Part shown: piece by piece, positions 1 to 64,000 of the stretch
How positions within the stretch are numbered: the first letter of the stretch is position 1
Layout of the letters: each line of letters starts with the position of its first letter
Origin: Promethearchaeota archaeon
Lineage (GTDB): Archaea; Asgardarchaeota; Lokiarchaeia; Sigyniarchaeales; SOKP01
Assembly (NCBI GenBank): GCA_048937405.1
Contig: JBHLNF010000001.1
Coordinates: 512,001-576,000 of the forward strand
Reading direction: 5' to 3'
DNA length: 64,000 bases
Translations under genes and position numbers: made by a program
Notes under the pieces: generated by a model
What the model was told of the DNA's origin: nothing
The model's database searches: none
What the model saw: the letters and a program-made list of their open reading frames with translations, nothing else

Positions 1-73
1 TAATAGGTTATTCAATAAAAGGTCTACTTTTATTTAAGCCATTAAATTACATTCCATTATAAATATTATAGAA

Positions 74-206
74 TGGGCCTGGCAGGATTCGAACCTGCGA
101 CATTGGGTTCAATGGATTCATCCATTAAAAATCCCAGTCCGAAGCCGGGCACCCTTTCTGGGTTGCTCCCTCTTGGAAACAAAAATCCAGACTAGATTAC
201 AGGCCC
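74..206 (-). tRNA. tRNA-Arg(UCG) with two non-canonical BHB introns (156..184 at position 20a/21; 102..130 at 45/46)
   Basis: Reverse complement minus introns folds as GGGCCTG-TA-ATCT-AGTCTGGATA-GGGT-G-CCCGG-CTTCGGA-CTGGG-ATGTC-GCAGG-TTCGAAT-CCTGC-CAGGCCC-A (75 nt); anticodon TCG at 142..140; CCA not encoded. Confidence 0.93.
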
Positions 207-291
207 AATAAAAACTGGGGATGTAAATTATAATAATAATAATAGTAAAGGTAAATTAAATTTAATGTTTTAGAGGAGTACAGAATAAATA

Positions 292-729
292 TTAGATATT
301 TTCTGGTTTAAATCCGTTATTCATATATTTCAAAAATAATCGAATTAATTTTATAAATCTTAAGCCTTGTGAAAGATCTCCATCTACTTTAATTAATCCT
401 CTCATAAAAGCATCAGCTCCAGATATCTCCCGTTTTAAAATCTTAACTAGGATATCTTTATTAAGTTTAATTTGAAAAGATGCACTTCTATTTATCCCTT
501 TTTTGTAGATAACAGAACCGTGAGATATATTTAAACAGAAATTAAAATTAATATCTGTAATAATGAATTGGAATAAATCTGTATATTCTTCTATCTCTTC
601 TCGTAGTTCTTCAGTATTCTTGATCTTATTTACTACAAATCTAATGATCTTATCAAAGATCGCGATAAATTCCTCATCTTGATTGTCCAAATCATGGATT
701 ACAGAACTAAAGCCCTTTGAATTAAGCAT
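292..729 (-). CDS. SCP2 sterol/lipid-binding domain protein
   Basis: C-terminal ISGADAFMRGLIKVDGDL matches the SCP2 signature (AFMxGkLKixGD). Confidence 0.8.
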   Translation of the reverse strand: MLNSKGFSSVIHDLDNQDEEFIAIFDKIIRFVVNKIKNTEELREEIEEYTDLFQFIITDINFNFCLNISHGSVIYKKGINRSASFQIKLNKDILVKILKREISGADAFMRGLIKVDGDLSQGLRFIKLIRLFLKYMNNGFKPENI

Positions 730-903
730 AATTAATAAAGCTGTTCCTAATTCAAATAAATTATATTTTTATACCTAAATATTCTATATAATCTACATCA
801 TCTTTAATTAATATAAATCTTTCTATTAGGTGTATTTAATACTAAACAAAATAAAATTTTTATATTTTCATTTATTCCTTTAATTAAATAACTATAATTT
901 TTT

Positions 904-1074
904 GCGGCTATAGTGTAGCCCGGTCTTTAAGTATCAAACTTCCGTCTACTTAACCGAAAGCATTCGGGACTGTCACTCCTGTCCGAACAAGATGTATCTT
1001 GTACGTGGGAGACCGACGCGGGTTCAAAGGAAAGTTCTTCTCGAGCTTTTTAGAAAATCCCGCTAGCCGCGCCA
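904..1074 (+). tRNA. tRNA-Asp(GUC) with three non-canonical introns (927..958 at 20b/21; 982..1013 at 43/44; 1029..1057 at 59/60)
   Basis: Spliced sequence GCGGCTA-TA-GTGT-AGCCCGGTCTA-GCAT-T-CGGGA-CTGTCAC-TCCTG-CGAC-GCGGG-TTCAAAT-CCCGC-TAGCCGC-G-CCA (78 nt); anticodon GTC at 972..974; CCA encoded. Confidence 0.93.
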
Positions 1075-1392
1075 TTTTGAATTCTATCTTCATATATAAT
1101 ATTATCAAAAAAAGACAGAATAATTGACTTTAAAGCTTTGACAATAAAATCAAAATAATCTCTAAAAATTTCAAATTTATTTTTTAAATTATATTATTTA
1201 TACTATTGAAAAATTTTTTTTAATTTTACTAGTTTACATGTAAAATAGATAATTCTACTAAAAGTTTGAATAGGAGAATAATATAACCTTTTTATATCAT
1301 AATGACCTTTTAATATTGTTATTTATTTAATATTATCATAAATTATTTCCAAAATAAATGAGGAAAATTATACAAAAAGGTTGAAAATTAAA

Positions 1393-1827
1393 ATGGTTGA
1401 CGAATCATTATTAAAGAAGATAAAATCAGCTCAAGATGCTGGAGCAGCTAGTGCTTCTGCTGAGGACGTAATGCAGATGTATGAATTTGTTAAGCAGATC
1501 TCAAAAGAGAATGATGACCTTAAAGAAGAGCTTGAAGATATGGACATTGCCATCCAAAGTATTTTAACTGACATTGATAAGAAGGTCTGGTTAACAGTTA
1601 AAGAAGGTAATTTAGATTATGGTGAGGGAGAAGTGGATAACCCTTCATTTACAATGTCCTCCACACTCGAGGTAGGTGCGGGAATATTAATGGGGGAAGT
1701 AGATGCAACCTCAGCATATATGGCAGGAGATATTACCGTTGAAGGGAATCTTCAAGATGCCATGGCTTTCCAAGAGATTATTGAATTAGCTCTGGAAGCA
1801 TATGAAGATCTTATTGAAGATCTTTAA
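1393..1827 (+). CDS. SCP2 sterol/lipid-binding domain protein
   Basis: ILMGEVDATSAYMAGDITVEGNLQDA SCP2 signature; ATG 1393 preferred over the track TTG at 1381. Confidence 0.85.
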   Translation: MVDESLLKKIKSAQDAGAASASAEDVMQMYEFVKQISKENDDLKEELEDMDIAIQSILTDIDKKVWLTVKEGNLDYGEGEVDNPSFTMSSTLEVGAGILMGEVDATSAYMAGDITVEGNLQDAMAFQEIIELALEAYEDLIEDL

Positions 1828-2121
1828 AGAATCATCATCCAGTCACAACCTATAAGCTTTTAAAGAAATCTTCTTTTTTTTTATTAAATTTTCTATAATA
1901 ATCTTAAATATCTCTTTTTTTTGACGTAAGTTTTAAAAAATACTCCCTCTATAGTAAGAAAGAAATAAAATTCTCATATAGATTGTGTTATACCTATAAT
2001 ATTTTACCTTAAAAATTGCATTTTAAAACATTTTATGAGATAATATAAAAAAATAAATCTGTGGATTATTATTATTTGGTTAAGGTAAATATCGACAAAT
2101 TTTATTATTAGGTGTTAAACC

Positions 2122-2742
2122 ATAAAAAATGTTTTAAAACAATTATGTGAAGGAACAGATAATCTTATAAATCAACAATTCTATAAAGGAAAAGATGTTA
2201 TTATTGGTAGAACACCTGAAATATCTTTAAAAATAAGTAACTCTGGGCAAATTATAAGAAAATTTAAAGATATATTCAATCAAAATTTAGATTTATTTTT
2301 AAAAGGAAAATACCTAGAATTTCTAAAACTCTTTAAAAGGATAAAAGGAATAGATGAAAATTATATAAGAGAAATCTATAAAGACCTCCAGCTTAAATTT
2401 GAATCTATAAAGGAGGCTGAAAATATTAACACAGTTATTATTTACACCCTTGTATTAAATTCTATTATATCCAGTATCAGAGATCTCAATTTTGGAGTAG
2501 CAATCAAAGAAATTAAAAAACAGATTTTAAAAAGAGCAAATCTACAAGAAACTGTAATTCAGAAAGAATTGGATATGCTATTCATGAAAAATGATAAAAA
2601 TGTTTCAATTTTATATAACATCTCATACCTAGATACATTAGCTGAGTCTTTTAATTACAAAAAAGTTGCTCATATCTGTAAAATTCAGAAGAGTAAATTT
2701 ATAAATCGGATTGCAAAAAGAATTATATCGCAATACAAATAA
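2122..2742 (+). CDS. hypothetical protein (206 aa), missed by the ORF track; probable ATA start
   Basis: Stop-free frame from 2119 to TAA 2740..2742 (IKNVLKQLCEGTDNLINQQFYKGKDVIIGRTPE...RIISQYK); AGGTG SD at 2110..2114, 7 nt before ATA. Confidence 0.75.
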   Translation: MKNVLKQLCEGTDNLINQQFYKGKDVIIGRTPEISLKISNSGQIIRKFKDIFNQNLDLFLKGKYLEFLKLFKRIKGIDENYIREIYKDLQLKFESIKEAENINTVIIYTLVLNSIISSIRDLNFGVAIKEIKKQILKRANLQETVIQKELDMLFMKNDKNVSILYNISYLDTLAESFNYKKVAHICKIQKSKFINRIAKRIISQYK

Positions 2743-2761
2743 AACTCGCTCAAGAAAAGCT

Positions 2762-3520
2762 TTAAAAATCCTTTAAATCCTCAAATAAAATATCAACAAA
2801 TATTTTAATAACAATTTTTCTCAATTCTTCATTATATATTCTTATTTCATCAGAGATCTCAATCTGAATTGTCTGACTTTTTGGAATAAGGGAAGCACCA
2901 TAAGTTTGCGTTATATACCCTCCAGTTAAAATATATTCCCTCCTTCTTGGATGACCTGGAGCAATTGATATGTCATATTCCAGAAATTTTTGAATAATTT
3001 TTCCACGGATATTATTTCCCCAATTTCTTTTTGGAATTGATTCTGGAAAGAATGATTCTAAATTATTAGTACCTAAAATTACATCAACATCTCGAAATCC
3101 AGGTGGACGATTATATTTTTCAAAACCGTGAATATCTATCAAAAATGAATGATTGTAACTCTTTAGATTATTTAATATCCAATCTTTAATTTTAGAATGA
3201 TAAAAATTATAGATCTCCTTAGCTAGCAATGATTCCTGATTAAAAGCATCTTTCTCAAGGCGATTTAAATCGATTTTACTTCTCCGGATCAAAGAAAAAA
3301 TATGATAAGGATTTTTTTTTTCAAAATTTTTATCTTTAAATTTTTGACTGATCTGGAATATAAGATTCCTAGAAAATTCTATAGTACTTTTATCAATTCC
3401 CAAAACTCCAGTTTTTCTATTAGGTATAGAATCGCATTCTAATATTCCTCCATGTGGAACTGAGATAATTAATGGTATATTACCTTCTTTATATTCAATA
3501 AACTCACTAAATTCAGACAT
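2762..3520 (-). CDS. N-formylglutamate amidohydrolase-like Zn hydrolase
   Basis: PLIISVPHGG, IDLNR, LIDIHG and IQIEI motifs. Confidence 0.75.
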   Translation of the reverse strand: MSEFSEFIEYKEGNIPLIISVPHGGILECDSIPNRKTGVLGIDKSTIEFSRNLIFQISQKFKDKNFEKKNPYHIFSLIRRSKIDLNRLEKDAFNQESLLAKEIYNFYHSKIKDWILNNLKSYNHSFLIDIHGFEKYNRPPGFRDVDVILGTNNLESFFPESIPKRNWGNNIRGKIIQKFLEYDISIAPGHPRRREYILTGGYITQTYGASLIPKSQTIQIEISDEIRIYNEELRKIVIKIFVDILFEDLKDF

Positions 3521-3556
3521 TTTTAAATGAATATAATTTATAGAATAAAAAATCTA

Positions 3557-4021
3557 TTAAATAATTGGTGAGTTATGTAGAGTTAAGTATCTGAGAATTA
3601 TGAAAATGCCAATCCAAACACCAAATCCAATAATTCCAAAACTATAATAACCAAACGCACTTTTGTCTTTTTCAAATATCAAGTACGCAAAAAGCCAAGT
3701 TCCAAGGCCGCCAATTGCACATAAAATAACATCAGTGGTCATATTTTCCCAACTATCAGGTCTATTTTCAAATTTCCATCCAAGAGCAAGTAATATTGTA
3801 TGTTCAATGATTTCCCAAAGAATCGCACATACAATAGTAAGAATAAAAACAAATAAAAGCGAAAAAATTGGAGTTCTCCCTTTTTTTTTTGGAATTGTGT
3901 AAAATAAGGACCAGAATAGAAACAAGCCAATACCTAAACAAATATGACCTATAGAATAGAAATCAAACCATGAAATTCCTACTTCATCAATATGAGTAGC
4001 AAAAAATTCATTAAATAACAT
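3557..4021 (-). CDS. membrane protein, putative metal-binding (H..WExxE..ENxxxD)
   Basis: Four hydrophobic segments; DFYSIGH, LWEIIE and ENMTTD motifs. Confidence 0.6.
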   Translation of the reverse strand: MLFNEFFATHIDEVGISWFDFYSIGHICLGIGLFLFWSLFYTIPKKKGRTPIFSLLFVFILTIVCAILWEIIEHTILLALGWKFENRPDSWENMTTDVILCAIGGLGTWLFAYLIFEKDKSAFGYYSFGIIGFGVWIGIFIILRYLTLHNSPII

Positions 4022-4137
4022 AAATGCTTTTCCTAGTCTTTTTTTTCAATTCAATTTTAAAATAATAATAAAAAAATGAATATATATATACATCGGAGTT
4101 CAGATTTTAAGAGTTAAATATTTATATTTCTGAGATA

Positions 4138-5505
4138 ATGAATTACAAATTTATTTTAAAAAATACTGTATTATACAATATCAAACTAATGGTAATAGAA
4201 TATTTTGGTAATTCCAACTTGAAAAAAATCGCATTTCTAATTTATTACCATAAACAAAACTTTTATAGTTTGAATGCAATTGCTGGAGCGCTCGAAACAG
4301 ATGCCATTTTTGACAGTATTGATTTCTATTTTCTTCGCTCCTCAGACAAATTAATTGAAACATTAGAAGAAATTAGTAAAATATACCATACCTTAGTAAT
4401 TGGAATTTCATTTTCTACTATTCAACTTTTTGAAACATATGAATTAATTCAGAAATTAAAAAATCAAATTGAAAGGAGATATTTTATCATCGCAGGTGGT
4501 TCTCATCCAACTGGAGATCCATTTGGAACTCTGAAAATGGGATTCGATATTGTAGTGGTTGGTGAGGGAGAAGAAACAATAATAGAACTCATGCAAACCA
4601 TCATAAATAATGAAGATTATTCCAAAATCAAAGGAATTGCTTATCTTGATAATGAAAATAATTACATTTATACAGGTAAGCGAGCTTTAATTAATTTAGA
4701 TGAATATCCACCATTTCCTATTAAAAATACTAGATTTGGAGCCATTGAAATAACAAGAGGATGCCCTTATGTTTGTTATTTTTGTCAAACACCTTACATT
4801 TTAGGAACTTCTCCTCGACATAGAAGTATCGAATCTATTTGTCAGTATGTTCAAAAATTAGCAAATTATTATAGAAATAAAACCGATATAAGGTTTATAA
4901 CACCAAATGCTTTTTCCTACGGTTCCAAAGATGGAATGAGTTTGAATTTAAAAAAGCTTGAAGACCTTCTAATTAATATCAGAGAAATCATTGGTACTAC
5001 TGCTAAAATATTTTTAGGAACATTTCCGTCAGAAGTACGACCTGAACATGTAAATAATAAAACATTAGATTTAGTCTTAAAGTATGCTAATAATGATAAT
5101 ATCACTATAGGAGCGCAATCTGGAAGTCAAAAGATATTGGATTTTTGCCATAGGGGTCATACAATCGAAGAAATATCCAATGCTGTAGATTTAACTTTAA
5201 GCTATGATCTAAAAATTAATGTGGATTTTATCTTCGGTTTACCTGGAGAAAATGAAGAAGATGTTAAACTTACAATTGGTATGATGAAAGAATTATCCAA
5301 TAAAGGGGCTAGAGTACATGCTCATTCTTTTATTCCTTTACCCCAAACTCCCTTCTCTAAGGCACCTGTTAGTAGAATAAAAGATGTTTATAAAAAAGAA
5401 ATCATATCACTTATTTCAAAAGGTACTGCGTTCGGAGATTGGAAGAACCAAGAAAAATTAGCAATCAAAATTGGTAAATATTTTATGAACAAGAAATTGA
5501 AATAA
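4138..5505 (+). CDS. B12-binding domain / radical SAM protein
   Basis: GGSHPT and GEGEET B12-binding domain motifs; RGCPYVCYFC CxxxCxxC motif; true start may be somewhat downstream. Confidence 0.88.
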   Translation: MNYKFILKNTVLYNIKLMVIEYFGNSNLKKIAFLIYYHKQNFYSLNAIAGALETDAIFDSIDFYFLRSSDKLIETLEEISKIYHTLVIGISFSTIQLFETYELIQKLKNQIERRYFIIAGGSHPTGDPFGTLKMGFDIVVVGEGEETIIELMQTIINNEDYSKIKGIAYLDNENNYIYTGKRALINLDEYPPFPIKNTRFGAIEITRGCPYVCYFCQTPYILGTSPRHRSIESICQYVQKLANYYRNKTDIRFITPNAFSYGSKDGMSLNLKKLEDLLINIREIIGTTAKIFLGTFPSEVRPEHVNNKTLDLVLKYANNDNITIGAQSGSQKILDFCHRGHTIEEISNAVDLTLSYDLKINVDFIFGLPGENEEDVKLTIGMMKELSNKGARVHAHSFIPLPQTPFSKAPVSRIKDVYKKEIISLISKGTAFGDWKNQEKLAIKIGKYFMNKKLK

Positions 5506-5511
5506 TACCTT

Positions 5512-6393
5512 TTATTTTAATAATTCTACCATATTTTCCTTTATTTCAATAAATCCTTCTTTTTCTAATTGATAAAGAATAGTTTCAATTCTCTTTAAAT
5601 TATCAATTTTCAATTTCTCCTGGATTGTAATAATTTCCATCCTCCCTTCCTTAATTAAAAGTTTTAGAAGTTCTCCCCTAATTTGTCTAGTAGATCCATT
5701 ATAAGGTGTCTGTTTTCGATAATGTGTACTTTTTTTATTTAGTTCTGGATGTATTTTCTTCAACATTACTCCATAATCCATTAAGGCATAAAACCATTCA
5801 CGAGGATTATCATGATCTACAGTTTTTTTTACTATTGATATGATTTCATTATCATTTACTTTATCTTTATTAGGGAAAAAGAAGTAAATATATACCCTTC
5901 TTATATTTGTTTCTATAAAAGCCACAGGTTTATTAAATGCAAATGCTAAGATAGAGGACGCTGTATTATGTCCTATTTGTGGAAATGACTTCAGAATTTC
6001 TAATGAATCAGGGAGCTCTCCATTAAAATCTTTAACTATAGTCTTTGCAATATTTTTTAGTGCTATTGCTCTTCTGTTATAGCCTAAACCTTTCCATTCT
6101 ATAAGAATATCTTCAACTGAAGCTGATGATAAAGATAAAAAATCTGGAAATTTTTCAATAAATTTTCTAAACTTTTCAGAAACTCTATCAGTTTGGGTTT
6201 GCTGGAGCATAATTTCTGAAACGAGAACTCTATAGGGTGAAATTTTCTCTCTAAAAGGAAAATTCCTCTTATGATTTCTATAATAATCATAAATAAATTC
6301 CTTAAATAATCCAATTATATCTAAAGTTAAACCTTTTTGTTTGTATTTTTTGTGGAAATCAGTAATAAATAGTTCTTCACGAGATTTTGACAT
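5512..6393 (-). CDS. mutY: A/G-specific adenine glycosylase (HhH-GPD), lacking the FeS cluster motif
   Basis: PYRVLVSEIMLQQTQ, WKGLGYNRRA, PQIGHNTA and ETNIRRV motifs. Confidence 0.88.
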   Translation of the reverse strand: MSKSREELFITDFHKKYKQKGLTLDIIGLFKEFIYDYYRNHKRNFPFREKISPYRVLVSEIMLQQTQTDRVSEKFRKFIEKFPDFLSLSSASVEDILIEWKGLGYNRRAIALKNIAKTIVKDFNGELPDSLEILKSFPQIGHNTASSILAFAFNKPVAFIETNIRRVYIYFFFPNKDKVNDNEIISIVKKTVDHDNPREWFYALMDYGVMLKKIHPELNKKSTHYRKQTPYNGSTRQIRGELLKLLIKEGRMEIITIQEKLKIDNLKRIETILYQLEKEGFIEIKENMVELLK

Positions 6394-6488
6394 AGAATTC
6401 TGTAGAGTATATCTTTAATTAAATTTAAAAAAGAATATCATAATGAAATTTTTACTTTTAGAATATACTTCGTTTAATAATAAAATAA

Positions 6489-8396
6489 TTATGAAAGATC
6501 AAATGCAAATATAAGTACTCCTTCCTCAATTCTCTTGAGTTTTAGCAAATACCCAGAGCTATTAATAATATGAATCATTGGTTTATTTTCAAGTAAAATT
6601 GAACCTGTAAAAGTCCTATAATTAAGCTCTTTTCCAATTTGTACCAAATAATTCAATAGAAATTTAGAGATCCCTAATCCTCTCCAATCTTTATGGATTA
6701 CAAAAGCAAGTTCAGCAATAGAAGGGTGAATTGTTTTGAAAAAAGCACCCAACCCAATAATTTGATCTTCACCTTCATCATTAAATTCACAAACCAAAAT
6801 CATATCCGTTGAATAATCTATATTTACCATAGGTTGAATTTTTTTATGACTAAAATCTTTCATAGGAGTAAAAAATCTTAAATATCTATCTTGTTCGTCT
6901 AAAGAATAATGAAGTTCTTGAATCAATCTTTCATCTGTAGTTTTTACAGGACGGATTTTAATTGTTTTTCCATTCTTTAGATTTAAAAAAGTCTCATATT
7001 TTTCAGGATAGATACTTATTCTCCCATCAATCGAGATTGGTAACTTTTGGTCTGAATATACATATTTCCATTTTTTTGCATGTTCGAGTAACTCTTCTCT
7101 AAAATCAGGATGGGCTATGTTTATCATTTCAAGAACTCTTTCTCGGATATTTTTTCCATAGAGATAAGCAATACCCCATTCAGTAACAACATAATGAATA
7201 TCTCCTCTTGTAATTACCACACCTGAACCTGGTTGAAAATAAGGAACGATTCGAGATACTATTGTTCCATCTTTAAGTGTAGCAGTCGATGGTAGAGTCA
7301 TTATTGGTTTTCCTTCTATAGATCTGCCTGCTCCTCTTACAAAATCCACTTGTCCTCCAATTCCGCTATAAAAACGATGTCCTAAAGAGTCTGAATTTAC
7401 TTGCCCAGTTAAATCAATACTTAATGCCGCATTTATTGCAACTTGTTTTTTATTTTGACTTATAATAGAAGGGTCATTTGTATATTCACATGGATGAAAT
7501 TCCACCATCGGATTATCATCAACAAAATGATATAGCCTTTTAGAACCCATAACAAATGAGCATATAATCTTATCTTTATGTAAAGTCTTTTTTTTGCAAG
7601 TAACTACACCATTTTCTACTAAATCTACAATTCCATCTGAAAATACTTCACTGTGAACACCTAAATCTTTTTTTTCCATTAATTGTTGTGTAACTGCATT
7701 AGGAATTTGTCCTATTCCCATTTGAATAGTAGATTCATCTTCAACAAGGGAAGAAACAAATTTAGCGATTCTTCTAGATGTCTCATCAAGTTCACCATAA
7801 TTGAATTCAATAATTTCATGTTCACTTAATACAAATGCATCTATGTCATTCATATGAATAAAAGAATCACCTAAAGTGCGGGGCATTTTGGGATTAATTT
7901 CTGCCACTACATAATCTGCTGATTCTGCAATTGGTTTAACAATATCAACATTTATACCAAAACTACAAAATCCATAACGATCTGGTGGACTTACTTGGAT
8001 TAATGCAGTATCTAAATGCATTCTTCCAGATTTGAATAATTTTGGAATTTCTGAAAGAAGCATGGGAGTATAATCGGCTTGTCCAGTCTCAATATATTTT
8101 CGTAGTGATTTTCCAATGAAAAATGCATTATGTCTGAACAAATCTTCTATACCACCAGCAGTTTCATAGTAATCTAAATCACTTAGACTAAGAAAGTGTA
8201 ATATCTCAACATCTGGAAGTTCTAATCCAAGATCAATTAATTTTTTGGTAAGATCAATAGGTTCAGAACAACCAGAATCGATAAATATCCGAACACCTGG
8301 CTTAATATACTTTTTAATTGCATCATCTAAAGATACCTTTTTCTCTTGATATTGCTTTAAAAAATTAGTAGTATCTTGATTAGATTTATATGACAA
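6489..8396 (-). CDS. acetyl-CoA hydrolase / 4-hydroxybutyrate CoA-transferase family protein fused to a C-terminal GNAT domain
   Basis: TIQMGIGQIP, DLGVHSE, SGIGGQVDF and VVTEWG motifs; C-terminal AELAFVIHKDWRGLGIS. Confidence 0.9.
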   Translation of the reverse strand: MSYKSNQDTTNFLKQYQEKKVSLDDAIKKYIKPGVRIFIDSGCSEPIDLTKKLIDLGLELPDVEILHFLSLSDLDYYETAGGIEDLFRHNAFFIGKSLRKYIETGQADYTPMLLSEIPKLFKSGRMHLDTALIQVSPPDRYGFCSFGINVDIVKPIAESADYVVAEINPKMPRTLGDSFIHMNDIDAFVLSEHEIIEFNYGELDETSRRIAKFVSSLVEDESTIQMGIGQIPNAVTQQLMEKKDLGVHSEVFSDGIVDLVENGVVTCKKKTLHKDKIICSFVMGSKRLYHFVDDNPMVEFHPCEYTNDPSIISQNKKQVAINAALSIDLTGQVNSDSLGHRFYSGIGGQVDFVRGAGRSIEGKPIMTLPSTATLKDGTIVSRIVPYFQPGSGVVITRGDIHYVVTEWGIAYLYGKNIRERVLEMINIAHPDFREELLEHAKKWKYVYSDQKLPISIDGRISIYPEKYETFLNLKNGKTIKIRPVKTTDERLIQELHYSLDEQDRYLRFFTPMKDFSHKKIQPMVNIDYSTDMILVCEFNDEGEDQIIGLGAFFKTIHPSIAELAFVIHKDWRGLGISKFLLNYLVQIGKELNYRTFTGSILLENKPMIHIINSSGYLLKLKRIEEGVLIFAFDLS

Positions 8397-8663
8397 AAGA
8401 CCACCTTACAAATTTTAAATTTGATTAACGTAATTTTTATAGAATTTTAAATATTTATTTAATCCAAATAAACCATTCATTTTAGAGAGAAACATCAATA
8501 TATTGATTTTATAATATTTTTTAATTTTTATCATTAATTTTAATTAGTAACTATTGGTTTATGTAGGACTAAATTGTATTTTTGACATAAATAAACAATA
8601 ATAAATATTTAATTTCTTTCTAGAACTTATATTTTTATAAAAAAAGATTTTCCTCGATTTTAT

Positions 8664-9002
8664 ATGGCAAAAGATAAAGTTGATATTGAAGATTTAGAAG
8701 CTTTCATCGATGGTTTAAAGGATTCATTTGATACATTAGAACATATAGATCCTTCTCAAATAAAAGGATTTCAATCACAAATGGCAAAAGCAATTTCAGA
8801 TTTAAGATCAAAACGAGCAGCAATAATCGAACCACTCCCAGAACATATAGGGCATTTTACTAGATTAGACCTTAAAAATCTATTATTAAAGGAATTAGAA
8901 TCTTTACAGAACCATTTAGATTCAGCAGATTACAATTATAGAAAAAAATTTGAATTAGTAAAAAAAATTACTCTACTACGGGAGCAAGTAAATAGTATGT
9001 AG
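8664..9002 (+). CDS. hypothetical helical protein
   Basis: 112-aa ORF with ATG start and native-like composition. Confidence 0.65.
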   Translation: MAKDKVDIEDLEAFIDGLKDSFDTLEHIDPSQIKGFQSQMAKAISDLRSKRAAIIEPLPEHIGHFTRLDLKNLLLKELESLQNHLDSADYNYRKKFELVKKITLLREQVNSM

Positions 9003-9046
9003 CTTTCCTACTGTTTTTTTTTAAGGCTTTTTTGAGGGTTTATAGA

Positions 9047-9802
9047 ATGTTAATAGATATCCATTGTCATGCTAATCTCTATTTGGTAATTGATGAGATT
9101 ATCAAGGAAGCAAAAAATGCTGGAATTGGAAAAATTATCTCTGTTGGAATGAGTGTAATTAGTTTAGAACGGATTTTAGAGATCTCTGATAAATATGATA
9201 TTATATATCCCGCATTAGGAATTCATCCTGAAGAAGTAAAAATAAATAAAGATTTAGATAAACAATTGGATTCAGTAATTGATATAATTAGGAAAAATAA
9301 AGAAAAAGTTTGTGCTATAGGAGAAATTGGTTTAGATCATCACTTTATTAAAGAAACTGAGTTATATCCATTTCAAAAGATAGTTTTTGAAAAAATGCTA
9401 TCATTAGCACAAGAATTAGAGTTACCTGTGAATCTACATACTAAAGGTGCTGAAAAAATTGTTTTTGATATTTTACCATCATACTCCATTCCAAATATAA
9501 ATATTCATTGGTATTCTGGACCTGAACAATATTTAAATACTGGAATAGACAGAGGTTATTATTTTTCAATTACTCCAGCAATAAACTATTCCCCTGCAAT
9601 AAAAAAAACTGTTTTAAAAGTTGAAAAAGAATTTATTTTGCTTGAAAGTGATGGTCCTGTTAAATATTCAGGAGAAATTGGTACTCCTGCAATGATTCGA
9701 GAAGTTTTAAATACAATCTCAAAAATAAAAAAAATAGATTCTAAAGAATTAGAAATACAAATCGAGGATAATACAAATACTATATTTCCTAAGATTTTCT
9801 AA
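9047..9802 (+). CDS. tatD: TatD family hydrolase/DNase
   Basis: IDIHCH, GIHP, GEIGLD, HWYSG and ESDGP motifs; ATG 9047 preferred. Confidence 0.9.
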   Translation: MLIDIHCHANLYLVIDEIIKEAKNAGIGKIISVGMSVISLERILEISDKYDIIYPALGIHPEEVKINKDLDKQLDSVIDIIRKNKEKVCAIGEIGLDHHFIKETELYPFQKIVFEKMLSLAQELELPVNLHTKGAEKIVFDILPSYSIPNINIHWYSGPEQYLNTGIDRGYYFSITPAINYSPAIKKTVLKVEKEFILLESDGPVKYSGEIGTPAMIREVLNTISKIKKIDSKELEIQIEDNTNTIFPKIF

Positions 9803-9817
9803 TAAACATTGAAAAAG

Positions 9818-10819
9818 TTATTTCATTAAATCCACAATTTCTGGAGGAAATTCCTCTCCCTTGCTTTTCATACGCTCTAACATATCTTTTAGCTCTGAGA
9901 TTGTATTTCCATAAATATGAAGTGAATTACTAAAATCCAAATAATGACCAATTTCAACTCCTAATTTTTCAGCAACAAATTTTTGAATTCTAATCATCCC
10001 ATTTACATTAGCTTCCCAAGCTCTAAATAAGTCTCTACTTCTCCATGTTGTCTGCATTAATAACTTCCCTTCTTTTATACGCATATAAATGCGCTGTAAA
10101 CAAGGGGGATCTGCATGATATGGATCTACTAGTGGTCTCCATGTTATAGCTTGCGCTCGGCGACTATATGGTTTTTCCATTAATTTCTGTATAATATATT
10201 CGATTTGATTAATTCTGGGAAAATCAAGAATACCTAAGGGAATTCTTTTCATTCCCAATTTTTCTGAAATTTTTTTATCTAATTCAAATTCTACACCATT
10301 TTTAAGTTTCCAAACAACTTTATCTTCTGTGGTTTCGATCATTTTTGCATTAATTAACTTCTGATGGTTTTTAACAAATTCAGTATCAATAAATGATAAA
10401 TCATAGTATTTATGAATAGTATCCTCGAGAGAGAATGGACTATAGTTAAAAACTCTATCGTGATAAGAATATGGAAAACTTACTCCAGAATCATGTAAGA
10501 AATGATCATTCACCCCATTTAAAATTTCTTCAATATAACCGCTTTGAATTGACCCAATTAAATACGTATCAGCCATGCAACCATAAATTTCATAAGAATT
10601 TCCATACTTTGATTTAATTTTTATTGTTTTTTCCTTCCGCATTATAGGATTACTAAATGGTTTTTTAATCTCAATTAAAACGGAAGCATCCTTAGAAGGA
10701 GGATCTTCAGGTTTGTCATACTCGGTTTTAATATCATCTCCATTATATAATACTTGACCTACAGCAGACAACCAAGCATCTCGAACATTTTTTTTTGAAA
10801 TAAAAAAAACTTTTGCCAT
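9818..10819 (-). CDS. thyA: thymidylate synthase (archaeal ThyA type) with an internal insertion
   Basis: SRRAQAITW, DPPCLQ, WRSRD, EAN and SLHIY motifs. Confidence 0.85.
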   Translation of the reverse strand: MAKVFFISKKNVRDAWLSAVGQVLYNGDDIKTEYDKPEDPPSKDASVLIEIKKPFSNPIMRKEKTIKIKSKYGNSYEIYGCMADTYLIGSIQSGYIEEILNGVNDHFLHDSGVSFPYSYHDRVFNYSPFSLEDTIHKYYDLSFIDTEFVKNHQKLINAKMIETTEDKVVWKLKNGVEFELDKKISEKLGMKRIPLGILDFPRINQIEYIIQKLMEKPYSRRAQAITWRPLVDPYHADPPCLQRIYMRIKEGKLLMQTTWRSRDLFRAWEANVNGMIRIQKFVAEKLGVEIGHYLDFSNSLHIYGNTISELKDMLERMKSKGEEFPPEIVDLMK

Positions 10820-11110
10820 TTTTGAACAATAGGTAAAGAATATTTTTGTATTTATTAATAGGGATATTTACAATTGTAGTATTAGAATATATTTGTTAAA
10901 AATTTAATAAATCATTACCGAGATTATTGAATTTTTAATTTGATTTATTCCATTTTTGTTAATAAAAATGGTTTTAGATTTTCAAAACATTTATTAAACC
11001 CGAATTTACATTATCTTAATATAAAAATATACTTATATTTTACCAGAATTTATTTTAAAGATAAAAAATAAGTATTACAAAATTATAAACAGACAATAGG
11101 GTTAAATATA

Positions 11111-11311
11111 ATGGGTGACGACGAGGAAAAAAAGAAAAAAGGCAAAATGGGAAAGAAAATAAAGAAAGGTTTTGCAAAGGGTTTAGGAAAACTAGTGGAA
11201 GGAGTTACTGGATCAGAAGCTGCAGGCAAAGGAGTAAAAAAGGCTGTAAAATCTGGGAGCTTAAAGAAAGGGATTAAGAAAGGAATGAAAGAAGCAAAAG
11301 AAGACGATTAG
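11111..11311 (+). CDS. small Lys/Gly-rich basic protein
   Basis: 66 aa, ATG start, own upstream region and downstream T-rich tract. Confidence 0.65.
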   Translation: MGDDEEKKKKGKMGKKIKKGFAKGLGKLVEGVTGSEAAGKGVKKAVKSGSLKKGIKKGMKEAKEDD

Positions 11312-11431
11312 ACGAAAATTGAAAATTATACTTCTTATCTAAACTTTTTATTTTTTATTATAATCATGTTTTTAATTCTTTTATCATATTTAATTTATAG
11401 AAAATATTAAAAGTAGAGTGGATCTTTAAAA

Positions 11432-11722
11432 ATGAGGTTAAATCTCGAATTTTCTCCTCCCTTTAACGAAGTTACTCAAAAATTATTTGAAGTTTTTGAA
11501 TTCGATAAAGAATTGACTATTAATGAATTATTAGACTTTTTTGATCAGAAATATGGAAAAAAATTTACCGAACTAGTCTGGGAAAATGGAGAGCAGGGTA
11601 ATTTTCATAAACTACTTTCAATTATTATCAATGGAAGGAGTTATCGTGATGATAACTTTTTAAAAACAATACTAAAGGATGGAGATCAAATTGTTTTCAT
11701 TTATATATATTTTGGAGGGTAA
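11432..11722 (+). CDS. MoaD/ThiS/SAMP-type ubiquitin-like protein
   Basis: IIINGR..LKDGDQI..FGG with a C-terminal diglycine. Confidence 0.85.
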   Translation: MRLNLEFSPPFNEVTQKLFEVFEFDKELTINELLDFFDQKYGKKFTELVWENGEQGNFHKLLSIIINGRSYRDDNFLKTILKDGDQIVFIYIYFGG

Positions 11723-11765
11723 CTATTTTTAATTTTTTACTAACATTCTTTAACCTTTAATAACT

Positions 11766-12809
11766 CTATATCAAAAATATTACCCATATTCCAAATCCAG
11801 TCAACAAGGGATTTAAAATATTATCAGAAATATTTTGTGTAAATGCATCAACTAATAAAAATAAGATAGTGGCAACCAAACTCATCAAAAATATTTTTTC
11901 AATACCTACTTGTAACCAAGGATAATATATTATAGAAATTAAAATCACTATTATAAAAGTAGTAAAACCACCTGCTATAAAACCCTCAACTGTTTTTTTT
12001 GAATTTGTTTTCAGGTGGTGTCTTCCATATTTTTTCCCGATTAAACACGCTATAGCATCTGCACCTGTAGTTATTAATGCAACCGAAGCGAAAATAGGAA
12101 AAGGTGCAAAAAGGAATGGAATGAATGATAACACTAAAGGTGTGGAGGCAATAAATGTATATAGTTCATTTTGTTTCATATCTCGGTACCACCGTTTAGC
12201 CCAATTAGGAAGCATATAAAATTTATTTAATCGCGCTAAATCAGCAACTTGAAACATTATAACAAAACCAAATCCTGTAGTAACTATCAGCCAATAAGAA
12301 AAACTATAATTATCTAATCCCCATTGAGATAAAACACCCAAATTATTGAGGATTGTTCCTAATGTCCAAAAGAAAAAAATTACAAAACAAGTAAATAGGT
12401 GTAATAATTTACGACCAATTTCAGATTTTAGATTATCTTCCCAATTATCATTAAATTCTTCACAAAATTTATCATAATCCCTTTCAGCCATAATTATAGG
12501 ATTCCTTTTTGAAATAATAGTATTATATATTAATGTTAGAAACCATATACTCATTTCAACTAAAAATAAGGCAGATGTAAATATCCATAAATTATTTAAT
12601 GAACCTTGATTTAAATTTGGGGTATGAAAACTATAGATATAGGGATATAAAATTCCCGCTAATAAAAATAATGAAGCAATAAGTAGTTCATTAGTAAATA
12701 AGTGATTTTCAATCTTTACTTTTCGATTTTTTATAGTATATATCAATGTTAAAATAAAATATCCAATGAAAATTATGCTTGTTGGCAAAAAATACATATT
12801 GTTAACCAT
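11766..12809 (-). CDS. CTP-dependent polyprenol/diacylglycerol kinase family membrane protein (dolichol/phytol kinase, Dgk1-like)
   Basis: GRKLLH, GADAIACLIGKKYG, KKTVEG and DNILNP motifs. Confidence 0.8.
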   Translation of the reverse strand: MVNNMYFLPTSIIFIGYFILTLIYTIKNRKVKIENHLFTNELLIASLFLLAGILYPYIYSFHTPNLNQGSLNNLWIFTSALFLVEMSIWFLTLIYNTIISKRNPIIMAERDYDKFCEEFNDNWEDNLKSEIGRKLLHLFTCFVIFFFWTLGTILNNLGVLSQWGLDNYSFSYWLIVTTGFGFVIMFQVADLARLNKFYMLPNWAKRWYRDMKQNELYTFIASTPLVLSFIPFLFAPFPIFASVALITTGADAIACLIGKKYGRHHLKTNSKKTVEGFIAGGFTTFIIVILISIIYYPWLQVGIEKIFLMSLVATILFLLVDAFTQNISDNILNPLLTGFGIWVIFLI

Positions 12810-12861
12810 TAAAGCTGTATAATTTAAAAATTTTTACTAACTTAAAATAAGCTTTTAGGGT

Positions 12862-13965
12862 TTAAAGCCATTGAGCAATAACTGAAAAATAGTCAAAATT
12901 GAAAAAAAATCTAATGAATACAAATAACATGCTTAATCCAATTGGGACTAAAAGATTATCTGATATATTGATTGGTTTGTTTGTTAAAATGTCAAACCCT
13001 AAAAAAATAATACTAAAGATTAAAGACCAAAATAAACCTACAAAAAAAAAACTAATAATAAAAGTTGTAATTGTTCCTGCTATAGTTCCCTCCCAAGTTT
13101 TATCTTGGTTCCAAGAAATGTGTTTTTTTCCCATTCTAATACCAATCTGACTTGTCATCAAATCGCTAATAGAACTTATTCCCAAAATCGCAAGAAATAC
13201 CATTGGAGGACAAATAAAGGCAGCAAACATATGACCAATTGTAAAATATAGATATGTCCCAAAATTCTCCTGTTCCTCCTTTGAAAGATAAACTTTAGAA
13301 AAATAATTAAAAGGGAAAGAAATAAAACGAGATTTTCTTGTAAACTCATTAGCTAGCATAAATAAACTTAAAATATAAAAAGTAATAAATAATAGATAAT
13401 AAAACCATCCTAATGAAAAAAGAATATCCGCAATTGAGTTTGGGGTACTTAAAATTTTGAAATATAAATAAAGCATATTATTTTCCTCAGGAATCATTCC
13501 TTTTGAACTGCCAGTAAAATAGTTAGCGAGTGCTAGACCAATAAACCATATAATTAGAAAACAAATAAAAATTAAAACATGATTAGATTTCCGAAGGATG
13601 TCTTTCTTATATTTACTCAAATTAGCATTTTTACTAATTTTTTTGTTTTTATATTCAGATATATCTATTTTAAATAATTTTTTGATTAAATTTAATAATC
13701 CTGTACTAAAAATAATTAAGATACCGACAGTTAATAGGGGAATCCCAAATATAAATAACCAAAAAGGTACAAAAAACGGATGGAGAACCGGATCTTGATA
13801 CATTAGAATCAGTATAATAGATATATTAAAAAAAACAAAAAATATGGAACCAAATCCAAGAAAATTGTTTAAAAAATCAGGTTTATATGCAAATTTTAAA
13901 TAACTAAAAAGAATAAAAAAGAAAGAATAAATAATTAATAGATAACAAATAAGAAAGTATTCCAT
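12862..13965 (-). CDS. CTP-dependent polyprenol/diacylglycerol kinase family membrane protein
   Basis: LRKSNH, SDLMTSQIGIRMG, KTWEG and DNLLVP motifs. Confidence 0.8.
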   Translation of the reverse strand: MEYFLICYLLIIYSFFFILFSYLKFAYKPDFLNNFLGFGSIFFVFFNISIILILMYQDPVLHPFFVPFWLFIFGIPLLTVGILIIFSTGLLNLIKKLFKIDISEYKNKKISKNANLSKYKKDILRKSNHVLIFICFLIIWFIGLALANYFTGSSKGMIPEENNMLYLYFKILSTPNSIADILFSLGWFYYLLFITFYILSLFMLANEFTRKSRFISFPFNYFSKVYLSKEEQENFGTYLYFTIGHMFAAFICPPMVFLAILGISSISDLMTSQIGIRMGKKHISWNQDKTWEGTIAGTITTFIISFFFVGLFWSLIFSIIFLGFDILTNKPINISDNLLVPIGLSMLFVFIRFFFNFDYFSVIAQWL

Positions 13966-14128
13966 AATTTAGATAATCTAATTAATAATTTTGGGATATT
14001 TGGTTATAAAAATTAATTAAATATATTTGTTTCTAAGATAAATAAAATTTTAATATTAAATAAAATTGAATACAAAAATTTACTAAAATAATGAACTTAA
14101 TTTAATGTAATTATCAATCTTCAAAAAC

Positions 14129-14737
14129 GTGGTTATAATTTTAAATAAAATTATCTTAGCTTCAAAATCAATTGATCGTAGTGAAATGCTTAAACGTGCT
14201 GGGATTCCATTTGAAGTATTTGTTACTAATATTGAGGAAGAGAAGTTCAAAACAAAAATTTCAAATGCAGTTGAACTTGTAAAAGAACTTGCAAAAGCAA
14301 AATTGATATATGCAAAAAATGAATTGAAGAAGAAGAAAATAGATGTAATTATCATTGCAGCAGATACTATCGTACTAATTAATGGAGAAATAATCGGAAA
14401 AGCTCATACTGAAGAACAGGCATTCAATATTCTCAAAAAATTAGTAGGAAAATCACATAAGCTTATTACAGCAATCGCTATCACTGATATACAAAGCTCT
14501 AATTTTATATTGGATTCAGATACTACAATTGTTGAATTTATTGAGCTTTCTGATGAAGAAATATGGCATTATATCAAAACTGATGAATGGAAGGGAAGAG
14601 CTGGAGCTTATTCAATAATGGATAAAGCAAGCTTGTTTATAAGCAAAATTAATGGTTCTACTTCCAATGTTATAGGCTTACCACTACATAAAATTTATCA
14701 AATTTTAAGAAGAGAATTTGGATTAAATTTATTGTAA
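14129..14737 (+). CDS. maf: Maf family nucleoside triphosphate pyrophosphatase
   Basis: ILASKSIDR, IAADTIV, GRAGAY and NVIGLP motifs. Confidence 0.92.
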   Translation: MVIILNKIILASKSIDRSEMLKRAGIPFEVFVTNIEEEKFKTKISNAVELVKELAKAKLIYAKNELKKKKIDVIIIAADTIVLINGEIIGKAHTEEQAFNILKKLVGKSHKLITAIAITDIQSSNFILDSDTTIVEFIELSDEEIWHYIKTDEWKGRAGAYSIMDKASLFISKINGSTSNVIGLPLHKIYQILRREFGLNLL

Positions 14738-14867
14738 TCTAAGAAAATATATTATTAAGGAAACAGATAATCTAGGTTAAGTAGCTGAAAGTGAATTAGA
14801 ATCATTAATTAATATATATTTGAATAATATTATAGATTTGAAGAAAGCAAAATATTTACATTCAAAC

Positions 14868-15032
14868 TTATGTGAATTCTTTCCAAGTTTTTAAATTTTC
14901 ATAAAACCTTAATATTTTTTCAAATTTGGATATCAAATTATTGTAATAACCTTGGTCAGCATATTTTCTTTTAGATAACTCTTTCGCAGCAATGATTCCG
15001 TTTTTATATCTGGTTATTTTTTCTTCAATCAC
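14868..15032 (-). CDS. small hypothetical protein (54 aa), below the track cutoff
   Basis: GTG-initiated MIEEKITRYKNGIIAAKELSKRKYADQGYYNNLISKFEKILRFYENLKTWKEFT, filling an intergenic gap. Confidence 0.6.
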   Translation of the reverse strand: MIEEKITRYKNGIIAAKELSKRKYADQGYYNNLISKFEKILRFYENLKTWKEFT

Positions 15033-15115
15033 ATTTTTCGTTCAATAACAATATTATTTAAAACCTAAAAATATCGTGATAATATCATGCTTTTATGATT
15101 TAATTTTAGGTAATG

Positions 15116-16060
15116 CTATTCTAATGATAAAATTTGTTTCAGTTCATCATTATTTAGATCTAATAATTCTGAATGGGGGAGCCTTTCTGTAAGAATACGC
15201 CAATTTCTATCTTCCTTGAAAACTTCTTTAAACAACTCTATCGCCTCATTCATTCTTTTCTGATTAGCTAAAGAGACAGCCACCCAAAATTTCAATTCTA
15301 GATTTTCTGGGAGCATTTTCTGAGCAGTATCATATTCTTTAAATGCAATATCTATATCACCTTTTTCTAAAGCAAGATCCCCATTATTCGTATGCTCATA
15401 TGCGCGATAAACTTTTAATAATCTGTTAAGCTCTTTTAATGGTTCTATGTGATCCTCTACTCTAAGATCGATAAGTGGGTCTTCCCATTTATTTTCCGTT
15501 GATTCACCAGCAACAATCAATAAAGCAGCAGACTGCTTTCCTCTCATATCTCCACCAACTGATTCTGCAGCTTCTAAACTTTTAATAATTCGCTCTGGTA
15601 ATGGTAGATTCTCACTTTTTTCATAAACTTCTGCCATAACTGGCCATACTTTGTCAGAAAGCATTAAATTTGCTTGAACAGAAAAATTATTTCCTAACTT
15701 GTGCCCAGCATGCTTAATACACTTTGATCCTGTATGGGTAGCTACCCTCCCTTGAGTATCCAGAATAGAAACCTGCCTTACATCTCTCCCTTCATCATCT
15801 GAGAGTAATATTTCTATAGCCTCTTGAGGTGTTTTTCCTTTTTTTAAAAGATCAAGCCCTCGTAATCCAAAAGACTTATTTACAAATGATTGCGTAGCAA
15901 CAACCCCAATTCCTGCCTCTCCCCACGAGACAACACTCCCAACAGAAAACCAATGGCTCTGTACTCCAACTCCCATCTCTCCTGTTTGAGGGTCTCTTGC
16001 AACAATAGAATATGTATGGGCAAAAACATTATTATTCGTTTGATTGTACTTTAAGCTCAT
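15116..16060 (-). CDS. DUF1028 (Ntn-hydrolase-like) protein with C-terminal TPR
   Basis: HTYSIVARD, GVVATQS, GGDMRGKQSA and DLRVEDH motifs; TPR-like tail. Confidence 0.88.
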   Translation of the reverse strand: MSLKYNQTNNNVFAHTYSIVARDPQTGEMGVGVQSHWFSVGSVVSWGEAGIGVVATQSFVNKSFGLRGLDLLKKGKTPQEAIEILLSDDEGRDVRQVSILDTQGRVATHTGSKCIKHAGHKLGNNFSVQANLMLSDKVWPVMAEVYEKSENLPLPERIIKSLEAAESVGGDMRGKQSAALLIVAGESTENKWEDPLIDLRVEDHIEPLKELNRLLKVYRAYEHTNNGDLALEKGDIDIAFKEYDTAQKMLPENLELKFWVAVSLANQKRMNEAIELFKEVFKEDRNWRILTERLPHSELLDLNNDELKQILSLE

Positions 16061-16202
16061 AATTATAAAATTGGATTAAATGTTAAATAAAGATTTATAA
16101 TCCCCTTTATAATGCTTTCAATATTTCAGAAAAGAAAATATTAAATGCTTTTATTATTTAGAATCTTAATAAAAAATATTCACTAAAAAAAGATGATAAA
16201 AC

Positions 16203-16538
16203 ATGACAAGGAAGTACAAAAATGAAAATTTACTACAAATATTGGTAATACTAGGCGCATTTATAGGACTAGTATCGCTAATTTTATATCTTGCAAGAAT
16301 GGAAAATTATGGTTTTGTTGATCCTTTAGTAGCTTTAAATAGAGTCCTAATTTTCATTGTTGGTTTAGTTATTGTAGTAATAACATTTATAACAGGATTT
16401 AGACCAAATGATCCAATCCCATTTCATTGGCTTACTTTTCTCATTTTAGCAATTTTGCTTGTTGTTTTTGGAGCAGGAATTTGGGCATGTGTATTATTGG
16501 TAATTGCGTTTTTAGTCGCATTAATAGAAGAGCTATAA
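16203..16538 (+). CDS. small membrane protein
   Basis: Three to four hydrophobic helices. Confidence 0.65.
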   Translation: MTRKYKNENLLQILVILGAFIGLVSLILYLARMENYGFVDPLVALNRVLIFIVGLVIVVITFITGFRPNDPIPFHWLTFLILAILLVVFGAGIWACVLLVIAFLVALIEEL

Positions 16539-16583
16539 ACATCTACAATAAAATATCTTTTTTTTATTTTTAAATTATGGGCG

Positions 16584-17471
16584 TTAAGATTTAGTATCTT
16601 CAAGAAAGAAGTTAATTATCTCTTCAGCAATATTTATATCTGATACTTTTTGCAAAGCTGTAAAACCGGGAATTGAATTAACTTCGATTACAGAAAAACC
16701 TTTTTCACTTTCTAATATATCAACACCAGCTATTTTTGTTTTTGTTACTTTTGCTGCTTTAATAGCAAGGTTTTTTAATTCATTAGTTAATTCAATAGGT
16801 TCTGCTTTAGCACCCGCATAAATATTTGACTTCCAACTATCACTTACTCGATACATACCAGCGATAACTTTATTTCCTAATACTAAGATCCTAATATCTC
16901 GATTTTGATGCTCAATATATTCTTGTAAATAAAAAACATGGTTTAACTGACTAAGTGTATAAATCACGTTCTCTGCGAAAGCTTTATCATTCAATCTCGT
17001 TATACCAATTCCTTTTGAGCCATATAGAGGTTTTAAGATACAATCTCCCCCCAATTCATCAAAAGCCTTTAAAGCTTTGTTGGGATCTTCACAAATCATT
17101 GTTTTTGGTGTGGGAATTTGATATTTTTCTAAAAATATAGATGTTAAAAATTTATCACTTGCAATCTCTAATGATTCTCTTGAATTAATTAATTTAACAT
17201 CATACTCTTCAATAGCACTTAGTATATCAAGTCTAAAAAAAATCTTTTGAGTGGCTGCGGCACCAAAACCTCTTACTAATGCTGCTCTTGGCTCAAGAAA
17301 TTCAAAGTGTTTGGAAAATTTAGGATCGAATCCAATCCCAACTTTAATTGTTGATGGGATAAAAAAGTGAACCTTATAACCTCGATTTCTAAACTCACTA
17401 GAAAGAATTTGAACTTCAGGATCACCTGAATTTGGAGTAATTATCGTTATATTCTTTTCTTTCTTCATCAC
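16584..17471 (-). CDS. RimK-family ATP-grasp alpha-L-glutamate ligase (MptN/CofF-like)
   Basis: SDKFLT, KPLYGSKGIG, YLQEYI, DIRILV and EVNSIPG motifs. Confidence 0.88.
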   Translation of the reverse strand: MMKKEKNITIITPNSGDPEVQILSSEFRNRGYKVHFFIPSTIKVGIGFDPKFSKHFEFLEPRAALVRGFGAAATQKIFFRLDILSAIEEYDVKLINSRESLEIASDKFLTSIFLEKYQIPTPKTMICEDPNKALKAFDELGGDCILKPLYGSKGIGITRLNDKAFAENVIYTLSQLNHVFYLQEYIEHQNRDIRILVLGNKVIAGMYRVSDSWKSNIYAGAKAEPIELTNELKNLAIKAAKVTKTKIAGVDILESEKGFSVIEVNSIPGFTALQKVSDINIAEEIINFFLEDTKS

Positions 17472-17723
17472 TACTAAAAATCCCTTCTTTTAGCTTATTC
17501 ATAAATTTGTGAATAGCTTTTCAGAATAATCTATCAACTTATGAGAATATTCATTTGTATATATAAAGTAAAGGCAATCAGACTTTTTTATTAAACTATT
17601 CTCTAATTTATTTAATAGATTCTAATCATATCATACTTATATATTTAAGTCCTTCTATCTAATTAAAATAATAATTGTTAAAGTTCTTCAAAATTATTTC
17701 TTTGAAAAATAACAAAAAACTTA

Positions 17724-19127
17724 TTATAAATCTAAAACCCAGTCCAATATATTACTCTGACCAGGTAATTTACCTGTCTGTTTTATAAACTCTTGCAAAA
17801 TATACTTCTTTCTCTTTGAGACTGAAATAGTATAAGGAACATGAATCAAATAATAACCATCTTTGTTTAACTCTTTAAATAAATCTGCCTTAGCTCTGTC
17901 TCTCTCAAGTTGTTGATTCCAATCAAATCTGTATTCAGCATCAGTCTTATAAATTCCTTTTTCTTCATCTCTAGATCTAACCAACCTCAAAAAATCCTCA
18001 AAATAATAATGTTGTGGTCCTTGATGTTCAACCGCAATTCTAAATTCTTGACTTTTAATAATCGCAACACAGAACATGTCTATATGAACATTAGGATACC
18101 TTATTGATTCATAATTATTTCTTAATAATATTGCAGGATTCGGAAGAATTCTTGACAACTGAAAATCATACACAAAAGATGACGATGAAAAGCCTTGAAA
18201 GGCTTCTTGGAATGCTTCAAATGTCTGTTGCTGATCAATACTAGAATAACATTTGGGACAATATTGTTTGACTTTAGTTTTTTGGATTGCATAGTAAGCC
18301 CTCTCAAAAATAAATCCACAATCTAAATGCTTCCATCTGAGATTGATGTAAACATTTGAATCGGATTTGTAATTATCAGGATCTAGATTCTCCATTTTAT
18401 AAACTTCTAATAAATCTTTAAATTCAATCTCAGTTAATGGTTTGGTATCATCCTTAAACGATATAACTTTTAAACCTCGTTTACTAGCAAGTTGTATAAT
18501 ATTTTGATAATTTAGCTCGAGATTTTCATAATAACAATAACGACACCCTTCTATTAGATCAATACGTACTGAAAATTTATGATCATCATTTTTCTCACAA
18601 CGAACATCAACAACGGGAGCACGTGTCAAGCCCCCATTTTTTAATAACTCAAACCACTGAGTTGAAGTTGTCTCTAGAATTAATCCCTTATCAAAACAAT
18701 TCTTTTTAACACTATGATATGATGTCTTGATTCTACCGCAGGTCATATCATATGTTAGCTTCGCAATACTATGATCTGCAAAAATATCTTGAAAAATAAT
18801 TTTTGTATATTTTCTTATTGTGGTAAGAGAAGACCATCCCGTCTCTGACATAAGATCTCTAGGAGAATATAACCTTACTCCTGTCTTTGAATAATGTTGT
18901 AATTGCCTATAAATAAGTTGCCTTAGCTTATTCATTTTAGCTTTTTTAGATCTTATATAATCTTCTGATAGCCTATCACCCCCCTTCCGATTACTAACGT
19001 TAGGTTCAATATTAGGCTTTTTAAATTTATAATTATCTCCCAAATTAATATTACATGAACTTTTATATTTTTTTCTTTTTTCTTTTCGACAAGAAAAATC
19101 ATCTTGTTCATTTCTTCTATTAAACAT
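17724..19127 (-). CDS. Zn-ribbon protein with a C-terminal PD-(D/E)xK-like endonuclease domain
   Basis: C..H and CxxC pairs (CEKNDDH/CRYC, HLDCG/CPKC); HIDMF..IAVEHQGPQHY..QLERDRAK. Confidence 0.6.
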   Translation of the reverse strand: MFNRRNEQDDFSCRKEKRKKYKSSCNINLGDNYKFKKPNIEPNVSNRKGGDRLSEDYIRSKKAKMNKLRQLIYRQLQHYSKTGVRLYSPRDLMSETGWSSLTTIRKYTKIIFQDIFADHSIAKLTYDMTCGRIKTSYHSVKKNCFDKGLILETTSTQWFELLKNGGLTRAPVVDVRCEKNDDHKFSVRIDLIEGCRYCYYENLELNYQNIIQLASKRGLKVISFKDDTKPLTEIEFKDLLEVYKMENLDPDNYKSDSNVYINLRWKHLDCGFIFERAYYAIQKTKVKQYCPKCYSSIDQQQTFEAFQEAFQGFSSSSFVYDFQLSRILPNPAILLRNNYESIRYPNVHIDMFCVAIIKSQEFRIAVEHQGPQHYYFEDFLRLVRSRDEEKGIYKTDAEYRFDWNQQLERDRAKADLFKELNKDGYYLIHVPYTISVSKRKKYILQEFIKQTGKLPGQSNILDWVLDL

Positions 19128-19504
19128 AATATATATTCACTAATATTTTCAATTTTTATTTTTCTAGCATTGATTCAAGTTTTTGCTTTAATTATTTCAA
19201 TACAAAACTAAATTAAAAATTGAATGACACAGAGGATTTTTTTATTAATCTTTCTGTCTTATCTAGGGAAGTTGTTATGTAAATCTATAATTAATCACTC
19301 ATGGTGTTGACTTTTTGATGATGGTAACTCTAATATTTTCTTATTTCAATAAGAATTTTTTTCTAATTTCCTAGAAAGATCAATTCAGAGTCTTACTTCA
19401 ATGGAAATATAGTGTTAAAATAAAAAGAATGTTAACTCAATGAATTTCTATTTAAGGGAAATTACGTTGGATAGAAAAAGGTAAAAAAACCTTATAAGTA
19501 GATT

Positions 19505-20593
19505 TTAGGATTGCTTCAGTTTTCTACTTATAAGAATTGCTATAAAAGAAAAAATACCAAACAGAAAGAAAAGATTGTATCCTGAAATTAGTCCATTTTC
19601 TCTACCACAATCATTATTCTTGATATTATTATTAGCTCCACCATATTCATCTGTGATGCAATAATCGTTTCCTAATAATATGTTTCCCGTAATGGTGTTA
19701 TTATTACTATTAGCTAAAAATAATCCATATTGATTATCATTTGTAATATTTCCCGAAATTGTGTTATTATTACTAGACGATAAATGTATCCCAACAAAAC
19801 TATTATTCGCGATGTTTCCCGAGATAATGTTATTATTAGAATGAGATAAAGAAATTGACCTCCCACCAAGATTATCATTTGCGGTATTTCTAGAGAGAGA
19901 ATTATTATTGCATTCCCCTAAAATTATCCCATCAAGATTATTATTTGCGATATTTCCCGAGATAGTGTTATTATCACATGCACCTAAAATTAACCCAAAA
20001 TAAATATTGTTATTTACAGTGTTTCCCGAGATATTGTTATAATCACAAAAGCTTCCATATATCCCATTTCGATTATTATTTGCAATGTTTCCCAAAATGG
20101 AATTATTATAACTATTTAATAAATATATACCCTCATAAAAGCCATTAGAACAATTGTTCTCAATTAATTGGGCGTTTGTAACATTTAATAATCGAATTCC
20201 TTGATTAGAATAATCTCCTGAATTATAGAGCGTACAATTTTCAATCCTAAAATATACATTGGAATTCTCAATTATGATGCCACTTGTTCTTCCTCCCACA
20301 TTGATTACCAAATCTTCTATTATGTAAGGATCTGAATAAGTACCTGAACCTGTACAAATTCCTGCTTCTTTTGCAACAGACCAATTAAAGCTTGGATTGA
20401 TATCATCAATATAAATCGGTCCCGATACAGCGGAAATCTTTAAATTTTTATGAACAAATTGATCAATATAATTCGAACTTGTATTGTATTCTCTGTTTTT
20501 ATTTATAGGGTTATAGATAAAAAGAGGTGAAACAACGAAAAAGATCCCTAAAACTAATAAAATTATTAATTTTGGATTTAAAGTTGATTTCAT
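19505..20593 (-). CDS. secreted NosD-like right-handed beta-helix protein with a C-terminal Loki-CTERM-like anchor
   Basis: N-terminal TM/signal, GSGTYSDPYIIE, SNNNTISGN repeats, ISGYNLFFL..RKLK tail. Confidence 0.85.
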   Translation of the reverse strand: MKSTLNPKLIILLVLGIFFVVSPLFIYNPINKNREYNTSSNYIDQFVHKNLKISAVSGPIYIDDINPSFNWSVAKEAGICTGSGTYSDPYIIEDLVINVGGRTSGIIIENSNVYFRIENCTLYNSGDYSNQGIRLLNVTNAQLIENNCSNGFYEGIYLLNSYNNSILGNIANNNRNGIYGSFCDYNNISGNTVNNNIYFGLILGACDNNTISGNIANNNLDGIILGECNNNSLSRNTANDNLGGRSISLSHSNNNIISGNIANNSFVGIHLSSSNNNTISGNITNDNQYGLFLANSNNNTITGNILLGNDYCITDEYGGANNNIKNNDCGRENGLISGYNLFFLFGIFSFIAILISRKLKQS

Positions 20594-20860
20594 TCTGATT
20601 TCATTTATTTTTGATAAATTATATTGAAAAAAAAAAAGATTAGATATTATTTAAGATTAACTTAAGATATTTAGTATATTGACTTATTTTAGATTCATGG
20701 AATATATCAGATCCAAATACCTAATTTTAAGAATAACATGATCGAGTCTTTTCAAATTTTGTAAGTGATTTAATTCCATTTTAATTTCACTAAAAAATAA
20801 ATTACTTAATTAATCTATACCACTCATTTTTAAATAAATTTAAGTTCTTGTAAAACATAT

Positions 20861-21481
20861 ATGAAATCAATGGTTGCTAAAGACAGTGAAAGTGAAATTG
20901 AGAAATTATCACAGATGCTTAGTAAATTACAAGAGATCTATTATAAAAAAAAAGAGCAACTCACAGAATTAGAATTGGAAATAAATGAATTAAGAGAAGT
21001 TATAAATTTTTTAGGGTCTCTAATATCCGGAAAATCATTTCACAGAGCAGATGAGCTTTACTCAAAAGAAATTCTTAATAAGACAAGCATTTCTGATGAA
21101 GACCAATATTTTGTAGAAGAAATACCTAAAAAGAAAGTTGAAGGAACAAATATAAAAAGGAAGATTTTTTCCAAAAGAAAAGGGAAGGATGATGAGTTGT
21201 TATGCATCTTAAATTTCTATGACCTTAATAATGTAAAGATAAAGATAATCAATCCCGTTAAAAGAAAGATAAAGGAAACTTCTGAAGACTTTATACATAT
21301 TTTTTTAAAAGGAGGACTTATTAAAATTAAAGAAAATAATCCAGATCTTACCTTAAAATATGAACACTTTAAAAATACTGAATTTATCGAACAAATTAAT
21401 ATTAATAATTTAAGAACGATAAATGAGTATGACATTATTACCTCAAAAATGAGAGAACTTTTGGCAAAAGAAATTGAATAA
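20861..21481 (+). CDS. hypothetical protein with an N-terminal coiled coil
   Basis: 206-aa ORF; heptad-rich N-terminus. Confidence 0.7.
   Translation: MKSMVAKDSESEIEKLSQMLSKLQEIYYKKKEQLTELELEINELREVINFLGSLISGKSFHRADELYSKEILNKTSISDEDQYFVEEIPKKKVEGTNIKRKIFSKRKGKDDELLCILNFYDLNNVKIKIINPVKRKIKETSEDFIHIFLKGGLIKIKENNPDLTLKYEHFKNTEFIEQININNLRTINEYDIITSKMRELLAKEIE
21434..21475 (+). repeat. 42-bp direct repeat, copy 1 (3' end of CDS 20861..21481)
   Basis: ATTATTACCTCAAAAATGAGAGAACTTTTGGCAAAAGAAATT; 41/42 identical to 23776..23817. Confidence 0.92.
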
Positions 21482-21820
21482 TTAACTTGAACCTTCTCCC
21501 TTGTTTTTATCTGTTTAAAATAATTTAAATTGAAAAATTTGAAATCATTGAATTAAATAAATTTTAAATAATTAGTTTCAAATTTAAGAAAAATAGAGAT
21601 TAAATTTAGTCTATAGGAATAAAACAGAGCAAATTGATTAATTTGATAAATATTAAAGTCAATTATTTTTCTATCTTTTTCTCTATTTCTTTCATTAGAC
21701 TCAATAAGAAAATATAACTAAAAAACTGGACTACATATTTCTTTAATATGTATTCACTTGATATTTAAATAACTTGCATTTCAAAAATTTGAACTAGAAT
21801 AATATTCTTATATCTAAAAA

Positions 21821-23596
21821 GTGAAAACTCACATGAAAAAGAGATATATGATATTTTTTATTTTCATTAGTTTTTTTATATTAAATTCATTAAAAAGTCG
21901 ATTAAATACTGCTGATATTTCATGTCTAAATTTCAAAATAAGAAATGATTATGGAGTGTATTTTGGCAATAATGAAGATCATGGTATTCTCCAAATTTCT
22001 AATACTGTTATAACTTTTGTGCCGAAAGGCTCAGTATGGTATGATGGCTCAACAATAATGTATGGTGCTGCTATACTTGGCTATACTAATGTAAGTGGAC
22101 TTAGCTGGTTTCAAGGTGGGATGAATGAAAAGGGATTAGCATATGATTCAACATCTGTCCCTCACACAACACCAAATTATCATAGTGAGAGACCGCAGAA
22201 TTTAGTACCAGAATTATTCAGTTGTGAAACAATAACTGAAGTTATTGATTATAAATTATCACATGGAGTTTATCAACAAGAGGGGAGCATTCAATCTATG
22301 TTTCTTGATGTCACAGGGGAATCTGTAGTGTTCAACATAGGATTAGATGGTGAATTTGATTTTTTCCGTAATAATGACACTTTTCAATTAGCTTCTAATT
22401 ATTATTTTAATAATACTTCACGAGGTAATCCAAGTTCAGATGCAATTAGAAGATATAATGCTGCGGAACAAAAACTTAAAGATATTAATGTAAATTATTC
22501 GATATCAATAGACTCTATCACAAATGTTTTAGATGCAGCTCATTTTGAAGGACCACTTGTAAATACCTTATATTCGAATATTTTTGATGTAGAAAACGGC
22601 ATCATTTATCTATATTTTTTTCATCAATTTGGAGAAGTTGTAACATTAGATCTTGAAGAAGAATTAGCGAAAGGATGGCATTCTTATCGAATTTGTGATT
22701 TGTTTTCACAGGATCTTGTAGATAAAGCATTAAATGAATATCACAATTATTCAATTTTGATACGTTTTTTTCCAACGGATATAGCATTTTTATTTGTGAT
22801 TATTATGTTTGATATAATTATTTGTATATACTCAGTATTTCTAATTATTAAGAGATTATTCCATAAAATCGATAAGTCTAAGCAAGAATATAGGCTTAAA
22901 ACGGATATGGACACATCTAAAGGACTACGTTGCCAAATTTTTATTTCCTTAGGTATAATTTGGTCTTTTTTAAGCTTCTCGATGATCTATTGGAATCATT
23001 CTGGAGAATGGTGGCCATTTTTTGATGATATTCCTATTTTGCAATTGCCTCTCCTACCCTTTTATGCCTTTCATAATTTCTTCCTATTAATTAGTATACT
23101 AAGCATTTTTTTAATTGCCTTTCTATTATATTCATTTAGCAACAAAGGAGAGTTAATTTTATTAATAAAAAGTGGTTTAACTCTTGGACAAGAGAACAAA
23201 TGGAAACATATAGTTAACTTTAGTATTCCAATATTAATCGGTATTGTATTTCTCATCCTAGAACTATTCAACTTCATTTCTAAGGTAGATTGGCTCATGT
23301 TCATAATAATGTATCCTTTAATAGTAGTTATGTTAATGATCCTCATTCCATTAGCCAAAAAGAAGTCAGTTAAAGACCAAAATGAACCTAAAGATAGATC
23401 AAGGATATATCTGATAAAAACAAGTGTTTTTCTAATTTTAACATGGGCAATTTGGTTTTTACCACTTCTTTTAACGGGAATCTTGGATCATATGTATATT
23501 TTATTACTGTTGAACTTATCTATATCTTTAGTTATTGTTACCTGTATTGAAATTTTTATTAATTATCGAAAGCATAGAGAAAATAGTAGCAGATAA
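21821..23596 (+). CDS. Ntn-hydrolase (C45/choloylglycine hydrolase-like) extracellular domain plus a multi-pass membrane domain
   Basis: Signal-like N-terminus, SCLNF nucleophile, FGNNED, GGMNEKGL, TLYSNIFD; about 7 TM helices at the C-terminus. Confidence 0.75.
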   Translation: MKTHMKKRYMIFFIFISFFILNSLKSRLNTADISCLNFKIRNDYGVYFGNNEDHGILQISNTVITFVPKGSVWYDGSTIMYGAAILGYTNVSGLSWFQGGMNEKGLAYDSTSVPHTTPNYHSERPQNLVPELFSCETITEVIDYKLSHGVYQQEGSIQSMFLDVTGESVVFNIGLDGEFDFFRNNDTFQLASNYYFNNTSRGNPSSDAIRRYNAAEQKLKDINVNYSISIDSITNVLDAAHFEGPLVNTLYSNIFDVENGIIYLYFFHQFGEVVTLDLEEELAKGWHSYRICDLFSQDLVDKALNEYHNYSILIRFFPTDIAFLFVIIMFDIIICIYSVFLIIKRLFHKIDKSKQEYRLKTDMDTSKGLRCQIFISLGIIWSFLSFSMIYWNHSGEWWPFFDDIPILQLPLLPFYAFHNFFLLISILSIFLIAFLLYSFSNKGELILLIKSGLTLGQENKWKHIVNFSIPILIGIVFLILELFNFISKVDWLMFIIMYPLIVVMLMILIPLAKKKSVKDQNEPKDRSRIYLIKTSVFLILTWAIWFLPLLLTGILDHMYILLLLNLSISLVIVTCIEIFINYRKHRENSSR

Positions 23597-23775
23597 TTAT
23601 TCTCTATTATTCTTTTCTTTTTTTTTCCCATTTTTCTTTTTACCATCCTAAAGAATTATTGTTAAATTAGTAATTCATTATAGAAAAAGTAAAATAATAG
23701 TACCAAGTCAACTTCTAACATAATGGCTAATTATTCCTAGGAATAAGTTTCGAGTTTTATTGTATTGTATATAAT

Positions 23776-23817
23776 ATTATTACCTCAAAAATGAGAGAAC
23801 TTTTAGCAAAAGAAATT
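23776..23817 (+). repeat. 42-bp direct repeat, copy 2 (orphan copy of a gene 3' end)
   Basis: ATTATTACCTCAAAAATGAGAGAACTTTTAGCAAAAGAAATT; reads in frame as IITSKMRELLAKEISSIT-stop. Confidence 0.92.
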
Positions 23818-24003
23818 AGTTCCATTACTTAGATTTTCAATAATAAACCTTATAATTTTCGAGAAGAATTAATTCCGGTTAATTTAAATTAATAAGCATA
23901 AAATTATATTAAGATATTATATTGTTTTATTTAAATAAGAAAAATTAATTATACAGCAATTCTTATATATTTTATCGTTATTATCGTAAGGAGTGTTTTA
24001 ATT

Positions 24004-24816
24004 TTGGCAAAGAAAAAGACATGGCTACAAATGCCTATAATCCACTCGAAGTTTCATGATGAAAAGCTAGAGAGCGTACTAATTGAAAAATCTTTAGAAT
24101 TTTTAACTGGTGAAAAAGCTGAACCCCCCTCATTTCTGTTTCTTTCAGGAGCATTTTTTGATGTAAAATCTTTCGCTTACTCAGGATTGAGAGCATGGAA
24201 GGGGGCGGTAAAACCATCAGAAGCTAATGGTGGCAGAAGACCTGTATTAGAAGCTACTTTTGCTTCATTATCGGTATATTTAAGTTCATTACTGGCTCTT
24301 CAAGCAGATTTTTATTTTGCGTTTGATGAAATAAAAGAAATTTTATTAGAAAAAAAAAGAGAAGATCTCTGGACTATAGTCTCTGAAAAATTACCATTCA
24401 TTTCAATACCTCCAAAAGAAATGTATGGATCACAAGTATCTCCAATTTCTCCTTATTTCATAATTAAACAAGATGAAGAACTTACATTAGGAGAAATTTA
24501 CCCTTCTGCATATTTATCTCAGATTATTAAGAATATTAAAACAAGATTTTTTGTTTTTTACCAATATCAGGGATACTCCGCTTTTGGTTTCTTTAATGCA
24601 CTCCCTGAACTTAGTAAATTTGGATTTGAGGAACAAGCAAGGGAATTCAATGGAGATCCTACAGCAGAAAATTTAATAAAATATTCTCAAAAAGCAAAGA
24701 ATGTAAAAGAAATCCTAGTAGCGCTTATTAATGCACACAATAACGCTTTACTCGAACAATTCTTAATTCCTGATTATGAATTACTATTAAATAAATTATT
24801 AGAGGGTGAAGCATAA
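24004..24816 (+). CDS. hypothetical protein, co-transcribed with the small GTPase
   Basis: 270 aa; AGGAG SD before TTG; stop is 3 nt before the GTPase ATG. Confidence 0.75.
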   Translation: MAKKKTWLQMPIIHSKFHDEKLESVLIEKSLEFLTGEKAEPPSFLFLSGAFFDVKSFAYSGLRAWKGAVKPSEANGGRRPVLEATFASLSVYLSSLLALQADFYFAFDEIKEILLEKKREDLWTIVSEKLPFISIPPKEMYGSQVSPISPYFIIKQDEELTLGEIYPSAYLSQIIKNIKTRFFVFYQYQGYSAFGFFNALPELSKFGFEEQAREFNGDPTAENLIKYSQKAKNVKEILVALINAHNNALLEQFLIPDYELLLNKLLEGEA

Positions 24817-24819
24817 AAA

Positions 24820-25455
24820 ATGGTAAACATCGGACTATTAGGTGATGTCAGCGTAGGAAAAACTAGTATTCTTCGATTATTTGTTAGATATTTAAAAAAA
24901 GGAGACATTGAAAAGGTTAAAGGTGGAACTAAATGTTCTGTGGTTAAAGCAGATTTTTCTGGAGAAGCAACGGTTCCTGGAGGAGAAAAAGAAGATGCCC
25001 TTAACGAGAAAGAAACAAAAACAATTCATCCAAATAGAATTGTATTTAGGGAGGATGCAACAAATAAAGCCCATACTATTTTTGCACCTGGAGGAGATAG
25101 AGCACGTGCAGTAGTGAAAATGGGTATAATTACAATTTCACGTATCGCGACCCAAATCATAGCGGTTTTTTCTCTTGATAGAGACCTTAAGCCTCAGTTT
25201 GAATTTTTCAATGATGTTAGATTCTTCCCTGACAAAATTTACATTTGTATAAATAAAATTGATTTAGTTAAGGGAGATAAAGAGAAAAAACTTGAAGAAG
25301 TGAAAAAGAAAATAGATGAATTTTTTAAAGCTCGAAAAATAGTCATCAATGATACATTTATAACATGTGGTGAGACAATAGAAGGATTTGATGATGTTGA
25401 AACCTATAATAACCAAGTTGCAGAAATGATTCTAGAAATTACTACCAAGAATTAA
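24820..25455 (+). CDS. small Ras-superfamily GTPase with an atypical G3 motif
   Basis: G1 GDVSVGKTS, G2 KTI, G3 FAPGGD, G4 NKID. Confidence 0.85.
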   Translation: MVNIGLLGDVSVGKTSILRLFVRYLKKGDIEKVKGGTKCSVVKADFSGEATVPGGEKEDALNEKETKTIHPNRIVFREDATNKAHTIFAPGGDRARAVVKMGIITISRIATQIIAVFSLDRDLKPQFEFFNDVRFFPDKIYICINKIDLVKGDKEKKLEEVKKKIDEFFKARKIVINDTFITCGETIEGFDDVETYNNQVAEMILEITTKN

Positions 25456-25498
25456 TTTCTTATTCTCTTAATTTTAAGATATTTACAACTATCTTTTT

Positions 25499-26014
25499 TC
25501 AATTTTTTAATTTTAATGCAATTTTCAAAAATAATTTCTCTAGATCAAGTAGATATCCGATTAAAGGAGTTAAGCTAACTTTATTTAAAAGTTTATTAAT
25601 GATAACAAATCCTTTTTTTTCTAATTCTTTAAGATCTTCTAAAACACCTTTTTTTTTTCGCAATTCTTTTATTTTTTGAATAGTAGTTTCTCCTGTACTA
25701 TTAAAACAGCTTATCATGGTACAGTACAATGTGGCAGCTAATCTAGGGTTTCCTTCAAAAGGGTTTGCTGATATAATTTCTGTTGTTTCGGGATCAAAAG
25801 AAATATACCAATAAGAATTCAAGGGATTAAATCTTACTTGAAGTCCTAAAGGTTTAAGATAATTTGAAAGATTAGTTATTAAATTTTGAAAGTAAATCGA
25901 TTTATTTCTATCTTTAATATTTAAATTTTTAAGAATGACTTTTTTAGTAGCTCCAATTTGATAAATATCTGTTTTTTTACTTAATAAATGCAATAAAACT
26001 GTTATTTCATTCAT
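25499..26014 (-). CDS. KITE subunit (tandem winged helix; ScpB/Nse1/Nse3-like)
   Basis: Two WH-like segments (LITNLSNYLKPLGLQVRF..WYI; LKELEKKGFV..VSLTP); last gene of the SMC operon; ATG 26014 preferred over 26062. Confidence 0.65.
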   Translation of the reverse strand: MNEITVLLHLLSKKTDIYQIGATKKVILKNLNIKDRNKSIYFQNLITNLSNYLKPLGLQVRFNPLNSYWYISFDPETTEIISANPFEGNPRLAATLYCTMISCFNSTGETTIQKIKELRKKKGVLEDLKELEKKGFVIINKLLNKVSLTPLIGYLLDLEKLFLKIALKLKN

Positions 26015-26030
26015 TTGTAGTTCAATCCTC

Positions 26031-26678
26031 CTATAAATATAAAGTGTTAGTGTTTTTTTCATATTTTATTTTGTCTAATTGAAGTAAATGTAAGAGATAT
26101 ACAAAATTTTCAAAAATTTTCATTTGATCAACTTCATCTTCAAAAATTAATTCATATGAACAAGGTAGTTTACTTTTAATACTGTTAAAAAAAGCCATCA
26201 TTTTATCAGTAAATTGTTTTTCTGGTATTTCTAATAAAAAAGTTTCTTTTAACTTAATTTTTTCAATAGGTTCAATCTTTAATGCTTCTACTTTATTATG
26301 TACTAATCGTTCTTTTGAATTTTCAAGGAATTGCAGTGAAAGAGTGTCAATAGTAAAAGGTTCTCTCCAACAATCCTCAAAAACTTGATAAATTTCCAGA
26401 TCTTTTGGATTTGATTGTAAGAATTTTAAAAATTTATCTTGATTATCCAAATAACTAAGGAAGATTTTTAATTCTTCAAATTTTTGAATAAGCAGTTGAA
26501 ATGCATTTTCATAAGTATTTGAATACTTATTTATGTTATAAATCGTAAGAGAATCCTTTAAATTCTCAAATAACGATACTAATTCTACATCTAAAAGAGA
26601 GATCTCACCAGATAGGACCTTATTCTTAATAAGTTCAATCTTATTATTTATTTCTTCAGAAAAGTCTTTATATTCCAT
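26031..26678 (-). CDS. kleisin subunit (ScpA/Nse4-like)
   Basis: C-terminal winged helix FENFVYLLHLLQLDKI resembles kleisin cap-binding motifs; lies directly downstream of SMC. Confidence 0.7.
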   Translation of the reverse strand: MEYKDFSEEINNKIELIKNKVLSGEISLLDVELVSLFENLKDSLTIYNINKYSNTYENAFQLLIQKFEELKIFLSYLDNQDKFLKFLQSNPKDLEIYQVFEDCWREPFTIDTLSLQFLENSKERLVHNKVEALKIEPIEKIKLKETFLLEIPEKQFTDKMMAFFNSIKSKLPCSYELIFEDEVDQMKIFENFVYLLHLLQLDKIKYEKNTNTLYL

Positions 26679-26691
26679 TCTCCTTCAAAAT

Positions 26692-29600
26692 TTATTCTTT
26701 CTTCACAATTTTTGGTTTAAATACAGAAGAGACCTCCCTTTTTCCCACTCTAGCTATTCCAATCAATTTATCAGCTAATAAAAATAGCGAATTAGAGGAT
26801 TTTGGCAGAAACATGAACAATTGAATTGGATTTTTCTCTAAAGTTGATTTAATTAATTGATACACCACTTCTGAATTCTTTTCATCTAAAAACATCCCTG
26901 GTTCATCAAGCATTGAAAGTGCGGAAGGCTTAATCTCTTGAAGAGATAATATCAGACAAATTGATACTAGTGAAACTTGACCTCCACTTAGAGCAGTAAA
27001 AGATTTTAATTGCTCTTTGGAAGTAGCAGCTTTAATCTCAACTCCCAAATCTTCAAAATTTCCAGTTAATTCAAGAGAACAATAAGATTTAATTTGTGAA
27101 TCCTTAAATTTTTGATTAACTTTCTCTTGCAGATTTTCAATTACAGTACTAAATTTATTGTAATAAGTTGTCTCCATTTTGTTTTCTGCTTTTATCGCCG
27201 CTTTAATATCTTTTTCTAAGTCTGTTTGATTTTTTGTAATTTTTTTGAGAGAATTCAAAATTTGGTCCTTTTCAATTAGAATTGAATCATCAACATCTAA
27301 ATATTTAAGGAGATCTTTGTCAATATCTGAAATATCTGCTTTAATATCTTCAATTGGACGAATTTTAATAATATCTTTCGAAATTAAAGGACCTACTTCA
27401 GAATTAATTCTGATTAAATCATTTTTTTTTAATTCAAGATCTTGATTATAAGAATTTAGTTTTATATTTTCTTGTTCAAAATTTAAAGTAATTTGAATAG
27501 ATTTTCTCTCTAATTCACTTTTTCTGTTTTGTAATCCTAATATCTCCCTTTTTATATCTGAAATTTCTTTTTTAGTAATCTCAAGTTTATCTTCAACATT
27601 CTCTAATTGGCGATATATATTAAAAGCAGTTTTATCCGCTTTTTGAAATGCTTCCTTCTTTGATTGAAAATCCTTTTGAAGTAAATTTTTATCATATGAT
27701 TGTTTGTTTATTTCCTCTCTCACTGCTTTTATAAGATCATTGTTTTCGCTAAATTTTTTATCCCATTTTTTCTTTTCTTCATTTAAAAGAGCTAACTCAC
27801 TTGGAATATCGGTCAATCTATCATTCCACTTAAAAAATTCTGGATCAGTCTGGGCTTTTAGAGAATTTATTTGCAGATCTAATTCTTTAATCTCAGTTTT
27901 AATATTTGAATTAGCTTTTTCTAATTCATGCATTTGATCATATAGTTGATTCTTTTTTGCTGTAATTCTTTGTTTCTGGTTAAAATTGTAGAGAAGATCA
28001 TTAAAAGATTCCTTCTTTTGAAATATTTCTTTTTGAATAGAATCTAACTTTGCTAGATTAACCCTCATCTCTGAAATTTTTTCATTTAATGTTTTAATTT
28101 CTAACTCTAAAACCTCGGATTGTTCTTTTTGTGTTCCAGCACTTAATAATCCTTTTAACCTCTTGAGATAGGGTGTTTCATAGACATAACTATAAGAAAT
28201 TATCTGTTCTCCTTTCAAAGTAACACATTTTCCTTTGAAATCATGGGTACTATAATATTTTCTTCCAGAATGATAATCAGTAGCAACAATACAATTCTTA
28301 ATCTTTGAGTAAATAACTTTTTTGATATCAATATCTTCATTGACAAATTCAATTAATTCTGCTAAATAACCAAGGATACCATTCGTAGATATTTTATTCA
28401 TTGGCTTAATATTGATATTTTTAGGAAGGTAGATATTGCAGTATGCACCAAATTTGTCTTTCAATCTTTTTAACAAGTTTAAAGTGTCCCAATCCTCAGC
28501 AACAAAACTATAAAGTAATTTTTCCCCAAGAACAGATTCAATAGCATAGCTTAAATCATCATCATATTTTAAATAGTCGATAATTGGACCTTTTACCTTT
28601 AAACCTCTTTTATTTATCTCATCCTTGAGAACTGTAATATTTGAAGGAAGAATGACACGACGCTCTCTAAGTGAAGTCTGTAATAATTTTAACTTTTTAA
28701 ATTTTTTTGAGAGTTCAATTTCAGTTCTTTTTAATTCAGAGTCAATTTCATAAATTGCTGTTGATGTCTTATTAAGTTCTCTCTCAAGCTGAACTTGTAA
28801 ATCCTTGCTTGGATTATCCAAGAACCATTCATTTTTTTCGAGTTTATGTTCAATATCTTTAAAGCTTTGAAACAATTGACTAATTTCATTATTATAAGCC
28901 TTGATTGCTTTGTCATTCTCTTGAATTAGCTTTAAGCTTTCTTTTTTCTTAGAATTTATTTGTTCATACTTTTCCAGTAAAGCTTTGTTTTGTTCTATTT
29001 TCTTTATTAATTGATTCTGTTCCGTTATCAATTTATCTATTTGTAATCCTTTACTTTTACTTTCGGCTTTTATTATTTTTATTTCATTTTCTAAACTTAC
29101 TTTCTGTTTTTCGAAATTATTGATTATTTTTTGAATTTCATTAATCCTATTTGATAAAGTGTCTAACTCTTGTTTGGCTTGGACTTTATCTTTTTGCCAA
29201 TTTTGAATTTTTTCAATTAAATCTTGTTTTTTATAGTCTAACTCGCCCAATTGTTTTGAAAGCTCATTTATGACTTGTTGTTTATCTATAATTTTATTAG
29301 ATAGAGCATTTATTTCTCTCTCTGAACCTTCTTTTAATTTTTTTATTCTCTCTAAATCTAATTTAACATTTGTAACTTTTTCTTCTATATCGATTATTTC
29401 TTTCTCTAATTTATCTTTATTGGCCCATAGTAATTCATCACTAAATTTCTTCTTAATATCTAATAATTTATTTTTTTGTTCTAAACGTTCTAATTTAGGA
29501 TTTAAGAGTTCCAAGCTAATATTTAATGTATTTTTCCTACTTTTCAATGAATGTAGATCGTTATTTAATTCATAAACACTTCTTTTCTGATGTACAATCT

Positions 29601-30159
29601 CTTCTCTCAAACCTTTTAATCCGATACCTTCCTCAAGGAAGGAACTTAATTGTGTTGGTTTTAAATTTTTTATTGAATCGATTTTTCCCTGACTTACAAA
29701 TGCAAATTGATTGTCTGGATTAATATTTAAATCAGAAATTAGCTTTTGGATTTCTTGGACTGTTTTTTTTTTAAATTCTATGTCATCCTTTCTCTTAAGT
29801 AAAAAGTATGGCGATTGTCCTCTGATAACAGCCCTTCTTAACTTGATTAATTCATCTTCATTTTGGATATGAATTTCTACCATTGCATGATTTTGACCAT
29901 TTCTAATAAAATCTGACCATTTTTTATATCGTTCATCTCGCTCATTACTTCCCAAAACAAATTTTATCGCTTGAAATATTGAGGTTTTGCCACTCCAATT
30001 TGGACCTACAATAATTACGAATTTAGATTTTCCAAAATCAACTTCATCTTTCTGGAAAGATAGAAAATTTTCCAAAATTACTTTCCAGATAAATATTTTT
30101 CCTTTTTCTGGTGAACCAATATTATTCTTTTTCGCATTTGTATGGGTTTGAGACGCCAA
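26692..30159 (-). CDS. smc: SMC protein, SMC5/6-like
   Basis: Walker A GPNWSGKT, Q-loop FVSQGKI, long coiled coils, hinge VKGPIIDYL..AIESVLG..SFV, signature LSGGQ, Walker B MLDE. Confidence 0.92.
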   Translation of the reverse strand: MASQTHTNAKKNNIGSPEKGKIFIWKVILENFLSFQKDEVDFGKSKFVIIVGPNWSGKTSIFQAIKFVLGSNERDERYKKWSDFIRNGQNHAMVEIHIQNEDELIKLRRAVIRGQSPYFLLKRKDDIEFKKKTVQEIQKLISDLNINPDNQFAFVSQGKIDSIKNLKPTQLSSFLEEGIGLKGLREEIVHQKRSVYELNNDLHSLKSRKNTLNISLELLNPKLERLEQKNKLLDIKKKFSDELLWANKDKLEKEIIDIEEKVTNVKLDLERIKKLKEGSEREINALSNKIIDKQQVINELSKQLGELDYKKQDLIEKIQNWQKDKVQAKQELDTLSNRINEIQKIINNFEKQKVSLENEIKIIKAESKSKGLQIDKLITEQNQLIKKIEQNKALLEKYEQINSKKKESLKLIQENDKAIKAYNNEISQLFQSFKDIEHKLEKNEWFLDNPSKDLQVQLERELNKTSTAIYEIDSELKRTEIELSKKFKKLKLLQTSLRERRVILPSNITVLKDEINKRGLKVKGPIIDYLKYDDDLSYAIESVLGEKLLYSFVAEDWDTLNLLKRLKDKFGAYCNIYLPKNINIKPMNKISTNGILGYLAELIEFVNEDIDIKKVIYSKIKNCIVATDYHSGRKYYSTHDFKGKCVTLKGEQIISYSYVYETPYLKRLKGLLSAGTQKEQSEVLELEIKTLNEKISEMRVNLAKLDSIQKEIFQKKESFNDLLYNFNQKQRITAKKNQLYDQMHELEKANSNIKTEIKELDLQINSLKAQTDPEFFKWNDRLTDIPSELALLNEEKKKWDKKFSENNDLIKAVREEINKQSYDKNLLQKDFQSKKEAFQKADKTAFNIYRQLENVEDKLEITKKEISDIKREILGLQNRKSELERKSIQITLNFEQENIKLNSYNQDLELKKNDLIRINSEVGPLISKDIIKIRPIEDIKADISDIDKDLLKYLDVDDSILIEKDQILNSLKKITKNQTDLEKDIKAAIKAENKMETTYYNKFSTVIENLQEKVNQKFKDSQIKSYCSLELTGNFEDLGVEIKAATSKEQLKSFTALSGGQVSLVSICLILSLQEIKPSALSMLDEPGMFLDEKNSEVVYQLIKSTLEKNPIQLFMFLPKSSNSLFLLADKLIGIARVGKREVSSVFKPKIVKKE

Positions 30160-30181
30160 ATTAATCTTCTCCTATGTTGAT

Positions 30182-31432
30182 TTATTTACCAAATGCTTGT
30201 TTTATCAGATCTACTCTTTTTTTTGCTTTTTCTAAATTTATCTGAGCTCTAGGTGGAGAATCATTTAAAATGAATGAATACTTTGCAATCAATTTCATCT
30301 CACCTTCTTCTAATGGTTCTTTTTTTGCTAATTTATCAATTATTAATACAAGCTCAGTATAATATTTTGAAGCAGCATTCTCATATAATTGATTTAGCAT
30401 AAATTCTGAAATATTAGATTCTTGAATATTTTTAACAATTTCACTTACATCCTTGTAATTTTCAACCTCTAAAGAAATTTTTGGGGTAGCAAATTGTTTA
30501 TTTTCAATTTGTTCTTCATTTAATTCTGCTTTTACTTTATGATTTGAATTAGAATGAACAATATTAGGTATGTATTCACCTGATATTATTAAATCAATTA
30601 AAATATCTGTAATTTCATTACTTGTTTCATTTAATTCTGAATTTAAAAAATGTTTAAATATTCCAACCTTCAATAGTTGTTTTACATCTTTAACCTCCCA
30701 ATTTTCAGTGTAATTTACGATCTCATTTATATTAAAGACGATTTTACTGTTTTTTTCTAAAAAATCCCTTAATACTGTTTCTCGCTCTATTTTATTTATT
30801 AATGGGATTCTAATAAAAAGATCAAATATAGAATATAGCTTGTCTGATAAATTGCTAACATCTTGGATATTATAGTTTATCCATACCATAATTAAATTAG
30901 CATCAATAAATTTAAAATTATCCCTCTTCTTTTGCCTACTGTTCAAAAACTCTTCAAGTAAATTCTTCCCTTCCAATTTTTTTTTATTTATGTTTTGCTG
31001 ATTAATCAATAATATTCTTTTTTCGCCACCTTTATCAGACTTTATATTTTTAACTTCCTTGCTATTTTTATATAATAAATCTTTTCCAAAATCATCTATA
31101 ATTCGGATAAAATTTCTTAAAAATTCAATAGGATCTTTGTTGATTTCCTCTTCATCAATTTCAATTATATCTAAGTAATAATTCTTCGAAATTAGTTTTA
31201 AATAATCTAAAATATCCGTTCCAGGATTAGTATTAATTAAAATGGCTCCTTTTGGTTCTATATAACCATTTAACTTAGGATCGTCATGATTGGTTAGCAT
31301 AGCTTTGATAAAATTAATAATATCATTATATTTATCCCGATAGAAAATATCTTCCTTATTGATATCAATTTCTGTAGACGGAATTACTCGAAAATATTTC
31401 GAAAATTCGGGAATATCATCTAATTCTTTCAT
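30182..31432 (-). CDS. degenerate (probably inactive) AAA+ ATPase-like protein
   Basis: PKGAILINTNPGTDIL (eroded Walker A); FDLFIRIPLINKIERETVL and YTENWEVKDVKQL lid motifs. Confidence 0.6.
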   Translation of the reverse strand: MKELDDIPEFSKYFRVIPSTEIDINKEDIFYRDKYNDIINFIKAMLTNHDDPKLNGYIEPKGAILINTNPGTDILDYLKLISKNYYLDIIEIDEEEINKDPIEFLRNFIRIIDDFGKDLLYKNSKEVKNIKSDKGGEKRILLINQQNINKKKLEGKNLLEEFLNSRQKKRDNFKFIDANLIMVWINYNIQDVSNLSDKLYSIFDLFIRIPLINKIERETVLRDFLEKNSKIVFNINEIVNYTENWEVKDVKQLLKVGIFKHFLNSELNETSNEITDILIDLIISGEYIPNIVHSNSNHKVKAELNEEQIENKQFATPKISLEVENYKDVSEIVKNIQESNISEFMLNQLYENAASKYYTELVLIIDKLAKKEPLEEGEMKLIAKYSFILNDSPPRAQINLEKAKKRVDLIKQAFGK

Positions 31433-31658
31433 TTATATTTTTCCTTTAATTCTTCCTTAATTTTATAAACATAATTTACATGACTTTTAACAAATATATA
31501 TTTAGCGGTAAGTATAGTTTTCGATAATTAAATCTCCGATAAAAACCATAAAACTTATAAGATCGTTTTTTGGGAGAAAGAAAATAAAAAAAAATTAAAA
31601 GCTGAAAGAAATTCTTCTATAATTCTCTTAATCTATGATTTGCATAAATAACTAAAAA

Positions 31659-32384
31659 TTATTTTTTTCCCCCATAAATTGTAAACATCCCATATTTATA
31701 ATGACAATCAACTTCAATAAATCCTACTTCCTTTAAATAATTTAATTGTATTTCTAATGGATCAAAATGATTTTCAGGTTTATTTGGTGCCTTATAAGGA
31801 GCATTTTCATACTTAGTTTGAGTGTTATTTTGATTTTGATATTTTTCAATCCATTCACTCCATAAATCAATATACCATTTAGTATATTTTTCATTATTAG
31901 AAGTTGTAACTTCAATATTTAGAAAGTATCCATTATAATTTAGTAAATCATATAGTATTTTGAAAATTTGTTTTTTTTGTTCCAAAAATAAATGGTGTAT
32001 TGCAAAGGATGAAATTATAAAGTCAAAATCATTTTCACTTAGACCATTTTCAATTAATTCCTGAAAACTCATATGGACATAATTAATTTTAGATAAATAA
32101 CTTAGATTTTGTTCTGCCTTTTTTAACATATTTTTAGAACCATCAATAACAGTTATTTCATTTACAGGATTGTCATTATTGAATAAAGTTTTAATAAGGA
32201 TTCCATCTCCAGTTCCTAAATCTAAAATTTTCTTTGGTTCTCCATTAAAGATAAATTTTTGATAAAATGATGTTAATATAGATAATAATGTCTTTCTATA
32301 TGGAATGATAATATCTGCGATTTCTAAATAATCCTTATTATACTCTAATTCATCCCAATTTTTTGAATAATCTTTCATAAGCAA
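31659..32384 (-). CDS. class I SAM-dependent methyltransferase
   Basis: ILDLGTGDG and FDFIISSFAIHHL motifs. Confidence 0.88.
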   Translation of the reverse strand: MLMKDYSKNWDELEYNKDYLEIADIIIPYRKTLLSILTSFYQKFIFNGEPKKILDLGTGDGILIKTLFNNDNPVNEITVIDGSKNMLKKAEQNLSYLSKINYVHMSFQELIENGLSENDFDFIISSFAIHHLFLEQKKQIFKILYDLLNYNGYFLNIEVTTSNNEKYTKWYIDLWSEWIEKYQNQNNTQTKYENAPYKAPNKPENHFDPLEIQLNYLKEVGFIEVDCHYKYGMFTIYGGKK

Positions 32385-32555
32385 TCTATAATAATAAAAG
32401 TACGAGACTATTTTTAAAATTCTTTTAATGCACTAATGTCTAATTGTGCAATAATTTCGCTTTATTTCATTTTTTAAGGATAGAAATAAGATTATTTCAA
32501 GAAATTTCAATTATGATAAAAAAGAAATAGATACAATTTCAAATTTAATAAATAA

Positions 32556-32990
32556 TTATATACTAATTTTGTTGAGAAAAGATACTTTTAAACCCAATTC
32601 TTGGTGTAATAAGTTAAGATACAAATCAAACTGCTTTTTAACAATTTCATAATGAGTAAATTTTCCTTTTTTAAAGCTTCTTATAAGTCCAACGCTTTCA
32701 AGAATTCGAAGATGATGTGATATTGATGGTTGTGATTTATCTAAGATTGCTTCTAGTTCACAAACACAATGGTCATTATCTTTTAAAATCATAACTATTT
32801 TTAAACGTTCTTTGTTTCCAATAGCATAACAGAATTCCGAAATATTCTTAAAATTGTCATATTCTTCTAAATTCTTTCCAAAATCTTGTAAATCACGGAA
32901 GTAGGAATTAACATCGACTTTATACATATTAACACAACTTTCTAGGGAATTAATAATCTCAATAGTGCGCTTTTTATTAATATTGTTCAC
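32556..32990 (-). CDS. arsR: ArsR/SmtB family transcriptional regulator
   Basis: HCVCEL..SQPSISHHLRIL; divergent from acr3. Confidence 0.9.
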   Translation of the reverse strand: MNNINKKRTIEIINSLESCVNMYKVDVNSYFRDLQDFGKNLEEYDNFKNISEFCYAIGNKERLKIVMILKDNDHCVCELEAILDKSQPSISHHLRILESVGLIRSFKKGKFTHYEIVKKQFDLYLNLLHQELGLKVSFLNKISI

Positions 32991-33187
32991 CCAAATCTTT
33001 AAAAGTAGTTAAATTTACATATATTTTTTATATATTAAATAAAAGGTATATAGATTAATATAAATATTTCGCTAATTCTTTTAAATCCAAATATTTTTAT
33101 TTGATGCATTTCATAAATATTTCAACCTGTACAAATAAAGTTTAAGTTTTAAATAATTTAATTTTATACAGAATTTGGTGAAAATGG

Positions 33188-34243
33188 ATGAGTATTTCTG
33201 AAATAGAGGAAATATCTATAAAAAAGGAAACAGAATCCAAAGAACTTGGACTTTTTGAAAAATATCTTACTTTATGGGTTGCATTATGTATCATCATTGG
33301 GATTCTATTATCCCAGATTATTCCTGGAATAAGTCAAGCTATAAATGCTTTAAGTATCGGGCAAATATCAATACCAATTGGTATTTGTTTATTTCTAATG
33401 ATGTATCCAGCAATGTTGAACCTACAAGTTTCTGAATTAAAAAAATTAGGTAAAAACCCTAAACCAATAATCCTAACAATAATCTCTAATTGGTTAATTG
33501 CACCATTTGTTGGTTTGCTTATGGCTCGAATATTTGTACCTGGTTATGAACAATTAATCGTGGCAATCATTTTATTAAGTTCAAGTCCTTGTACAGCGAT
33601 GGTTTTAGTGTGGGGATGGATGGCTAAGGGGAATCAAGAACAGAATGTAGTAAACACAAGCCTTAACACGATTACTATAATATTTGGATATGCTCCTATG
33701 GTAACGCTATTAACTGGCATACAAAATATACCTATAGATTGGGTCTTATTATTGGTTTCGATTTTCATTTTCATTGGACTTCCATTACTATTAGGAATTA
33801 TCAGTAAAAGGCTTCTAATATCTTCCAAAGGTGAAAATTGGTTTAATGATACATATAGACCTACAGTCGGAAAAATATCAATTATTGCCTTACTGACAAC
33901 TTTGATAGTTCTTTTTTCTATGAATGGGGATGTTTTAATAAATAATCCAGATCTCTTATTACTTGTATCAATTCCACTCTTAGTTGGATTTTTTATAGTT
34001 GTTGGTTATAATATCCTTATTACAAAAATTTTTAAATTGAGGTATAAGGAAGCAATTATAACTGTAATAATTGGATCATCAAGCCATTTTGAAATTGCTA
34101 TTGCTACTGCTATTGCTATATACGGAATTGGTTCAATTGCGGCATTAGGAACAACAATGGGGCTTTTTTGGGAGGTACCAGTTATGCTTTCGATAGTATA
34201 TTTAGGTAGATATCTAAAAAAAAGAGGTTTTTGGAAATCCTAA
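33188..34243 (+). CDS. acr3: ACR3 family arsenite efflux transporter
   Basis: FEKYLTLWV, MMYP, PCTAMVLVW, HFEIAIA and EVPVM motifs. Confidence 0.95.
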   Translation: MSISEIEEISIKKETESKELGLFEKYLTLWVALCIIIGILLSQIIPGISQAINALSIGQISIPIGICLFLMMYPAMLNLQVSELKKLGKNPKPIILTIISNWLIAPFVGLLMARIFVPGYEQLIVAIILLSSSPCTAMVLVWGWMAKGNQEQNVVNTSLNTITIIFGYAPMVTLLTGIQNIPIDWVLLLVSIFIFIGLPLLLGIISKRLLISSKGENWFNDTYRPTVGKISIIALLTTLIVLFSMNGDVLINNPDLLLLVSIPLLVGFFIVVGYNILITKIFKLRYKEAIITVIIGSSSHFEIAIATAIAIYGIGSIAALGTTMGLFWEVPVMLSIVYLGRYLKKRGFWKS

Positions 34244-34319
34244 TCTTTTTAATTTTAGAGCATATTATTAGATAAAGAATAAAAATCTTGAAAAATCAAA
34301 AAGAATATTGTGAATAATT

Positions 34320-34499
34320 ATGGATGAAAAAGAAATGAATGAGCAAATAGTTAAGATAATAAGTGAAGCTATTGAACAAACCTCTCATTCGAGCTGTATT
34401 CATTCAGATTCTCATTGTATTGAGGAAAAACCAGATTCGGAATCAAAATCTATTCAATGTGGAACCAATAAATGCAAAGGACTGCATAGTGAGAATTAA
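34320..34499 (+). CDS. small Cys/His-rich protein (59 aa), below the track cutoff
   Basis: MDEKEMNEQIVKIISEAIEQTSHSSCIHSDSHCIEEKPDSESKSIQCGTNKCKGLHSEN, between acr3 and the next gene. Confidence 0.65.
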   Translation: MDEKEMNEQIVKIISEAIEQTSHSSCIHSDSHCIEEKPDSESKSIQCGTNKCKGLHSEN

Positions 34500-34522
34500 A
34501 ACATTTTTTTGGTGATATCGAA

Positions 34523-34804
34523 ATGAACAATGAAAAAGTTACAGAAAAATTAAAAGTTGATATTTATGTCCCTCTCGATGCGTGTGCATGCGAATGGGAT
34601 AAATTTATGAATCGAGTTTTTGTTGAACTTACGCCTTATATAAAGTACATTGATTTTGACACCAAAAATCTTAATTCAGAGGAAGCAAGAGAACTTAACA
34701 TAAGGAATCAATGCGTAATAATTAATGGAGATAAGAAATTTACGTCAACCTTTACACTTAAAAGAGAACTACCAAATATTCTTAAAGCTGAAGGTCTTAT
34801 TTAG
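34523..34804 (+). CDS. small thioredoxin-fold-like protein with a CxC motif
   Basis: beta-strand-CAC-helix pattern; CVIING C-terminal strand; GGTGA SD. Confidence 0.6.
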   Translation: MNNEKVTEKLKVDIYVPLDACACEWDKFMNRVFVELTPYIKYIDFDTKNLNSEEARELNIRNQCVIINGDKKFTSTFTLKRELPNILKAEGLI

Positions 34805-34838
34805 AATTTAATAATACTATTTTTAATATGTTTTTAAG

Positions 34839-35195
34839 GTGATTTTGGAAATTAAGAAAATTAAATTAACGATATTTGCACCAGATCCAGAAAAGAAATT
34901 GTCAAAAGGACTTGATTATGATTTGGAAATAGGCGATAATGGAACTATTATTGACGCATTAAGCTTATTAGATAAAAAAATTTATGATAATATCGAAGAT
35001 ACTATATTCCCAATTTATAAAGGCTTAATTAAAAGTTATCTTCAACTAATTTGGGATGCTGAGGAAAATATAATTTATGAGGATTGTGCTGTAAACGCTT
35101 ATGGTCCTCATAAAGAGTTCATGGCTTTACATGATGATATTAACTTTAATTTATATCCTAATAGTGAAATAACTATCGCTGTCCATGCTGATTGA
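34839..35195 (+). CDS. hypothetical protein, possible beta-grasp fold
   Basis: 118 aa; TIIDALSLLD and LYPNSEITI resemble MoaD-like patterns; no C-terminal GG; ends TGA-TGA. Confidence 0.6.
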   Translation: MILEIKKIKLTIFAPDPEKKLSKGLDYDLEIGDNGTIIDALSLLDKKIYDNIEDTIFPIYKGLIKSYLQLIWDAEENIIYEDCAVNAYGPHKEFMALHDDINFNLYPNSEITIAVHAD

Positions 35196-35409
35196 TGAGC
35201 TGATGTAATGAAAGAGAGATTAGATTATGGGACATTTAAAAGGATTATTATGAAAAAATATGGAAAAGATCATAAGAGTTTCGCCCATTATTTTAATTTA
35301 TAAAAAATTAATTAAGTTGGATGAAATCTTTTAATAAAAATTAGTAAAAGATTGACAAGAGGATTGCCTCCTTTAAGAATCAAATTTATTCGAAAGAAGA
35401 TATGTCATT

Positions 35410-37866
35410 TTATCCAGTAAACTGTGTTTGTACTTGTTCATACAAGTTCTTCTTATAAATAATTTTCACTCCAGACCTAGCAGCAATAAAGATTATTATA
35501 ATAGGGATCAGAAACGTGCCAAGATATGTAAACATTGTAAACCTCGGAAAGATCGCAAATTCATCTTGATATGCATTAATCATATAGTTTGCTACTAGTG
35601 GTATTGATAAAAGTGCAATCATGACTGCAATAAGGGTCCAGATAAGATTTTCAAATAATATTTGCATATATATTTTCTTTTTCTTGACACCAAGGCTTCG
35701 CAATACTCCATATTCATTTTCATGTTCTGTAATCTTCATTAGTGTAGAATTGATCAATATAAATAATTCAACAATTCCTGCAAATCCTACGACAACACCG
35801 ATAAATGGGATTAATAAATCTCCGTATATCTTTATTTGGTTTATTAAATCTGCCATCGGTTGAACTAATGAGATCTTATCAGATATATTATATATATCAT
35901 TGATAAATTCTGATTCATCATTAGGAGTAGAGGAATAGGATATGAAGAGGACATTTATTTTTTCAAGCTGATTTGAAAAGTGCTGAGCAGAATCCAATAA
36001 AACATAACAAGTTGTCATAATTTCTTTGGTAATTCCAACAATTATGAATTGTTTCTTATTTCCTAAAGGGTTATAAATTGTGATGTTTTCTCCAATATCT
36101 AATCCCAATTTACGTGAAATATGGTCTGAAATTATAATTTCGTCATTACTTTGATAAAGTCGACTGGATCCTCCATTCTTATTAATGAAGTTGAAATTAT
36201 GTAATGATTGATTCGATTTAAGCCCCAATAAAATTCCTGTTTGATTGTCAGCTTCATTTTGGGGATTCTCAAATAGCAGAGTTAATTTAAGTGCTGATTC
36301 TGTTTTTTCAATATCTGGTAAACTACTGATATCTTGCATCTCAGATCCTTTATCATCCATTCCGATTGAAAAAGTTACACTCATATCCCATTTTTCTGTT
36401 AATCTTATTGCATTATTGGTCGTATAGTGTACACTATCCCACATTAAAAGCATTGAGCTTACAATTATTATGGAAAATGTGATTCCGATCATTGTTAGAG
36501 CTGTATTACGTGGATTTTTCCTAAAATTCCTCCAAAATAATTTGGTTGATGGGCGCATCCTGGTTTTATCTCTTCTTGCTAATTTAAATCTTTTTTTATG
36601 ATGTTTAAATCCTTCAGATCCTTGTTGCTTATAAACTAAATCAACCATATTTTTCTTCATCATTTTATAAATGGGAGGAATCATTGATAAAATACCAATT
36701 GTTAAACTTAATAAAAAAGCCTCAATAATTAAAGCAAATGAGAATGGAAAAAGGATTGTTGTCCCTAGAATTCCTGTACCCATTTCAATCATCATTTCTT
36801 CGATTAGTACATAAGCAAACACAATACTAATTACAGTTGATATCAGCGTAATTTGTAATAACAGTACAATAAATGATTTGGATATCTTTTTCTTGGAGTA
36901 TCCCAGGCATCCGAGAATGCCTATTTGTTTTTGTTGGGACGTGATAAATTGTCTATAAATCGACATATTCGCTGTTAGTGCCATTATAATCGCAAGAATT
37001 AAAATTATAAAAAATACTTGCGTACTTCCTTCCAAATCACTCATTACATAATTCCATGCATAACTCTTCTCAAACGGAGTGCTTGAGATTAATTGAATAC
37101 CGAGACTACCAAATTTATCTTCTATTTCCCTATTTATATCATCTTGATTAGCATTCGCATCAAATACAACCTGTAATTGGTTAAATTGATATGACACATA
37201 TGGAAAAAATAATAACGGATTAGAAGCATTAACTATTTGGATTAAATCGTTTACATCTACAAATCCAATACCCATTGACCCTTTTATAGGAAATAATACT
37301 TCAGGTGCGGTATTGGTCATCGTAAATTCAATGCTCCAAAAAACTCCTTTGATCGTAAAGTTAGCATTTCCTAATGATTCAATAGTAAGATTCTCTAAAT
37401 TTTTGAGATTTCGTGCCTTAAAAAATTCTTTTGAAAGTAATATCATATGGTAATCAACAGGTTGCAGATTACTTCCAGACTGTAATTCATAATGATATAT
37501 CGGTAAATTTTCTGTGTCAGAAAAAGATGATGACACATTAATTCCGATTAATCGTATTAGATATGTTTGTGGGTCATCCTTTATCTTAATCGGGAATTGA
37601 AATACAAGTCGGGGTACAATATCTTTTACTCCAGGTATTGATCTAATCTCTGATGCGACACTTGAATTAAATCCTGAAGTAATATATTCATAATCTGCCC
37701 GATCTGCATCTCTATAGAGATCTCCAAACAGCGGTTTAATAGAAGAAAAGATTTGAAAGATTCCAACGGCAAAACCAATACATAGAGATAATATAATAAT
37801 TAAAATTATCCTTCGCTTTCCTAACCTTTTTAAATCTTTCCAAGGTTTTTTATTGATTAATTTCAT
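35410..37866 (-). CDS. ABC transporter permease, FtsX/MacB-like (duplicated)
   Basis: Two repeats of TM-extracellular-3TM; QIGILGCLG and EYGVLRSLG motifs. Confidence 0.88.
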   Translation of the reverse strand: MKLINKKPWKDLKRLGKRRIILIIILSLCIGFAVGIFQIFSSIKPLFGDLYRDADRADYEYITSGFNSSVASEIRSIPGVKDIVPRLVFQFPIKIKDDPQTYLIRLIGINVSSSFSDTENLPIYHYELQSGSNLQPVDYHMILLSKEFFKARNLKNLENLTIESLGNANFTIKGVFWSIEFTMTNTAPEVLFPIKGSMGIGFVDVNDLIQIVNASNPLLFFPYVSYQFNQLQVVFDANANQDDINREIEDKFGSLGIQLISSTPFEKSYAWNYVMSDLEGSTQVFFIILILAIIMALTANMSIYRQFITSQQKQIGILGCLGYSKKKISKSFIVLLLQITLISTVISIVFAYVLIEEMMIEMGTGILGTTILFPFSFALIIEAFLLSLTIGILSMIPPIYKMMKKNMVDLVYKQQGSEGFKHHKKRFKLARRDKTRMRPSTKLFWRNFRKNPRNTALTMIGITFSIIIVSSMLLMWDSVHYTTNNAIRLTEKWDMSVTFSIGMDDKGSEMQDISSLPDIEKTESALKLTLLFENPQNEADNQTGILLGLKSNQSLHNFNFINKNGGSSRLYQSNDEIIISDHISRKLGLDIGENITIYNPLGNKKQFIIVGITKEIMTTCYVLLDSAQHFSNQLEKINVLFISYSSTPNDESEFINDIYNISDKISLVQPMADLINQIKIYGDLLIPFIGVVVGFAGIVELFILINSTLMKITEHENEYGVLRSLGVKKKKIYMQILFENLIWTLIAVMIALLSIPLVANYMINAYQDEFAIFPRFTMFTYLGTFLIPIIIIFIAARSGVKIIYKKNLYEQVQTQFTG

Positions 37867-37894
37867 TTCAAAAGCCTCTCTCTATTTTTGATTA

Positions 37895-38650
37895 TTATTC
37901 TGAATCAGTTATAATTTTACCATTCCGTATATGAATCTCTCTTGATTGTAATTTTTCTGTCAGTAAAGGATTATGGGTAACAACTATAAAAGTTGCATTA
38001 TAATCTGTTGCTATTTTCTTAATTAATTCAAGAATTTGATCACCCGTCTTCTCATCGATATTTCCAGTAGGTTCGTCCATCAGAATGAGGAGATTACCTT
38101 CTGCAAACTCTTCCTTCGCTAAAGCCCGGGCTATAGTGACTCTTTGTTGTTGACCACCACTAAGTTCAGAAGGGAGGTGATCTAATCGATCACTCAACCC
38201 GACAGCTTCGAGATATTTTAAAGCAATTTTTCGAATCTCTTCTTTCTTTCCAAAAGTTTCAATTGCGATTTCTACATTTTCCAATGCCGTCAAGGAAGGT
38301 AATAAATTGAAGAATTGGAAAACAAAACCTACTTTTTTTTTTCTATACTCCGCGAGTTGATTAGGTGATAATTTACTTATGAGCTCATTAAAAACACTTA
38401 TTTCTCCAGATGTGGGTGAATCAATGCCACCCAATAAATTTAACAAGGTTGTTTTACCTGCTCCAGATGGACCTAGCAATGTTATTAATTCTCCTGATTT
38501 GATTTTTAAATTTATATTATCCAATGCAGTAACCTTATTTTCACCCATAGTATAAATTTTACTCACATTATTCAAGATTAGGGATTGTTCTATCATATTA
38601 ATCATTAAATTTACATTATATATGTCCTTTAATTTATATTTATGAAACAA
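37895..38650 (-). CDS. ABC transporter ATP-binding protein (LolD/MacB-like)
   Basis: GPSGAGKT, LSGGQQQRV and DEPTGN motifs; true start probably 38605 or 38596. Confidence 0.92.
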   Translation of the reverse strand: MFHKYKLKDIYNVNLMINMIEQSLILNNVSKIYTMGENKVTALDNINLKIKSGELITLLGPSGAGKTTLLNLLGGIDSPTSGEISVFNELISKLSPNQLAEYRKKKVGFVFQFFNLLPSLTALENVEIAIETFGKKEEIRKIALKYLEAVGLSDRLDHLPSELSGGQQQRVTIARALAKEEFAEGNLLILMDEPTGNIDEKTGDQILELIKKIATDYNATFIVVTHNPLLTEKLQSREIHIRNGKIITDSE

Positions 38651-38889
38651 ATCTTATATTTAATATTACGTGTTATAAAAGTTCAGATTTTAATCATTAT
38701 AGTATATCTTAGGCTTTTTTTCATGAGATATTAAAAGCTCAGAAACCATTAAATAGACTATTAAAAATTTTAAGGATGTTTTAGTGGAATTATTAATCCC
38801 TTTGAATTTAATTTACTGTTAATATATTTAGGACCAATTGTTTATAATTTTATCATTGATTTAATAGTATAAATAAACAGTATTATTCA

Positions 38890-39492
38890 ATGGTAGATAA
38901 GAATTTTATATTAAAAATAAGGCAATTCGCTCTTGATAATTCAGAACAAGATGATATTCATGGTTTCTTACATGTTGAGCGCGTTCTTAACTTATGTCTC
39001 AAATTAGGAAAAAAATTAGATGCTAATTTATTAGTACTTGAAATTGCAGCTTTATTGCACGATATTGGAAGAAAATATAAAGATAAAAAAAATATTAATA
39101 AGAAGCATGCTGAATTATCAGCTGAGATGGCTTCTAAATTCTTAACCGCCCATGACTTTAAACTTTCTCAAGATTCTCTTGATAATATAAATCACTGCAT
39201 TAGAACTCATTCTTTCTCAAATAATATGAAACCTCAAACTCTTGAGGCAAAAATATTGTCCGATGCAGATAAAATAGATGCTCTAGGTGCAATAGGATTA
39301 TACAGGACAATAGGATTCACTATTACAAATAAAGGAGGAATTGACCAAGTTATTCAACATTTGGAAAATAAAATATTAAAATTAAGAGAATTATTATATC
39401 TAGATTTGAGTAAAAAAATCGCAGAAGCAAAACAACAAATAATAGTGGATTTCTACCAGAAAATTAAAGAAGAAATTATGGGTTTATATTAA
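38890..39492 (+). CDS. HD-domain phosphohydrolase
   Basis: HGFLHVERV, LLHDIG and DADKIDALGAIG motifs. Confidence 0.9.
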   Translation: MVDKNFILKIRQFALDNSEQDDIHGFLHVERVLNLCLKLGKKLDANLLVLEIAALLHDIGRKYKDKKNINKKHAELSAEMASKFLTAHDFKLSQDSLDNINHCIRTHSFSNNMKPQTLEAKILSDADKIDALGAIGLYRTIGFTITNKGGIDQVIQHLENKILKLRELLYLDLSKKIAEAKQQIIVDFYQKIKEEIMGLY

Positions 39493-39544
39493 TACAAATA
39501 AATAATTTTCTTAGTAAAAATAATTGATATAGTAAAGGATTTTT

Positions 39545-40012
39545 ATGCCCCAACTTGTTAAAAGTGGAAAATATATATTTGGATGGTCAAAAATAGGAAA
39601 TCAAGGTAAAATTAAAATTCCTCCCGAAGCTTTTCAAGAGTACAATTTATCAATTGATAAATCTGTTATCTTATTTTCAGGTAGTAAAACCTCAGGTGGA
39701 TTTGGATTAAGTTCTATGAGGATATTAAGAAATTCAGTTATGAATGAATTAATAGAAAAAAATCCTTTATTAGCTAATTATGAAATACCTGAGGGTGAAA
39801 TTATTGAATTCAAAAATAAAAAATATTGTTGGTTAAAAATCCAAGAAGATAAAAGTATAATTCTGCCAGAAAGAACTTTAAATGCTTTTGAAATTAATAA
39901 AAATGTTCATTTACTTTCTGGAAGAGGTAGCCATTTAGCGATTGGATTTATTGCAAAAGGATCAATATTTAAGGAAGCACAAAAACATCCTGAAATTGAA
40001 ATTTTTGAATGA
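39545..40012 (+). CDS. tandem AbrB-like domain protein
   Basis: FGWSKIGNQGKIKIPPEA swapped-hairpin pattern, repeated degenerately. Confidence 0.6.
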   Translation: MPQLVKSGKYIFGWSKIGNQGKIKIPPEAFQEYNLSIDKSVILFSGSKTSGGFGLSSMRILRNSVMNELIEKNPLLANYEIPEGEIIEFKNKKYCWLKIQEDKSIILPERTLNAFEINKNVHLLSGRGSHLAIGFIAKGSIFKEAQKHPEIEIFE

Positions 40013-40026
40013 AGATTATCAAAATA

Positions 40027-40069
40027 TTTAAATAGTATGATTCGTATGATCATATTGGTATGATCATAC
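40027..40069 (+). promoter_or_regulatory. TATA box followed by repeated GTATGATCATAC palindromic operator
   Basis: TTTAAATA at 40027..40034; GTATGAT at 40035, GTATGATCATAT at 40044..40055, GTATGATCATAC at 40058..40069. Confidence 0.65.
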
Positions 40070-40087
40070 TAATATGAATTATGAAAG

Positions 40088-40543
40088 GTGATTAAAATAA
40101 CTGAATTTCCCGATAAAAAAGGAAACTACTTTTTTGGTTCAGTAAAAGTTGGTGAACGTGGTCAAATTGTTATACCTCTTAAAGCAAGAGAGATTTTTGG
40201 GATTAATGCTAAAGATGATATACATATATTTGGAGAATTAAATAAAGGATTAGGTCTTACAAAAATGGAAATTGAGAAAAATGAATTTGAAAAGCATGAA
40301 TATTATTTTGGTACTGCTAAAGTAGGCGAAAGAGGGCAGATTGTTATTCCACAAAACGCTCGGGAGTCTTTTAAAATAAATCCTGGAGACTTAATCCTCG
40401 TATTTGGGGATATTAAAAAAGGACTTGGTCTAATGAAAGCCACAAGATTGAAAAATTTTGCTTTAAAACTATTTCAAGGATTTGGAAGTGGTTTAGGGGA
40501 AATTCAGGAAAATAATAAAGATGATTTAAATGGTGAACAATAA
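40088..40543 (+). CDS. AbrB/MazE/SpoVT family regulator with two domains
   Basis: Two copies of KVGERGQIVIP; start may be ATA 40097. Confidence 0.9.
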   Translation: MIKITEFPDKKGNYFFGSVKVGERGQIVIPLKAREIFGINAKDDIHIFGELNKGLGLTKMEIEKNEFEKHEYYFGTAKVGERGQIVIPQNARESFKINPGDLILVFGDIKKGLGLMKATRLKNFALKLFQGFGSGLGEIQENNKDDLNGEQ

Positions 40544-41063
40544 AAAACAATCAAATTTAGATTTTAGATGTATGTCTTTTTTCTTTAAAATTCGAGATAT
40601 ATTTCATAATCCTATAAAAAAAATCGAAAATGCTGGTATTAAACAAGGAGAAACAGTATTAGATTATGGATGTGGTCCAGGAAGTTATTCTTTAGCTGCT
40701 GCTGAAAAAATAGGGACAATGGGAAAACTTATCGCAGCAGATATTCATCCATTAGCATTGAAAAGGGTGAGAAAGAAAGCAAAAAAAATGGGTTATAACA
40801 ATATTGAAACAATTCAGACAGATTGTGATACTAAATTGGCTGATGAAAGTATTGATCGAATAATTTGTTTTGATGTACTTCATGGAATCTCTAATACAAA
40901 TAACATTATAAAAGAATTTTATAGAGTTCTAAAGCCAAATTCGATACTCAGTCTTGATGATCATCATTATAATGAAGATCAAATAATTGATTTCATTACT
41001 TCTAAAGGACTCTTTAAATTATCTTATAGTAATGATAAACAATACAATTTTATTAAAATTTAA
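40530..41063 (+). CDS. class I SAM-dependent methyltransferase
   Basis: VLDYGCGPG motif. Confidence 0.88.
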   Translation: MVNNKKQSNLDFRCMSFFFKIRDIFHNPIKKIENAGIKQGETVLDYGCGPGSYSLAAAEKIGTMGKLIAADIHPLALKRVRKKAKKMGYNNIETIQTDCDTKLADESIDRIICFDVLHGISNTNNIIKEFYRVLKPNSILSLDDHHYNEDQIIDFITSKGLFKLSYSNDKQYNFIKI

Positions 41064-41121
41064 AAAATACAAAATTTGAGAAATCCCCTATAATCAAGAT
41101 ATTTACTGTGGGAATGTCAAA

Positions 41122-41682
41122 TCATTTTTTTTCTATTTTTCTATAATTTAAAACAGTTCCTTCTTCAATCCCGCTCCAATGAAACATCGGACGTTTAAAT
41201 TGCTCAACTAATTCAAAACCCATTTCTTTTATTAGTTTTTTGACTTTATTTAATTGGATTCCATAAGATCCTATATGAGTAGCAAAATAAGATAGAATAC
41301 CATAATTTATTTTTAAAATCCTATATATTTCGTTCAATAAATTAACTCGGTCATCCTTATCAATTAAATGATAAACATCATACATTAATACAACATCAAT
41401 AGAATTAGAATTCAAAGGAATCGATATCTCTTTCGAAGTTTTTATTATTTCAATATTAGAAATATTTTGATTTTTAATTTTATCAGATAATTCCTCTAAA
41501 ATATCTTCATCGTAATCAAGAGCATAAATTTTACCTTTATCTCCAACTATTTTTGAAGCAATTACAGAATATACACCTGAGCCACATCCAAAATCTAATA
41601 GATGTTGTCCACTTTTTATACCATAATCTCTAAGTATACTATCTCCCTTCAAATTTAGCCATTCTTCCATATGTAATTCCAC
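41122..41682 (-). CDS. class I SAM-dependent methyltransferase
   Basis: LLDFGCGSG motif; start probably ATG 41670. Confidence 0.88.
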   Translation of the reverse strand: MELHMEEWLNLKGDSILRDYGIKSGQHLLDFGCGSGVYSVIASKIVGDKGKIYALDYDEDILEELSDKIKNQNISNIEIIKTSKEISIPLNSNSIDVVLMYDVYHLIDKDDRVNLLNEIYRILKINYGILSYFATHIGSYGIQLNKVKKLIKEMGFELVEQFKRPMFHWSGIEEGTVLNYRKIEKK

Positions 41683-41793
41683 TTTTTCTATTTAATAAAA
41701 AAAAGTTTTTGTAAATTTCTAAATAAAAAAAAATTGTGTAAAATACACTAAAAATGCTTATGAGTTTTAAGATTAAAATTTTTCTTGTTTTCA

Positions 41794-42339
41794 CTAATAA
41801 TCAAGAGAAAAGGTTTGCTTAACCCATTCCTCAATATCTTTTTTTGAATTAGATTGAGGTTGTGCTCCTTTATATAGATCTTTTTTTCTTTGTTCTTCCA
41901 TCATTTTAGAAAGATCCCTTAATGAGATGATTTTTCCATTCCTAATCTCTATTTCAAGAACTGTCTTAAAAGCCATTGGTCTCTGAAATCCCATATGCAC
42001 ATACATCGATTGTATAAAATCTTTTGCAAGAAGGATACTCCCAGTAAAGTTTGTTTGAAGATTTAAATTTATATAATGATATTTAAATAGAGAATTCCCC
42101 TGTTGAGGTTCAATATCATTGATTTTTGGAGGATTATCAACATTTACCTGTAATTCATCAAGGATTAATAAACTTTTTGTAAATACATATTTCATAACAT
42201 AACCACGCCAACAAGCAGTGCAGCTAGAGTATGGTGATATACCTAAATCCTCAGGTTTAGTTAACCCATGACCTTTCAAACCAACTAATGAAAAAACTTC
42301 TCCATTTAATATGAATTCATCAGGAATTTGTGCTGTCAT
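41794..42339 (-). CDS. conserved-looking hypothetical protein
   Basis: MTAQIPD..CTACWRGY..YVHMGF; 10 nt downstream of the profilin-TrmB gene. Confidence 0.7.
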   Translation of the reverse strand: MTAQIPDEFILNGEVFSLVGLKGHGLTKPEDLGISPYSSCTACWRGYVMKYVFTKSLLILDELQVNVDNPPKINDIEPQQGNSLFKYHYINLNLQTNFTGSILLAKDFIQSMYVHMGFQRPMAFKTVLEIEIRNGKIISLRDLSKMMEEQRKKDLYKGAQPQSNSKKDIEEWVKQTFSLDY

Positions 42340-42349
42340 TATGAAAACC

Positions 42350-43588
42350 TCACAGTTTTAAGATAATACTCAATAATATTGGAAAATGTTCTTCAGATCC
42401 CCATACGACATAAATCTTATCCTCTAGGGGAATTGCTACATGTCTGGCAGCTACGATCCAATCAGTGCCAACATTATTTCCCGTTTCAGTCCCTTCTTTA
42501 AATTTGAAATACATAGTCATTCCCAAATAGTCTTGGATTTTTGTGTCCTCGATTCTAATATCCTCAAGATCAGGAATTGTGTATTCTTTGACATCGAGGT
42601 CAGGTTGTATAGGTTCTCTCATTTTTTCAGATGAAAGTTGTAAGGCAGCTTTAATAATAACTTCTTCCTTCACTTTTTTGTTATATTCAAAAATAATTAA
42701 ACCACAATCCTTTTCCTCACCCGTTACTCCAAGAGTGTTAAAATCAAAAGATTTTTCGCTATACAATTGAAAATCTTTTTTAATTTCTGTCATATCCATC
42801 CAACCATTCTCAAGTGTTTCCCCCATTATATAGCGAAAACTCTTTAAAATCTTTAACTCCTCTTCTTTTTGCTGAATTCGTTCATCGAATATATCATTTA
42901 ATGGTCTAGCAATATATTCTTGTGCACTCCGAGGCATCAACGGCAATTTCAATATCCAACCCTTACTTATCAAACGATCAATTATTCGATATATTGTCGT
43001 TCTTTTAATAGAGAGATCATCATTCAACTCACCAACTTTAGCTCCATTTTTACCTCTTGTTAATAAAGCCAAATAAACTTTTGCTTCTTCAATGCTTAAT
43101 CCAAATTTTAACAATCCAAGCTCTTGTAAATTATTTGTATCGTCAAGGAGTATTCTGGGAGTCGCCCATTTTAATTCTTCTACTTTACCTAAAGGAGTAT
43201 CGAAGTCCATATAAGGTTTCTTTGAACTTAACTTGCTTAAAGTTCGAGAAGCTTCCATCATTCCAAGTCGCTTTAATCCATTCGGAGCGACTTTACATAT
43301 AATCATCCTTTCTTCATCTTTAAATCCTAAAATTCCACCTTTCTCATTTGGTTCTATCCCAACCAATCTTTCAGGAGTAATTTGAATGATAACATATTTA
43401 ATACCCGAGATCATAAGAGACGTATGCTTCTTTGACCTCCAAACTGAAATAATCTCATTAATATCACTACTAATATCCCAATTATCTGTTGAATATTCTA
43501 ACTCTTTTTCTCCTTTTATTATTGCTGCAGCAATGGTTTTTGCTTCAGATTGTATTAATTCATTAAGAGCCTGTATTATTTTTTCCAT
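42350..43588 (-). CDS. Asgard profilin-like domain fused to a TrmB-type winged HTH and a C-terminal domain
   Basis: aa 1-120: AAAII..YSTDNWDIS..SLMISGIKYVIIQITPERLVG..G.ILG (Loki profilin pattern); aa ~155-245: FGLSIEEAKVYLALL..IKRTTIYRIIDRLISKGWI..YIARP. Confidence 0.8.
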   Translation of the reverse strand: MEKIIQALNELIQSEAKTIAAAIIKGEKELEYSTDNWDISSDINEIISVWRSKKHTSLMISGIKYVIIQITPERLVGIEPNEKGGILGFKDEERMIICKVAPNGLKRLGMMEASRTLSKLSSKKPYMDFDTPLGKVEELKWATPRILLDDTNNLQELGLLKFGLSIEEAKVYLALLTRGKNGAKVGELNDDLSIKRTTIYRIIDRLISKGWILKLPLMPRSAQEYIARPLNDIFDERIQQKEEELKILKSFRYIMGETLENGWMDMTEIKKDFQLYSEKSFDFNTLGVTGEEKDCGLIIFEYNKKVKEEVIIKAALQLSSEKMREPIQPDLDVKEYTIPDLEDIRIEDTKIQDYLGMTMYFKFKEGTETGNNVGTDWIVAARHVAIPLEDKIYVVWGSEEHFPILLSIILKL

Positions 43589-43638
43589 ACTTTAATACCC
43601 TCTCTATTATCTTTTTCAATTTTATAAAAAAAAATTAT

Positions 43639-43836
43639 TTATTTTTCTCCAAATTTCCTTTTTATTTCATCTAATACCTTTTTGTAATACATATTTTCTT
43701 TAGATTCTTGAATTTCCGTGAAATATTCCGGCATTATTAAATTCTTGGATTTTTGTTTTAGATCTTTTTCCGATATAATAATTCCTTCATCCAGTACTAT
43801 GCAAGCAATTCCATCCATTATTCTTATTCTTACCAT
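43639..43836 (-). CDS. small hypothetical protein in the actin cluster
   Basis: 65 aa; AGGGA SD before ATG; 36 nt after the actin stop. Confidence 0.7.
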   Translation of the reverse strand: MVRIRIMDGIACIVLDEGIIISEKDLKQKSKNLIMPEYFTEIQESKENMYYKKVLDEIKRKFGEK

Positions 43837-43872
43837 TATTGTCCCTTCTAATTTAATACTGATAATTCCTAA

Positions 43873-45018
43873 TTAAAAACATCGATGGATAACTTGAGGA
43901 CCTAATTCCTTGTAATCTCGTCTAGTAATCCACATCCTATAAAAAGTCTTTAAAGAACTTAAAATAGATCCGCCAATCCACACCGAATACATTCGTTCAG
44001 GAGGAGCTATTATTTTGACATCAATTGATTCTGGAATTTGTTCTTTGATTTCTCGGGTTAATCTCTCTTTAATACCGGGAAACATTGTAGAACCACCTGA
44101 AAGAACAATATTACTATAAAGATCTCTTCGTAAATCTACATCACACTCAGATATTGCGCCTATTATAACATCATCTAAGGGAGCTAATTCTTTTCCTACA
44201 ACAGAAGGATTAAATAAACATTCCGGAGCTAAAAACCTTTCAAGTCCAATTGTAATAGTTTCACCATCAGGAAGCATAAAATTCTTTGCCATCCCAGCTA
44301 CTTTATTGGAAAGAATAATTTCCTTTTCTGGATCAATAGCAACATAGCATAATTTTTCTTTAATATCTCTTACAATCTCTTTCTCGGCTGAAGTATAAAA
44401 TGAATATCCATTTTGCCTTAATAACCTCTGCAAATATGTTGTAACATCCCTTCCAGCTAGATCAATTCGCTGTATCGCATGACTTAATGCAAATCCCTCA
44501 AATATGGGTACTATATGTGCAACTCCATCTCCGATATCTACAACACATCCCGTCGTTCGACCAGAAGCATAAAGTGATAAGACTGCTTGTGTTGCGATAT
44601 AAAGAGCTGGGACATTGAATGTTTCGAACATTATTTCTGCCATTTTTTCTCTATTTGATCTGGGATTCAATGGAGCTTCTGTTAATAGTACAGGAAATTC
44701 TGATGGATCAATTCTTAGATCTGTATAGAATGTATAATGATATATTCTTTCCATTGCTGGCCAATCTTCAACAACTCCATGTTCGATAGGAAATTGTAGA
44801 TTCATTATCCCTTTTAATTCCATCGCTTCTTCTCCAATATACCATTCTCGACTGTAATCTTTTACATCAGGCATAATGTTACCATATTTTGGTTTTCCAA
44901 TAACAGTTGGAAAAACCGAACGTGGCTGATCTTCACCTCCAAAACCATTTTTTGAGATTCCTGTCCCATTATCTATAACAATAGCTCTATTATTTCTAAA
45001 GTCCCCGTTGACTGAAAT
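43873..45018 (-). CDS. Asgard actin homolog (381 aa), probable ATT start
   Basis: Frame extends 48 codons upstream of the track ATG and adds IVIDNGTGISKNGFGGEDQPRSVFPT; also LLTEAPLNP, LYASGRTTG, DIGDG, LSGGSTMFPG, SVWIGGSIL and IHRCF. Confidence 0.95.
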   Translation of the reverse strand: MSVNGDFRNNRAIVIDNGTGISKNGFGGEDQPRSVFPTVIGKPKYGNIMPDVKDYSREWYIGEEAMELKGIMNLQFPIEHGVVEDWPAMERIYHYTFYTDLRIDPSEFPVLLTEAPLNPRSNREKMAEIMFETFNVPALYIATQAVLSLYASGRTTGCVVDIGDGVAHIVPIFEGFALSHAIQRIDLAGRDVTTYLQRLLRQNGYSFYTSAEKEIVRDIKEKLCYVAIDPEKEIILSNKVAGMAKNFMLPDGETITIGLERFLAPECLFNPSVVGKELAPLDDVIIGAISECDVDLRRDLYSNIVLSGGSTMFPGIKERLTREIKEQIPESIDVKIIAPPERMYSVWIGGSILSSLKTFYRMWITRRDYKELGPQVIHRCF

Positions 45019-45072
45019 TTTAAAACCACCTCTTTTTTTTATATTGAGTTATAGATTAAATAAAAATGATAA

Positions 45073-45102
45073 TATTTAAATGTTGTCACGATATGGTGAC
45101 AA
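45073..45102 (-). promoter_or_regulatory. actin promoter TATA box with an adjacent palindromic operator
   Basis: TTTAAATA at 45080..45073; perfect inverted repeat TTGTCAC-GATATG-GTGACAA at 45083..45102. Confidence 0.65.
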
Positions 45103-45177
45103 TTATGTTATGAATTGTAAACAACAAAAAAAAAAATTAATTAACTCAAAATTTCTTTAAATAGATAGAAAAGTATT

Positions 45178-45612
45178 ATGACAAGTTTAACTAGTACTGA
45201 AATAAGTTGTCCTCACTGTAAAAACTCATTTCGGATTATCTGGGAAGCATCAATAAATACGTGGTTAAATCCAGAATTAATTCAAAAAATTCTTGATGAT
45301 AGATATTATTATGAATGTCCAAAATGTACAAAACAAATACATTTTGTGACAAAGATTTTAATAAATTGTCCTAAAGGGATGTTTTGGATATCAAATGATG
45401 AAGAAATAGAAATAAAAAAAAAAATCTTGAAAGATTATGGTGTTATTAACGAGGATGGAAAGATTTTAACTCCAATAAGGGGAGTTGATCTTCCTGCAGA
45501 TGATCACCCCGGTTTGAACTCCAACTTTGATAAGATAATTAGGAACTTTAAAGATGAGTTGTTAACTAACAATAATAATGATTCTTTAGAAAAAAAGAAT
45601 AAGAGTAGATAA
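45178..45612 (+). CDS. CpXC-type zinc-ribbon protein
   Basis: ISCPHC..SINT..PEL..ECPKC. Confidence 0.75.
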   Translation: MTSLTSTEISCPHCKNSFRIIWEASINTWLNPELIQKILDDRYYYECPKCTKQIHFVTKILINCPKGMFWISNDEEIEIKKKILKDYGVINEDGKILTPIRGVDLPADDHPGLNSNFDKIIRNFKDELLTNNNNDSLEKKNKSR

Positions 45613-45616
45613 AAGA

Positions 45617-46681
45617 TTATTTTTTAAGCAAGTTTATCAACTTTTTTACTATTAGATCCCCCATTTCTTTTGTAGTTAGTGTTTTAAAAGCACTATTCTC
45701 AATATCTATGGTTCTTCCTTCGTTAAGGGCTTCCTCCACAGATTTCTCAATTAAAAAACCTATTTCTGGAGAATTGAATGATTCTTGCAACATTAGCTTT
45801 ACACTTAGAATAGTGCCTATTGGATTAGCTATATTTTTTCCAGCAATATCAGGAGCCGAACCATGTATTGGTTCATACATAGATACATGTCCGGGATTTA
45901 TGTTTCCACTGGCGGCCATTCCTAAACTACCAATCAGAAAAGCACCTTCATCACTAGTAATATCACCAAACATATTGCCTGTAACTACTGTTTCGTAAGA
46001 ATAAGGAGCACGAATTAACCATTGACAAAAAGCATCAATATAAACATCCTCTTTCTCTAAATCGGGATAATCTTCACCAATTTTATGAAAGATATTACGC
46101 CAAAATTGACTTGCTTTTATAACATTTGCTTTATCAACAGAAGTAATTTTTTTATGACCATTCTTCTTTGCAAATTCACAAGCATATCGCATAATTCGTT
46201 CACACCCTTTTTTTGTATAAAACATTACACTTTCTGCGCTCTCATCTGATATTTCTCCGATTCCTTTATATATTCCCTCTGTATTTTCTCTAATAATAGT
46301 GAAATCAATACCTTTTCCTATAAATTCATCTCTAAGTGGACATCTATCACGTAGAGGATAATATAACTTGATTGGCCTCATATTCACGTATAGGTCTAAA
46401 TCTTGCCTTATCTTTAAGATTGCAGATTCAGCAATTCCGGGGGGTAAATCAGGAAGTCCAATAGCACCAAATAATAAAGCATCAGAATTTTTAATAATTT
46501 CAAATGTCTTTTTTGGAAGGCTTTCACCACAATCTTTCCAAACTTTACCTCCAGCTGGAGCGTTTATAAATTCAAAATCAAAATCACTATATTCAGAAAT
46601 AACTTTTAGAATCTTTATCCCTTCTTCTACTACTTCTAATCCACATCCATCACCATGAGTGACTGCAATTTCTTTTTTCAT
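45617..46681 (-). CDS. leuB: 3-isopropylmalate dehydrogenase
   Basis: GDGCGLEV, RENTEG, NMFGDITSD and EPIHGSAPDIAG motifs; operon context. Confidence 0.92.
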   Translation of the reverse strand: MKKEIAVTHGDGCGLEVVEEGIKILKVISEYSDFDFEFINAPAGGKVWKDCGESLPKKTFEIIKNSDALLFGAIGLPDLPPGIAESAILKIRQDLDLYVNMRPIKLYYPLRDRCPLRDEFIGKGIDFTIIRENTEGIYKGIGEISDESAESVMFYTKKGCERIMRYACEFAKKNGHKKITSVDKANVIKASQFWRNIFHKIGEDYPDLEKEDVYIDAFCQWLIRAPYSYETVVTGNMFGDITSDEGAFLIGSLGMAASGNINPGHVSMYEPIHGSAPDIAGKNIANPIGTILSVKLMLQESFNSPEIGFLIEKSVEEALNEGRTIDIENSAFKTLTTKEMGDLIVKKLINLLKK

Positions 46682-47199
46682 TATGATCCCTCTTCTGAAT
46701 TGGTAATTTGTTCTCTTGCAAAATTTATTAGACCTTGTGCTTTAATTATTTTCTGTAAAAAAGCTGGAAATTTGCTAAAGGAATATGATTTGCTAGTGGT
46801 TATATTTTCTATAATTCCGTTCCCAAAGTCAATATTTAGTAGATCTCCATTATTAAAAGCATCGATGTCAGAAAACCGAAGAATTGGAAGTCCAATATTA
46901 ATGGCATTTCTGAAAAATATACGTGCAAAACTGGGAGCGATAATTAATTCTATTCCCGAAGCTTTTAAAGCAATTGGTGCTTGTTCTCGGCTTGAACCAC
47001 AACCAAAATTTGAGCCTGAGACGAGAATTGTTGCCTGAAGATTATCTTTATTCTTATGAAACTCCCCATCTAAATCTTCCATGCAATGCTCAGCTAAAAA
47101 CTGAGGATTTATGTCTACTAAGTATCGAGCAGGGATTATTAAATCTGTATTGATATTTTCTTGAGCATATTTAATTACTTTTCCTTTTATTTCTATCAC
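46681..47199 (-). CDS. leuD: 3-isopropylmalate dehydratase small subunit
   Basis: INTDLIIPARYL, NFGCGSSREQA and FARIFFRN motifs; start may be ATA 47190. Confidence 0.93.
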   Translation of the reverse strand: MIEIKGKVIKYAQENINTDLIIPARYLVDINPQFLAEHCMEDLDGEFHKNKDNLQATILVSGSNFGCGSSREQAPIALKASGIELIIAPSFARIFFRNAINIGLPILRFSDIDAFNNGDLLNIDFGNGIIENITTSKSYSFSKFPAFLQKIIKAQGLINFAREQITNSEEGS

Positions 47200-47215
47200 C
47201 TTTTATATTTTACCT

Positions 47216-48487
47216 TTATATACTTTCTGGAGATATAATAAACCCTTTTAAAGCGGAAGATGCAGCAATCACTGGATTTGATAAATAGACTTCGCTTTCG
47301 GTGTGTCCCATCCTTCCCATAAAATTTCTATTTGTTGTTGATATTGCTCTTTCACCAGGAGCAAGGATTCCCATATGTCCTCCTAAACATGGTCCACATG
47401 TGGGTGGAGAAACAACCGCTCCAGCTTTAAGAAAAATTTCGATTAATCCTTCTTTAAGAGCATGAAGTTGAATGGTAGGAGTCCCTGGAATAATAATGCA
47501 TCTCACATTTGGATGGACCTTGTTGTTTTTCATTATTTTTGCTGCTAACCGTAGATCTTCCATTCGTCCATTGGTACAAGAACCTATTACCGCTTGGTCG
47601 ATTTCAATATGTAAATCTTGTACTTCAGATATAGGTTTTGTATTGCTTGGTAAGTGTGGAAGAGCTATTTGAGGTTCAATATTACTACAATCAATCTCAA
47701 TACTATCATGATATTTCACATTATTATCATCATATGTTTTAAATTTTGAAATTCCTACACTTTTCATATATTGTTCAGTAATTTTATCTGGAAAAATGAA
47801 TCCTGTTTTTGCTCCAGCTTCTATCGCCATATTACACATAGTAAAACGGTTTGTCATAGAAAAGTTGTTGATAATTTCTCCTGTAAACTCCATAACCTTA
47901 TATGTTGCCCCATCAACCCCAATTTTACCAATGGTATACAAAATTAAATCTTTACCAGAAACCCATTTATTCAACTGACCAGTATATATGAATCTCAAGG
48001 TTTCAGGTACTTGTAACCAACATTTTCCAAGAGCCATGGCTACACCTAGATCAGTCGAGCCAACACCCGTAGAAAAGGCTCCTAATGCCCCATATGTACA
48101 AGTATGAGAATCAGCACCAATAATTAACTCACTTGGAGCAACTAAACCCTGTTCGGGAATAAGACAATGTTCAATGCCTACTTTTCCTATTTCAAAATAG
48201 TGTTGAATGTGGTATTTCTTTGCAAAATCTTTTAAAATTTTGCACTGTATTGCCGAAGCAATATCCTTATTTGGTGTAAAATGATCTGGTGTAATTATTA
48301 TCTTGCTCGGATCGAAAACACTTCTTTCAGTTCCTTCAATAACTTTTTCGAAAACTTCTATAGCTTTTGGTGCAGTTATATCATTACCTAAACATTTATC
48401 GATATTTACTAAAACAAAATCTCCAGCAGAAATGTCCTTTTGATCACAATGATCTCTTATAATTTTTTCACTAATTGTTAGATCCAT
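47216..48487 (-). CDS. leuC: 3-isopropylmalate dehydratase large subunit
   Basis: GADSHTCT, IGSCTNGR, CGPCLGGH and NRNFMGRMG motifs. Confidence 0.94.
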   Translation of the reverse strand: MDLTISEKIIRDHCDQKDISAGDFVLVNIDKCLGNDITAPKAIEVFEKVIEGTERSVFDPSKIIITPDHFTPNKDIASAIQCKILKDFAKKYHIQHYFEIGKVGIEHCLIPEQGLVAPSELIIGADSHTCTYGALGAFSTGVGSTDLGVAMALGKCWLQVPETLRFIYTGQLNKWVSGKDLILYTIGKIGVDGATYKVMEFTGEIINNFSMTNRFTMCNMAIEAGAKTGFIFPDKITEQYMKSVGISKFKTYDDNNVKYHDSIEIDCSNIEPQIALPHLPSNTKPISEVQDLHIEIDQAVIGSCTNGRMEDLRLAAKIMKNNKVHPNVRCIIIPGTPTIQLHALKEGLIEIFLKAGAVVSPPTCGPCLGGHMGILAPGERAISTTNRNFMGRMGHTESEVYLSNPVIAASSALKGFIISPESI

Positions 48488-48527
48488 AGTTATAATAATT
48501 TTTTTTTTAAATTGAAATTAATTGATT

Positions 48528-50144
48528 TTATGACTGGCTTTTTTTCTTAACAATTAGGTTCAATCCTTTTATCAACGATAAAACAGAGCACATAACAATA
48601 TCTTCATGAATCGCACTAGCTTTAACCACTGTATTAGTTTCAACATCCATGATTTCAAGAGTAACATGCCCTAATGCCTCAGTCCCCCCTGTAATAGCAT
48701 CAATTTGAAAATTTAAAAGCACTATCTTACTCATCGGTTTAAAGCATTTAACAATTGCTTTACAGGAGGCATCTACAGGTCCTACTCCCGTTGCTGATGC
48801 TACTTTTTGCATTATATCTCCATTATTTTTGATGTTTAGTCGAACTGTTGATGTAGGTGTAACTGATCCAGTTAAAACAGTTAACTCCTCAAGCGTTACA
48901 AATTGTTCTTCTTTTGGTATTTCACCCATAACATCTTTCACAATAGCTAAGAAATCCTCTTCAGAAACTTCATGCCCCTTATCACCAAGACTTTTTACAT
49001 GTTCTCTTATTTTCATAAATTGTTCATCATTGGTCTTAATACCTAAGTCATCAATCTTAGCTTTAAGAGCATGACCACCTGTGTGTTTTCCAAGTTTTAT
49101 TGATTGCTTGATTATTGCTTCCACGTCGTCAGTACGGTGAATTCCTATTAATTCTGGAGTAATTGGTTCATATGTTCGTGCATGTTGTATCATTGCATGA
49201 GCATGGATACCTGCTTCATGAGCAAACGCATTCTGACCTATTAGTGGTTGCAATCGTCCGATCCTAACTTTTCCACCACAATAACTCTCAATTAATTTGG
49301 CTGTGGGAAAAATTTTTGTTGTTTTAATATTCATAGGGATCTGGTATAAAGCATAAAGAGACATACAAGTTTCTTCAAAAGATGCATTTCCTGCTCGTTC
49401 ACCCAATCCTAAAATAGTTGTTTGAGCTTCTGAAGCACCATTTTCAAACGCAGCGACAGTATTTGCAACAGCAAGGCCAAAATCATTATGACAATGGGCT
49501 GCAATACGAATATTTTTAGGTAAAGCTTCATGATTCTTCCGAATAATATATCCAAAAGCTACTGGAGATATTGTACCTACAGTGTCAGGTATATTTATTC
49601 GTGTGGCTCCGCTATCAATAGCAGTTAAATTAGCTTTAATTAAAAAGTCTAAATCTGATCTAGTAGCATCCTCTGCTGAAAATAAAACTATAGAATAATG
49701 TTCTTTAGCATAAGAGACAGTTTCTCTTATTCGTTCTATAACTTCATCTTTGGATAATTGAAGTTTTTCTCTCATATGTAATTCTGAAGTGGCGCAAAAT
49801 AAATGTATACTATCCATATCAGCCTCGATAACTTTATCTATATCGGGTTTCGCTGTTCTAGCTAAACCCATCACTTCAGAATCCAAACCCATTTTTGCAA
49901 TATCTCTACAAGCATCAAAATCACCTGGAGATGTTATAGGAAAACCCGCTTCTATAATATCAATTCCCAAATCATTAAGAGCTTGAGCAATAGATAGCTT
50001 TTCTTTATGAGTAAAACTTATACCTGGAGTTTGTTCCCCATCACGGAGTGTTGTATCAAAAAAGTATGCTCTCTCAGGAAGGATAAGTGATCCTCTAATT
50101 TTTTCCATCATGTCGGAAACAGCAATATCGTTTTTATTTACCAT
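48528..50144 (-). CDS. leuA: 2-isopropylmalate synthase with C-terminal regulatory domain
   Basis: DTTLRDGEQ, HCHNDFG, GERAGN and GVGPVDA motifs; heads leuCDB; Leu-rich leader supports the leucine pathway. Confidence 0.9.
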   Translation of the reverse strand: MVNKNDIAVSDMMEKIRGSLILPERAYFFDTTLRDGEQTPGISFTHKEKLSIAQALNDLGIDIIEAGFPITSPGDFDACRDIAKMGLDSEVMGLARTAKPDIDKVIEADMDSIHLFCATSELHMREKLQLSKDEVIERIRETVSYAKEHYSIVLFSAEDATRSDLDFLIKANLTAIDSGATRINIPDTVGTISPVAFGYIIRKNHEALPKNIRIAAHCHNDFGLAVANTVAAFENGASEAQTTILGLGERAGNASFEETCMSLYALYQIPMNIKTTKIFPTAKLIESYCGGKVRIGRLQPLIGQNAFAHEAGIHAHAMIQHARTYEPITPELIGIHRTDDVEAIIKQSIKLGKHTGGHALKAKIDDLGIKTNDEQFMKIREHVKSLGDKGHEVSEEDFLAIVKDVMGEIPKEEQFVTLEELTVLTGSVTPTSTVRLNIKNNGDIMQKVASATGVGPVDASCKAIVKCFKPMSKIVLLNFQIDAITGGTEALGHVTLEIMDVETNTVVKASAIHEDIVMCSVLSLIKGLNLIVKKKSQS

Positions 50145-50180
50145 GTTTTTAACCTTTTATAATTTTATTTAAAATACATA

Positions 50181-50228
50181 GCCCTTATGCTTTCAAGAAG
50201 AAAAATTCGCTCTAGAAAGAATTAGGGC
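50181..50228 (-). promoter_or_regulatory. leu leader hairpin (candidate attenuator element)
   Basis: GCCCTAATTCTTTCTAGAGCGAA pairs imperfectly with TTCTTCTTGAAAGCATAAGGGC; starts 3 nt after the leader stop; followed by TATGTATTTT. Confidence 0.7.
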
Positions 50229-50231
50229 GCT

Positions 50232-50333
50232 TTATAATAATAAGAGTAATAACAAACTCAATAATTCTAAAGGAAATAAACCTCTCAAACTTATTTTATT
50301 ATTAGAAATAAGTAGACTTTGAGTAGCTTTCAT
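50232..50333 (-). CDS. leu operon leader peptide (33 aa, 14 Leu)
   Basis: MKATQSLLISNNKISLRGLFPLELLSLLLLLLL-stop; AGGA SD-like motif upstream; 87 nt before leuA. Confidence 0.82.
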   Translation of the reverse strand: MKATQSLLISNNKISLRGLFPLELLSLLLLLLL

Positions 50334-50384
50334 AATTTATAATCCTATTAGAATTTATGATTATTAAAATAGATTGATTATAAC

Positions 50385-50400
50385 CTTATAAATTTTTCTC
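50385..50400 (-). promoter_or_regulatory. BRE-TATA promoter of the leu leader/operon
   Basis: GAGAAAAA-TTTATAAG on the minus strand, about 50 nt upstream of the leader ATG. Confidence 0.6.
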
Positions 50401-50742
50401 TGAATTAGGTTACAATCATTTTAGAAAAGGTCTGAAACTCTTTTGAATATAGGATTACTATTAAAGAATTGTCAAACCAATTGATTTTTACTTGAAAAAG
50501 AAAAGATATTTATAATAATTTCTTTTGACCAATACCTATTTTTTCTAATAGTAGAAATTAAAGGTGAATCTGAAAGCCCTACTTCTTCCAAGAAATGGAG
50601 TATATCCTTGAATTTTGTAAAAGTAGTTTGATATTTTCCTTTTTTAAAATAAATTAATCCAATTCTATTATTATATTTGGATTTTTTTAATTTTTTGTAT
50701 TTTTTCTAGGTATAAAAAGAATTATCTTAATCTATAAGTAGG

Positions 50743-51105
50743 TTATCTCACTACTTCAAATAGTTCAAGTAGCACATTATCAGGAGCACTAGCCATTACA
50801 TATTTCAAGTTATTAAGACTTTTTATTTCATTACTAAATTGATAACCTATACTTTTCATATGTTCTACAAGAGTTTCTAAATCATTGGTCTCAAATCCTA
50901 AATGCCAAAATGCTCCACTTCCTTTATCTTTAGGTGCTTGATTATAGATAATTATTTTTGATGCTCCAATTTCAATCATTACATTTCGAGTTTCAGCGGA
51001 TCCTCTATCGAACAAAATTTTAGCTTCAAACATATCTTGATAAAATTTGACACTTTCATCAAGATCAGATGCAAATAAATGGATATGATGAAGTGAGGTT
51101 TCCAT
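50743..51105 (-). CDS. VOC / glyoxalase-bleomycin resistance family protein
   Basis: LHHIHL..FYQDMF..HLGF..PDNVLLEL. Confidence 0.88.
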   Translation of the reverse strand: METSLHHIHLFASDLDESVKFYQDMFEAKILFDRGSAETRNVMIEIGASKIIIYNQAPKDKGSGAFWHLGFETNDLETLVEHMKSIGYQFSNEIKSLNNLKYVMASAPDNVLLELFEVVR

Positions 51106-51182
51106 AAATATTTTCCCTTTGAAATTTTTTTTTATTGTTATAAAATTTAATTATAGATATTTATCTAAAGCAAATATTATTT

Positions 51183-52217
51183 TTAGAATCTTTTTATTTT
51201 CTTAGGATATGCTTCAAACGACGTCCGAGGTTCTACAGAAATCCAATCCAAATTTTCTTCTAAATGTGAAAGAGATCTTAATAAATCAAAAGTTAACCAG
51301 CGTGTGGCTCTTGGATGTGCTATATAATCCCATAGACCATATTCTCCTTGTTCAGATTTTACAAAGTTGATAAAATCAGAAATCCTTTCATCATTTTTAC
51401 TTCCTCCAACTCTCCAACATAAATTTAATAAATGGGCAATGTCAAATTTTGCCATAAATGTAATAATTCCAAGGTTTCTTTCTAAACCAATTAACCGAGC
51501 TATTATAAAACCAAGATTACTTCTTAACTTTGAATCTGTTCCGAGTATTAAATCAAGAGCTCTCTTAGCTTCATCACTTTTACTATATTTTGGATGATAA
51601 GCAAGACAACTAAGAACAGTTGTAGTATTAGATCGACATCCCCATCTTGAATGGGCAAGACGGCGATATCCCGCAATACCGCCATAATTACCTGCAGATA
51701 TCCCTACAGGCCATGCACCGTCTTCTAAACGTTGTTCCATTAACCAATCAAATGAATTCTTAATTCTTTTATCAGTATAGTATCCACACATAACTAATCC
51801 TAAAAGAGGAATTGCTGTTTGAACAGGCATCATTTGATATCCAATTTCTTCATCAGTAAGTTGTTTCTTGCTTGGCATTGGCCAAGACCCGTCTTCAAGC
51901 TGTTTTGAAAAGAGAAATTCTGCTGCTTTCTGCACCACTGGATGATTTGAATCAAATCCGAAGTAGCCTAATCTCTGTAATGCCATTGAAGTTATTTGAA
52001 GGTTGTCGCTTGAAGATATTCGATTTACACCAAAAGAATCCCATGCTCCATTAGTTTTTTGGAGCTTGAATAATTCATTAACAAGTGGATCTGATTCCCT
52101 TATCTCTGACAATTCAAGCACTTCATTATCATCCTGAGGTAAGTGTAACAATTCAGTTAAGACCAAAAATCGTAAACAATATGATGGATCTGTTAATAAA
52201 AGTGGAATCCAGGTCAT
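51183..52217 (-). CDS. prenyltransferase/squalene cyclase-like alpha/alpha-barrel protein
   Basis: QxxxGxW repeats (QKTNGAW, QLEDGSW, QRLEDGAW, QGEYGLW); overlaps the UvrA-like gene stop. Confidence 0.75.
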   Translation of the reverse strand: MTWIPLLLTDPSYCLRFLVLTELLHLPQDDNEVLELSEIRESDPLVNELFKLQKTNGAWDSFGVNRISSSDNLQITSMALQRLGYFGFDSNHPVVQKAAEFLFSKQLEDGSWPMPSKKQLTDEEIGYQMMPVQTAIPLLGLVMCGYYTDKRIKNSFDWLMEQRLEDGAWPVGISAGNYGGIAGYRRLAHSRWGCRSNTTTVLSCLAYHPKYSKSDEAKRALDLILGTDSKLRSNLGFIIARLIGLERNLGIITFMAKFDIAHLLNLCWRVGGSKNDERISDFINFVKSEQGEYGLWDYIAHPRATRWLTFDLLRSLSHLEENLDWISVEPRTSFEAYPKKIKRF

Positions 52218-55200
52218 TTTCCTCCCTCTAATACTTCTTTTAAATATGGTGCTGTAGGAGTGTTTAGTTTAGCTACTTCACTAGGTGGTCCTTGTGCAAT
52301 TACATAGCCTCCTTCTGGGCCTGCTCCTGGTCCTAACTCTATTAGCCAATCACAAGAAGCCAATATATGGGGATGATGTTCAATAACAACTACACTATTG
52401 CCATTATCAACTAATAAATGTAGGGTATTAATTAGCTTAGAAACATCTTCTAAGTGTTGACCAATAGTCGGTTCATCTAGAATATATTGTGTCTCTTTTT
52501 TAGAATTTTTAGATAGTTTTTTTACAATCTTAAGTCTTTGGGCTTCACCACCAGAAAGAGTACGAGCAGGTTGATTTAGTTGTAAATATTGTAGTCCTAC
52601 TTTTTTAGCATAATTTAATTTAGTAGAAATAGATTCATAATCTCCAAATAATTCATATGCTTCCTCAATAGTTAAATTATTAATATCAGGCAAGGAAATT
52701 CCTTTAAAATGAACTTGCCATGCTTCAATTTGATACCCCGATCCATTACAAGTTTCACAAGTCTCAATAATATTAGGAAGAAATTTCATATCTATTTTGA
52801 TATAACCTCCCCCTTGACAAACAGAACATCTCTTTTTTAGTTTTTTTTCATCTAAAGCTAAAATTTTTGCATCTTCAGTCTCAGAAAATATTTTTATTAT
52901 TGGAGATTCTAATCCTAAAAATTTAAGAGGACTTCCGATTTTAGATTTTGTTTGATCGATTAATATTGTCTGAGGTAAGTTACCTTCAATCTTCTCATAC
53001 TCTCCCGGGTCAATAGGTTCTCGAGATACTGATGTTGTATGTTTAATAGGTACCAAGGCTCTTCCCAACGTGTCAATTATTAGAGTACTTTTTCCTGAAC
53101 CAGAAACCCCACATACTCCTACTAATAATTTATGAGGAATCTCAATTAAATCCCCCTTTAAATTGTATTCTTTTGCTCCATAGATCTTTAACCATTTTTT
53201 AGGTTCTCGGTGTTTTTTAGATACTTCAAATTTCTTTTTTCCACTCATCCAATCTCCCGTAATAGTTTTTGCTTTTATTATATCTTCTATAGTTCCTTCT
53301 GCAACAATTTCCCCCCCATTTACTCCCGCTCCAGGGCCCATATCAATTATATAATCCGCATTATTAATAATTAAAGGATCATGTTCAATAACTATGACTG
53401 TATTTCCGTTGTCCCTTAGTGCTTTTAATACATCTAATAAATTTTCAATTTCTGGAGGAGATAAACCTCTACTAGGCTCATCAAGTAAAATTATTAAAGA
53501 TGTCAAATCACTACCCAATAATCCAGCTAGTCGCACTCTTTGAGCTTCTCCAGCAGATAAACTTTCAGCAACACGATTTAGAGTAATATAGCCTAATCCA
53601 ATTTTAAGTAAAAAATCCAAACGTGTTAAAATGATCTTATAACTGTTTTTTACAAGATCAGGAATATAATCTTCAATCTTTACATCTTTTAATATTCCAT
53701 ATAATTTGTTCAAAGAAATGTTACACATCTGAGGTATATTATAACCTTCTAATGAAATTGCTAAGTATTGAGGACGTAATTTTAATCCATTACATTCATC
53801 ACAAGTTTTTTTATCTGTATATGTACCTCCAACATCCCAATCTCTTAACCATTGTCCATAAAAACCTTGATACTGAATTAATTTCCTAGAGATTTGACCT
53901 TTCTTATTTTCAAATTCAACATCTAAAACTTCTTTATCTCCAAATAAAAATGCATCTTTTGCTTCTTTTGACATTTCAATCCAGGGTTTTGAAAAAGGAT
54001 CAAAACCATAACGAGTTGCTAAAGCTTGGACTATATAATATCCACCATTATATGGTTTACATAGATAACCTTTCGGAAAAAAACCTGGAGAGTACATGGC
54101 ACCGTTACATAATGGTTTCTCGGGGTGAATTATTAATTTATTAGGATTAGGAACTTGAAATGAACCAACACCATGGCATTTGAGGCAAGCTGCCGAATAA
54201 TTTGTAGAAATAAAATGTCGTGGTTTAGCAAGAGGTAATGAGATATTACACTTTTTACAATACCATTTTTCCTTTCTTTCCATTTTATGATTACATTTAG
54301 GACATAATATTTCTCCCATATATGAAAATATATTCGCTAAATGGAGTGTTAAACCTGTAACCCTTCCTATAGTATTTCGAAGATTCAAAAACCAACCATG
54401 GATAATCTTTTCTGGTATTATTGATGCTGTTATCCCTAGACCTTGAATCTTTTCTACTAACGCTTCGGTACTTTCTTTAGTACTTTGTCTTTCATACATT
54501 GATAAGGTTTCTAAATATCTACGTCTTGCTTCCATCTCAAGTGTATCCATTATTAGGCTGGATTTCCCTGATCCTGAAACACCTGTGACTACAGTAAATT
54601 TCTTTTTTGGGATTTTGACATCTACATTCTTAAGATTATGAGCATGAGCGTTTTGAATGATAATGTATTCTGAACTTTTTCTTACTTTCTTTTTTTTTTG
54701 GATTAATGGCATAACACGCTCTTCCATTTTTAAGGATTGAGCAGTAAGAGATTCTTCAGTTTCCATAAACTTATCTAAAGGACCTTGATACATAACTTTA
54801 CCACCATTTGGTCCTGAACCCTGACCAAGGTCTATGACCCAATCAGCAGCCCTAATTATATCAATATTGTGTTCTACGATCACAATTGTTGCTCCATTGT
54901 GGAGTAATCTATCTAAAATTGTTAATAATCCCGCTAAATCTTGAGAGTGTAATCCTGTTGAAGGTTCATCAAGAATTATTAAATGATCTTTTAAATTTTT
55001 TTTTCCAAGGTATTTTGATAATTTAATTCGCTGAGCTTCACCCCCAGATAATGTTGGAGAAGGTTGACCTAAGGAGAGATATCCTAAACCTATATCATTA
55101 AGAGCTTTTAACATTTGTCTTACTGATTTAAAATCTCCAACAGTCAATCTTTTTTCTTTATCAAAAATCTTTACAACTTCTGAAATTGGTAGATCATAGA

Positions 55201-57085
55201 ATTCTGCTATAGAATACTCCTTATCCTCAAACTGAACTTTTTCCTCAAGTATCTCTTCAGAAAATCTCTGCCCATTACAGTCTGGACATGTGATCCAATT
55301 AGAGGGTAAATATCTCATCTTAATTTCAAGGGAACCCATCCCGTTACATGTTAGACATTGTCCTTCTGGAGTATTGAATGAAAAGAACGTAGCTTTAAAT
55401 TTAGTAGCTTTGGCAAATAGCTTTCTAATAATATCAGCAATTTTAGTGTAAGTAGCTGGATTTGATCTTGGATTTTTCCCTATAGGTCCTTGATCTACCA
55501 TGATAGGTCTCAATTTTGTTCCGGTAATGTTATTACAACCTATTGGTTCTTTTTTTTTTAATGAACTAAACAAAACATCTTCTACCAATGTACTTTTTCC
55601 AGAACCAGATACACCTGTTATAACCGTTAGTCGGTTTAAGGGAATTTTAACATTAATATTTTTCAAATTATGCTTATAAGCTTTCTCAATTGTTAGAAAG
55701 AGTTGAGGTTTAGCTCTATGCTGGGGAATTATTACTCGTTCTCTCAAGCTAAAAAACTTTCCAGTAGGTGTATCTGATTTCCATAACTCTGCAGGAGTCC
55801 CAGTAAATATAATCTCACCCCCTTCTCTTCCAGCTCCCGGACCAATATCAATAACATTGTCTGCATACATGGCAGCTTGCCGATCGTGTTCAATATAAAT
55901 TATTGGACCAGCAAGATTCTGAAGTATTGGCAGTAATCGCGCAACGTCAGATGGATGTTGACCAATCGTTGGTTCATCAAGGATATGAGTAATATCTTCT
56001 AATTCACTTAATAAGGCAATAGCTAGTCGAACTCTTTGAGATTCTCCCCTAGATAATGTTGGTGAAACACGGTCTAATTCTAAATAATCTAATCCTACAG
56101 AATTTAATGAAAATAACCGTCTTTTTATTTCTTGTAATAACCTAACCGTAATCGAAAGTTCTTCTTTATAGAAATAAGCTACTAGTTCTCCAACTGATTT
56201 TGTTAAAATCTCGGGAAATAACATCCCCTCCCAAGTAACATTAGATGCAAGAGGGTGATATCCTGTTTCATTACATTGCTTGCACCCTTTTCCTTTACAA
56301 TAAGGACAATTTTTCTTAAAATGCATTGGCTCAAGATCTCCGAACCAAGTACCACATTCCACACATGCAGGCACTCGAGAAATAAGAAAATTAGATGTTT
56401 TTCCTTTAATTATTAATGAATTTGACCCTAATGAAGAGATAATTTTAACTATGTCTCGGATCTCATTAATATTAGTGCTTGTTGTTACTTGGCCAATTTG
56501 AATCTGAATATCATGAGGTTCTTTTGGATTTAATTTTGAAATTATGGATTGTCCATCCACCAAGATAGTTTCAGGACTGAATTTCTTCTTCAAAAGGTTA
56601 ATTAAGGTTTGATGACTCCCTTTTAATTTTCTTACTAAAAGAGCTGATATTGTAACTGGCTCGATATGTCTTAATCCTTCAATTTTCGCGATTATTTCAT
56701 CTTCTCTTAAAATGGATAATTTAGAACCGCAAACATGACATGTTCTATCACCAAATCTAGCATAAAGAATTTTTAATAAAGGTATAAGACCTATCGCAGA
56801 TGCCAAAATAGAATTAGGGTTTCGGTTAAGTACATTTTGACTAAGCGCTATTGTAGGTCCTAAACCAGTGATTGACCTTACTTTTGCAGGATTTAGTTTC
56901 ATCTCTTCTTTACTAACTGAAAATGCTTCTAAAAATCTACGTCTAGCTTCTTTATATAATGTATCGAATATTAGTGAGGTTTTTCCCGATCCAGAAACCC
57001 CTGTTACCACAGTAAGTCCGTCCTTGATGGTAACATCAATATCTTTTAGGTTGTTTTCTCTTGCACCTTGAATTTTTATTTCCAT
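52214..57085 (-). CDS. uvrA: double-length UvrA-like ATPase (four ABC nucleotide-binding domains)
   Basis: Four GVSGSGK Walker A motifs, four LSxGE signatures, multiple CxxC pairs. Confidence 0.88.
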   Translation of the reverse strand: MEIKIQGARENNLKDIDVTIKDGLTVVTGVSGSGKTSLIFDTLYKEARRRFLEAFSVSKEEMKLNPAKVRSITGLGPTIALSQNVLNRNPNSILASAIGLIPLLKILYARFGDRTCHVCGSKLSILREDEIIAKIEGLRHIEPVTISALLVRKLKGSHQTLINLLKKKFSPETILVDGQSIISKLNPKEPHDIQIQIGQVTTSTNINEIRDIVKIISSLGSNSLIIKGKTSNFLISRVPACVECGTWFGDLEPMHFKKNCPYCKGKGCKQCNETGYHPLASNVTWEGMLFPEILTKSVGELVAYFYKEELSITVRLLQEIKRRLFSLNSVGLDYLELDRVSPTLSRGESQRVRLAIALLSELEDITHILDEPTIGQHPSDVARLLPILQNLAGPIIYIEHDRQAAMYADNVIDIGPGAGREGGEIIFTGTPAELWKSDTPTGKFFSLRERVIIPQHRAKPQLFLTIEKAYKHNLKNINVKIPLNRLTVITGVSGSGKSTLVEDVLFSSLKKKEPIGCNNITGTKLRPIMVDQGPIGKNPRSNPATYTKIADIIRKLFAKATKFKATFFSFNTPEGQCLTCNGMGSLEIKMRYLPSNWITCPDCNGQRFSEEILEEKVQFEDKEYSIAEFYDLPISEVVKIFDKEKRLTVGDFKSVRQMLKALNDIGLGYLSLGQPSPTLSGGEAQRIKLSKYLGKKNLKDHLIILDEPSTGLHSQDLAGLLTILDRLLHNGATIVIVEHNIDIIRAADWVIDLGQGSGPNGGKVMYQGPLDKFMETEESLTAQSLKMEERVMPLIQKKKKVRKSSEYIIIQNAHAHNLKNVDVKIPKKKFTVVTGVSGSGKSSLIMDTLEMEARRRYLETLSMYERQSTKESTEALVEKIQGLGITASIIPEKIIHGWFLNLRNTIGRVTGLTLHLANIFSYMGEILCPKCNHKMERKEKWYCKKCNISLPLAKPRHFISTNYSAACLKCHGVGSFQVPNPNKLIIHPEKPLCNGAMYSPGFFPKGYLCKPYNGGYYIVQALATRYGFDPFSKPWIEMSKEAKDAFLFGDKEVLDVEFENKKGQISRKLIQYQGFYGQWLRDWDVGGTYTDKKTCDECNGLKLRPQYLAISLEGYNIPQMCNISLNKLYGILKDVKIEDYIPDLVKNSYKIILTRLDFLLKIGLGYITLNRVAESLSAGEAQRVRLAGLLGSDLTSLIILLDEPSRGLSPPEIENLLDVLKALRDNGNTVIVIEHDPLIINNADYIIDMGPGAGVNGGEIVAEGTIEDIIKAKTITGDWMSGKKKFEVSKKHREPKKWLKIYGAKEYNLKGDLIEIPHKLLVGVCGVSGSGKSTLIIDTLGRALVPIKHTTSVSREPIDPGEYEKIEGNLPQTILIDQTKSKIGSPLKFLGLESPIIKIFSETEDAKILALDEKKLKKRCSVCQGGGYIKIDMKFLPNIIETCETCNGSGYQIEAWQVHFKGISLPDINNLTIEEAYELFGDYESISTKLNYAKKVGLQYLQLNQPARTLSGGEAQRLKIVKKLSKNSKKETQYILDEPTIGQHLEDVSKLINTLHLLVDNGNSVVVIEHHPHILASCDWLIELGPGAGPEGGYVIAQGPPSEVAKLNTPTAPYLKEVLEGGK

Positions 57086-57101
57086 ACTATTAAAGATTCT
57101 T

Positions 57102-59609
57102 TTAATTAAGATAGGGACCTGTTTTGGACTTTTTATTCATTTTAATTTCAATTGGAGTTCCCTCTGCGATGACTTCTCCTCCTTTTGGTCCTCCATCAGG
57201 TCCTAATTCGATTATATAATCACAATATGAGAGGATCTCTGGATCATGCTCAATAATTAGAACAGTATTGCCCTCTTGAACTAATTTTTCAAGTAAATCT
57301 ATTAATTTAATTGTATCATAAAACGATAATCCAACAGTAGGTTCATCTAAAATGTAAAGAGATGACCCTTTTCTGATTTTCCCTAATTCTTTAGCCAATT
57401 TTACTCGTTGTGCTTCTCCTCCGCTAAGTGTTGGAGCAGGTTGTCCAAGTTCGATATAACCCATTCCAATCTCATCCAATATCTTAAGTACTTTTGAGAT
57501 ACCTTCTTGCGATTTAAACAACTGTGCTGCTTCATTAACAGTCATTTGAAGTACATCTGATATAGATTTTCCTTTATATTTAACTTCTAAAATTTCAAGT
57601 CTGTATCTTAATCCCTTGCACTCCTTACATGGAATTTCAAAACTAGTAAGAAAAGATACTTGTAGGTCTTGTACACCCTGCCCTTTACAAGCGGGACAAC
57701 GACCACGATCAGAATTATAAGAAAAATGTCCAGCGGTATACTTTCGTTTTTTAGCTTCACCAGTCTTTGCAAATAAGTTTCGAACCTTATCCCATATTCC
57801 TATAAAGGAACAAGGGGTTGAAGTACGAACTCGTGATATGGGTTTTTGATTAACAACAACTACTCCATCAATATTTTCCCACCCTTCTACTTGTCCAGAA
57901 TATTCTAATAAATCTCCGCCATTTTCTTCCTCTTCTTCACCATTTTCTCCCTTTTTATTAATCTTATTTTTTCCTTTTCTTCTAAAATATGGTCTCAATA
58001 AAGGAACTAATGTATCTAATATAAGAGAGCTTTTTCCAGACCCTGATACTCCAGCAATACCCACCATTACTCCTAAAGGAAATTTAATGGTCACATCTTT
58101 CAAATTGTTTGTGGTTGCATTCTTGAGTGTTAGATATTTCATATCACCTCCAATTTTCCTAACAATACTGGAATCTTTCTCAGGCAATGAAATAGTTTCA
58201 GCAAGAAATTGTCCTGTATATGATTCCTTAATCTTTTTAATTCCTTCAATTGTTCCTTGATAAACAATATTACCTCCATCAATACCTGCACCCGGACCAA
58301 TATCGATTATTTCATCTGCAATATCTATGAATCGTTTATCATGTTCAACAACAATAACAGTATTACCTAATTCCTTTAATTGTTGCAAAATATGAACTAA
58401 GGAATCTTTTTCTTTCTCATGCAAACTCATGCTGGGCTCATCTAAGATATAAACCAAGGAATCTAATCCTCCATCTAAATGAGACATTAGTGAGAGCCTT
58501 TGTAATTCTCCTCCACTTAGTGTAGGTAGGGAACGATGTAAATGTAAGTAAGATAATCCAACATTGATCATTCGGTTCAAACCTTGTTTAACATTTTCAA
58601 GCATAAATCTTCCTTGTGGACTTCTAATATCTTCATCTGTTAAATTATCAATGAAATATTTGAGTTCATCAATTGTCATTGTTGCAAGTTCCCCTATATG
58701 TCTATCCGCAATTTTTATTTCCCTTGCTTCTTCATTAATACGAAATCCTTGGCATTCATCACACTTCTTCTTAGACATATATTCTTTAGTAATTTTATTC
58801 TTTCTATATGCACTCTTACCTTCTGTCATCGCACGTTTCATATGGGGGATTATCCCTTCAAATACTCTTTCTAATTCTCCTTGAAATGTTTTTGATTCCC
58901 ACGAAAACTTAAACTTCTTACCTTTACTCCCATAAATATATAGGTCTTTAATTTCTTGTGGCAAATCCTTATAAGGAGTCTTAATGTTAAAATCAAAGAA
59001 ATTTGGAAGTTGTTCAACAAATCTTATTTGATCAGCAAAGCATCCTGATCCAGCTTTAGTAATTTGTAGTAAATTTCTATTATAATCTTGAACAATCATT
59101 TGTTCTGTAAAATGCATCTCATATCCTCGACCTTTACATGCTAAACACATCCCAGAAGGTTCATTAAACGAAAAATGCTTAATTTGCTTACGTTCTACCA
59201 CCATCCCACATAAATCACATTCCAGAGTTGATTGATTTACTGGATCTTTGCAGATTGGACAGATTAGGATTCCTTCTGTAGCATATAACATTCGGATTAG
59301 ACCATATATCCCAGTTTTAGTACCAACTGTAGATCGTGGGTTAAATACTCTTGTAGTCCTCTGCTCAACCGCCACAGTTGGGCTTAAGCCTTCAATCATA
59401 TCAAAAGGTTTTTCATCTTCAAACTTGGGAGGAAATCCAATGGACTGGAGATACCGATTCATTCCCTCATCAAATATTATATCGAATGCTAAGCTAGACT
59501 TTCCTGAGCCAGATACTCCTGTAATAAGGATCATCTTTCCCTTAGGAATATCTACATCTATATCCTTTAAATTATGTATTCTTGCTCCTCTTACTTTTAT
59601 AACATCCAT
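57102..59609 (-). CDS. uvrA: UvrA-like ATPase, class II/DrrC type (UvrB-binding domain absent)
   Basis: GARIHNLK, two Walker A motifs, LSGGE twice; CPIC..CDLC are adjacent, with no intervening UvrB-binding domain. Confidence 0.88.
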   Translation of the reverse strand: MDVIKVRGARIHNLKDIDVDIPKGKMILITGVSGSGKSSLAFDIIFDEGMNRYLQSIGFPPKFEDEKPFDMIEGLSPTVAVEQRTTRVFNPRSTVGTKTGIYGLIRMLYATEGILICPICKDPVNQSTLECDLCGMVVERKQIKHFSFNEPSGMCLACKGRGYEMHFTEQMIVQDYNRNLLQITKAGSGCFADQIRFVEQLPNFFDFNIKTPYKDLPQEIKDLYIYGSKGKKFKFSWESKTFQGELERVFEGIIPHMKRAMTEGKSAYRKNKITKEYMSKKKCDECQGFRINEEAREIKIADRHIGELATMTIDELKYFIDNLTDEDIRSPQGRFMLENVKQGLNRMINVGLSYLHLHRSLPTLSGGELQRLSLMSHLDGGLDSLVYILDEPSMSLHEKEKDSLVHILQQLKELGNTVIVVEHDKRFIDIADEIIDIGPGAGIDGGNIVYQGTIEGIKKIKESYTGQFLAETISLPEKDSSIVRKIGGDMKYLTLKNATTNNLKDVTIKFPLGVMVGIAGVSGSGKSSLILDTLVPLLRPYFRRKGKNKINKKGENGEEEEENGGDLLEYSGQVEGWENIDGVVVVNQKPISRVRTSTPCSFIGIWDKVRNLFAKTGEAKKRKYTAGHFSYNSDRGRCPACKGQGVQDLQVSFLTSFEIPCKECKGLRYRLEILEVKYKGKSISDVLQMTVNEAAQLFKSQEGISKVLKILDEIGMGYIELGQPAPTLSGGEAQRVKLAKELGKIRKGSSLYILDEPTVGLSFYDTIKLIDLLEKLVQEGNTVLIIEHDPEILSYCDYIIELGPDGGPKGGEVIAEGTPIEIKMNKKSKTGPYLN

Positions 59610-59625
59610 TATATAACTCCTATTT

Positions 59626-60297
59626 TCATTTTATTTTTTGCAATACATAAGTTGTACAATCAAAACCGCTTGGATTTTTTTTTACCATTTCTATTTCTCT
59701 TAAATGTCGTCTTATCTCTTCAATCTCATCAATTTTATTATATTTTTCACGTAAAATATTAATTTTTTTTTCTAAGGGAGCATAATATTCCTTCCACCAA
59801 CACTCATCTTCCCAAGGTATTTGTTTCACTATTTTAAAACCGTATTTTGGATACTGCTTTATCTTCTTATCTACCCAATTATTAACCTCCCCAGTAATCA
59901 TATAACCATTTCCTTTTAGAATTCTAATACATTCAGTCATAACTTTCTTGAAATCAAGAAGATGTATTACTCCTTCCTCCCAGAGAATATCAAATGTCTC
60001 ATCTGCGAATTGAGTATCATATGCAGATCGATTAAATATTTTTACTCTATTTTTAAGTCCTTTTTCCTTAATCTTTTGATTTAATTTATCTAAGGCATCC
60101 TGATTGACATCAATCCCGATTATTTCTCCATTGCTTAGCTCGGCTAGCTCTAAGGTGGGCATACCTGTTCCACATCCAATATCAAGGATATGAGGTTTAT
60201 CCATCTCAGGAATACTTTTAAATGCTTCTCTCGTATATTTAAGAAACACTGAACGAAAACCTTCAACATCTAAATCATTCAATATTTCTTCAGACAT
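59626..60297 (-). CDS. class I SAM-dependent methyltransferase
   Basis: ILDIGCGTG and FDILWEEG motifs. Confidence 0.88.
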   Translation of the reverse strand: MSEEILNDLDVEGFRSVFLKYTREAFKSIPEMDKPHILDIGCGTGMPTLELAELSNGEIIGIDVNQDALDKLNQKIKEKGLKNRVKIFNRSAYDTQFADETFDILWEEGVIHLLDFKKVMTECIRILKGNGYMITGEVNNWVDKKIKQYPKYGFKIVKQIPWEDECWWKEYYAPLEKKINILREKYNKIDEIEEIRRHLREIEMVKKNPSGFDCTTYVLQKIK

Positions 60298-60315
60298 TTA
60301 TATTCACCTTTTCTT

Positions 60316-61482
60316 TTAAATTGCATTTTTTATAATTTCCCAAGCGTTTGTTTCTAAATCACACCATTCCTGAATACCTTTATTTATCTCAGGAATACGT
60401 TGTCTCCATGAATTAGTTTCCTTCAGAGCACCTTTTAAAGCTATTTCAGCTTCTTCATCAATCTTTACTAATTGTTTTTGATAGTCTTTTTCACCTTTTT
60501 CGGTAATATCCCCACTCTTTAGATATAATTCTCTCAATTTTGCTATATTAGGTAAATCATCTGGTAGTATTTGATGCTCTACTTCTCTCAATTTAATTAT
60601 TATATTATCATAAACATCAGCAGCTTTTAGGAGACCATCATTATTTAGGAGTTCTCCCGCCTCTTTCAAGAAATCTCGATATAATATGCGGAACATAGCA
60701 CCTCCAGTACCACCAGTCTCCATATAAATAAACACACTGACTAAGCCATATAATAGATCATTATCATTAAAGCCGGCCCACGTAGGGAGCATTTCACGCC
60801 ATTTCTGAAATCCTTTCAACCCCATATTACGTATAGGGGGATTAAACATAAAATTTGCATTTGCTTTAATTGATGCTGGAATGCTTTTTTTAATATCCTT
60901 CACTTTTTTTGGCAGTATTATTTCAACTAACTTGTTTTTCGCAGGAAATGGTGCATACTTGCTTGCTCTAGCAGTTTTAAGTTGAGAATATGTCATTATA
61001 TGCGGATTAGCATATCTATCCGATATATATGCTTCATCTTTATCTTCATCTATCCCATATATTACAAAAGTATGGGCTCCAAAGTGCCCTGAACCTTCAT
61101 TTGGTATGGGTGTTCCCTCTGCAAAGAAGAAAGGTAAGTATGCAAAATCAACAAACGTTATAGTTGGCTGTCCCTTTTGTAATATACTTACCAAATTATT
61201 GTGTGCTGAATTTATAGAGGCAGTTTCTGTTATTTTCACATTCCCTCCTAAAAGAGGTAGCATCCTTTCAAAAATTTCAGTATTTTTTACACTCATTCCT
61301 AACACCATTGGAAAGGGCATATTTTTCATATAGAAATAAAAAAAACCCAGTCCTGAACACAAACCTAAAATCATTGGTTCAGAAATGTCTATATTATAAT
61401 ATGCAAGCACTTTCCTTAAACTCGATAGCTGACAATTTGCACCAGCCATATGTTTAAAATCGTCTATTACTATTCTAACCAT
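60316..61482 (-). CDS. BtrH N-terminal (papain-like C39-type) + DUF4872-like protein
   Basis: NCQLSSL, ISEPMILGL, HFGAH and ETGGTGGAMFRILY motifs. Confidence 0.8.
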   Translation of the reverse strand: MVRIVIDDFKHMAGANCQLSSLRKVLAYYNIDISEPMILGLCSGLGFFYFYMKNMPFPMVLGMSVKNTEIFERMLPLLGGNVKITETASINSAHNNLVSILQKGQPTITFVDFAYLPFFFAEGTPIPNEGSGHFGAHTFVIYGIDEDKDEAYISDRYANPHIMTYSQLKTARASKYAPFPAKNKLVEIILPKKVKDIKKSIPASIKANANFMFNPPIRNMGLKGFQKWREMLPTWAGFNDNDLLYGLVSVFIYMETGGTGGAMFRILYRDFLKEAGELLNNDGLLKAADVYDNIIIKLREVEHQILPDDLPNIAKLRELYLKSGDITEKGEKDYQKQLVKIDEEAEIALKGALKETNSWRQRIPEINKGIQEWCDLETNAWEIIKNAI

Positions 61483-61492
61483 TTTTTTACAC

Positions 61493-62629
61493 CTAATTTT
61501 TAATTTTTGATAATTTCTTGAAAGCTTGTTCTTCTTTTTTAGTAATATTTTTTGCTATATTATGCAGTTCAACAAAATCTACATGATTTAAACAATTATA
61601 CTTATGTTGATCACAAGCATTCTTCAAAGTTTGTGCAATAAAAGTCCAGTCTTGTGCTGATTCATTAATAATCGGAATGCATTCTTTAAGAATACCGAAC
61701 TCATCGGAGTTCCATGCTCTTCGACCTTCTTTAAGCTCAGGATAAGAAAGTAATTCTTCTAGGAAATCTTTATATAGCTTGCGAAAAGACCCACCTCCTG
61801 TCCCCCATGTCTCTATGTAGCCAAAAGTAAGTTCAAACATTAAATGCGCTAAAGAGATTTCTTCCCCTTTTGAATTTGTTATGTTTTTATTTAGCTTATC
61901 TTTCCAAGTGGGTATAGAATTTGCAAATTGCTTTAATCCTTGGATACCATTATTATTACTGGAAGGTCTTAACATATTTGTTACTACTTTTTGAATCGCT
62001 AGTTTTACTCCCGCTGATAAAGGTGGGTATTTACCATCGGGACGAGGGGTCATAAAAAACTGAGTATTTTTTGGATGTAAAAACTTAGGTCCATACATAG
62101 AACTCCTTGCTCTTTTTAAAATATCTATAGAGACTTCTTGAAATCCTTCAAATTCAGTGTCTCCTATATACGCTATTCCCTTCTCCTCATTATATCCCCC
62201 TAGTGTTACTGTATGTCCTCCAAAATGAGCTACATCTAGTTCTTCATCAAATCCTTCATAAGGCATATAAGCAATATCTACTCTCAAAATAAGAGGAATA
62301 TCTTGATCTAATATTCTTTTTGATTCCTGCCATGCTTTATCTGGATTTGTAAAAGATTGTTTTCTAAGTGTGATGCCCAACAATCGACAAGCAAGACTAT
62401 TTGGTTCAATTGTACCTTGCTTTCCTCCCAAGAAAAAAGGTATCTCAGATTCAGGAATAAAAGATGCTTGACTGGTTGTATCGAAAAATCCAAAACCCAT
62501 AGTCCCATCTAACCCAAATGCCATGGGTTCAGACATTGGAAATCTGTAATATTCAAAAAGATCTCTCATTGAACTAGACTCACAGTGATAACCAATTCTA
62601 TGGACTAAATTTTTTACCCTATGTGCCAT
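61493..62629 (-). CDS. BtrH N-terminal (papain-like C39-type) + DUF4872-like protein
   Basis: HCESSSMRDL, SEPMAFGL, HFGGH and ETWGTGGGSFRKLY motifs. Confidence 0.82.
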   Translation of the reverse strand: MAHRVKNLVHRIGYHCESSSMRDLFEYYRFPMSEPMAFGLDGTMGFGFFDTTSQASFIPESEIPFFLGGKQGTIEPNSLACRLLGITLRKQSFTNPDKAWQESKRILDQDIPLILRVDIAYMPYEGFDEELDVAHFGGHTVTLGGYNEEKGIAYIGDTEFEGFQEVSIDILKRARSSMYGPKFLHPKNTQFFMTPRPDGKYPPLSAGVKLAIQKVVTNMLRPSSNNNGIQGLKQFANSIPTWKDKLNKNITNSKGEEISLAHLMFELTFGYIETWGTGGGSFRKLYKDFLEELLSYPELKEGRRAWNSDEFGILKECIPIINESAQDWTFIAQTLKNACDQHKYNCLNHVDFVELHNIAKNITKKEEQAFKKLSKIKN

Positions 62630-63254
62630 TTCTTATTTCCTCATTAGAATTATAATCATCAGGTCCAATTTGACCTCCAATTTTTTTAATATCCTCTAAG
62701 ACCATCTTGAAGAATTTTTCATCAGTTTTTAAGACTTCAATTGGGTGAATAAAAAGACCAGTTACATTAATAGGCATTCCTGCATAACTTCTTATCATGT
62801 CATCTAACATTTTTTCTAATTCCTTTCTATTTTTCTTAACAATTTTTAATGAATTGGAAAATACCTTAACTTGCTCCTCAAGAATAAGAATCGGAAACAT
62901 AGAAAATGCAACATAAAAATCTTCATCATTCTTACCCATGTAATTATATAAAACATTGTACACTTTTTTTTTTAAAATATCATAACCATAGTTTGTGATT
63001 TGATATATTTTTCTGGTTCTTCCATCAATTTTTTCTTCATAGCTTTGGACTAAATCATCGTTCTCTAGGCGATCTAATGTTCGGTATATAGTAGACAATG
63101 AAAAACCTACTCCTATATTTGTCCAATCTCGCATTCCTCTTTCTTCAATTCTCTTATTAATATCATATACATGGCATCCACCCTCGTACATCTTTTCATT
63201 TACTAAGCCTAATAAGACAAATGCTTGATGTTTTAATTCATAATTTTCTCCCAA
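62619..63254 (-). CDS. PadR family transcriptional regulator
   Basis: VLLGL..YDINK..STIYRTLDRLE..RKIYQIT. Confidence 0.88.
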   Translation of the reverse strand: MGENYELKHQAFVLLGLVNEKMYEGGCHVYDINKRIEERGMRDWTNIGVGFSLSTIYRTLDRLENDDLVQSYEEKIDGRTRKIYQITNYGYDILKKKVYNVLYNYMGKNDEDFYVAFSMFPILILEEQVKVFSNSLKIVKKNRKELEKMLDDMIRSYAGMPINVTGLFIHPIEVLKTDEKFFKMVLEDIKKIGGQIGPDDYNSNEEIRNGT

Positions 63255-63532
63255 TTTACTTCACCATTAAAGACTGATCAAATTCTTCGTAATTTCTATC
63301 TTAGGTCTTCAAGACTTTTTATTCATTTATATTTGCATTTTATTAATTTTGAAAATATTCTATATATGCAAAATATGAATAATGAATATATAAATATTTG
63401 CAAAAAGTGAAATATGACAATATTCATCATTAAAATTATCTATTATATATCAATTTATTTTAATATTGAAGTCGTCATATTAATCCAAGTAAAATTCAAT
63501 TTTAACTAAAAGAAAAAAGCAGGAGATCAAAA

Positions 63533-64000
63533 ATCAAGGAAAGTGAAGAATTAGAGCTTTTAATTAGAAGATTTTATGAAGAAAATCCTTTAGATGTTGA
63601 AATTTATAAAAATGAACATAGAAAAAGAACAAGATCTTATATGAAAGGTGATCTGATTATTTCAATTATCTTCATAACAATTTTCCTAATTTTACACTTT
63701 ACAATTAGAACAAAAACTCTAAATATTATTACTATAGAAATTTTCTTAGCAATTTTTGGTGTTTTAGGACTTGTGTTTCGTTTCTTGCTTTCCTTCAGAT
63801 TAAGAGAGGATTATGATATGGGAAAATGGGTTTTAAAGGAGATAAAGGGGGCTTGTAAGGGATGCAAAATCAATAAGAATTCTTTCATTCCTAATAAGCG
63901 TGTCACCCCAAAACGAGAGAGAGAACCAATAGCTTGGAGAGAAGTAGAATCCATTGATATTCAAATCTTGTATCAACCTCCTTCCTCTGATGAGGTGTCT
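63533..64000 (+). CDS. membrane protein, 5' part (runs off the window); possible ATC start, first ATG at 63641
   Basis: Frame open from 63506 to the window end, two hydrophobic segments; AGGAG at 63521..63525, 7 nt before ATC. Confidence 0.6.
   Translation, partial: MKESEELELLIRRFYEENPLDVEIYKNEHRKRTRSYMKGDLIISIIFITIFLILHFTIRTKTLNIITIEIFLAIFGVLGLVFRFLLSFRLREDYDMGKWVLKEIKGACKGCKINKNSFIPNKRVTPKREREPIAWREVESIDIQILYQPPSSDEVS

Follow-up and report, generated by a model that had tools for sequence, protein, structure and literature searches.

A profilin-TrmB fusion beside a second lokiactin gene in Lokiarchaeia: a tentative candidate for a single-chain actin-sensing regulator

Gene content of the locus

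The window examined in this study (the whole 64,000-nucleotide stretch of DNA that was analysed) contains four co-oriented minus-strand open reading frames encoding an actin, a 65-aa protein, a 412-aa profilin-TrmB fusion and a 181-aa protein, with gaps of 36, 50 and 10 nt, as a preliminary description had stated. Table 1 gives the features of the locus. The actin, its operator and the fusion form a conserved core; however, the four-gene system as first proposed was rejected, as only 13 of the 40 loci had a detected 65-aa gene and only 11 a detected 181-aa gene. The 65-aa frame is a real coding gene, but an accessory one, and the 181-aa protein probably lies outside the system.

Table 1. Features of the actin-fusion locus (positions in the window).
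Feature	Position	Strand	Basis or remark
181-aa hypothetical protein	41794..42339	-	Bacterial look-alikes; accessory
Fusion aa ~284-412, C-terminal domain	42350..42739	-	Weak PsbP/Mog1/DcrB-like fold; common to profilin-less paralogues
Fusion aa 150-255, TrmB-type winged HTH and long helix	42824..43141	-	Pfam, predicted fold; PMC4158304
Fusion aa 1-125, profilin-fold domain	43214..43588	-	Fold and sequence matches
T9 tract, probable oligo-T terminator	43626..43634	-	Between actin and fusion
65-aa protein of unknown function	43639..43836	-	Coding by dN/dS 0.17; accessory
Accessory second lokiactin, 381 aa, probable ATT start	43873..45018	-	ATP-site and catalytic residues kept
Shine-Dalgarno GAGGTGG before ATT start	45026..45032	-	Sequence, relatives
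Actin TATA box TTTAAATA	45073..45080	-	Near-invariant in relatives
Operator dyad TTGTCAC-N6-GTGACAA	45083..45102		Perfect dyad; predicted operator; 3' arm (GACAA) overlaps BRE (TFB recognition element) position
Degenerate third half-site	45106..45112	-	11 bp upstream of dyad, in helical phase

The second lokiactin

A gene call restricted to ATG starts gave an actin of 333 aa, but the frame is open to the ATT behind the Shine-Dalgarno sequence, and the start codon at this position in relatives is ATT in 17, TTG in 4 and ATG in 4. The protein is 85% identical to the housekeeping lokiactin of the same genome, from which it differs mainly in the D-loop/subdomain 2, while the profilin-facing surface and the catalytic residues are kept; D16, K23, H80, Q144 and H168 are invariant across 26 aligned actin sequences. 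In a quick tree, the linked actins form one branch (SH-aLRT 99) that is sister to and apart from the housekeeping lokiactins, and mean identity within this clade is 84%, compared to 99% among the housekeeping copies. The linked actin is a second, faster-evolving lokiactin clade and not a housekeeping copy. While the lokiactin class is marked by a near-invariant housekeeping copy in all lineages, this is an extra copy found in approximately one third of one family. Two or more lokiactins were present in 17 of 20 genomes with the fusion and in none of 14 genomes without it. The low dN/dS of the linked actin (0.04) indicates strong purifying selection.

Domains of the fusion protein

Profilin is a classic actin-monomer binder. 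The preliminary description had recognised a Loki-profilin pattern in the N-terminal domain of the fusion, and both Foldseek and structure alignment give a profilin fold; the finding set beforehand as refuting this, a fold other than profilin, did not occur. Residues 1-125 align with Odin profilin 5zza over 118 residues (Z 18.3, rmsd 2.0, VIA-align), and the Z scores to Odin and Loki profilins are 18.3 and 17.1 at approximately 29% identity. The best Foldseek match has an E value of 3.6e-9 and the top 32 matches are all profilins, while phmmer with the same residues returned profilin sequences from Odin, Loki and Thor, namely 5zza (2e-9), 5zzb (2e-8) and 5yed (1e-7), with a range of 2e-9 to 1e-5 when 7pbh is included. 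The Pfam profilin family (PF00235) scores 14.9 bits, below its cut-off of 25. Classical profilins are small stand-alone proteins, whereas this domain is fused within a 412-aa protein and belongs to a subfamily set apart from the canonical 133-aa profilin. Among the closest stand-alone relatives of the domain, actin was not adjacent in any of four loci; a shared-word search for shorter stand-alone relatives found none, which reflects the limited sensitivity of that search, since another listed many.

A model of the profilin domain in complex with actin places it at the canonical profilin site (0.77, against 0.00 for the best control), with runs agreeing in at least 91% of contacts and a partner pLDDT of at least 84; this mark was reached by 58 of 80 solved pairs and 2 of 110 mismatched pairs. 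The model may simply have reproduced known complexes, since Loki and Odin profilin-actin structures exist. The domain is under purifying selection (dN/dS approximately 0.2, compared to 0.05-0.07 for the HTH) and, of all parts of the fusion, shows the weakest conservation (entropy 1.71, compared to 1.06 for the HTH). Conservation at the predicted interface does not exceed that of the remaining domain (1.95 versus 1.63), although buried core residues bias this comparison; residues 105-114 form a variable helix face, and the core hairpin interface residues I/L68, Q69, T/S71, E/D73 and I/V76 are conserved. Evolutionary distances in the profilin domain correlate with those of the linked actin more closely (r 0.78) than those in the HTH do (0.62), although the profilin domain is also the nearer neighbour. 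The loose constraint on the domain weakens the case for actin sensing, while the complex model helps it.

The central winged HTH named in the preliminary description lies at residues 159-213, which score above the cut-off of the Pfam TrmB family (PF01978; 41.9 versus 25.6 bits), and its fold matches TrmBL2 (5bpd, Z 11.6) and TrmB (3qph, Z 8.9). A helix predicted at residues 230-255, in the position of the dimerisation coiled coil of TrmB, is likely the dimer helix. The best fold matches of the C-terminal domain are PsbP/Mog1/DcrB-like proteins (Z up to 6.9), and the TrmB effector domain is absent from the list. Pfam and Atlas features gave no match for this domain, nor did Foldseek at E values up to 0.001, which is not proof of a new fold. 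It is a second candidate sensor, inherited from a profilin-less ancestor. A frameshift or chimera artefact was rejected as the source of the fusion, since more than 100 relatives are full-length and free of stops, in a single open frame of 400-470 aa.

Probable operator and transcription

The palindrome that had been described as abutting the actin TATA box is a dyad 2 nt before it. It occurs once in the 4.47-Mb genome, and a PWM trained on relatives scored 41.7 bits at this site compared to 12.5 at the best other locus, so a wider regulon was rejected. Among 38 linked actin promoters, the strict operator pattern was found in 34 and close variants in 3 more, the remaining one being too short. 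The third half-site has C at -18 in 26 of 34 sites and A at -17 in 25 of 34, and many relatives match it better than this genome does. The dyad was rejected as a generic promoter feature, since none of 19 housekeeping lokiactin promoters carries it and there is one site per genome; the combined operator and TATA pattern was present in 32 of 45 genomes with the fusion but in 3 of 89 others, at most once per genome, with no control matches. The relatives' long 5' leaders aligned poorly (53%). A sigma-70 and hairpin-terminator scan gave chance levels only, with models that are not applicable to archaea.

Close paralogues of the fusion that lack the profilin domain have a TTGTC-N10-GACAA dyad beside their own TATA box in all 11 loci examined, some of which are near-copies; this genome has no such close paralogue. 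Because the dyad precedes these genes too, it is very likely the operator of this regulator family. That the dyad follows this HTH family even without actin strongly supports binding of the actin promoter by the fusion, and it is quite probable that the fusion regulates that promoter. The earlier claim that the fusion controls actin transcription is partly supported, and for one gene: the predicted target is the accessory second lokiactin rather than the housekeeping copy, which has no such site at its promoter.

The T9 tract, which had been flagged near 43630, is present, and runs of at least eight T between actin and fusion were found in 29 of 39 loci, compared to 12% of comparable gaps in this genome. 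This conserved tract may cut the operon between the two genes and argues against strong co-transcription of actin and fusion, which was counted against the preferred explanation below.

Distribution and origin

The fusion is confined to one Lokiarchaeia family, in which 45 of 134 genomes contain it. The earlier description had left room for a linkage peculiar to this genome, but a neighbourhood survey found actin directly upstream of the fusion in 39 of 40 loci, the fortieth ending at a contig edge, and in 30 of 30 loci of another set that overlaps the first. A profile of the C-terminal domain matched 57 of 133 family genomes; outside the family it matched one genome in 265, through a profilin-less paralogue, so presence across Asgard phyla was rejected. 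In five genomes all that remains of the fusion is a C-terminal stub, and no actin adjoins it. The cassette had a single origin, followed by joint loss of fusion and actin. It is important to note that kin genomes are not independent, and the counts therefore reflect one origin.

Comparison to known systems

In animals, the MRTF-SRF feedback lets monomeric actin control the factor that sets actin transcription. Only the proposed logic is shared, and the parts are not homologous: that system works through RPEL motifs, a MADS box and nuclear shuttling, whereas a profilin domain and a winged helix lie in one chain here, and no RPEL or MADS-box Pfam matches were found in the proteins of this system, leaving MRTF-SRF as an analogy only. 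The target here is also only one actin gene, an accessory copy, and the family that has it is distant from the lineages closest to eukaryotes.

Stand-alone Asgard profilins (Loki profilin-1/-2, Odin, Thor and Heimdall; 5yed/5yee, 5zzb, 5zza, 7pbh and 6yrr) share the fold and, in the model, the same barbed-end actin site. In contrast, the domain described here belongs to a different subfamily, is the N-terminal part of a predicted DNA-binding protein and lacks the alignment insertion of Loki profilin-1/-2. TrmB regulators (P. furiosus TrmB, TrmBL1/Tgr and TrmBL2; PMC4158304) are similar to the fusion, as predicted here, in having a winged HTH followed by a long helix, a palindromic putative site at the BRE/TATA and probable autoregulation, and the TrmBL1 site TATCAC-N5-GTGATA resembles the dyad at a different spacing (PMC4158304). 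However, the fusion has no detected sugar-binding effector domain, carrying the N-terminal profilin and a PsbP/Mog1-like C-terminal domain instead, and has one predicted target promoter per genome, that of a cytoskeletal gene, rather than a metabolic regulon. In the TFB-RF1 (PF1088) operon of Thermococcales, the regulator gene also lies downstream of its target, and a conserved palindrome keeps a constant spacing to the TATA box; that site is just upstream of a weak BRE and activates, whereas the dyad here overlaps the BRE position, and TFB-RF1 has neither a profilin domain nor an actin target (PMC5937170). The control of ftsZ2 by CdrS in haloarchaea is likewise a case of an archaeal transcription factor acting on a cytoskeletal gene, although CdrS is a ribbon-helix-helix protein and is not known to have a domain that binds the cytoskeletal product (PMC7439475). 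Compared to Lokiactin, the second actin is an extra copy that differs in its D-loop, starts at a non-standard codon and has an operator to itself; of the four actin homologues in the cultured Ca. L. ossiferum, only one is a lokiactin (PMC9834061).

Alternative explanations

It is possible that the fusion regulates the actin promoter while its profilin domain senses something other than actin, such as an anionic or inositol phospholipid (with membrane tethering) or another protein partner, acting as a general interaction module. The same profilin subfamily is fused to many unrelated effectors in these archaea (Sir2, a methyltransferase, Ras-like GTPases and LRRs), its predicted contact surface for actin varies in the fusion, roadblock/MglB proteins are also close in fold (Z 11-12), and PIP2 interacts with the profilins of Loki, Odin and Heimdall LC2 (PMC8410842). 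However, among these many fusions it is this one that sits beside actin in nearly every locus, while its nearest relatives do not, and both the conserved hairpin residues and the passing of controls by the complex model favour actin; a non-actin ligand is considered rather unlikely. Alternatively, the profilin domain may bind actin without being coupled to the regulation of the promoter, serving only to chaperone or buffer the extra actin while the C-terminal domain carries the signal, presumably as in an ancestor next to a methyltransferase. This domain is strongly conserved (entropy 1.17, dN/dS 0.06-0.11) and common to the profilin-less paralogues with the same operator logic, and the linker between profilin and HTH (aa 132-147) is modelled with low confidence, with a whole-chain pTM of 0.36. 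The sequence of that linker is nevertheless well conserved (entropy 1.30), which suits coupling; a regulator present in few copies could buffer actin in bulk only poorly, and the genome also encodes stand-alone profilins. Uncoupled binding is rather unlikely.

The linkage may also be historical, if a duplicated actin gene and a profilin domain came to lie between an ancestral TrmB gene and the operator by which it regulated itself, so that the dyad now serves only read-through autoregulation or another factor and control of actin is incidental. In the paralogues the regulator gene immediately follows its operator, which is considered the ancestral layout; the cassette has a patchy distribution and has been deleted repeatedly, and two linked actins are broken or truncated (loci L041 and L068). 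Nonetheless, the strong purifying selection on the linked actin, the retention of gene order and operator down to 36% fusion identity in at least four genera, and the position of the operator at the actin's own TATA box, where any occupancy affects actin first, make this explanation improbable.

Proposed mechanism and implications

The preferred, although still tentative, explanation is an accessory cassette of one Lokiarchaeia family, in which a second lokiactin gene and its operator are paired with a one-component regulator of their own that would sense actin. The fusion would dimerise through its long helix and, with good probability judging from the promoter patterns, bind the TTGTC-N10-GACAA dyad together with the phased upstream half-sites. 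Because the 3' arm of the dyad covers the BRE position, binding would more likely block TFB, and the fusion is somewhat more plausible as a repressor than as an activator. On balance, the profilin domain would bind monomeric actin at the barbed face, a face common to both lokiactins; given both bindings, that of actin would rather be expected to alter operator occupancy, by allostery or by sequestering the regulator, so that the output of extra actin would track how much free actin is present. Transcription probably stops in most cases at the T-tract behind the actin gene, with leak-through or a weak promoter of the fusion's own providing a small supply of regulator. Actin as the signal itself remains doubtful, and the presence of four further profilin-like genes in this genome counts against the explanation. 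The full proposal, a prokaryotic single-chain sensor in which G-actin bound to the profilin domain would make a TrmB-type factor change its hold on the second lokiactin promoter, an independently evolved feedback similar to MRTF-SRF that would switch on an alternative actin isoform, is possible but held only tentatively.

No description of a profilin-TrmB fusion was found in the literature covered, including two Asgard/archaeal surveys and a 2026 review, with most subscription papers outside that coverage. To our knowledge, almost nothing is known about the regulation of eukaryote-like genes in Asgard archaea, for which this locus offers a named regulator, a predicted 20-bp operator that occurs nowhere else in the genome, one target and a candidate for the ligand. 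Should the ligand be something other than actin, the locus still reveals a previously undescribed and probably regulated second form of lokiactin whose D-loop has changed, and it presents profilin as a module of signalling proteins. As a local innovation of one Lokiarchaeia family, it bears on convergence rather than on eukaryotic ancestry. With actin as the ligand, a feedback in which the actin pool governs actin transcription would not be a eukaryotic invention but would have arisen twice from unrelated parts, and actin itself may be the signal by which a prokaryote adjusts one of its actin genes.

The fusion protein and its gene cluster

The existence of the profilin-TrmB fusion and of the cassette to which it belongs (a second, accessory lokiactin, the operator dyad at its promoter and the fusion gene) is virtually certain, and re-reading of the window bore out the four open reading frames of the preliminary description, with gaps of 36, 50 and 10 nt. 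The N-terminal domain, previously called profilin from a residue pattern, proved to be one by fold as well as sequence: residues 1-125 are similar in sequence to the profilins of Odin, Loki and Thor (E 2e-9 to 1e-5), and the AlphaFold model of this part superposes on the Odin protein (Z 18.3, rmsd 2.0 over 118 residues), roadblock proteins scoring lower (Z 11-12). The central winged HTH is likewise of the proposed TrmB type, with residues 159-213 above the TrmB cut-off and TrmBL2 as top structural match (Z 11.6). A long helix is predicted C-terminal to it, at the place of the dimerisation coil in TrmB (PMC4158304). Modelled by itself, the C-terminal domain has a pLDDT of 81; its closest predicted folds are PsbP/Mog1/DcrB (Z ≤6.9), a likeness that is suggestive only. 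The search found 164 homologues, and among the matches listed most are full-length and in a single frame.

The actin frame, open from an ATT codon behind GAGGTGG, encodes 381 aa compared to 333 aa in public gene calls; this ATT is the likely start, since relatives have ATT (17 loci), TTG (4) or ATG (4) at the same codon. Such a weak start may damp actin translation. The TATA box lies about 54 nt from the actin start here versus 150-190 nt in many relatives, where the long stretches are partly alike across genera and possibly form a regulatory leader. With a dN/dS of 0.17 the 65-aa gene is a genuine coding gene, but a copy was detected at only 13 of the 40 loci; the 181-aa gene, which has bacterial look-alikes, occurs in 11 of 40.

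Features of the window and of loci of relatives (L-numbers, loci; G-numbers, genomes)
Feature	Position	Strand	Remark
HD hydrolase, two small AbrB/MazE-like-repeat-motif proteins, two methyltransferases	38890-41682		HD gene marks the cassette site in most relatives
T9 tract	43634-43626		between 65-aa gene and fusion
Likely actin start, ATT	45016-45018	minus	frame open from 45018
Operator dyad TTGTCAC-N6-GTGACAA	45083-45102		2 bases before TTTAAATA
CpXC zinc-binding gene	45178-45612	plus	divergent from actin promoter
Leucine biosynthesis cluster leuB, leuD, leuC, leuA-like	45617-50144	minus	ordinary; from translations only
Long TATA-to-start stretches	L031:4340-4580, L042:4545-4786, L055:4140-4390, others
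Independent lokiactin duplicates	L128:2121-5994 (G102), L129:1310-2452 (G059)		no operator or fusion
211-aa profilin-like protein	L107:3680-4315 (G000 C29)		adjoins TFB-like gene
Sister profilin subfamily (~255 aa)	L135:6017-6793, L137:4373-5134		beside cluster of chemotaxis-like response regulators and roadblock-like gene

Distribution of the cassette and its accessory actin

Full or contig-cut fusions occurred in 45 of the 134 genomes of the window genome's family, in four genera (Promethearchaeota Loki_b31 is among the records), and the only match of the C-domain profile in 265 other Asgard genomes was one profilin-less paralogue. Actin lay directly 5' of the fusion at 30 of 30 loci in one set and 39 of 40 in a second, overlapping set, whose 40th locus runs into a contig edge; hence the linkage is not confined to the window genome. 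Among the 40 loci, one linked actin is truncated and one broken.

The linked actin is an extra gene, additional to the housekeeping lokiactin, which in the window genome lies on another contig and is 85% identical to it. At least two lokiactins were found in 17 of 20 fusion genomes compared to 0 of 14 fusion-less genomes, and three further genomes have unrelated duplicates without an adjoining operator. One independent duplicate, in G102, has an altered N-terminus and is 1.6 kb away from the housekeeping copy. In a quick tree the linked actins form a single branch (SH-aLRT 99), with a mean identity within the clade of 84% versus 99% for housekeeping copies and a dN/dS of 0.04. Their fixed changes are concentrated in the D-loop and subdomain 2; both types share the catalytic residues and the surface that faces profilin.

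At 29 of the 40 full-length loci an HD-hydrolase gene is no more than 6 kb away, as would be expected had the cassette been inherited at a single place in the chromosome and lost repeatedly. Five genomes (G101, G077, G107, G124, G125) have a C-terminal fusion stub without adjoining actin. The fusions' profilin domains fall on a single branch (SH-aLRT 90). We infer that a TrmB regulator and its operator were duplicated, that one copy acquired a profilin module, and that a lokiactin duplicate ended up between operator and regulator. One mosaic fusion (P0119, L057 / L030, G079), with actin and profilin domain near the window's clade and HTH and C-domain of a distant type, suggests recombination within the fusion gene. 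Cassette records titled Odin-, Hod- or Hermodarchaeota (L035, L037, L047, L054, others) correspond to genomes that the genome search assigns to this Lokiarchaeia family; these labels look wrong and overstate the cassette's spread.

Operator and transcription

The palindrome had been described as abutting the actin TATA box, and it does. A strict pattern found the operator at 34 of 38 linked promoters (plus three close variants and one cut short) and at none of the 19 promoters of housekeeping lokiactins; its half-site GT(G/C)ACA repeats every 11 bp, in many cases three times. No second site was detected in the window genome by PWM (41.7 bits for the operator versus 12.5 for the next). Across the family, the operator-plus-TATA pattern occurred in 32 of the 45 genomes with a fusion and in 3 of the remaining 89, while the reversed controls gave 0 hits. 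Of those three matches, one looks towards a contig edge, and the other two, which are weaker, precede other genes.

The dyad goes with the HTH family, because TTGTC-N10-GACAA, or a sequence close to it, is also present next to the TATA box of close paralogues that have no profilin domain. There it mostly lies between the paralogue gene and a methyltransferase gene divergent from it, and its inner bases vary with the recognition helix. These paralogue dyads are the strongest argument for the operator, independent of actin. The fusion is the obvious candidate binder, since the only paralogue in the window genome is distant and without a dyad, and its binding to the operator is likely. The GACAA arm occupies the positions of the BRE's two adenines (PMC4158304). 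TFB-RF1 activates from a site just 5' of the BRE (PMC5937170), and TrmB represses at malE from an overlapping site; as the operator overlaps the BRE in the latter manner, repression of the linked actin is somewhat the likelier sign. The CpXC gene is an unlikely conserved target because it is found in close relatives only.

The T9 tract, raised earlier as a caveat to co-transcription, is a conserved feature: runs of at least eight T separate actin and fusion at 29 of 39 loci, compared to 55 of 473 comparable gaps in the window genome. Probably the run is a terminator that leaves actin plentiful and the regulator scarce, or else the fusion gene has a weak promoter of its own. The proposed control of the actin promoter would be unaffected.

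Actin as a candidate signal

The modelled complex of profilin domain and actin scored 0.77 versus 0.00 for the best control (a mark that 58 of 80 solved pairs attained, as did 2 of 110 mismatched ones), with at least 91% contact agreement between runs and a partner pLDDT no lower than 84. The modelled contact, on actin residues 173-180, 292-296 and 358-381, is the canonical profilin site. Because similar complexes have already been solved, this pass indicates likeness, not binding. Hairpin residues 68-76 are kept across relatives; the predicted actin interface is no more conserved than the rest of the domain, which is the least constrained part of the fusion (dN/dS about 0.2 versus 0.05-0.07 for the HTH). 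Binding of actin by the domain is somewhat probable.

That actin is the signal read is less likely than not. The conserved actin linkage, the complex model and the conserved hairpin count for it. Against it count the weak constraint on the domain and its interface; in addition, the C-domain is a rival candidate sensor, and PIP2 is a further interaction partner of Asgard profilins (PMC8410842). Also against it, the domain falls in a different subfamily from the canonical 133-aa profilin, and its nearest relatives do not adjoin actin. The subfamily moreover occurs joined to Sir2, leucine carboxyl methyltransferase, Ras-like GTPases, LRRs and zinc ribbons (P0154, P0163, P0170, P0181, P0252, P0258, P0203), some of which may be singletons. 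Most genomes of the family have relatives of the 211-aa profilin-like protein, which has a helical C-terminal extension.

The fusion probably resembles TrmB-type one-component regulators in mode of action but is not a sugar-sensing TrmB, and it contains a true profilin domain yet is not a classical stand-alone profilin. Its likeness to MRTF-SRF is analogy only, there being no homology. No description of the cassette was found in the literature searched, and actin sensing, if shown, would make this a categorically new system.

What the first reader, a model, noticed from the sequence alone, without database searches (positions are those of the whole stretch)
44875..45033. Actin must initiate at a non-canonical codon (ATT)
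Seen: the essential phosphate-1 loop (IVIDNGTG) lies upstream of the first ATG (44874). The frame is closed by TAA at 45051..45049 and has no ATG/GTG/TTG in between. GAGGTGG lies 7 nt before ATT 45018, giving a 381-aa actin. Inference: AUU initiation, which would lower or regulate the output of this actin and cause automated pipelines to truncate it.
Basis: partly seen in the sequence, partly recalled or inferred. Interest (0 to 1): 0.7.

Follow-up and report, generated by a model that had tools for sequence, protein, structure and literature searches.

The report
Asgard actin paralogue starting at AUU
A second actin gene of this uncultured Asgard (Loki-type) archaeon really has no ATG/GTG/TTG start and begins at a strictly conserved ATT behind a strong ribosome-binding site, one case of a genome-wide habit that makes gene finders cut such proteins short.

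Summary
The minus-strand actin frame (45048..43873) opens after TAA 45051..45049. It has no ATG/GTG/TTG before ATG 44874, which lies after the phosphate-1 loop. GAGGTGG (45032..45026) sits 7 nt before ATT 45018..45016.

The gene is a second Lokiactin paralogue, "B", 85% identical to the genome's main actin, which starts at ATG. I recovered 22 orthologues with ATT at this codon. In four of them an in-frame TAA directly precedes the ATT. Sister lineages carry ATG or TTG at the same codon. The ATT never varies, whereas none of 12 always-Ile internal codons and none of 81 conserved four-fold codons keeps a single codon. dN/dS is 0.02-0.05. Assemblies from three studies show the same bases.

ATT orthologues have stronger SDs than ATG/TTG ones (-11.3 versus about -6 kcal/mol). 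Public records truncate the protein to 333 or 365-367 aa, including two from the original Loki's Castle data. One NCBI MAG already annotates the ATT.

It is not actin-specific. My census finds about 30 SD-led ATT/ATA/ATC/CTG starts in this genome. Earlier reports of this scan found the same on other DNA. Whether AUU throttles or regulates actin B is untested.

The parts
43873..45018 (-). Actin paralogue B coding sequence: ATT start at 45018, 381 codons, stop codon at 43875..43873
   Evidence: Pfam Actin 425 bits, profile 4-407 of 410. It is 85% identical to the genome's main Lokiactin-type gene on contig C25. dN/dS is 0.02-0.05 against orthologues.
45016..45018 (-). ATT initiation codon
   Evidence: It is invariant in 22 orthologues and 6 metagenome contigs. 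ATG or TTG occupies the same codon in sister lineages. TAA directly precedes it in L068, L070, L072 and L073. No read difference was seen.
45026..45032 (-). Shine-Dalgarno sequence GAGGTGG, 7 nt before the ATT
   Evidence: It pairs with the 16S rRNA 3' end ...GGAUCACCUCCU of a same-genus genome. The duplex energy is -13.4 kcal/mol. GGTG is conserved in 21 of the 22 ATT orthologues; L067 has GAGTTGAT.
45033..45040 (-). A8 tract just upstream of the SD, an unstructured A-rich leader
   Evidence: The leader is A-rich in all orthologues. No conserved helix hides the SD.
45049..45051 (-). In-frame TAA that closes the frame upstream
45073..45080 (-). TTTAAATA, the likely TATA box, 54 nt before the ATT. 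By inference this gives a leader of roughly 30 nt.
   Evidence: It is conserved in most same-genus orthologues. The transcription start site was not mapped.
45083..45102 (.). Perfect palindrome TTGTCAC-N6-GTGACAA abutting the TATA box, a candidate operator
Evidence: It is conserved in about 11 orthologous promoters.
44959..44982 (-). Coding sequence of the phosphate-1 loop IVIDNGTG, upstream of the first canonical start codon
44872..44874 (-). First in-frame ATG (codon 49), the false start used by gene callers
   Evidence: Database proteins P0086, P0108 and P0121 (333 aa) start at the homologous ATG.
42350..43836 (-). Co-oriented downstream genes: a 65-aa ORF (43836..43642) and a 412-aa TrmB-family protein (43588..42350)
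   Evidence: Pfam TrmB HTH at residues 159-213. The same gene order is found beside actin B in L036, L037, L040, L109 and L110.

Best explanation
The gene encodes a second, accessory Lokiactin-type actin, paralogue B. Its mRNA is leadered. A TATA-like box lies 54 nt upstream of the start, followed by an A-rich leader carrying a 7-bp Shine-Dalgarno sequence (GAGGUGG). The SD pairs with the 3' end of 16S rRNA and places the codon 7 nt downstream, AUU 45018..45016, in the P site. Initiator Met-tRNA has the ordinary CAU anticodon and reads AUU with a third-position mismatch. The product is then (M)SVNGDFRNNRAIVIDNGTG..., 381 aa, a complete actin.

Shown here: no canonical start exists, the SD and its spacing fit, the ATT is fixed among orthologues while ordinary Ile codons drift, ATG or TTG sits at the same codon in sister lineages, and the gene is under strong purifying selection.

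Inferred: Met as first residue, the transcription start, and that AUU gives weaker initiation which a strong SD offsets.

The case is one of a genome-wide habit of this lineage. About 30 strong-SD genes start at ATT, ATA, ATC or CTG, among them apparently aIF1. Gene finders limited to ATG/GTG/TTG cut these proteins short.
For: - No ATG/GTG/TTG lies between TAA 45051 and the P1 loop.
- Pfam Actin needs residues from position 10 of the ATT-started protein.
- In 22 orthologues of two genera the motif GGTG(G)-N6-9-ATT TCA GTC AAY GGG is kept. The spacer varies freely, giving F, L, K or R if it were read as codons.
- In L008-10, L036 and L049 an in-frame stop lies 1-5 codons upstream of the ATT. 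In L068, L070, L072 and L073 it directly precedes the ATT.
- ATG (L037, L051, L069, L074, L075) or TTG (L052-54, L071) occupies the same codon in sister lineages.
- ATT is invariant in 22 of 22, against 0 of 12 always-Ile codons and 0 of 81 conserved four-fold codons.
- dN/dS is 0.02-0.05 at dS 0.7-3.7.
- Eight further metagenome loci show 6 ATT and 2 TTG.
- No read-level difference was found at the ATT or the SD in contigs from 3 studies.
- The 16S 3' end of a same-genus genome is GGAUCACCUCCU. Mean SD duplex energy is -11.3 kcal/mol for ATT orthologues, -5.8 for ATG and -6.2 for TTG.
- Genome census: behind a 6-mer SD, ATT occurs 17 times and ATA 14 times, against about 5.5 and 4.3 expected. 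For 9 of 20 candidates tested, Pfam domains start upstream of the first canonical codon.
- The initiator tRNA gene has a normal CUCAUAA anticodon loop.
- An NCBI MAG record already annotates the ATT start of an orthologue.
- An ATT start with an RBS was proposed for an Asgard tubulin (PMC13394414).
Against: - There is no direct evidence of translation: no RNA run holds the locus, and no peptide, ribosome-profiling or 5'-end data exist.
- The link between SD strength and start codon rests on only two or three independent phylogenetic contrasts.
- Nucleotide-level conservation extends a few codons past the ATT (TCA GTC AAY GGG, with the rare Gly codon GGG). Part of the invariance could therefore reflect another local constraint.
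- SD-led initiation is reported to be rare in Lokiarchaea (PMC12993045, PMC7531240). This was also seen here: only about 2.6% of first ATGs have a 6-mer SD.
- In L046 and L047 a GTG inside the SD is in frame 3-4 codons upstream of the ATT, so in those two species the start is ambiguous.
Confidence: 0.88

Rival explanations
1. The AUU is an actin-specific throttle or switch. It is kept weak so that synthesis of actin B responds to start-codon stringency, for example to the level of aIF1, whose own gene also seems to start at AUU. Alternatively it forms part of the circuit with the TrmB-family regulator encoded downstream. This refines the main reading rather than contradicting it.
For: - ATT never changes to ATG, ATA or ATC in 22 orthologues and 6 metagenome loci, although one step would make an ATG.
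- Strong SDs go with ATT and weak SDs with ATG or TTG.
- The operon with a TrmB-family gene is conserved, and a palindrome sits at the promoter.
- The aIF1 gene has no canonical start before its zinc ribbon.
Against: - About 30 unrelated genes use the same device, including the uS4, uL15 and Pop5 genes. No actin-specific reason is therefore needed.
- Sister lineages do well with ATG or TTG.
- No expression data exist.
- Codon-bias contrasts between actins A and B cannot be read as expression levels.
Confidence: 0.2
2. Translation starts at the first canonical codon, ATG 44874, and makes a 333-aa N-terminally truncated actin, as most gene callers annotate.
For: Database entries of 333 aa exist for orthologues. 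These are predictions only.
Against: - Such a protein lacks the phosphate-1 loop and the first strands of subdomain 1.
- The 48 codons upstream evolve as coding sequence, with mainly synonymous changes and conserved residues.
- There is no SD before 44874.
- Relatives with ATG or TTG at the ATT position encode the full N-terminus.
Confidence: 0.02
3. Sequencing or assembly error, or a decaying pseudogene copy of the main actin.
For: It is a second copy, present in only about a third of the genomes searched in two genera.
Against: - The bases are identical in contigs from three studies.
- The same ATT occurs in 22 species.
- The frame is intact in all copies, and dN/dS is 0.02-0.05.
Confidence: 0.01
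4. Initiation occurs at another non-canonical site. Candidates are the upstream ATA 45042, the internal ATT 44982 or ATA 44976, or reinitiation after a tiny upstream ORF.
For: - ATA is used as a start elsewhere in this genome.
- One subclade (L068, L070, L072, L073) has a 6-codon ORF, ATG AAA AAA GGT GGG GTT TAA, ending right at the ATT.
Against: - ATA 45042 lies upstream of the SD and is absent or cut off by stop codons in orthologues.
- The internal ATT and ATA have no SD, vary among orthologues (ATT/ATA/TTG, ATA/ATC/ATG/TTA), and would remove strand beta-1.
- The mini-ORF is absent from the window and from the whole genus.
Confidence: 0.04

Closest known systems
Bacterial infC (IF3) and pcnB: conserved AUU start codons behind an SD (cited from established knowledge: Butler 1987, Sacerdot 1996)
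   Same: It is a conserved AUU start on a leadered, SD-bearing mRNA. The weak codon is kept by selection. Gene finders miss it.
   Different: This case is an archaeon with eukaryote-type factors (aIF1, aIF1A, aIF2). The gene is a cytoskeletal protein, not an initiation factor. No autoregulatory loop is shown for it. In this genome AUU and AUA starts number in the dozens rather than one or two.
Proposed 'rare ATT start codon' of AtubA tubulin in a Kariarchaeaceae (Asgard) MAG (PMC13394414, read)
   Same: It is an Asgard cytoskeletal gene whose deposited protein is N-terminally too short. An upstream ATT at a plausible distance from an RBS restores the first beta strand.
   Different: That case is a tubulin in another Asgard class, argued from a single sequence and a structure model. 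Here the ATT is backed by 22 orthologues, sister ATG/TTG states, abutting stop codons and a codon-drift control.
Lokiactin, the main Asgard actin (Pfam PF00022)
   Same: It has a full actin domain and is 85% identical to the genome's main Lokiactin-type gene. It is 55-61% identical to eukaryotic actins. DNGTG, DIGDG and LSGGST motifs are present.
   Different: It is an accessory paralogue found in 28 of 95 genomes searched in two genera. It has a non-acidic N-terminus ((M)SVNGDFRNNR versus MAEEESF) and evolves faster. It has an SD-led AUU start, whereas the main copy has ATG without an SD. It sits in an operon with a TrmB-family regulator.
Near-cognate initiation in eukaryotes controlled by eIF1/eIF5 stringency (cited from established knowledge)
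   Same: Met-tRNAi reads a codon with one mismatch, and the archaeal homologue aIF1 is the expected gatekeeper.
   Different: Here the start site is chosen by SD pairing, not by scanning and Kozak context. No data on factor dependence exist.

Membership tests
Actin family (Pfam PF00022), Lokiactin type | Full-length match to the actin domain above the curated cut-off | tested here: met
   425 bits against a cut-off of 27, profile positions 4-407 of 410, residues 10-379. A genome search gave 423 bits.
Actin family (Pfam PF00022), Lokiactin type | Nucleotide-binding motifs: phosphate-1 DNGTG, phosphate-2 DxGDG and the adenosine loop LSGGxT | tested here: met
   VIDNGTG, VVDIGDGVAH and VLSGGSTMFPG are present in P0001. 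This was read from the sequence; no biochemical test was done.
Actin family (Pfam PF00022), Lokiactin type | High identity to Asgard Lokiactin and to eukaryotic actin | tested here: met
   85% identical to the main copy of the same genome and 55-61% to eukaryotic actins.
Actin family (Pfam PF00022), Lokiactin type | ATP-dependent polymerisation into F-actin-like filaments | not testable with these tools
   This needs the purified protein.
Genes with a genuine AUU (non-canonical) start codon | No ATG/GTG/TTG upstream of residues that the protein family requires | tested here: met
Genes with a genuine AUU (non-canonical) start codon | Ribosome-binding site at the spacing used by canonical starts of the same genome | tested here: met
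   GAGGTGG lies 7 nt upstream, and GGTG ends 8 nt upstream. In the genome census, spacings from the end of GGTG to the first canonical start were most often 5, 7, 8 or 10 nt. It pairs with the 16S 3' end.
Genes with a genuine AUU (non-canonical) start codon | The codon is conserved among orthologues beyond synonymous drift, and a canonical start sits at the same site in some relatives | tested here: met
   22 of 22 ATT against 0 of 12 Ile controls. ATG or TTG is found in 9 sister orthologues.
Genes with a genuine AUU (non-canonical) start codon | Experimental N-terminus or initiating-ribosome footprint at the codon | not testable with these tools
   No RNA holder was listed for the locus, and no proteome was available.
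infC-type autoregulated AUU genes | Expression is repressed by the initiation factor that discriminates against AUU | not tested
   The only observation is that the aIF1 gene of this genome also lacks a canonical start.

The most novel reading that the evidence does not exclude
AUU and AUA starts behind strong SDs form a translational regulon in these Lokiarchaeia, gated by aIF1, whose own gene starts at AUU. Actin B, with its invariant AUU, palindromic operator and downstream TrmB-family (possibly profilin-fused) regulator, would then be controlled at two levels. That would make it a conditionally produced actin isoform: an archaeal forerunner of eukaryotic stringency-controlled near-cognate initiation acting on the cytoskeleton.
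Probability: 0.15. Interest if true: 0.8.

Novelty: new member of a known kind. Interest (0 to 1): 0.5.

Why it matters
Asgard actins are central to ideas about the origin of the eukaryotic cytoskeleton. This second Lokiactin paralogue is stored in public databases as an N-terminally cut fragment, including two entries from the founding Loki's Castle metagenome. It is therefore easily dismissed or mis-modelled.

The case is also one of the cleanest comparative proofs that these archaea really initiate at AUU. The codon is frozen in 22 species while ordinary Ile codons drift, and stop codons abut it. This supports re-annotating near-cognate starts across the lineage.

It also raises a testable question: how does a eukaryote-like initiation apparatus (aIF1, aIF1A, aIF2), combined with an SD, accept AUU? 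Whether the weak codon tunes the amount of this actin remains open.

Tried and rejected
- RNA evidence: no RNA holder is listed for the locus, so nothing can be said on expression.
- SD-hiding structure: the window's leader folds into a helix that covers the SD (z -2.8). The helix is not kept in 16 orthologues and the consensus fold is negligible (-1.2 kcal/mol), so I rejected it.
- Codon bias as an expression proxy: actin A is at the 99.7th percentile for C-ending NNY codons and actin B at the 23rd. Ribosomal protein genes show no such bias, and transposases score high. The contrast therefore cannot be read as expression.
- 16S rRNA: none is present in this assembly. I used the 3' end from a same-genus genome instead.
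- ARAGORN finds only 7-14 tRNAs, probably because the genes are intron-rich. I located the initiator tRNA by pattern instead, and its anticodon loop is normal. That rules out a dedicated AUU-reading anticodon for that gene only.
- Exact look-up of the 333-aa truncated form of the window's own gene: not in the collection.
- Literature: I found no report of the actin-B ATT start or of widespread AUU/AUA starts in Asgard archaea in the searchable library. This does not prove that none exists.

Full report
**1. Observation**

- On the minus strand an actin reading frame runs stop-to-stop from 45048 to 43873. It follows TAA 45051..45049.
- Read codon by codon, no ATG, GTG or TTG occurs before ATG 44874..44872, which is codon 49 counted from the ATT.
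- The phosphate-1 loop (IVIDNGTG, 44982..44959) lies upstream of that ATG.
- GAGGTGG occupies 45032..45026, the spacer TTTTAAA occupies 45025..45019, and ATT occupies 45018..45016.
- Translation from the ATT gives 381 residues. These match Pfam Actin from profile position 4 to 407 of 410 (425 bits).
- Every element of the finding is therefore present at the stated coordinates.

**2. Not an error**

- Contigs of four public runs from three studies were laid on 44700..45300.
- One contig each from X1, X2 and X3 covers the start region with zero differences.
- A diverged relative in X6 differs at many sites, but not at the ATT or the SD.
- The best holder may be the sample from which the window was assembled. 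The other two studies are independent.

**3. What the gene is**

- The genome (4.47 Mb, 29 contigs, 29% G+C) carries five actin-family genes.
- The best match is a Lokiactin-type gene on contig C25 with an ordinary ATG (MAEEESFLNAK...). I call it actin A; its protein core is identical in 8 same-genus species.
- The window's gene is 85% identical to it. I call it actin B.
- Actin B was found in 16 of 53 genomes of the genus and 12 of 42 of a sister genus. It forms its own clade (SH-aLRT 83-94).
- It is under strong purifying selection: dN/dS is 0.02-0.05 at dS 0.7-3.7. It is not a pseudogene.
- Source names of close database relatives are Promethearchaeota (Asgard) MAGs and the Loki's Castle sediment metagenome.

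**4. Where translation starts**

- In 22 orthologues the start region reads (A)GAGGTGG or GGTGG, then 6-9 nt, then ATT TCA GTC AAY GGG.
- The spacer changes freely (TTT/TTA/AAA/AGA...). From the ATT onward, changes are mainly synonymous.
- In-frame stop codons lie 1-5 codons upstream of the ATT in several species.
- In L068, L070, L072 and L073 a TAA directly precedes the ATT, so nothing upstream can be coded there.
- In sister lineages the same codon is ATG (L037, L051, L069, L074, L075) or TTG (L052-L054, L071), followed by the same SVNGDF peptide.
- A scan of metagenome contigs with a pattern that excludes the start codon added eight loci, six with ATT and two with TTG.
- As a control, I took the 22 ATT orthologues and looked at the 12 internal positions that are Ile in all of them. 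None keeps a single codon; ATT, ATA and ATC mix freely.
- None of 81 conserved four-fold codon positions is invariant either.
- The start ATT therefore does not behave as an Ile codon. It is held by selection on its third base.

**5. The ribosome-binding site**

- This assembly has no 16S gene.
- A same-genus genome whose actin B is 96% identical has 16S ending in ...GGAUCACCUCCU.
- GAGGUGG pairs with this end over 7 bp, one of them G-U. The computed duplex energy is -13.4 kcal/mol.
- In the genome, spacings from the end of GGTG to the first canonical start were most often 5, 7, 8 or 10 nt. The actin's spacing is 8.
- Across orthologues, ATT goes with stronger SDs (mean -11.3 kcal/mol, range -13.9 to -6.4) than ATG (-5.8) or TTG (-6.2).
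- This fits compensation of a weak codon by a strong SD. It rests on only two or three independent contrasts.
- No conserved structure hides the SD.
- A TATA-like TTTAAATA (45080..45073) lies 54 nt before the ATT. It is preceded by a perfect palindrome, TTGTCAC-N6-GTGACAA (45102..45083), conserved in about 11 orthologous promoters.
- By inference the leader is about 30 nt long.

**6. Not special to actin**

- I censused codons that lie at least 10 codons before the first canonical start of open frames of 100 codons or more, and that are preceded at 6-9 nt by a 6-mer of AGGAGGTGATCC.
- This gave ATT 17 and ATA 14, against about 5.5 and 4.3 expected. Counts for AAA, AAT, TTA and TTT were 1-4.
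- The same criterion gave 67 ATG, 22 TTG and 5 GTG starts.
- The candidates include recognisable N-termini of the uS4, uL15 and Pop5 genes, a cytidylyltransferase, a Rad3-type helicase, ThiF, a receiver domain, Usp, DUF134 and an ETF-ferredoxin fusion.
- For 9 of 20 candidates tested, the Pfam domain starts upstream of the first canonical codon.
- The aIF1 gene has its zinc ribbon upstream of the first canonical codon, with an ATT candidate start.
- The initiator tRNA gene has the usual CUCAUAA anticodon loop. AUU is therefore presumably read with a mismatch.
- Earlier reports of this scan reached the same genome-wide conclusion on other contigs. I reached it independently before reading them.

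**7. Annotation consequences**

- Public proteins of this clade are cut in several ways.
- P0086, P0108 (LCGC14_1049910) and P0121 have 333 aa and start at the ATG homologous to 44874.
- P0011 (LCGC14_0639260), P0018 and P0024 have 365-367 aa and start at MDNGTG.
- P0007 has 385 aa and starts at a GTG inside the SD.
- The Loki's Castle contigs themselves show AGAGGTGG, then 6-7 nt, then ATT.
- One NCBI MAG record (GCA_048940845.1) already calls the ATT and gives a 381-aa product.

**8. Literature**

- Reviews state that SDs are rare in Lokiarchaea (PMC12993045, PMC7531240).
- A 2026 paper proposes a 'rare ATT start codon' with an RBS for an Asgard tubulin, AtubA (PMC13394414).
- I found no report on this actin or on widespread AUU/AUA starts in Asgard archaea.

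**9. Verdict**

It has not been shown experimentally.
- The regulatory reading, that AUU lowers or tunes the output of actin B, is plausible because the ATT is selected and the SD appears to compensate. It remains untested, and the device is generic in this lineage.
- Novelty: a new, well-supported member of a known kind (genuine AUU starts), in an unusual setting (an Asgard actin paralogue).
- Interest is moderate. It is raised by the quality of the comparative proof and by the mis-annotation of Lokiarchaeal actins. It is lowered because the phenomenon has precedent and the scan has already described it genome-wide.

Noticed in passing
G000 genome-wide, e.g. C28:552393+ (uS4, ATA), C7:218519+ (uL15, ATT), C18:68688+ (cytidylyltransferase, ATT), C7:809970+ (helicase, ATA), C6:21297+ (Fer4-ETF, CTG), C27:35336+ (Usp, ATC): About 30 genes with a strong SD start at ATT, ATA, ATC or CTG. 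For 9 of 20 tested, Pfam domains begin upstream of the first canonical codon. Other reports of this scan found the same.
   Followed up: partly
window 42350-43588 (-) and 45083-45102: The 412-aa protein two genes downstream of actin B has a central TrmB winged helix. Its N-terminal ~125 aa look profilin-like by eye (ISGIKYVIIQ...KGGILG). A perfect palindrome, TTGTCAC-N6-GTGACAA, abuts the actin TATA box and is conserved in orthologous promoters. Together these suggest a possible actin-sensing transcription circuit.
   Followed up: partly
G000:C29:22004-22300 (-), locus L106: The aIF1 (SUI1) gene has no ATG/GTG/TTG before its zinc-ribbon cysteines. An ATT three codons after an in-frame TAA is the likely start.
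   Followed up: partly
L068, L070, L072, L073 (genus g22), just upstream of actin B: A six-codon mini-ORF, ATG AAA AAA GGT GGG GTT TAA, contains the SD and ends exactly at the ATT start of actin B. This suggests possible termination-reinitiation coupling in that subclade. It is absent from the window's genus.
   Followed up: no
window 47188-47200 (-): The likely leuD gene has GGTGAT, then 4 nt, then ATA AAA GGA AAA GTA..., giving MKGKVIKYAQENINTDLIIPARY. A GTG inside the SD is in frame and would be picked by gene callers.
   Followed up: partly
G000:C25:219072-220199 (-), locus L001, and orthologues L011-L024: The main Lokiactin-type gene has no SD. An A/T-rich TATA-like stretch ends about 25 nt before its ATG, which suggests a leaderless or very short-leader mRNA. 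Its use of C- and G-ending codons is at the 99.7th percentile of the genome, unlike ribosomal protein genes.
   Followed up: partly
G000:C3 (-), about 10.3 kb from the contig end: The initiator tRNA gene carries at least one intron after the anticodon loop, and probably another in the 3' half. ARAGORN finds only 7-14 tRNAs in the whole genome.
   Followed up: no
G000:C16:15658+, C16:16541+, C28:527630+: Three paralogous coiled-coil proteins (ISIDW[AV]K[AV]EEKPEKK...) each start at ATT behind AGGTGA. Their function is unknown.
   Followed up: no
window 45016-45003 and orthologues: The first codons after the ATT (TCA GTC AAY GGG) are unusually conserved at the nucleotide level. This includes the rare Gly codon GGG in 17 of the 22 ATT orthologues. 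The ATG/TTG lineages mostly have GGT GAT there, which creates an SD-like GGTGAT inside the gene.
   Followed up: no

Follow-up and report, generated by a model that had tools for sequence, protein, structure and literature searches.

A hairpin at the leader stop codon as candidate ribosome-position sensor of a leucine leader-peptide attenuator upstream of leuACDB in Promethearchaeota

The window (the whole stretch of DNA that was analyzed, 64,000 nt) comes from a Promethearchaeota (Loki-type Asgard) archaeon with a genome of 4.47 Mb and a GC content of 28.9%. It carries a leuA-leuC-leuD-leuB operon, and based on the NCBIfam assignments the operon encodes 2-isopropylmalate synthase, the large and small subunits of isopropylmalate dehydratase, and 3-isopropylmalate dehydrogenase. 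All features of the leader module lie on the minus strand, as does the leuA ATG at 50144, and they are as follows:

45617..50144, minus strand: leuA-leuC-leuD-leuB operon, the regulated genes (NCBIfam)
50145..50180, minus strand: A-rich spacer of 36 nt with the leuA Shine-Dalgarno (SD) sequence AGGT at 50155..50152 (from the sequence)
50181..50228, minus strand: post-stop hairpin comprising an inner helix and two arms, the 5' one rich in pyrimidines and the 3' one purine-rich and SD-like (from folding and orthologs)
50195..50205, minus strand: U-rich tract (TTTTTCTTCTT) in the apical part of the hairpin, present in the window and its closest relatives
50232..50333, minus strand: leader ORF (33 codons and a stop codon; 14 of the codons are for Leu), putatively translated (ORF call)
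50235..50255, minus strand: terminal seven Leu codons (TTG TTA TTA CTC TTA TTA TTA), the presumed sensing codons (from the sequence)
50386..50400, minus strand: putative BRE/TATA promoter of the leader-leu transcript (GAGAAAAA + TTTATAA), read from the sequence

The leader stop codon is TAA (50234..50232), and the leader ends 87 nt before leuA. The TATA-like box stands ∼50 nt upstream of the leader ATG, at a distance that is similar in the orthologs. An internal promoter may also lie in the spacer; TATA-like AT-rich words are present there, but their distance to the ATG varies among the orthologs and the conserved AGGT SD follows. The host genome encodes TBP and an ortholog of the termination factor FttA/aCPSF1 (G000:C16:29825-31705; TIGR03675 match of 882.8 bits against a cut-off of 580.2), and no 16S rRNA gene was found in its assembly (estimated completeness 100%). 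A second, distant leuA/cimA-like paralog lies at G000:C20:77463-79040.

To place the leader among its relatives, genomes of the same order were used: a leuA ortholog was present in 73 of 153, and 68 upstream regions were usable. An ATG-initiated ORF with a terminal Leu run was found in 59 of these 68 regions, so that the leader ORF by which bacterial attenuators are recognized, here putatively translated and with seven terminal Leu codons among its 33, is present as a family. The distance from the leader stop to leuA was 87-102 nt in most orthologs. The Leu run comprised 3-8 codons, in which TTA, CTT, CTC, TTG and CTA were mixed, and the final residue was Leu in 52 of the 59 leaders. Within the last 8 residues Leu accounted for 79%, Ile, Val, Phe and Met jointly for 2.7%, and the substitutes were polar; together with the mixed codon usage, these values suggest that selection acts on the Leu codons rather than on the hydrophobicity of the peptide. 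The element was also found in a closed genome of the same order (L085; 6,035,313 bp), which carries both leader and hairpin. A leader ORF of this kind was absent upstream of the leuA genes of Hadarchaeota and methanogens, and an exact look-up of the leader peptide among public gene calls returned no record. In a scan of the host genome for codon runs at the C-terminus with a hairpin behind them, the Leu leader ranked top and no comparable hit came after it, and a relaxed version of the scan gave Trp and His candidates amid many low-complexity false positives.

Several further observations were made on the leader loci. An apparent second helix lies within the leader ORF (window 50260-50325, minus strand, and orthologs L005-L010), with compensatory changes seen by eye, as in CTTCAA...TTGAAG, GCTTC...GAAGC and ACACTTC...GAAGTGT, and a small helix just upstream of the Leu run was likewise seen by eye in the window and orthologs. 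The MAGs at L125, L134, L142, L145, L152 and L156 have near-identical leuA loci and leaders and are titled Odin-, Hermod-, Hod- or Thorarchaeota; these labels look unreliable, as their closest relatives are titled Promethearchaeota.

The hairpin begins directly behind the leader. Three nucleotides (AGC) separate the stop codon from the stem, and GCCCT (50228..50224) closes against AGGGC (50185..50181). The sequence-only reading had placed the stem at these positions and with this closure, and had named TTCTTTCT (50221..50214), the apical tract TTTTTCTTCTT and TATGTATTTT (50180..50171); all of this agreed with the sequence. The minimum free energy (MFE) structure of the window copy is imperfect, with 19 pairs over 48 nt. 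It folded at −17.9 kcal/mol in a 96-nt context (z −1.63; 13 of 200 shuffles equal or better) and at −17.4 in a 75-nt window (z −2.0), whereas 60-nt intergenic stretches of the host typically fold at about −4 kcal/mol. Taken alone, the window copy is thus only weakly better than chance.

Comparison of the orthologs gave a far clearer result. Each of the 59 leaders had one hairpin, 44-67 nt long and beginning −3 to +6 nt relative to the last nucleotide of the stop codon, with a mean MFE of −20 and a mean z of −3.3 (below −2 in 45 of 59), and 48 distinct outer stems were found among the 59, which are related to one another, so that such counts overstate independence. The sense strand was more stable than the antisense strand (−19.0 vs −15.1 kcal/mol; 49 of 59; p 2e-8), and G-U pairs, nearly always with U on the 5' arm, made up 11.6% of all pairs. 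In a within-genus alignment with the structure set by hand, 83% of the cells were paired, as compared with 49-64% for slid controls, and none of 500 shuffles matched the observed pairing or covariation score. Covariation in orthologous leaders, which the sequence-only reading had proposed as a check, was therefore found. Based on the position in the orthologs, the z values, the distinct stems, the covariation and the strand bias, comparative evidence shows that the hairpin is a real RNA structure.

The route to this result was per-sequence folding with shuffles. RNAalifold found no structure on the MAFFT alignment of 56 sequences (A1), and on the genus alignment (A2) it chose only a local 5-bp helix, a:b; MAFFT misaligned the 3' arm, for which reason the structure was supplied by hand. 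A covariance model (R1) scored the genus sense hairpins at 50-93 bits, was weak on distant ones and mixed in antisense matches, and the alignment A3 was left out of the counts on this account. A search of Rfam (E up to 10) returned only an unrelated sRNA model, far below its gathering score, and no match to Leu_leader RF00512. When the hairpins were anchored on the stem, a strict order of blocks was observed: a 5' arm with 85-95% pyrimidines, then blocks with 80-88% purines and 80-93% pyrimidines, and a 3' arm with 86-95% purines. Bacterial attenuators switch among mutually exclusive 1:2, 2:3 and 3:4 pairings; the block order seen here would permit a:b together with c:d in place of the nested hairpin. 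The distance from the end of the hairpin to the leuA ATG was 32-44 nt in 54 of the 59 orthologs, and an AGG in the spacer was nearly invariant in A1.

Leaders with other codon runs were found in the same lineage. On the contig of the window, ∼152 kb further downstream, a His leader (L093; G000:C7:728389-729693) stands in front of a PRA-CH/PRA-PH (hisIE-like) gene; it ends in ...SYLHHWLHHE and is followed at 0 nt by a hairpin with an 11-bp stem and then by a small hairpin abutting a GGGGG SD. His leaders were found in 14 genomes, with endings such as HHWLHHE or HHHQHHK, covarying stems, a hairpin start −3 to +1 nt from the stop, a mean z of −4.5 and a distance of 37-42 nt from hairpin to ATG, and they thus share the geometry of the Leu module. 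Trp-rich leader ORFs (MANEKIIPFRWHWFWRA and MATVRNFCWQWPWRWR) precede trpD (L090; G000:C11:1149-2603) and a 471-aa PALP enzyme, possibly TrpB-like (L089; G000:C7:22178-23943), respectively, in the host genome. These leaders (W-x-W-x-W) have a GC-rich hairpin in which the last codons form the 5' arm and the stop lies in the loop, with T-rich tracts downstream, and the trpD leader was kept in ∼12 relatives wherever trpD heads the operon. In addition, a CTP synthase gene (L087; G000:C2:16272-18353) is preceded at 153 nt by a small ORF of low complexity that is rich in Met and Thr (MSMASMMNMMTMMMT...), and this ORF may be a repeat artefact or another leader.

The response of the Leu hairpin to the position of a ribosome was modeled by constraint folding, with the ribosome covering −15 to +11 nt around the A-site codon (a footprint taken from bacteria and eukaryotes) and with the mean probability of the six basal pairs over the 59 orthologs as readout. 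The predicted probability was 0.87 in the absence of a ribosome and 0.83-0.85 with the A-site at least 9 nt before the stop; it fell to 0.63 with the A-site at −6, to 0.18 on the last sense codon and to 0.02 on the stop codon. The geometry assumed by the sequence-only reading, in which the stem survives a stall in the Leu run and melts when the leader is completed, is thus reproduced by the model, and the base of the stem is placed, according to these predictions, so that completion of the leader alone would open the hairpin.

What the opening would expose was analyzed in the same way. With the ribosome on the stop codon, the purine-rich 3' arm was freed (unpaired probability from 0.14 to 0.45), and the inner pyrimidine block was still paired (0.26 vs 0.29). 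When an FttA-sized window was applied (nt −36 to −15 behind the active site; PMC11616081), the accessible RNA differed between the stalled and the stop state only with the polymerase 10-25 nt past the hairpin; the difference was ∼4-5 nt, mostly purines, and the accessible U rose by less than 1.

These results bear on the effector proposed by the sequence-only reading, in which U-tracts in the arms are exposed by a ribosome at the stop and cause archaeal U-tract/FttA termination, and in which the closed hairpin masks them. In favor of the proposal are the T5 and CTTCTT in the apical part of the hairpin in the window and its closest relatives, the FttA ortholog of the host, the preference of FttA for single-stranded U-rich RNA across nt −1 to −36 (PMC11616081), and the ends of host genes, where T5 or longer was present in 55% of the +1 to +60 windows, as compared with 29% upstream of starts. 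Among the 59 hairpins, however, T runs of 5 or more occurred in only 15, the longest T run had no fixed place (5' third in 24, middle in 20, 3' third in 15), and the T fraction of the interior was 0.40 against a background of 0.35-0.38. Neither a U-tract (∼5 or more U) nor U-rich single-stranded RNA was found as a shared feature 15-36 nt behind the polymerase in the 59 orthologs, and no conserved U-tract was present in or after the hairpin. Moreover, the 3' arm would not yet have been transcribed with the polymerase at the loop U-tract, and the hairpin therefore could not mask intrinsic termination there. Taken with the persistent pairing of the pyrimidine block and the gain of less than one accessible U, these observations make exposed U-tracts quite unlikely as the effector. 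Of the inverted logic put forward with them, the sign was retained (stall, closed hairpin, read-through) and the masked U-tracts were not.

A bacterial-type intrinsic terminator, in which the hairpin with the tail TATGTATTTT would terminate when formed, had been named as the alternative, and a T4 does stand 6 nt after the hairpin in the window. The tail was not conserved, and the spacer was A-rich and T-poor (54% A and 28% T, as compared with 45% and 35% in the background), and only 4 of 59 spacers had a T run of at least 5. A terminator scan of the region called no GC-rich hairpin with a U run on the sense strand, and the ends of host genes showed T runs with no enrichment of hairpins. Such a terminator would also turn the operon off under Leu starvation, and it is regarded as highly improbable. 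The host thus appears to use archaeal-type terminators, and the gap between leader and leuA seems, from its sequence, to be devoid of one: it shares with archaeal U-tract/FttA terminators only the encoded factor and a host whose gene ends carry T runs, and it differs from them in that a conserved U-tract is missing and T is depleted in its single-stranded part. A single terminator-like site was called in the region, on the antisense strand (window 50208-50229, plus strand), where the 5' arm can form a small alternative helix, CGCCC..GAGCG. Inspection by eye of the spacer and the first leuA codons gave no 3:4-type partner for the freed 3' arm. The effector is probably neither an intrinsic terminator nor an exposed U-tract.

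The freed 3' arm resembles an SD sequence. The 16S genes of relatives end in GGAUCACCUCC, and when the 3' arm was paired with the 16S tail of the lineage (GAUCACCUCC), a mean of −5.5 kcal/mol was obtained, as compared with −4.1 for the true leuA SD and −1.1 for control sites; binding was stronger than that of the true SD in 40 of 59. In a decoy SD switch, the freed arm, ∼25 nt upstream of the weaker leuA SD, would divert the 30S subunit and delay initiation at leuA, and the uncoupled polymerase would be terminated by FttA-type polarity; the closed hairpin, an internal mimic of the SD:anti-SD duplex, would leave the true SD alone on offer. The SD-like arm, which is all that a ribosome at the stop releases, and the strict pyrimidine 5' arm/purine 3' arm pattern suggest such a switch, and a similar resemblance to an SD, the GGGGG of hisI, is seen at the base of the His hairpins (UUCC/GGAA, UCCC/GGGG). 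The resemblance may nevertheless have arisen as a by-product: a purine arm rich in G will look SD-like in any case, and compensatory changes that pass through G-U intermediates keep the purine/pyrimidine orientation automatically, with no need for selection. In the window itself, the 3' arm (−3.1) was weaker than the true SD (−3.8), and no conserved start codon follows the decoy. The decoy is accordingly viewed as doubtful, and we know of no precedent for it; if true, it would be a new kind of ribosome-read switch in the prokaryotes most closely related to eukaryotes, where the Leu and the His operon would both use it.

The leuA SD itself was also examined, given that in attenuators of the ermC or mycobacterial polyCys uORF type the leader or hairpin sequesters the SD unless a ribosome stalls, here in the Leu run. 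The layout resembles that of the leaderless mycobacterial uORF Ms5788A, in which a homopolymeric Cys codon tract at the 3'-end senses charged tRNA with no terminator involved (10.1101/834739), and the accessibility of the SD rose slightly with a stalled ribosome (0.48 to 0.58, p 0.001). The unpaired probability of the SD was, however, nearly the same with the native and the shuffled leader (0.48 vs 0.45), the stalled and the stop states did not differ (0.58 vs 0.54), and the SD almost never paired with the hairpin. The energy of pairing of the Leu-run region with the leuA RBS (−6.9) was comparable with that for the RBSs of other genes (−6.7) and for shuffled sequences (−7.4), so that the Asgard leader shows no pairing above chance of the kind by which the Cys tract of Ms5788A binds its downstream SD. 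An RBS sequestered and then freed by a stalled ribosome was thus not found by thermodynamic modeling, and masking of this type is very unlikely.

The hairpin was closed in most of the modeled states, which would also suit a constitutive element (a 5' stabilizer, a re-initiation insulator or an anti-backtracking structure), with the stalled ribosome as the sole source of any Leu response, for example through a block to 5'-3' decay. Ribosome-dependent stabilization of mRNA is established for ermC in Bacillus and provides a precedent. A constitutive element would, however, leave unexplained why the base of the stem lies within −3 to +6 nt of the stop in 59 Leu and 14 His leaders, and why the distance to the start codon is fixed at ∼37 nt; it is considered unlikely.

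Our preferred reading, to which we assign a probability of about 0.5, is that the hairpin is the ribosome-position sensor of a Leu leader-peptide attenuator in which the closed state is the ON state of leuACDB, conserved across this order of Promethearchaeota. According to this reading, the stem base, which abuts or includes the leader stop, would be closed with no ribosome nearby or with one stalled at least three codons upstream in the Leu run, and the hairpin would be pulled open only by a ribosome at the stop or at the final one or two codons. The operon would then be ON when Leu is scarce and the hairpin closed, and OFF when Leu is plentiful and the hairpin is opened by the leader-completing ribosome. 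The sign of this logic is probably correct, given that the operon is biosynthetic and only closed = ON gives sensible regulation. The choice would be made co-transcriptionally, as RNA polymerase crosses the 36-nt A-rich gap before leuA: opening would free the purine-rich 3' arm and remove structure behind the polymerase. In the least certain step, the untranslated, uncoupled transcription complex could then be terminated prematurely by a factor (polarity of the FttA/aCPSF1 type) before leuA is loaded with a ribosome. Compared with the 5' regions of other genes, the spacer contains less T and fewer T runs, which fits avoidance of FttA, given the preference of this factor for single-stranded U-rich RNA. 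Candidates for the output are factor-dependent premature termination of the uncoupled polymerase, the decoy SD and RNA stability. The hairpin can re-close after the ribosome departs, and an OFF signal of this kind would therefore be transient and would need kinetic coupling. Since the His leaders repeat the geometry and the lineage also has related Trp leaders, its amino-acid operons probably use the mechanism in general.

The arrangement was compared with known systems. It is similar to the enterobacterial attenuators leuL (Rfam Leu_leader RF00512), hisL, trpL, thrL and pheL in that codons for the amino acid of the pathway form a run in a short leader ORF directly upstream of the operon, and in that the RNA structure depends on the position of the ribosome. 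In trpL of E. coli the stop codon stands just before segment 2 of the 2:3 antiterminator, and the Asgard hairpin likewise sits just past the leader stop. Unlike that of enterobacterial leuL, the host is an archaeon with an archaeal RNA polymerase, and the element has neither a 3:4 terminator hairpin nor a U-run after any helix nor an Rfam match; its Leu codons form the extreme C-terminal end of the leader, and between leader and A-rich spacer there is one long hairpin. The tnaC-tnaA system of E. coli resembles the proposed model in its factor-dependent termination, its untranslated spacer and the lack of an intrinsic terminator, the outcome being set by whether the ribosome is parked or released at the leader end. 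In tna the parked ribosome masks the factor entry site by the stop, whereas the ribosome stalled in the Leu run would be positioned mostly short of the post-stop sequence, and the hairpin would do the masking. FttA is regarded as a functional analogue of Rho (PMC11616081).

The sensing half of the element, a codon run with a ribosome-controlled hairpin, is therefore bacterial in style, and the output half cannot be, because it has no terminator. Ribosome-mediated leader-peptide attenuation is textbook bacterial biology, archaea terminate transcription by U-tracts and FttA rather than by hairpin terminators, and a full-text search of the literature gave no described archaeal case of leader-peptide attenuation. 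Based on the modeling, the hairpin is likely the switch of a type of amino-acid sensor for which all cases described to date are bacterial, and it offers a conserved, mutable element for asking how Asgard archaea couple translation and transcription and control premature termination.

Follow-up and report, generated by a model that had tools for sequence, protein, structure and literature searches.

Organization of the leu locus

The window analyzed in this work is the whole stretch of 64,000 nucleotides from an archaeon of the Promethearchaeota, whose genome has a GC content of 28.9%. On its reverse strand lies a leucine biosynthesis operon that is preceded by a short leucine-rich open reading frame (ORF) and by two predicted RNA helices, designated H1 and H2. 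The positions of these features are collected in Table 1. The four genes are arranged on the same strand in the order leuA-leuC-leuD-leuB, and the last three, which together occupy 45617..48487, are tightly spaced or overlap. That leuACDB follows the short ORF had been proposed from the sequence alone, and the NCBIfam and Pfam matches given in the table bear this out.

Table 1. Features of the leu leader region and operon (positions in the window; all features are read on the reverse strand)
Feature	Position	Strand	Description
Putative promoter	50386..50399	-	BRE-like tract plus TATA box, upstream of the leader ORF
BRE-like AGAAAAA	50399-50393	-	Purine-rich; direct sequence reading
TATA box TTTATAA	50392-50386	-	Directly after the BRE-like tract
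H1 5' arm	50343..50355	-	In the 5' UTR; contains the SD-like AGGA of the leader
SD-like AGGA of leader	50346-50343	-	9 nt before the ATG, at -13..-10
Leader ORF	50333..50232	-	33 codons, 14 Leu; ATG at 50333, stop TAA at 50234-50232
H1 3' arm	50263..50274	-	Codons 20-24 (FPLEL); pairs with the 5' UTR arm
H1-H2 linker	50262-50229	-	34 nt, predicted single-stranded, U-rich; holds the Leu run and the stop
Terminal Leu run	50235..50255	-	Codons 27-33, TTG TTA TTA CTC TTA TTA TTA, then TAA
H2 hairpin	50181..50228	-	48 nt, starts 3 nt after the stop; dG -17.4 kcal/mol, z -3.3 to -3.5
H2-leuA spacer	50145..50180	-	36 nt, A/U-rich; leuA SD AGGT at 50155-50152
leuA	48528..50144	-	2-isopropylmalate synthase; NCBIfam NF002085, 563 bits (cut-off 517)
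leuC	48487-47216	-	Isopropylmalate isomerase, aconitase-family large subunit; Pfam Aconitase
leuD	47199-46681	-	Isopropylmalate isomerase, aconitase-family small subunit; Pfam Aconitase_C
leuB	46681-45617	-	Isopropylmalate dehydrogenase; Pfam Iso_dh

From the usual archaeal distance of about 26 nt between the TATA box and the start site, transcription is predicted to begin near 50362. In the order of reading, the TATA box is followed by a stretch of about 30 nt that contains the AGGA, and then by the leader ATG. Nearly all of the approximately 48 related loci carry a purine tract and a TTTATAA/TTTTTAAAA-type box 62-50 nt before the ATG of the upstream ORF (uORF), and in the aligned spacer between the uORF and leuA of these loci a consistently TATA-like box was not seen.

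The surroundings of the operon are as follows. Immediately downstream, at 43873-44874, is a gene for an actin homologue (Pfam Actin, 378 bits), and upstream are a relative of the squalene-hopene cyclase C-terminal domain (51183-52217) and a 1623-residue ORF of unknown nature (52214-57085), all on the reverse strand. The actin homologue and the names of the MAGs with close leuA loci, given below, are in keeping with an Asgard origin of the window. In the 4.47-Mb assembly, which is rated 100% complete, ARAGORN reported 7-14 tRNA genes, none of them for Leu; possible causes of this low count are intron-containing or split genes, or genes that are absent from the MAG.

The leader ORF and its conservation

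The position of the leader AGGA coincides with the genome-wide peak of SD-like words, and the ATG of leuA, at 50144, is found 87 nt past the leader stop. The original prediction had described the whole arrangement, namely the BRE and TATA elements, the AGGA, the ATG at 50333, the 33 codons with 14 for Leu, the seven terminal Leu codons, the following hairpin and the distance of 87 nt to leuA, and it proved right in every detail. When the intergenic ATG-started short ORFs of the whole genome (8-80 aa) were collected, a run of at least seven Leu was present in 2 of 7563, one of which is the leader itself.

For comparison, we used the leuA loci of related Promethearchaeia (Loki-type), which come from MAGs named Promethearchaeota or Promethearchaeia. 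Of the 49 close loci of the species collection, 46 have an equivalent ATG-started uORF that ends in a run of 3-8 Leu. This count, like the others given below, overstates the independent support because the compared sequences are relatives. In the three exceptions the upstream sequence was too short or consisted of a run of N, and a covariance model later recovered the element in two of them. Loci L002-L012 likewise carry a Leu-run uORF before leuA. The distance from the leader stop to leuA in the relatives is 86-102 nt, except for one locus with 125 nt. The original prediction had named orthologous loci lacking a Leu-rich uORF as evidence against itself, and the feature survived this comparison.

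What is conserved in the peptide is mainly its end: the N-terminal halves vary widely between groups, and every leader has the Leu-rich tail. The typical leader (median of 48) has 13 Leu among 34 codons. The tails draw on all six Leu codons, TTA accounting for 72% of them as against 51% genome-wide. The alternative frames of the same 48 leaders contain on average 4.2 and 2.2 stops, the +1 frame being open in none and the +2 frame in two. The six codons interchange and the Leu frame is the one that stays open, in line with the earlier argument that selection acts on leucine rather than on a simple microsatellite.

The occurrence of the leader follows that of leuA. Among the members of the genus searched for both, each of the six genomes with leuA has exactly one match to the leader model, and the model is absent from all eleven without leuA. 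In a wider sample of the class, the model, which was built from close relatives, matched 37 genomes, in eight genera of one family, out of 150. By eye, a second family was seen to share the architecture, in its loci L010-L012. A Leu-rich uORF was not found before leuA in the loci of two other Asgard families (L014-L017), in L013 or in the Hadarchaeota and methanogen loci; a Methanophagales locus (L096) has one weak candidate. The second model matches in L048 and L058 fall within a gene for a small GTPase and were rejected as spurious. As a separate observation, a leuA orthologue is absent from 17 of 24 sampled genomes of the same genus (G001-G024), some of which have an estimated completeness of 97-100%, and leucine biosynthesis thus appears to be patchy within the genus.

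Two conserved helices around the leader

H1 is a long-range helix. Across the loci, the 5' UTR at about -28..-10 pairs with leader codons of about 18-26, enclosing an inner helix in the first half of the ORF. In a duplex scan, its z score was below -1.5 in 85% of the loci. At the H1 positions, 86.3% of the alignment cells were paired; shuffles gave 78.3% and slid controls 38-55%. Compensatory changes were seen in 13 of the 16 pairs. Both helices were aligned with a covariance model derived from a close subgroup, because in plain MAFFT alignments the arms were misaligned and RNAalifold detected no structure. Formation of H1 needs an RNA that starts at least about 30 nt before the leader ATG, which argues against a leaderless start at this ATG and fits the conserved BRE/TATA at -62..-50.

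H2 is a hairpin that follows the leader stop. It was found by single-sequence folding in 51 of 51 loci, with a length of about 55 nt and medians of -20.5 kcal/mol for dG and -3.8 for the z score. Most of these hairpins begin 0-6 nt past the stop, and some predicted stems include the stop (range -3..+6); H2 ends about 36 nt before the leuA ATG. In the model-based alignment of 48 sequences, all 14 modelled pairs showed compensatory changes, pairing was 85.9% (70.6% in shuffles and 51-68% in slid controls), and the covariation score was 0.527 (0.26 in shuffles and 0.10-0.20 in slid controls). This alignment was fitted to the structure and is therefore biased in its favor, whereas the single-sequence folds are independent of the model. 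In the window, the 5' arm of H2 is pyrimidine-rich, the 3' arm is purine-rich, and a T5 tract (50205-50201) occupies the apical part.

The U fraction reaches 0.65-0.67 in the last 12 nt of the leader, and U-rich blocks also occur inside H2. The spacer between H2 and leuA carries the leuA SD at -11, in agreement with the genome-wide SD peak, and both its length of about 36 nt and an AAATT(T/A)AA(A/T)TAGGT-like motif are conserved (alignment A5). A partly palindromic AAATTTAAATAGGT-like motif within the spacer (50145-50180, reverse strand) is kept across genera. As read from the alignment, the conservation of the spacer exceeds what the SD alone would need.

Search for the parts of a classical switch

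A classical attenuator contains mutually exclusive helices, one of them a terminator. When six segments of the leader were scanned pairwise for alternative pairing, only H1 and H2 exceeded the shuffled controls, and all other combinations had z scores near 0. Moreover, the halves of H2 fold weakly by themselves, at about -3 to -4 kcal/mol compared with -19 for the whole of H2. Taken together, these two results argue against a classical antiterminator/terminator switch.

A terminator of the bacterial type was also looked for. In the related loci, a U-run directly after H2 was not found; a mixed A/U sequence occupies this place instead. Nor was a conserved oligo-T terminator: of 48 loci, 17 have a tract of T5 or longer somewhere between the leader stop and leuA, and 4 have one inside the spacer. 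Genome-wide, T5 or longer is found within 60 nt of 56% of stops, so that T-runs mark gene ends. Hairpins, on the other hand, are not enriched after genes in this genome, which rules out H2 as a typical gene-end hairpin.

Masking of the leuA ribosome site was not found in the 48 loci: the mean unpaired probability of positions -16..+6 was 0.53 with no ribosome on the leader, 0.57 with a ribosome at the stop and 0.60 with a ribosome five codons earlier. The Rfam family Leu_leader (RF00512) was not matched when cmscan was run on positions 49500-51200 with E up to 10, a search that returned just four weak, unrelated matches. The original prediction of a Leu-tRNA-sensing attenuator therefore stands in part: the conserved leader peptide with its cognate codons is there, whereas mutually exclusive helices and a conserved terminator were not found.

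Cognate leaders on other operons of the genome

The original prediction had extended to uORFs enriched in the cognate residue before other amino acid biosynthesis genes, and in the same genome such uORFs were indeed found before cimA, hisIE, argJ, trpB2 and trpD. The one before cimA (contig C20:77277-77348, forward strand; L100:377-448) has 23 codons, 12 of them for Ile, ends in IIIIGIII and lies 105 nt before the gene, a citramalate synthase by its match to TIGR00977 (677 bits). After the uORF comes a stem of 13-14 bp with a pyrimidine-rich loop, and the arrangement looks like an Ile leader of the same build as the Leu leader. A His leader (C7:728539-728703, forward strand; L103) ends in LHHWLHHE before hisIE, with a hairpin of -20.8 kcal/mol directly after its stop, and an Arg leader (C7:747294-747389, reverse strand; L104) ends in ARRRL, 146 nt before argJ; the identities of hisIE and argJ were confirmed by NCBIfam. 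Two Trp leaders are both on the reverse strand: one (C7:23743-23793; L105) has the pattern W-x-W-x-W-x-W, 149 nt before trpB2, and the other (C11:2400-2501; L106) has the tail RWHWFWRA, 186 nt before trpD.

The background of such ORFs is low for Trp and His. Tails with at least three Trp within 260 nt upstream of a gene number three genome-wide, two of which precede cognate genes, and there are two His-rich tails within the same distance, one of them before a cognate gene. Short ORFs rich in W (C28), H (C25), R (C19), I (C7) and C (C26) have no gene of the cognate pathway downstream and were set aside as background. A further ORF rich in Ile, Leu and Val (C25:146804-146890, reverse strand; L102), with the tail LLVLLSLILILVLV, lies 104 nt before an operon for a four-subunit 2-oxoacid:ferredoxin oxidoreductase and has a structure of -15 kcal/mol after its stop. 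Such an ORF might serve a VOR-type enzyme as its branched-chain leader, or might have arisen by chance in an A+T-rich genome. Cognate leaders on five more operons are what a sensor of amino acid supply predicts, and are not predicted if the uORF simply encodes a small peptide or if the element acts as RNA alone.

Proposed mechanism

We consider it highly probable, from the comparative and computational evidence and by analogy, that the element is a leader-peptide sensor of leucine for leuACDB, with the stalling of the ribosome at Leu codons as its signal. The output that we favor is premature termination of transcription between the leader and leuA, brought about without a terminator of the bacterial type; in this part of the proposal our confidence falls a little short of even.

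In the proposed scheme, the promoter about 60 nt before the mini-gene would give one transcript that contains the leader ORF, the two helices and the leu genes. A ribosome would load at the leader SD and ATG while the RNA is still emerging, and its progress through about 13 Leu codons, densest in the last seven, would report the supply of charged tRNA-Leu. Once codons 20-24 have been transcribed and the first ribosome has passed, H1 would form and shut the leader to later ribosomes. Since H1 closes the leader's own start region, the leader would be read once, by the first ribosome, which favors a co-transcriptional decision. When leucine is ample, the ribosome would arrive at the stop and unzip the G+C-rich base of H2, leaving U-rich nascent RNA open to the termination factor FttA; the transcript would be lost and the operon switched off. 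When leucine is short, the ribosome would be held in the Leu-rich stretch, H2 would fold and shield the RNA, the polymerase would continue and the operon would be on.

The polarity of this scheme is read from the geometry. The ribosome was taken to reach about 13 nt beyond a Leu codon that occupies its A site. With this value, stalling at most of the Leu codons (a median of 10 of 13) would leave H2 out of reach, whereas arrival at the stop would bring the ribosome into contact with it. The favored polarity follows the logic of trp. As to the effector, the failure to find a conserved intrinsic terminator makes FttA the most plausible candidate. An FttA orthologue is encoded in the genome (TIGR03675, 883 bits against a cut-off of 580), and the factor is reported, for a distant archaeon, to need about 36 nt of single-stranded nascent RNA that is U-rich at -30..-36 (PMC11616081). 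A folded H2 would withhold U-rich single-stranded RNA from FttA. The gene for FttA and U-rich RNA beside the leader stop exist, as parts and as no more than that; the polarity, in which H2 is protective rather than inhibitory, and the role of FttA are what we infer from the geometry and from this one paper on a distant archaeon. A still wider proposal, which we put forward tentatively and regard as doubtful, is that Asgard archaea possess a genome-wide set of leader attenuators free of terminator hairpins (at least six operons here), in which the position of the first ribosome, acting via a hairpin that abuts the stop, gates the access of FttA to U-rich nascent RNA.

Alternative explanations

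Two alternatives keep the sensor and change its output, and each is rather unlikely, taking its share of the high probability given to the sensor as such. In one, the polarity is reversed: H2 would be a pause or termination hairpin, and the operon would come on when a ribosome stalled at the final Leu codons hides the 5' arm of H2. The Leu run does abut the stop, with H2 following 0-6 nt on, and a ribosome at the last one or two Leu codons would reach the base of H2. However, most of the Leu codons are too far upstream for this, severe starvation would stall the ribosome before H2, no U-run follows H2, and this genome makes no use of hairpins at its gene ends. The distance argument does not apply to a variant of the tnaC kind, in which the stalled ribosome covers the U-rich linker by the stop and so excludes a termination factor. 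The linker has about the length of one ribosome footprint and, if H1 shuts the leader after one ribosome, would be bare when leucine is abundant. The other alternative, which we rate about as low, is post-transcriptional: the stalled or terminating ribosome on the leader would alter the translation of leuA or the stability of the mRNA, in the manner of ermC or of the mycobacterial poly-Cys ORFs. It would account for the failure to find a conserved terminator in 48 loci and for the strong conservation of the spacer with its SD and of the interval of about 36 nt that separates H2 from the ATG, and it has a counterpart in the mycobacterial short ORFs with cognate codons, which act on operonic expression (10.1101/834739). 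Against it, the leuA ribosome site is equally unpaired in the three modelled ribosome states, no segment complementary to the spacer was found above chance, and the closure of the leader SD by H1 argues for a single early reading rather than for continuous sensing on mature mRNA.

Explanations that dispense with leucine sensing are weaker still. That the uORF encodes a hydrophobic peptide with a function of its own, or that the element is purely an RNA structure with an incidental reading frame, is very improbable. Both helices are indeed conserved as RNA structures. On the other hand, the residues other than Leu show poor conservation, the tail, with its 7-12 residues, could not span a membrane, only the Leu frame stays open, no Rfam family matches, and either version leaves the end-product-rich leaders of five other operons unexplained. 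Finally, in a genome as A+T-rich as this one, with TTA as the commonest Leu codon, a TTA-rich low-complexity tract might arise by chance. The probability of this is close to negligible and the comparative data already contradict it: such runs are rare in the genome, the position is kept in about 50 species with interchange of codons, and the run occurs together with leuA and with covarying helices on its flanks.

Comparison with known systems

Ribosome-mediated attenuation is a textbook mechanism of bacteria, and it needs translation to proceed alongside transcription. Like the enterobacterial leuL, trpL, hisL and pheL, the leader described here is a short ORF, with putative start signals of its own, that lies before a biosynthetic operon and probably on one transcript with it, with codons for the end product near its stop. 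In trpL, too, a large helix, the 2:3 antiterminator, begins a few nucleotides after the stop and cannot form once a ribosome has arrived there, as in the polarity favored here. Enterobacteria also resemble this genome in having several amino acid operons under one scheme. The differences are equally clear. The host here is an archaeon with a BRE/TATA promoter and an archaeal RNA polymerase; mutually exclusive helices, a terminator made of a hairpin and a U-run and a match to Leu_leader RF00512 were not found at this locus; the leader has a further helix, H1, that shuts its own ribosome site; and the Leu run, which takes up all of the last 7 codons in a leader with 14 Leu among 33 codons, is much longer. 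Judged by its architecture, the element would work like a bacterial leader attenuator, yet it fails two of the structural tests by which such attenuators are defined.

Outside the enterobacteria, cognate-codon runs that end a very short ORF directly before the biosynthetic gene have been described, mainly from comparative genomics, for the actinobacterial leuA and ilvB leader peptides (PMC1262725) and for the leaderless poly-Cys short ORFs of mycobacteria (10.1101/834739). Those leaders use alternative hairpins, either a terminator or one that hides a ribosome site, neither of which is detectable here. In the ermC type, likewise, the downstream ribosome site is hidden in a helix, whereas that of leuA is predicted to be open. 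A full-text literature search did not find a published cognate-amino-acid leader peptide in any archaeon; archaeal ribosome-profiling papers merely call uORFs reminiscent of such leaders.

The present element combines occurrence in eight genera of one family and in a second family with two covarying helices and with recurrence on five other amino acid operons of the genome. If it works as proposed, it would provide direct genetic evidence for functional coupling of transcription and translation in the closest prokaryotic relatives of eukaryotes, and would show how attenuation-type control can act on an RNA polymerase that works without hairpin terminators. It would also supply archaeal genetics with a regulatory part that is compact, at about 250 nt, and testable.

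Among the known systems, the tna operon of Escherichia coli needs no terminator hairpin: its control is Rho-dependent, and a ribosome held at or near the stop of tnaC decides whether the factor gains access to the adjacent RNA. We liken the leu leader to tnaC as a proposal only, with the differences that tnaC senses free tryptophan through the nascent peptide and not the charging of tRNA, and that the factor here would be FttA, a CPSF73-like nuclease, in place of Rho. If the gating of FttA is true, the leu leader would represent an archaeal-specific form of attenuation that joins translation to a 3'-end machinery of the eukaryotic kind.
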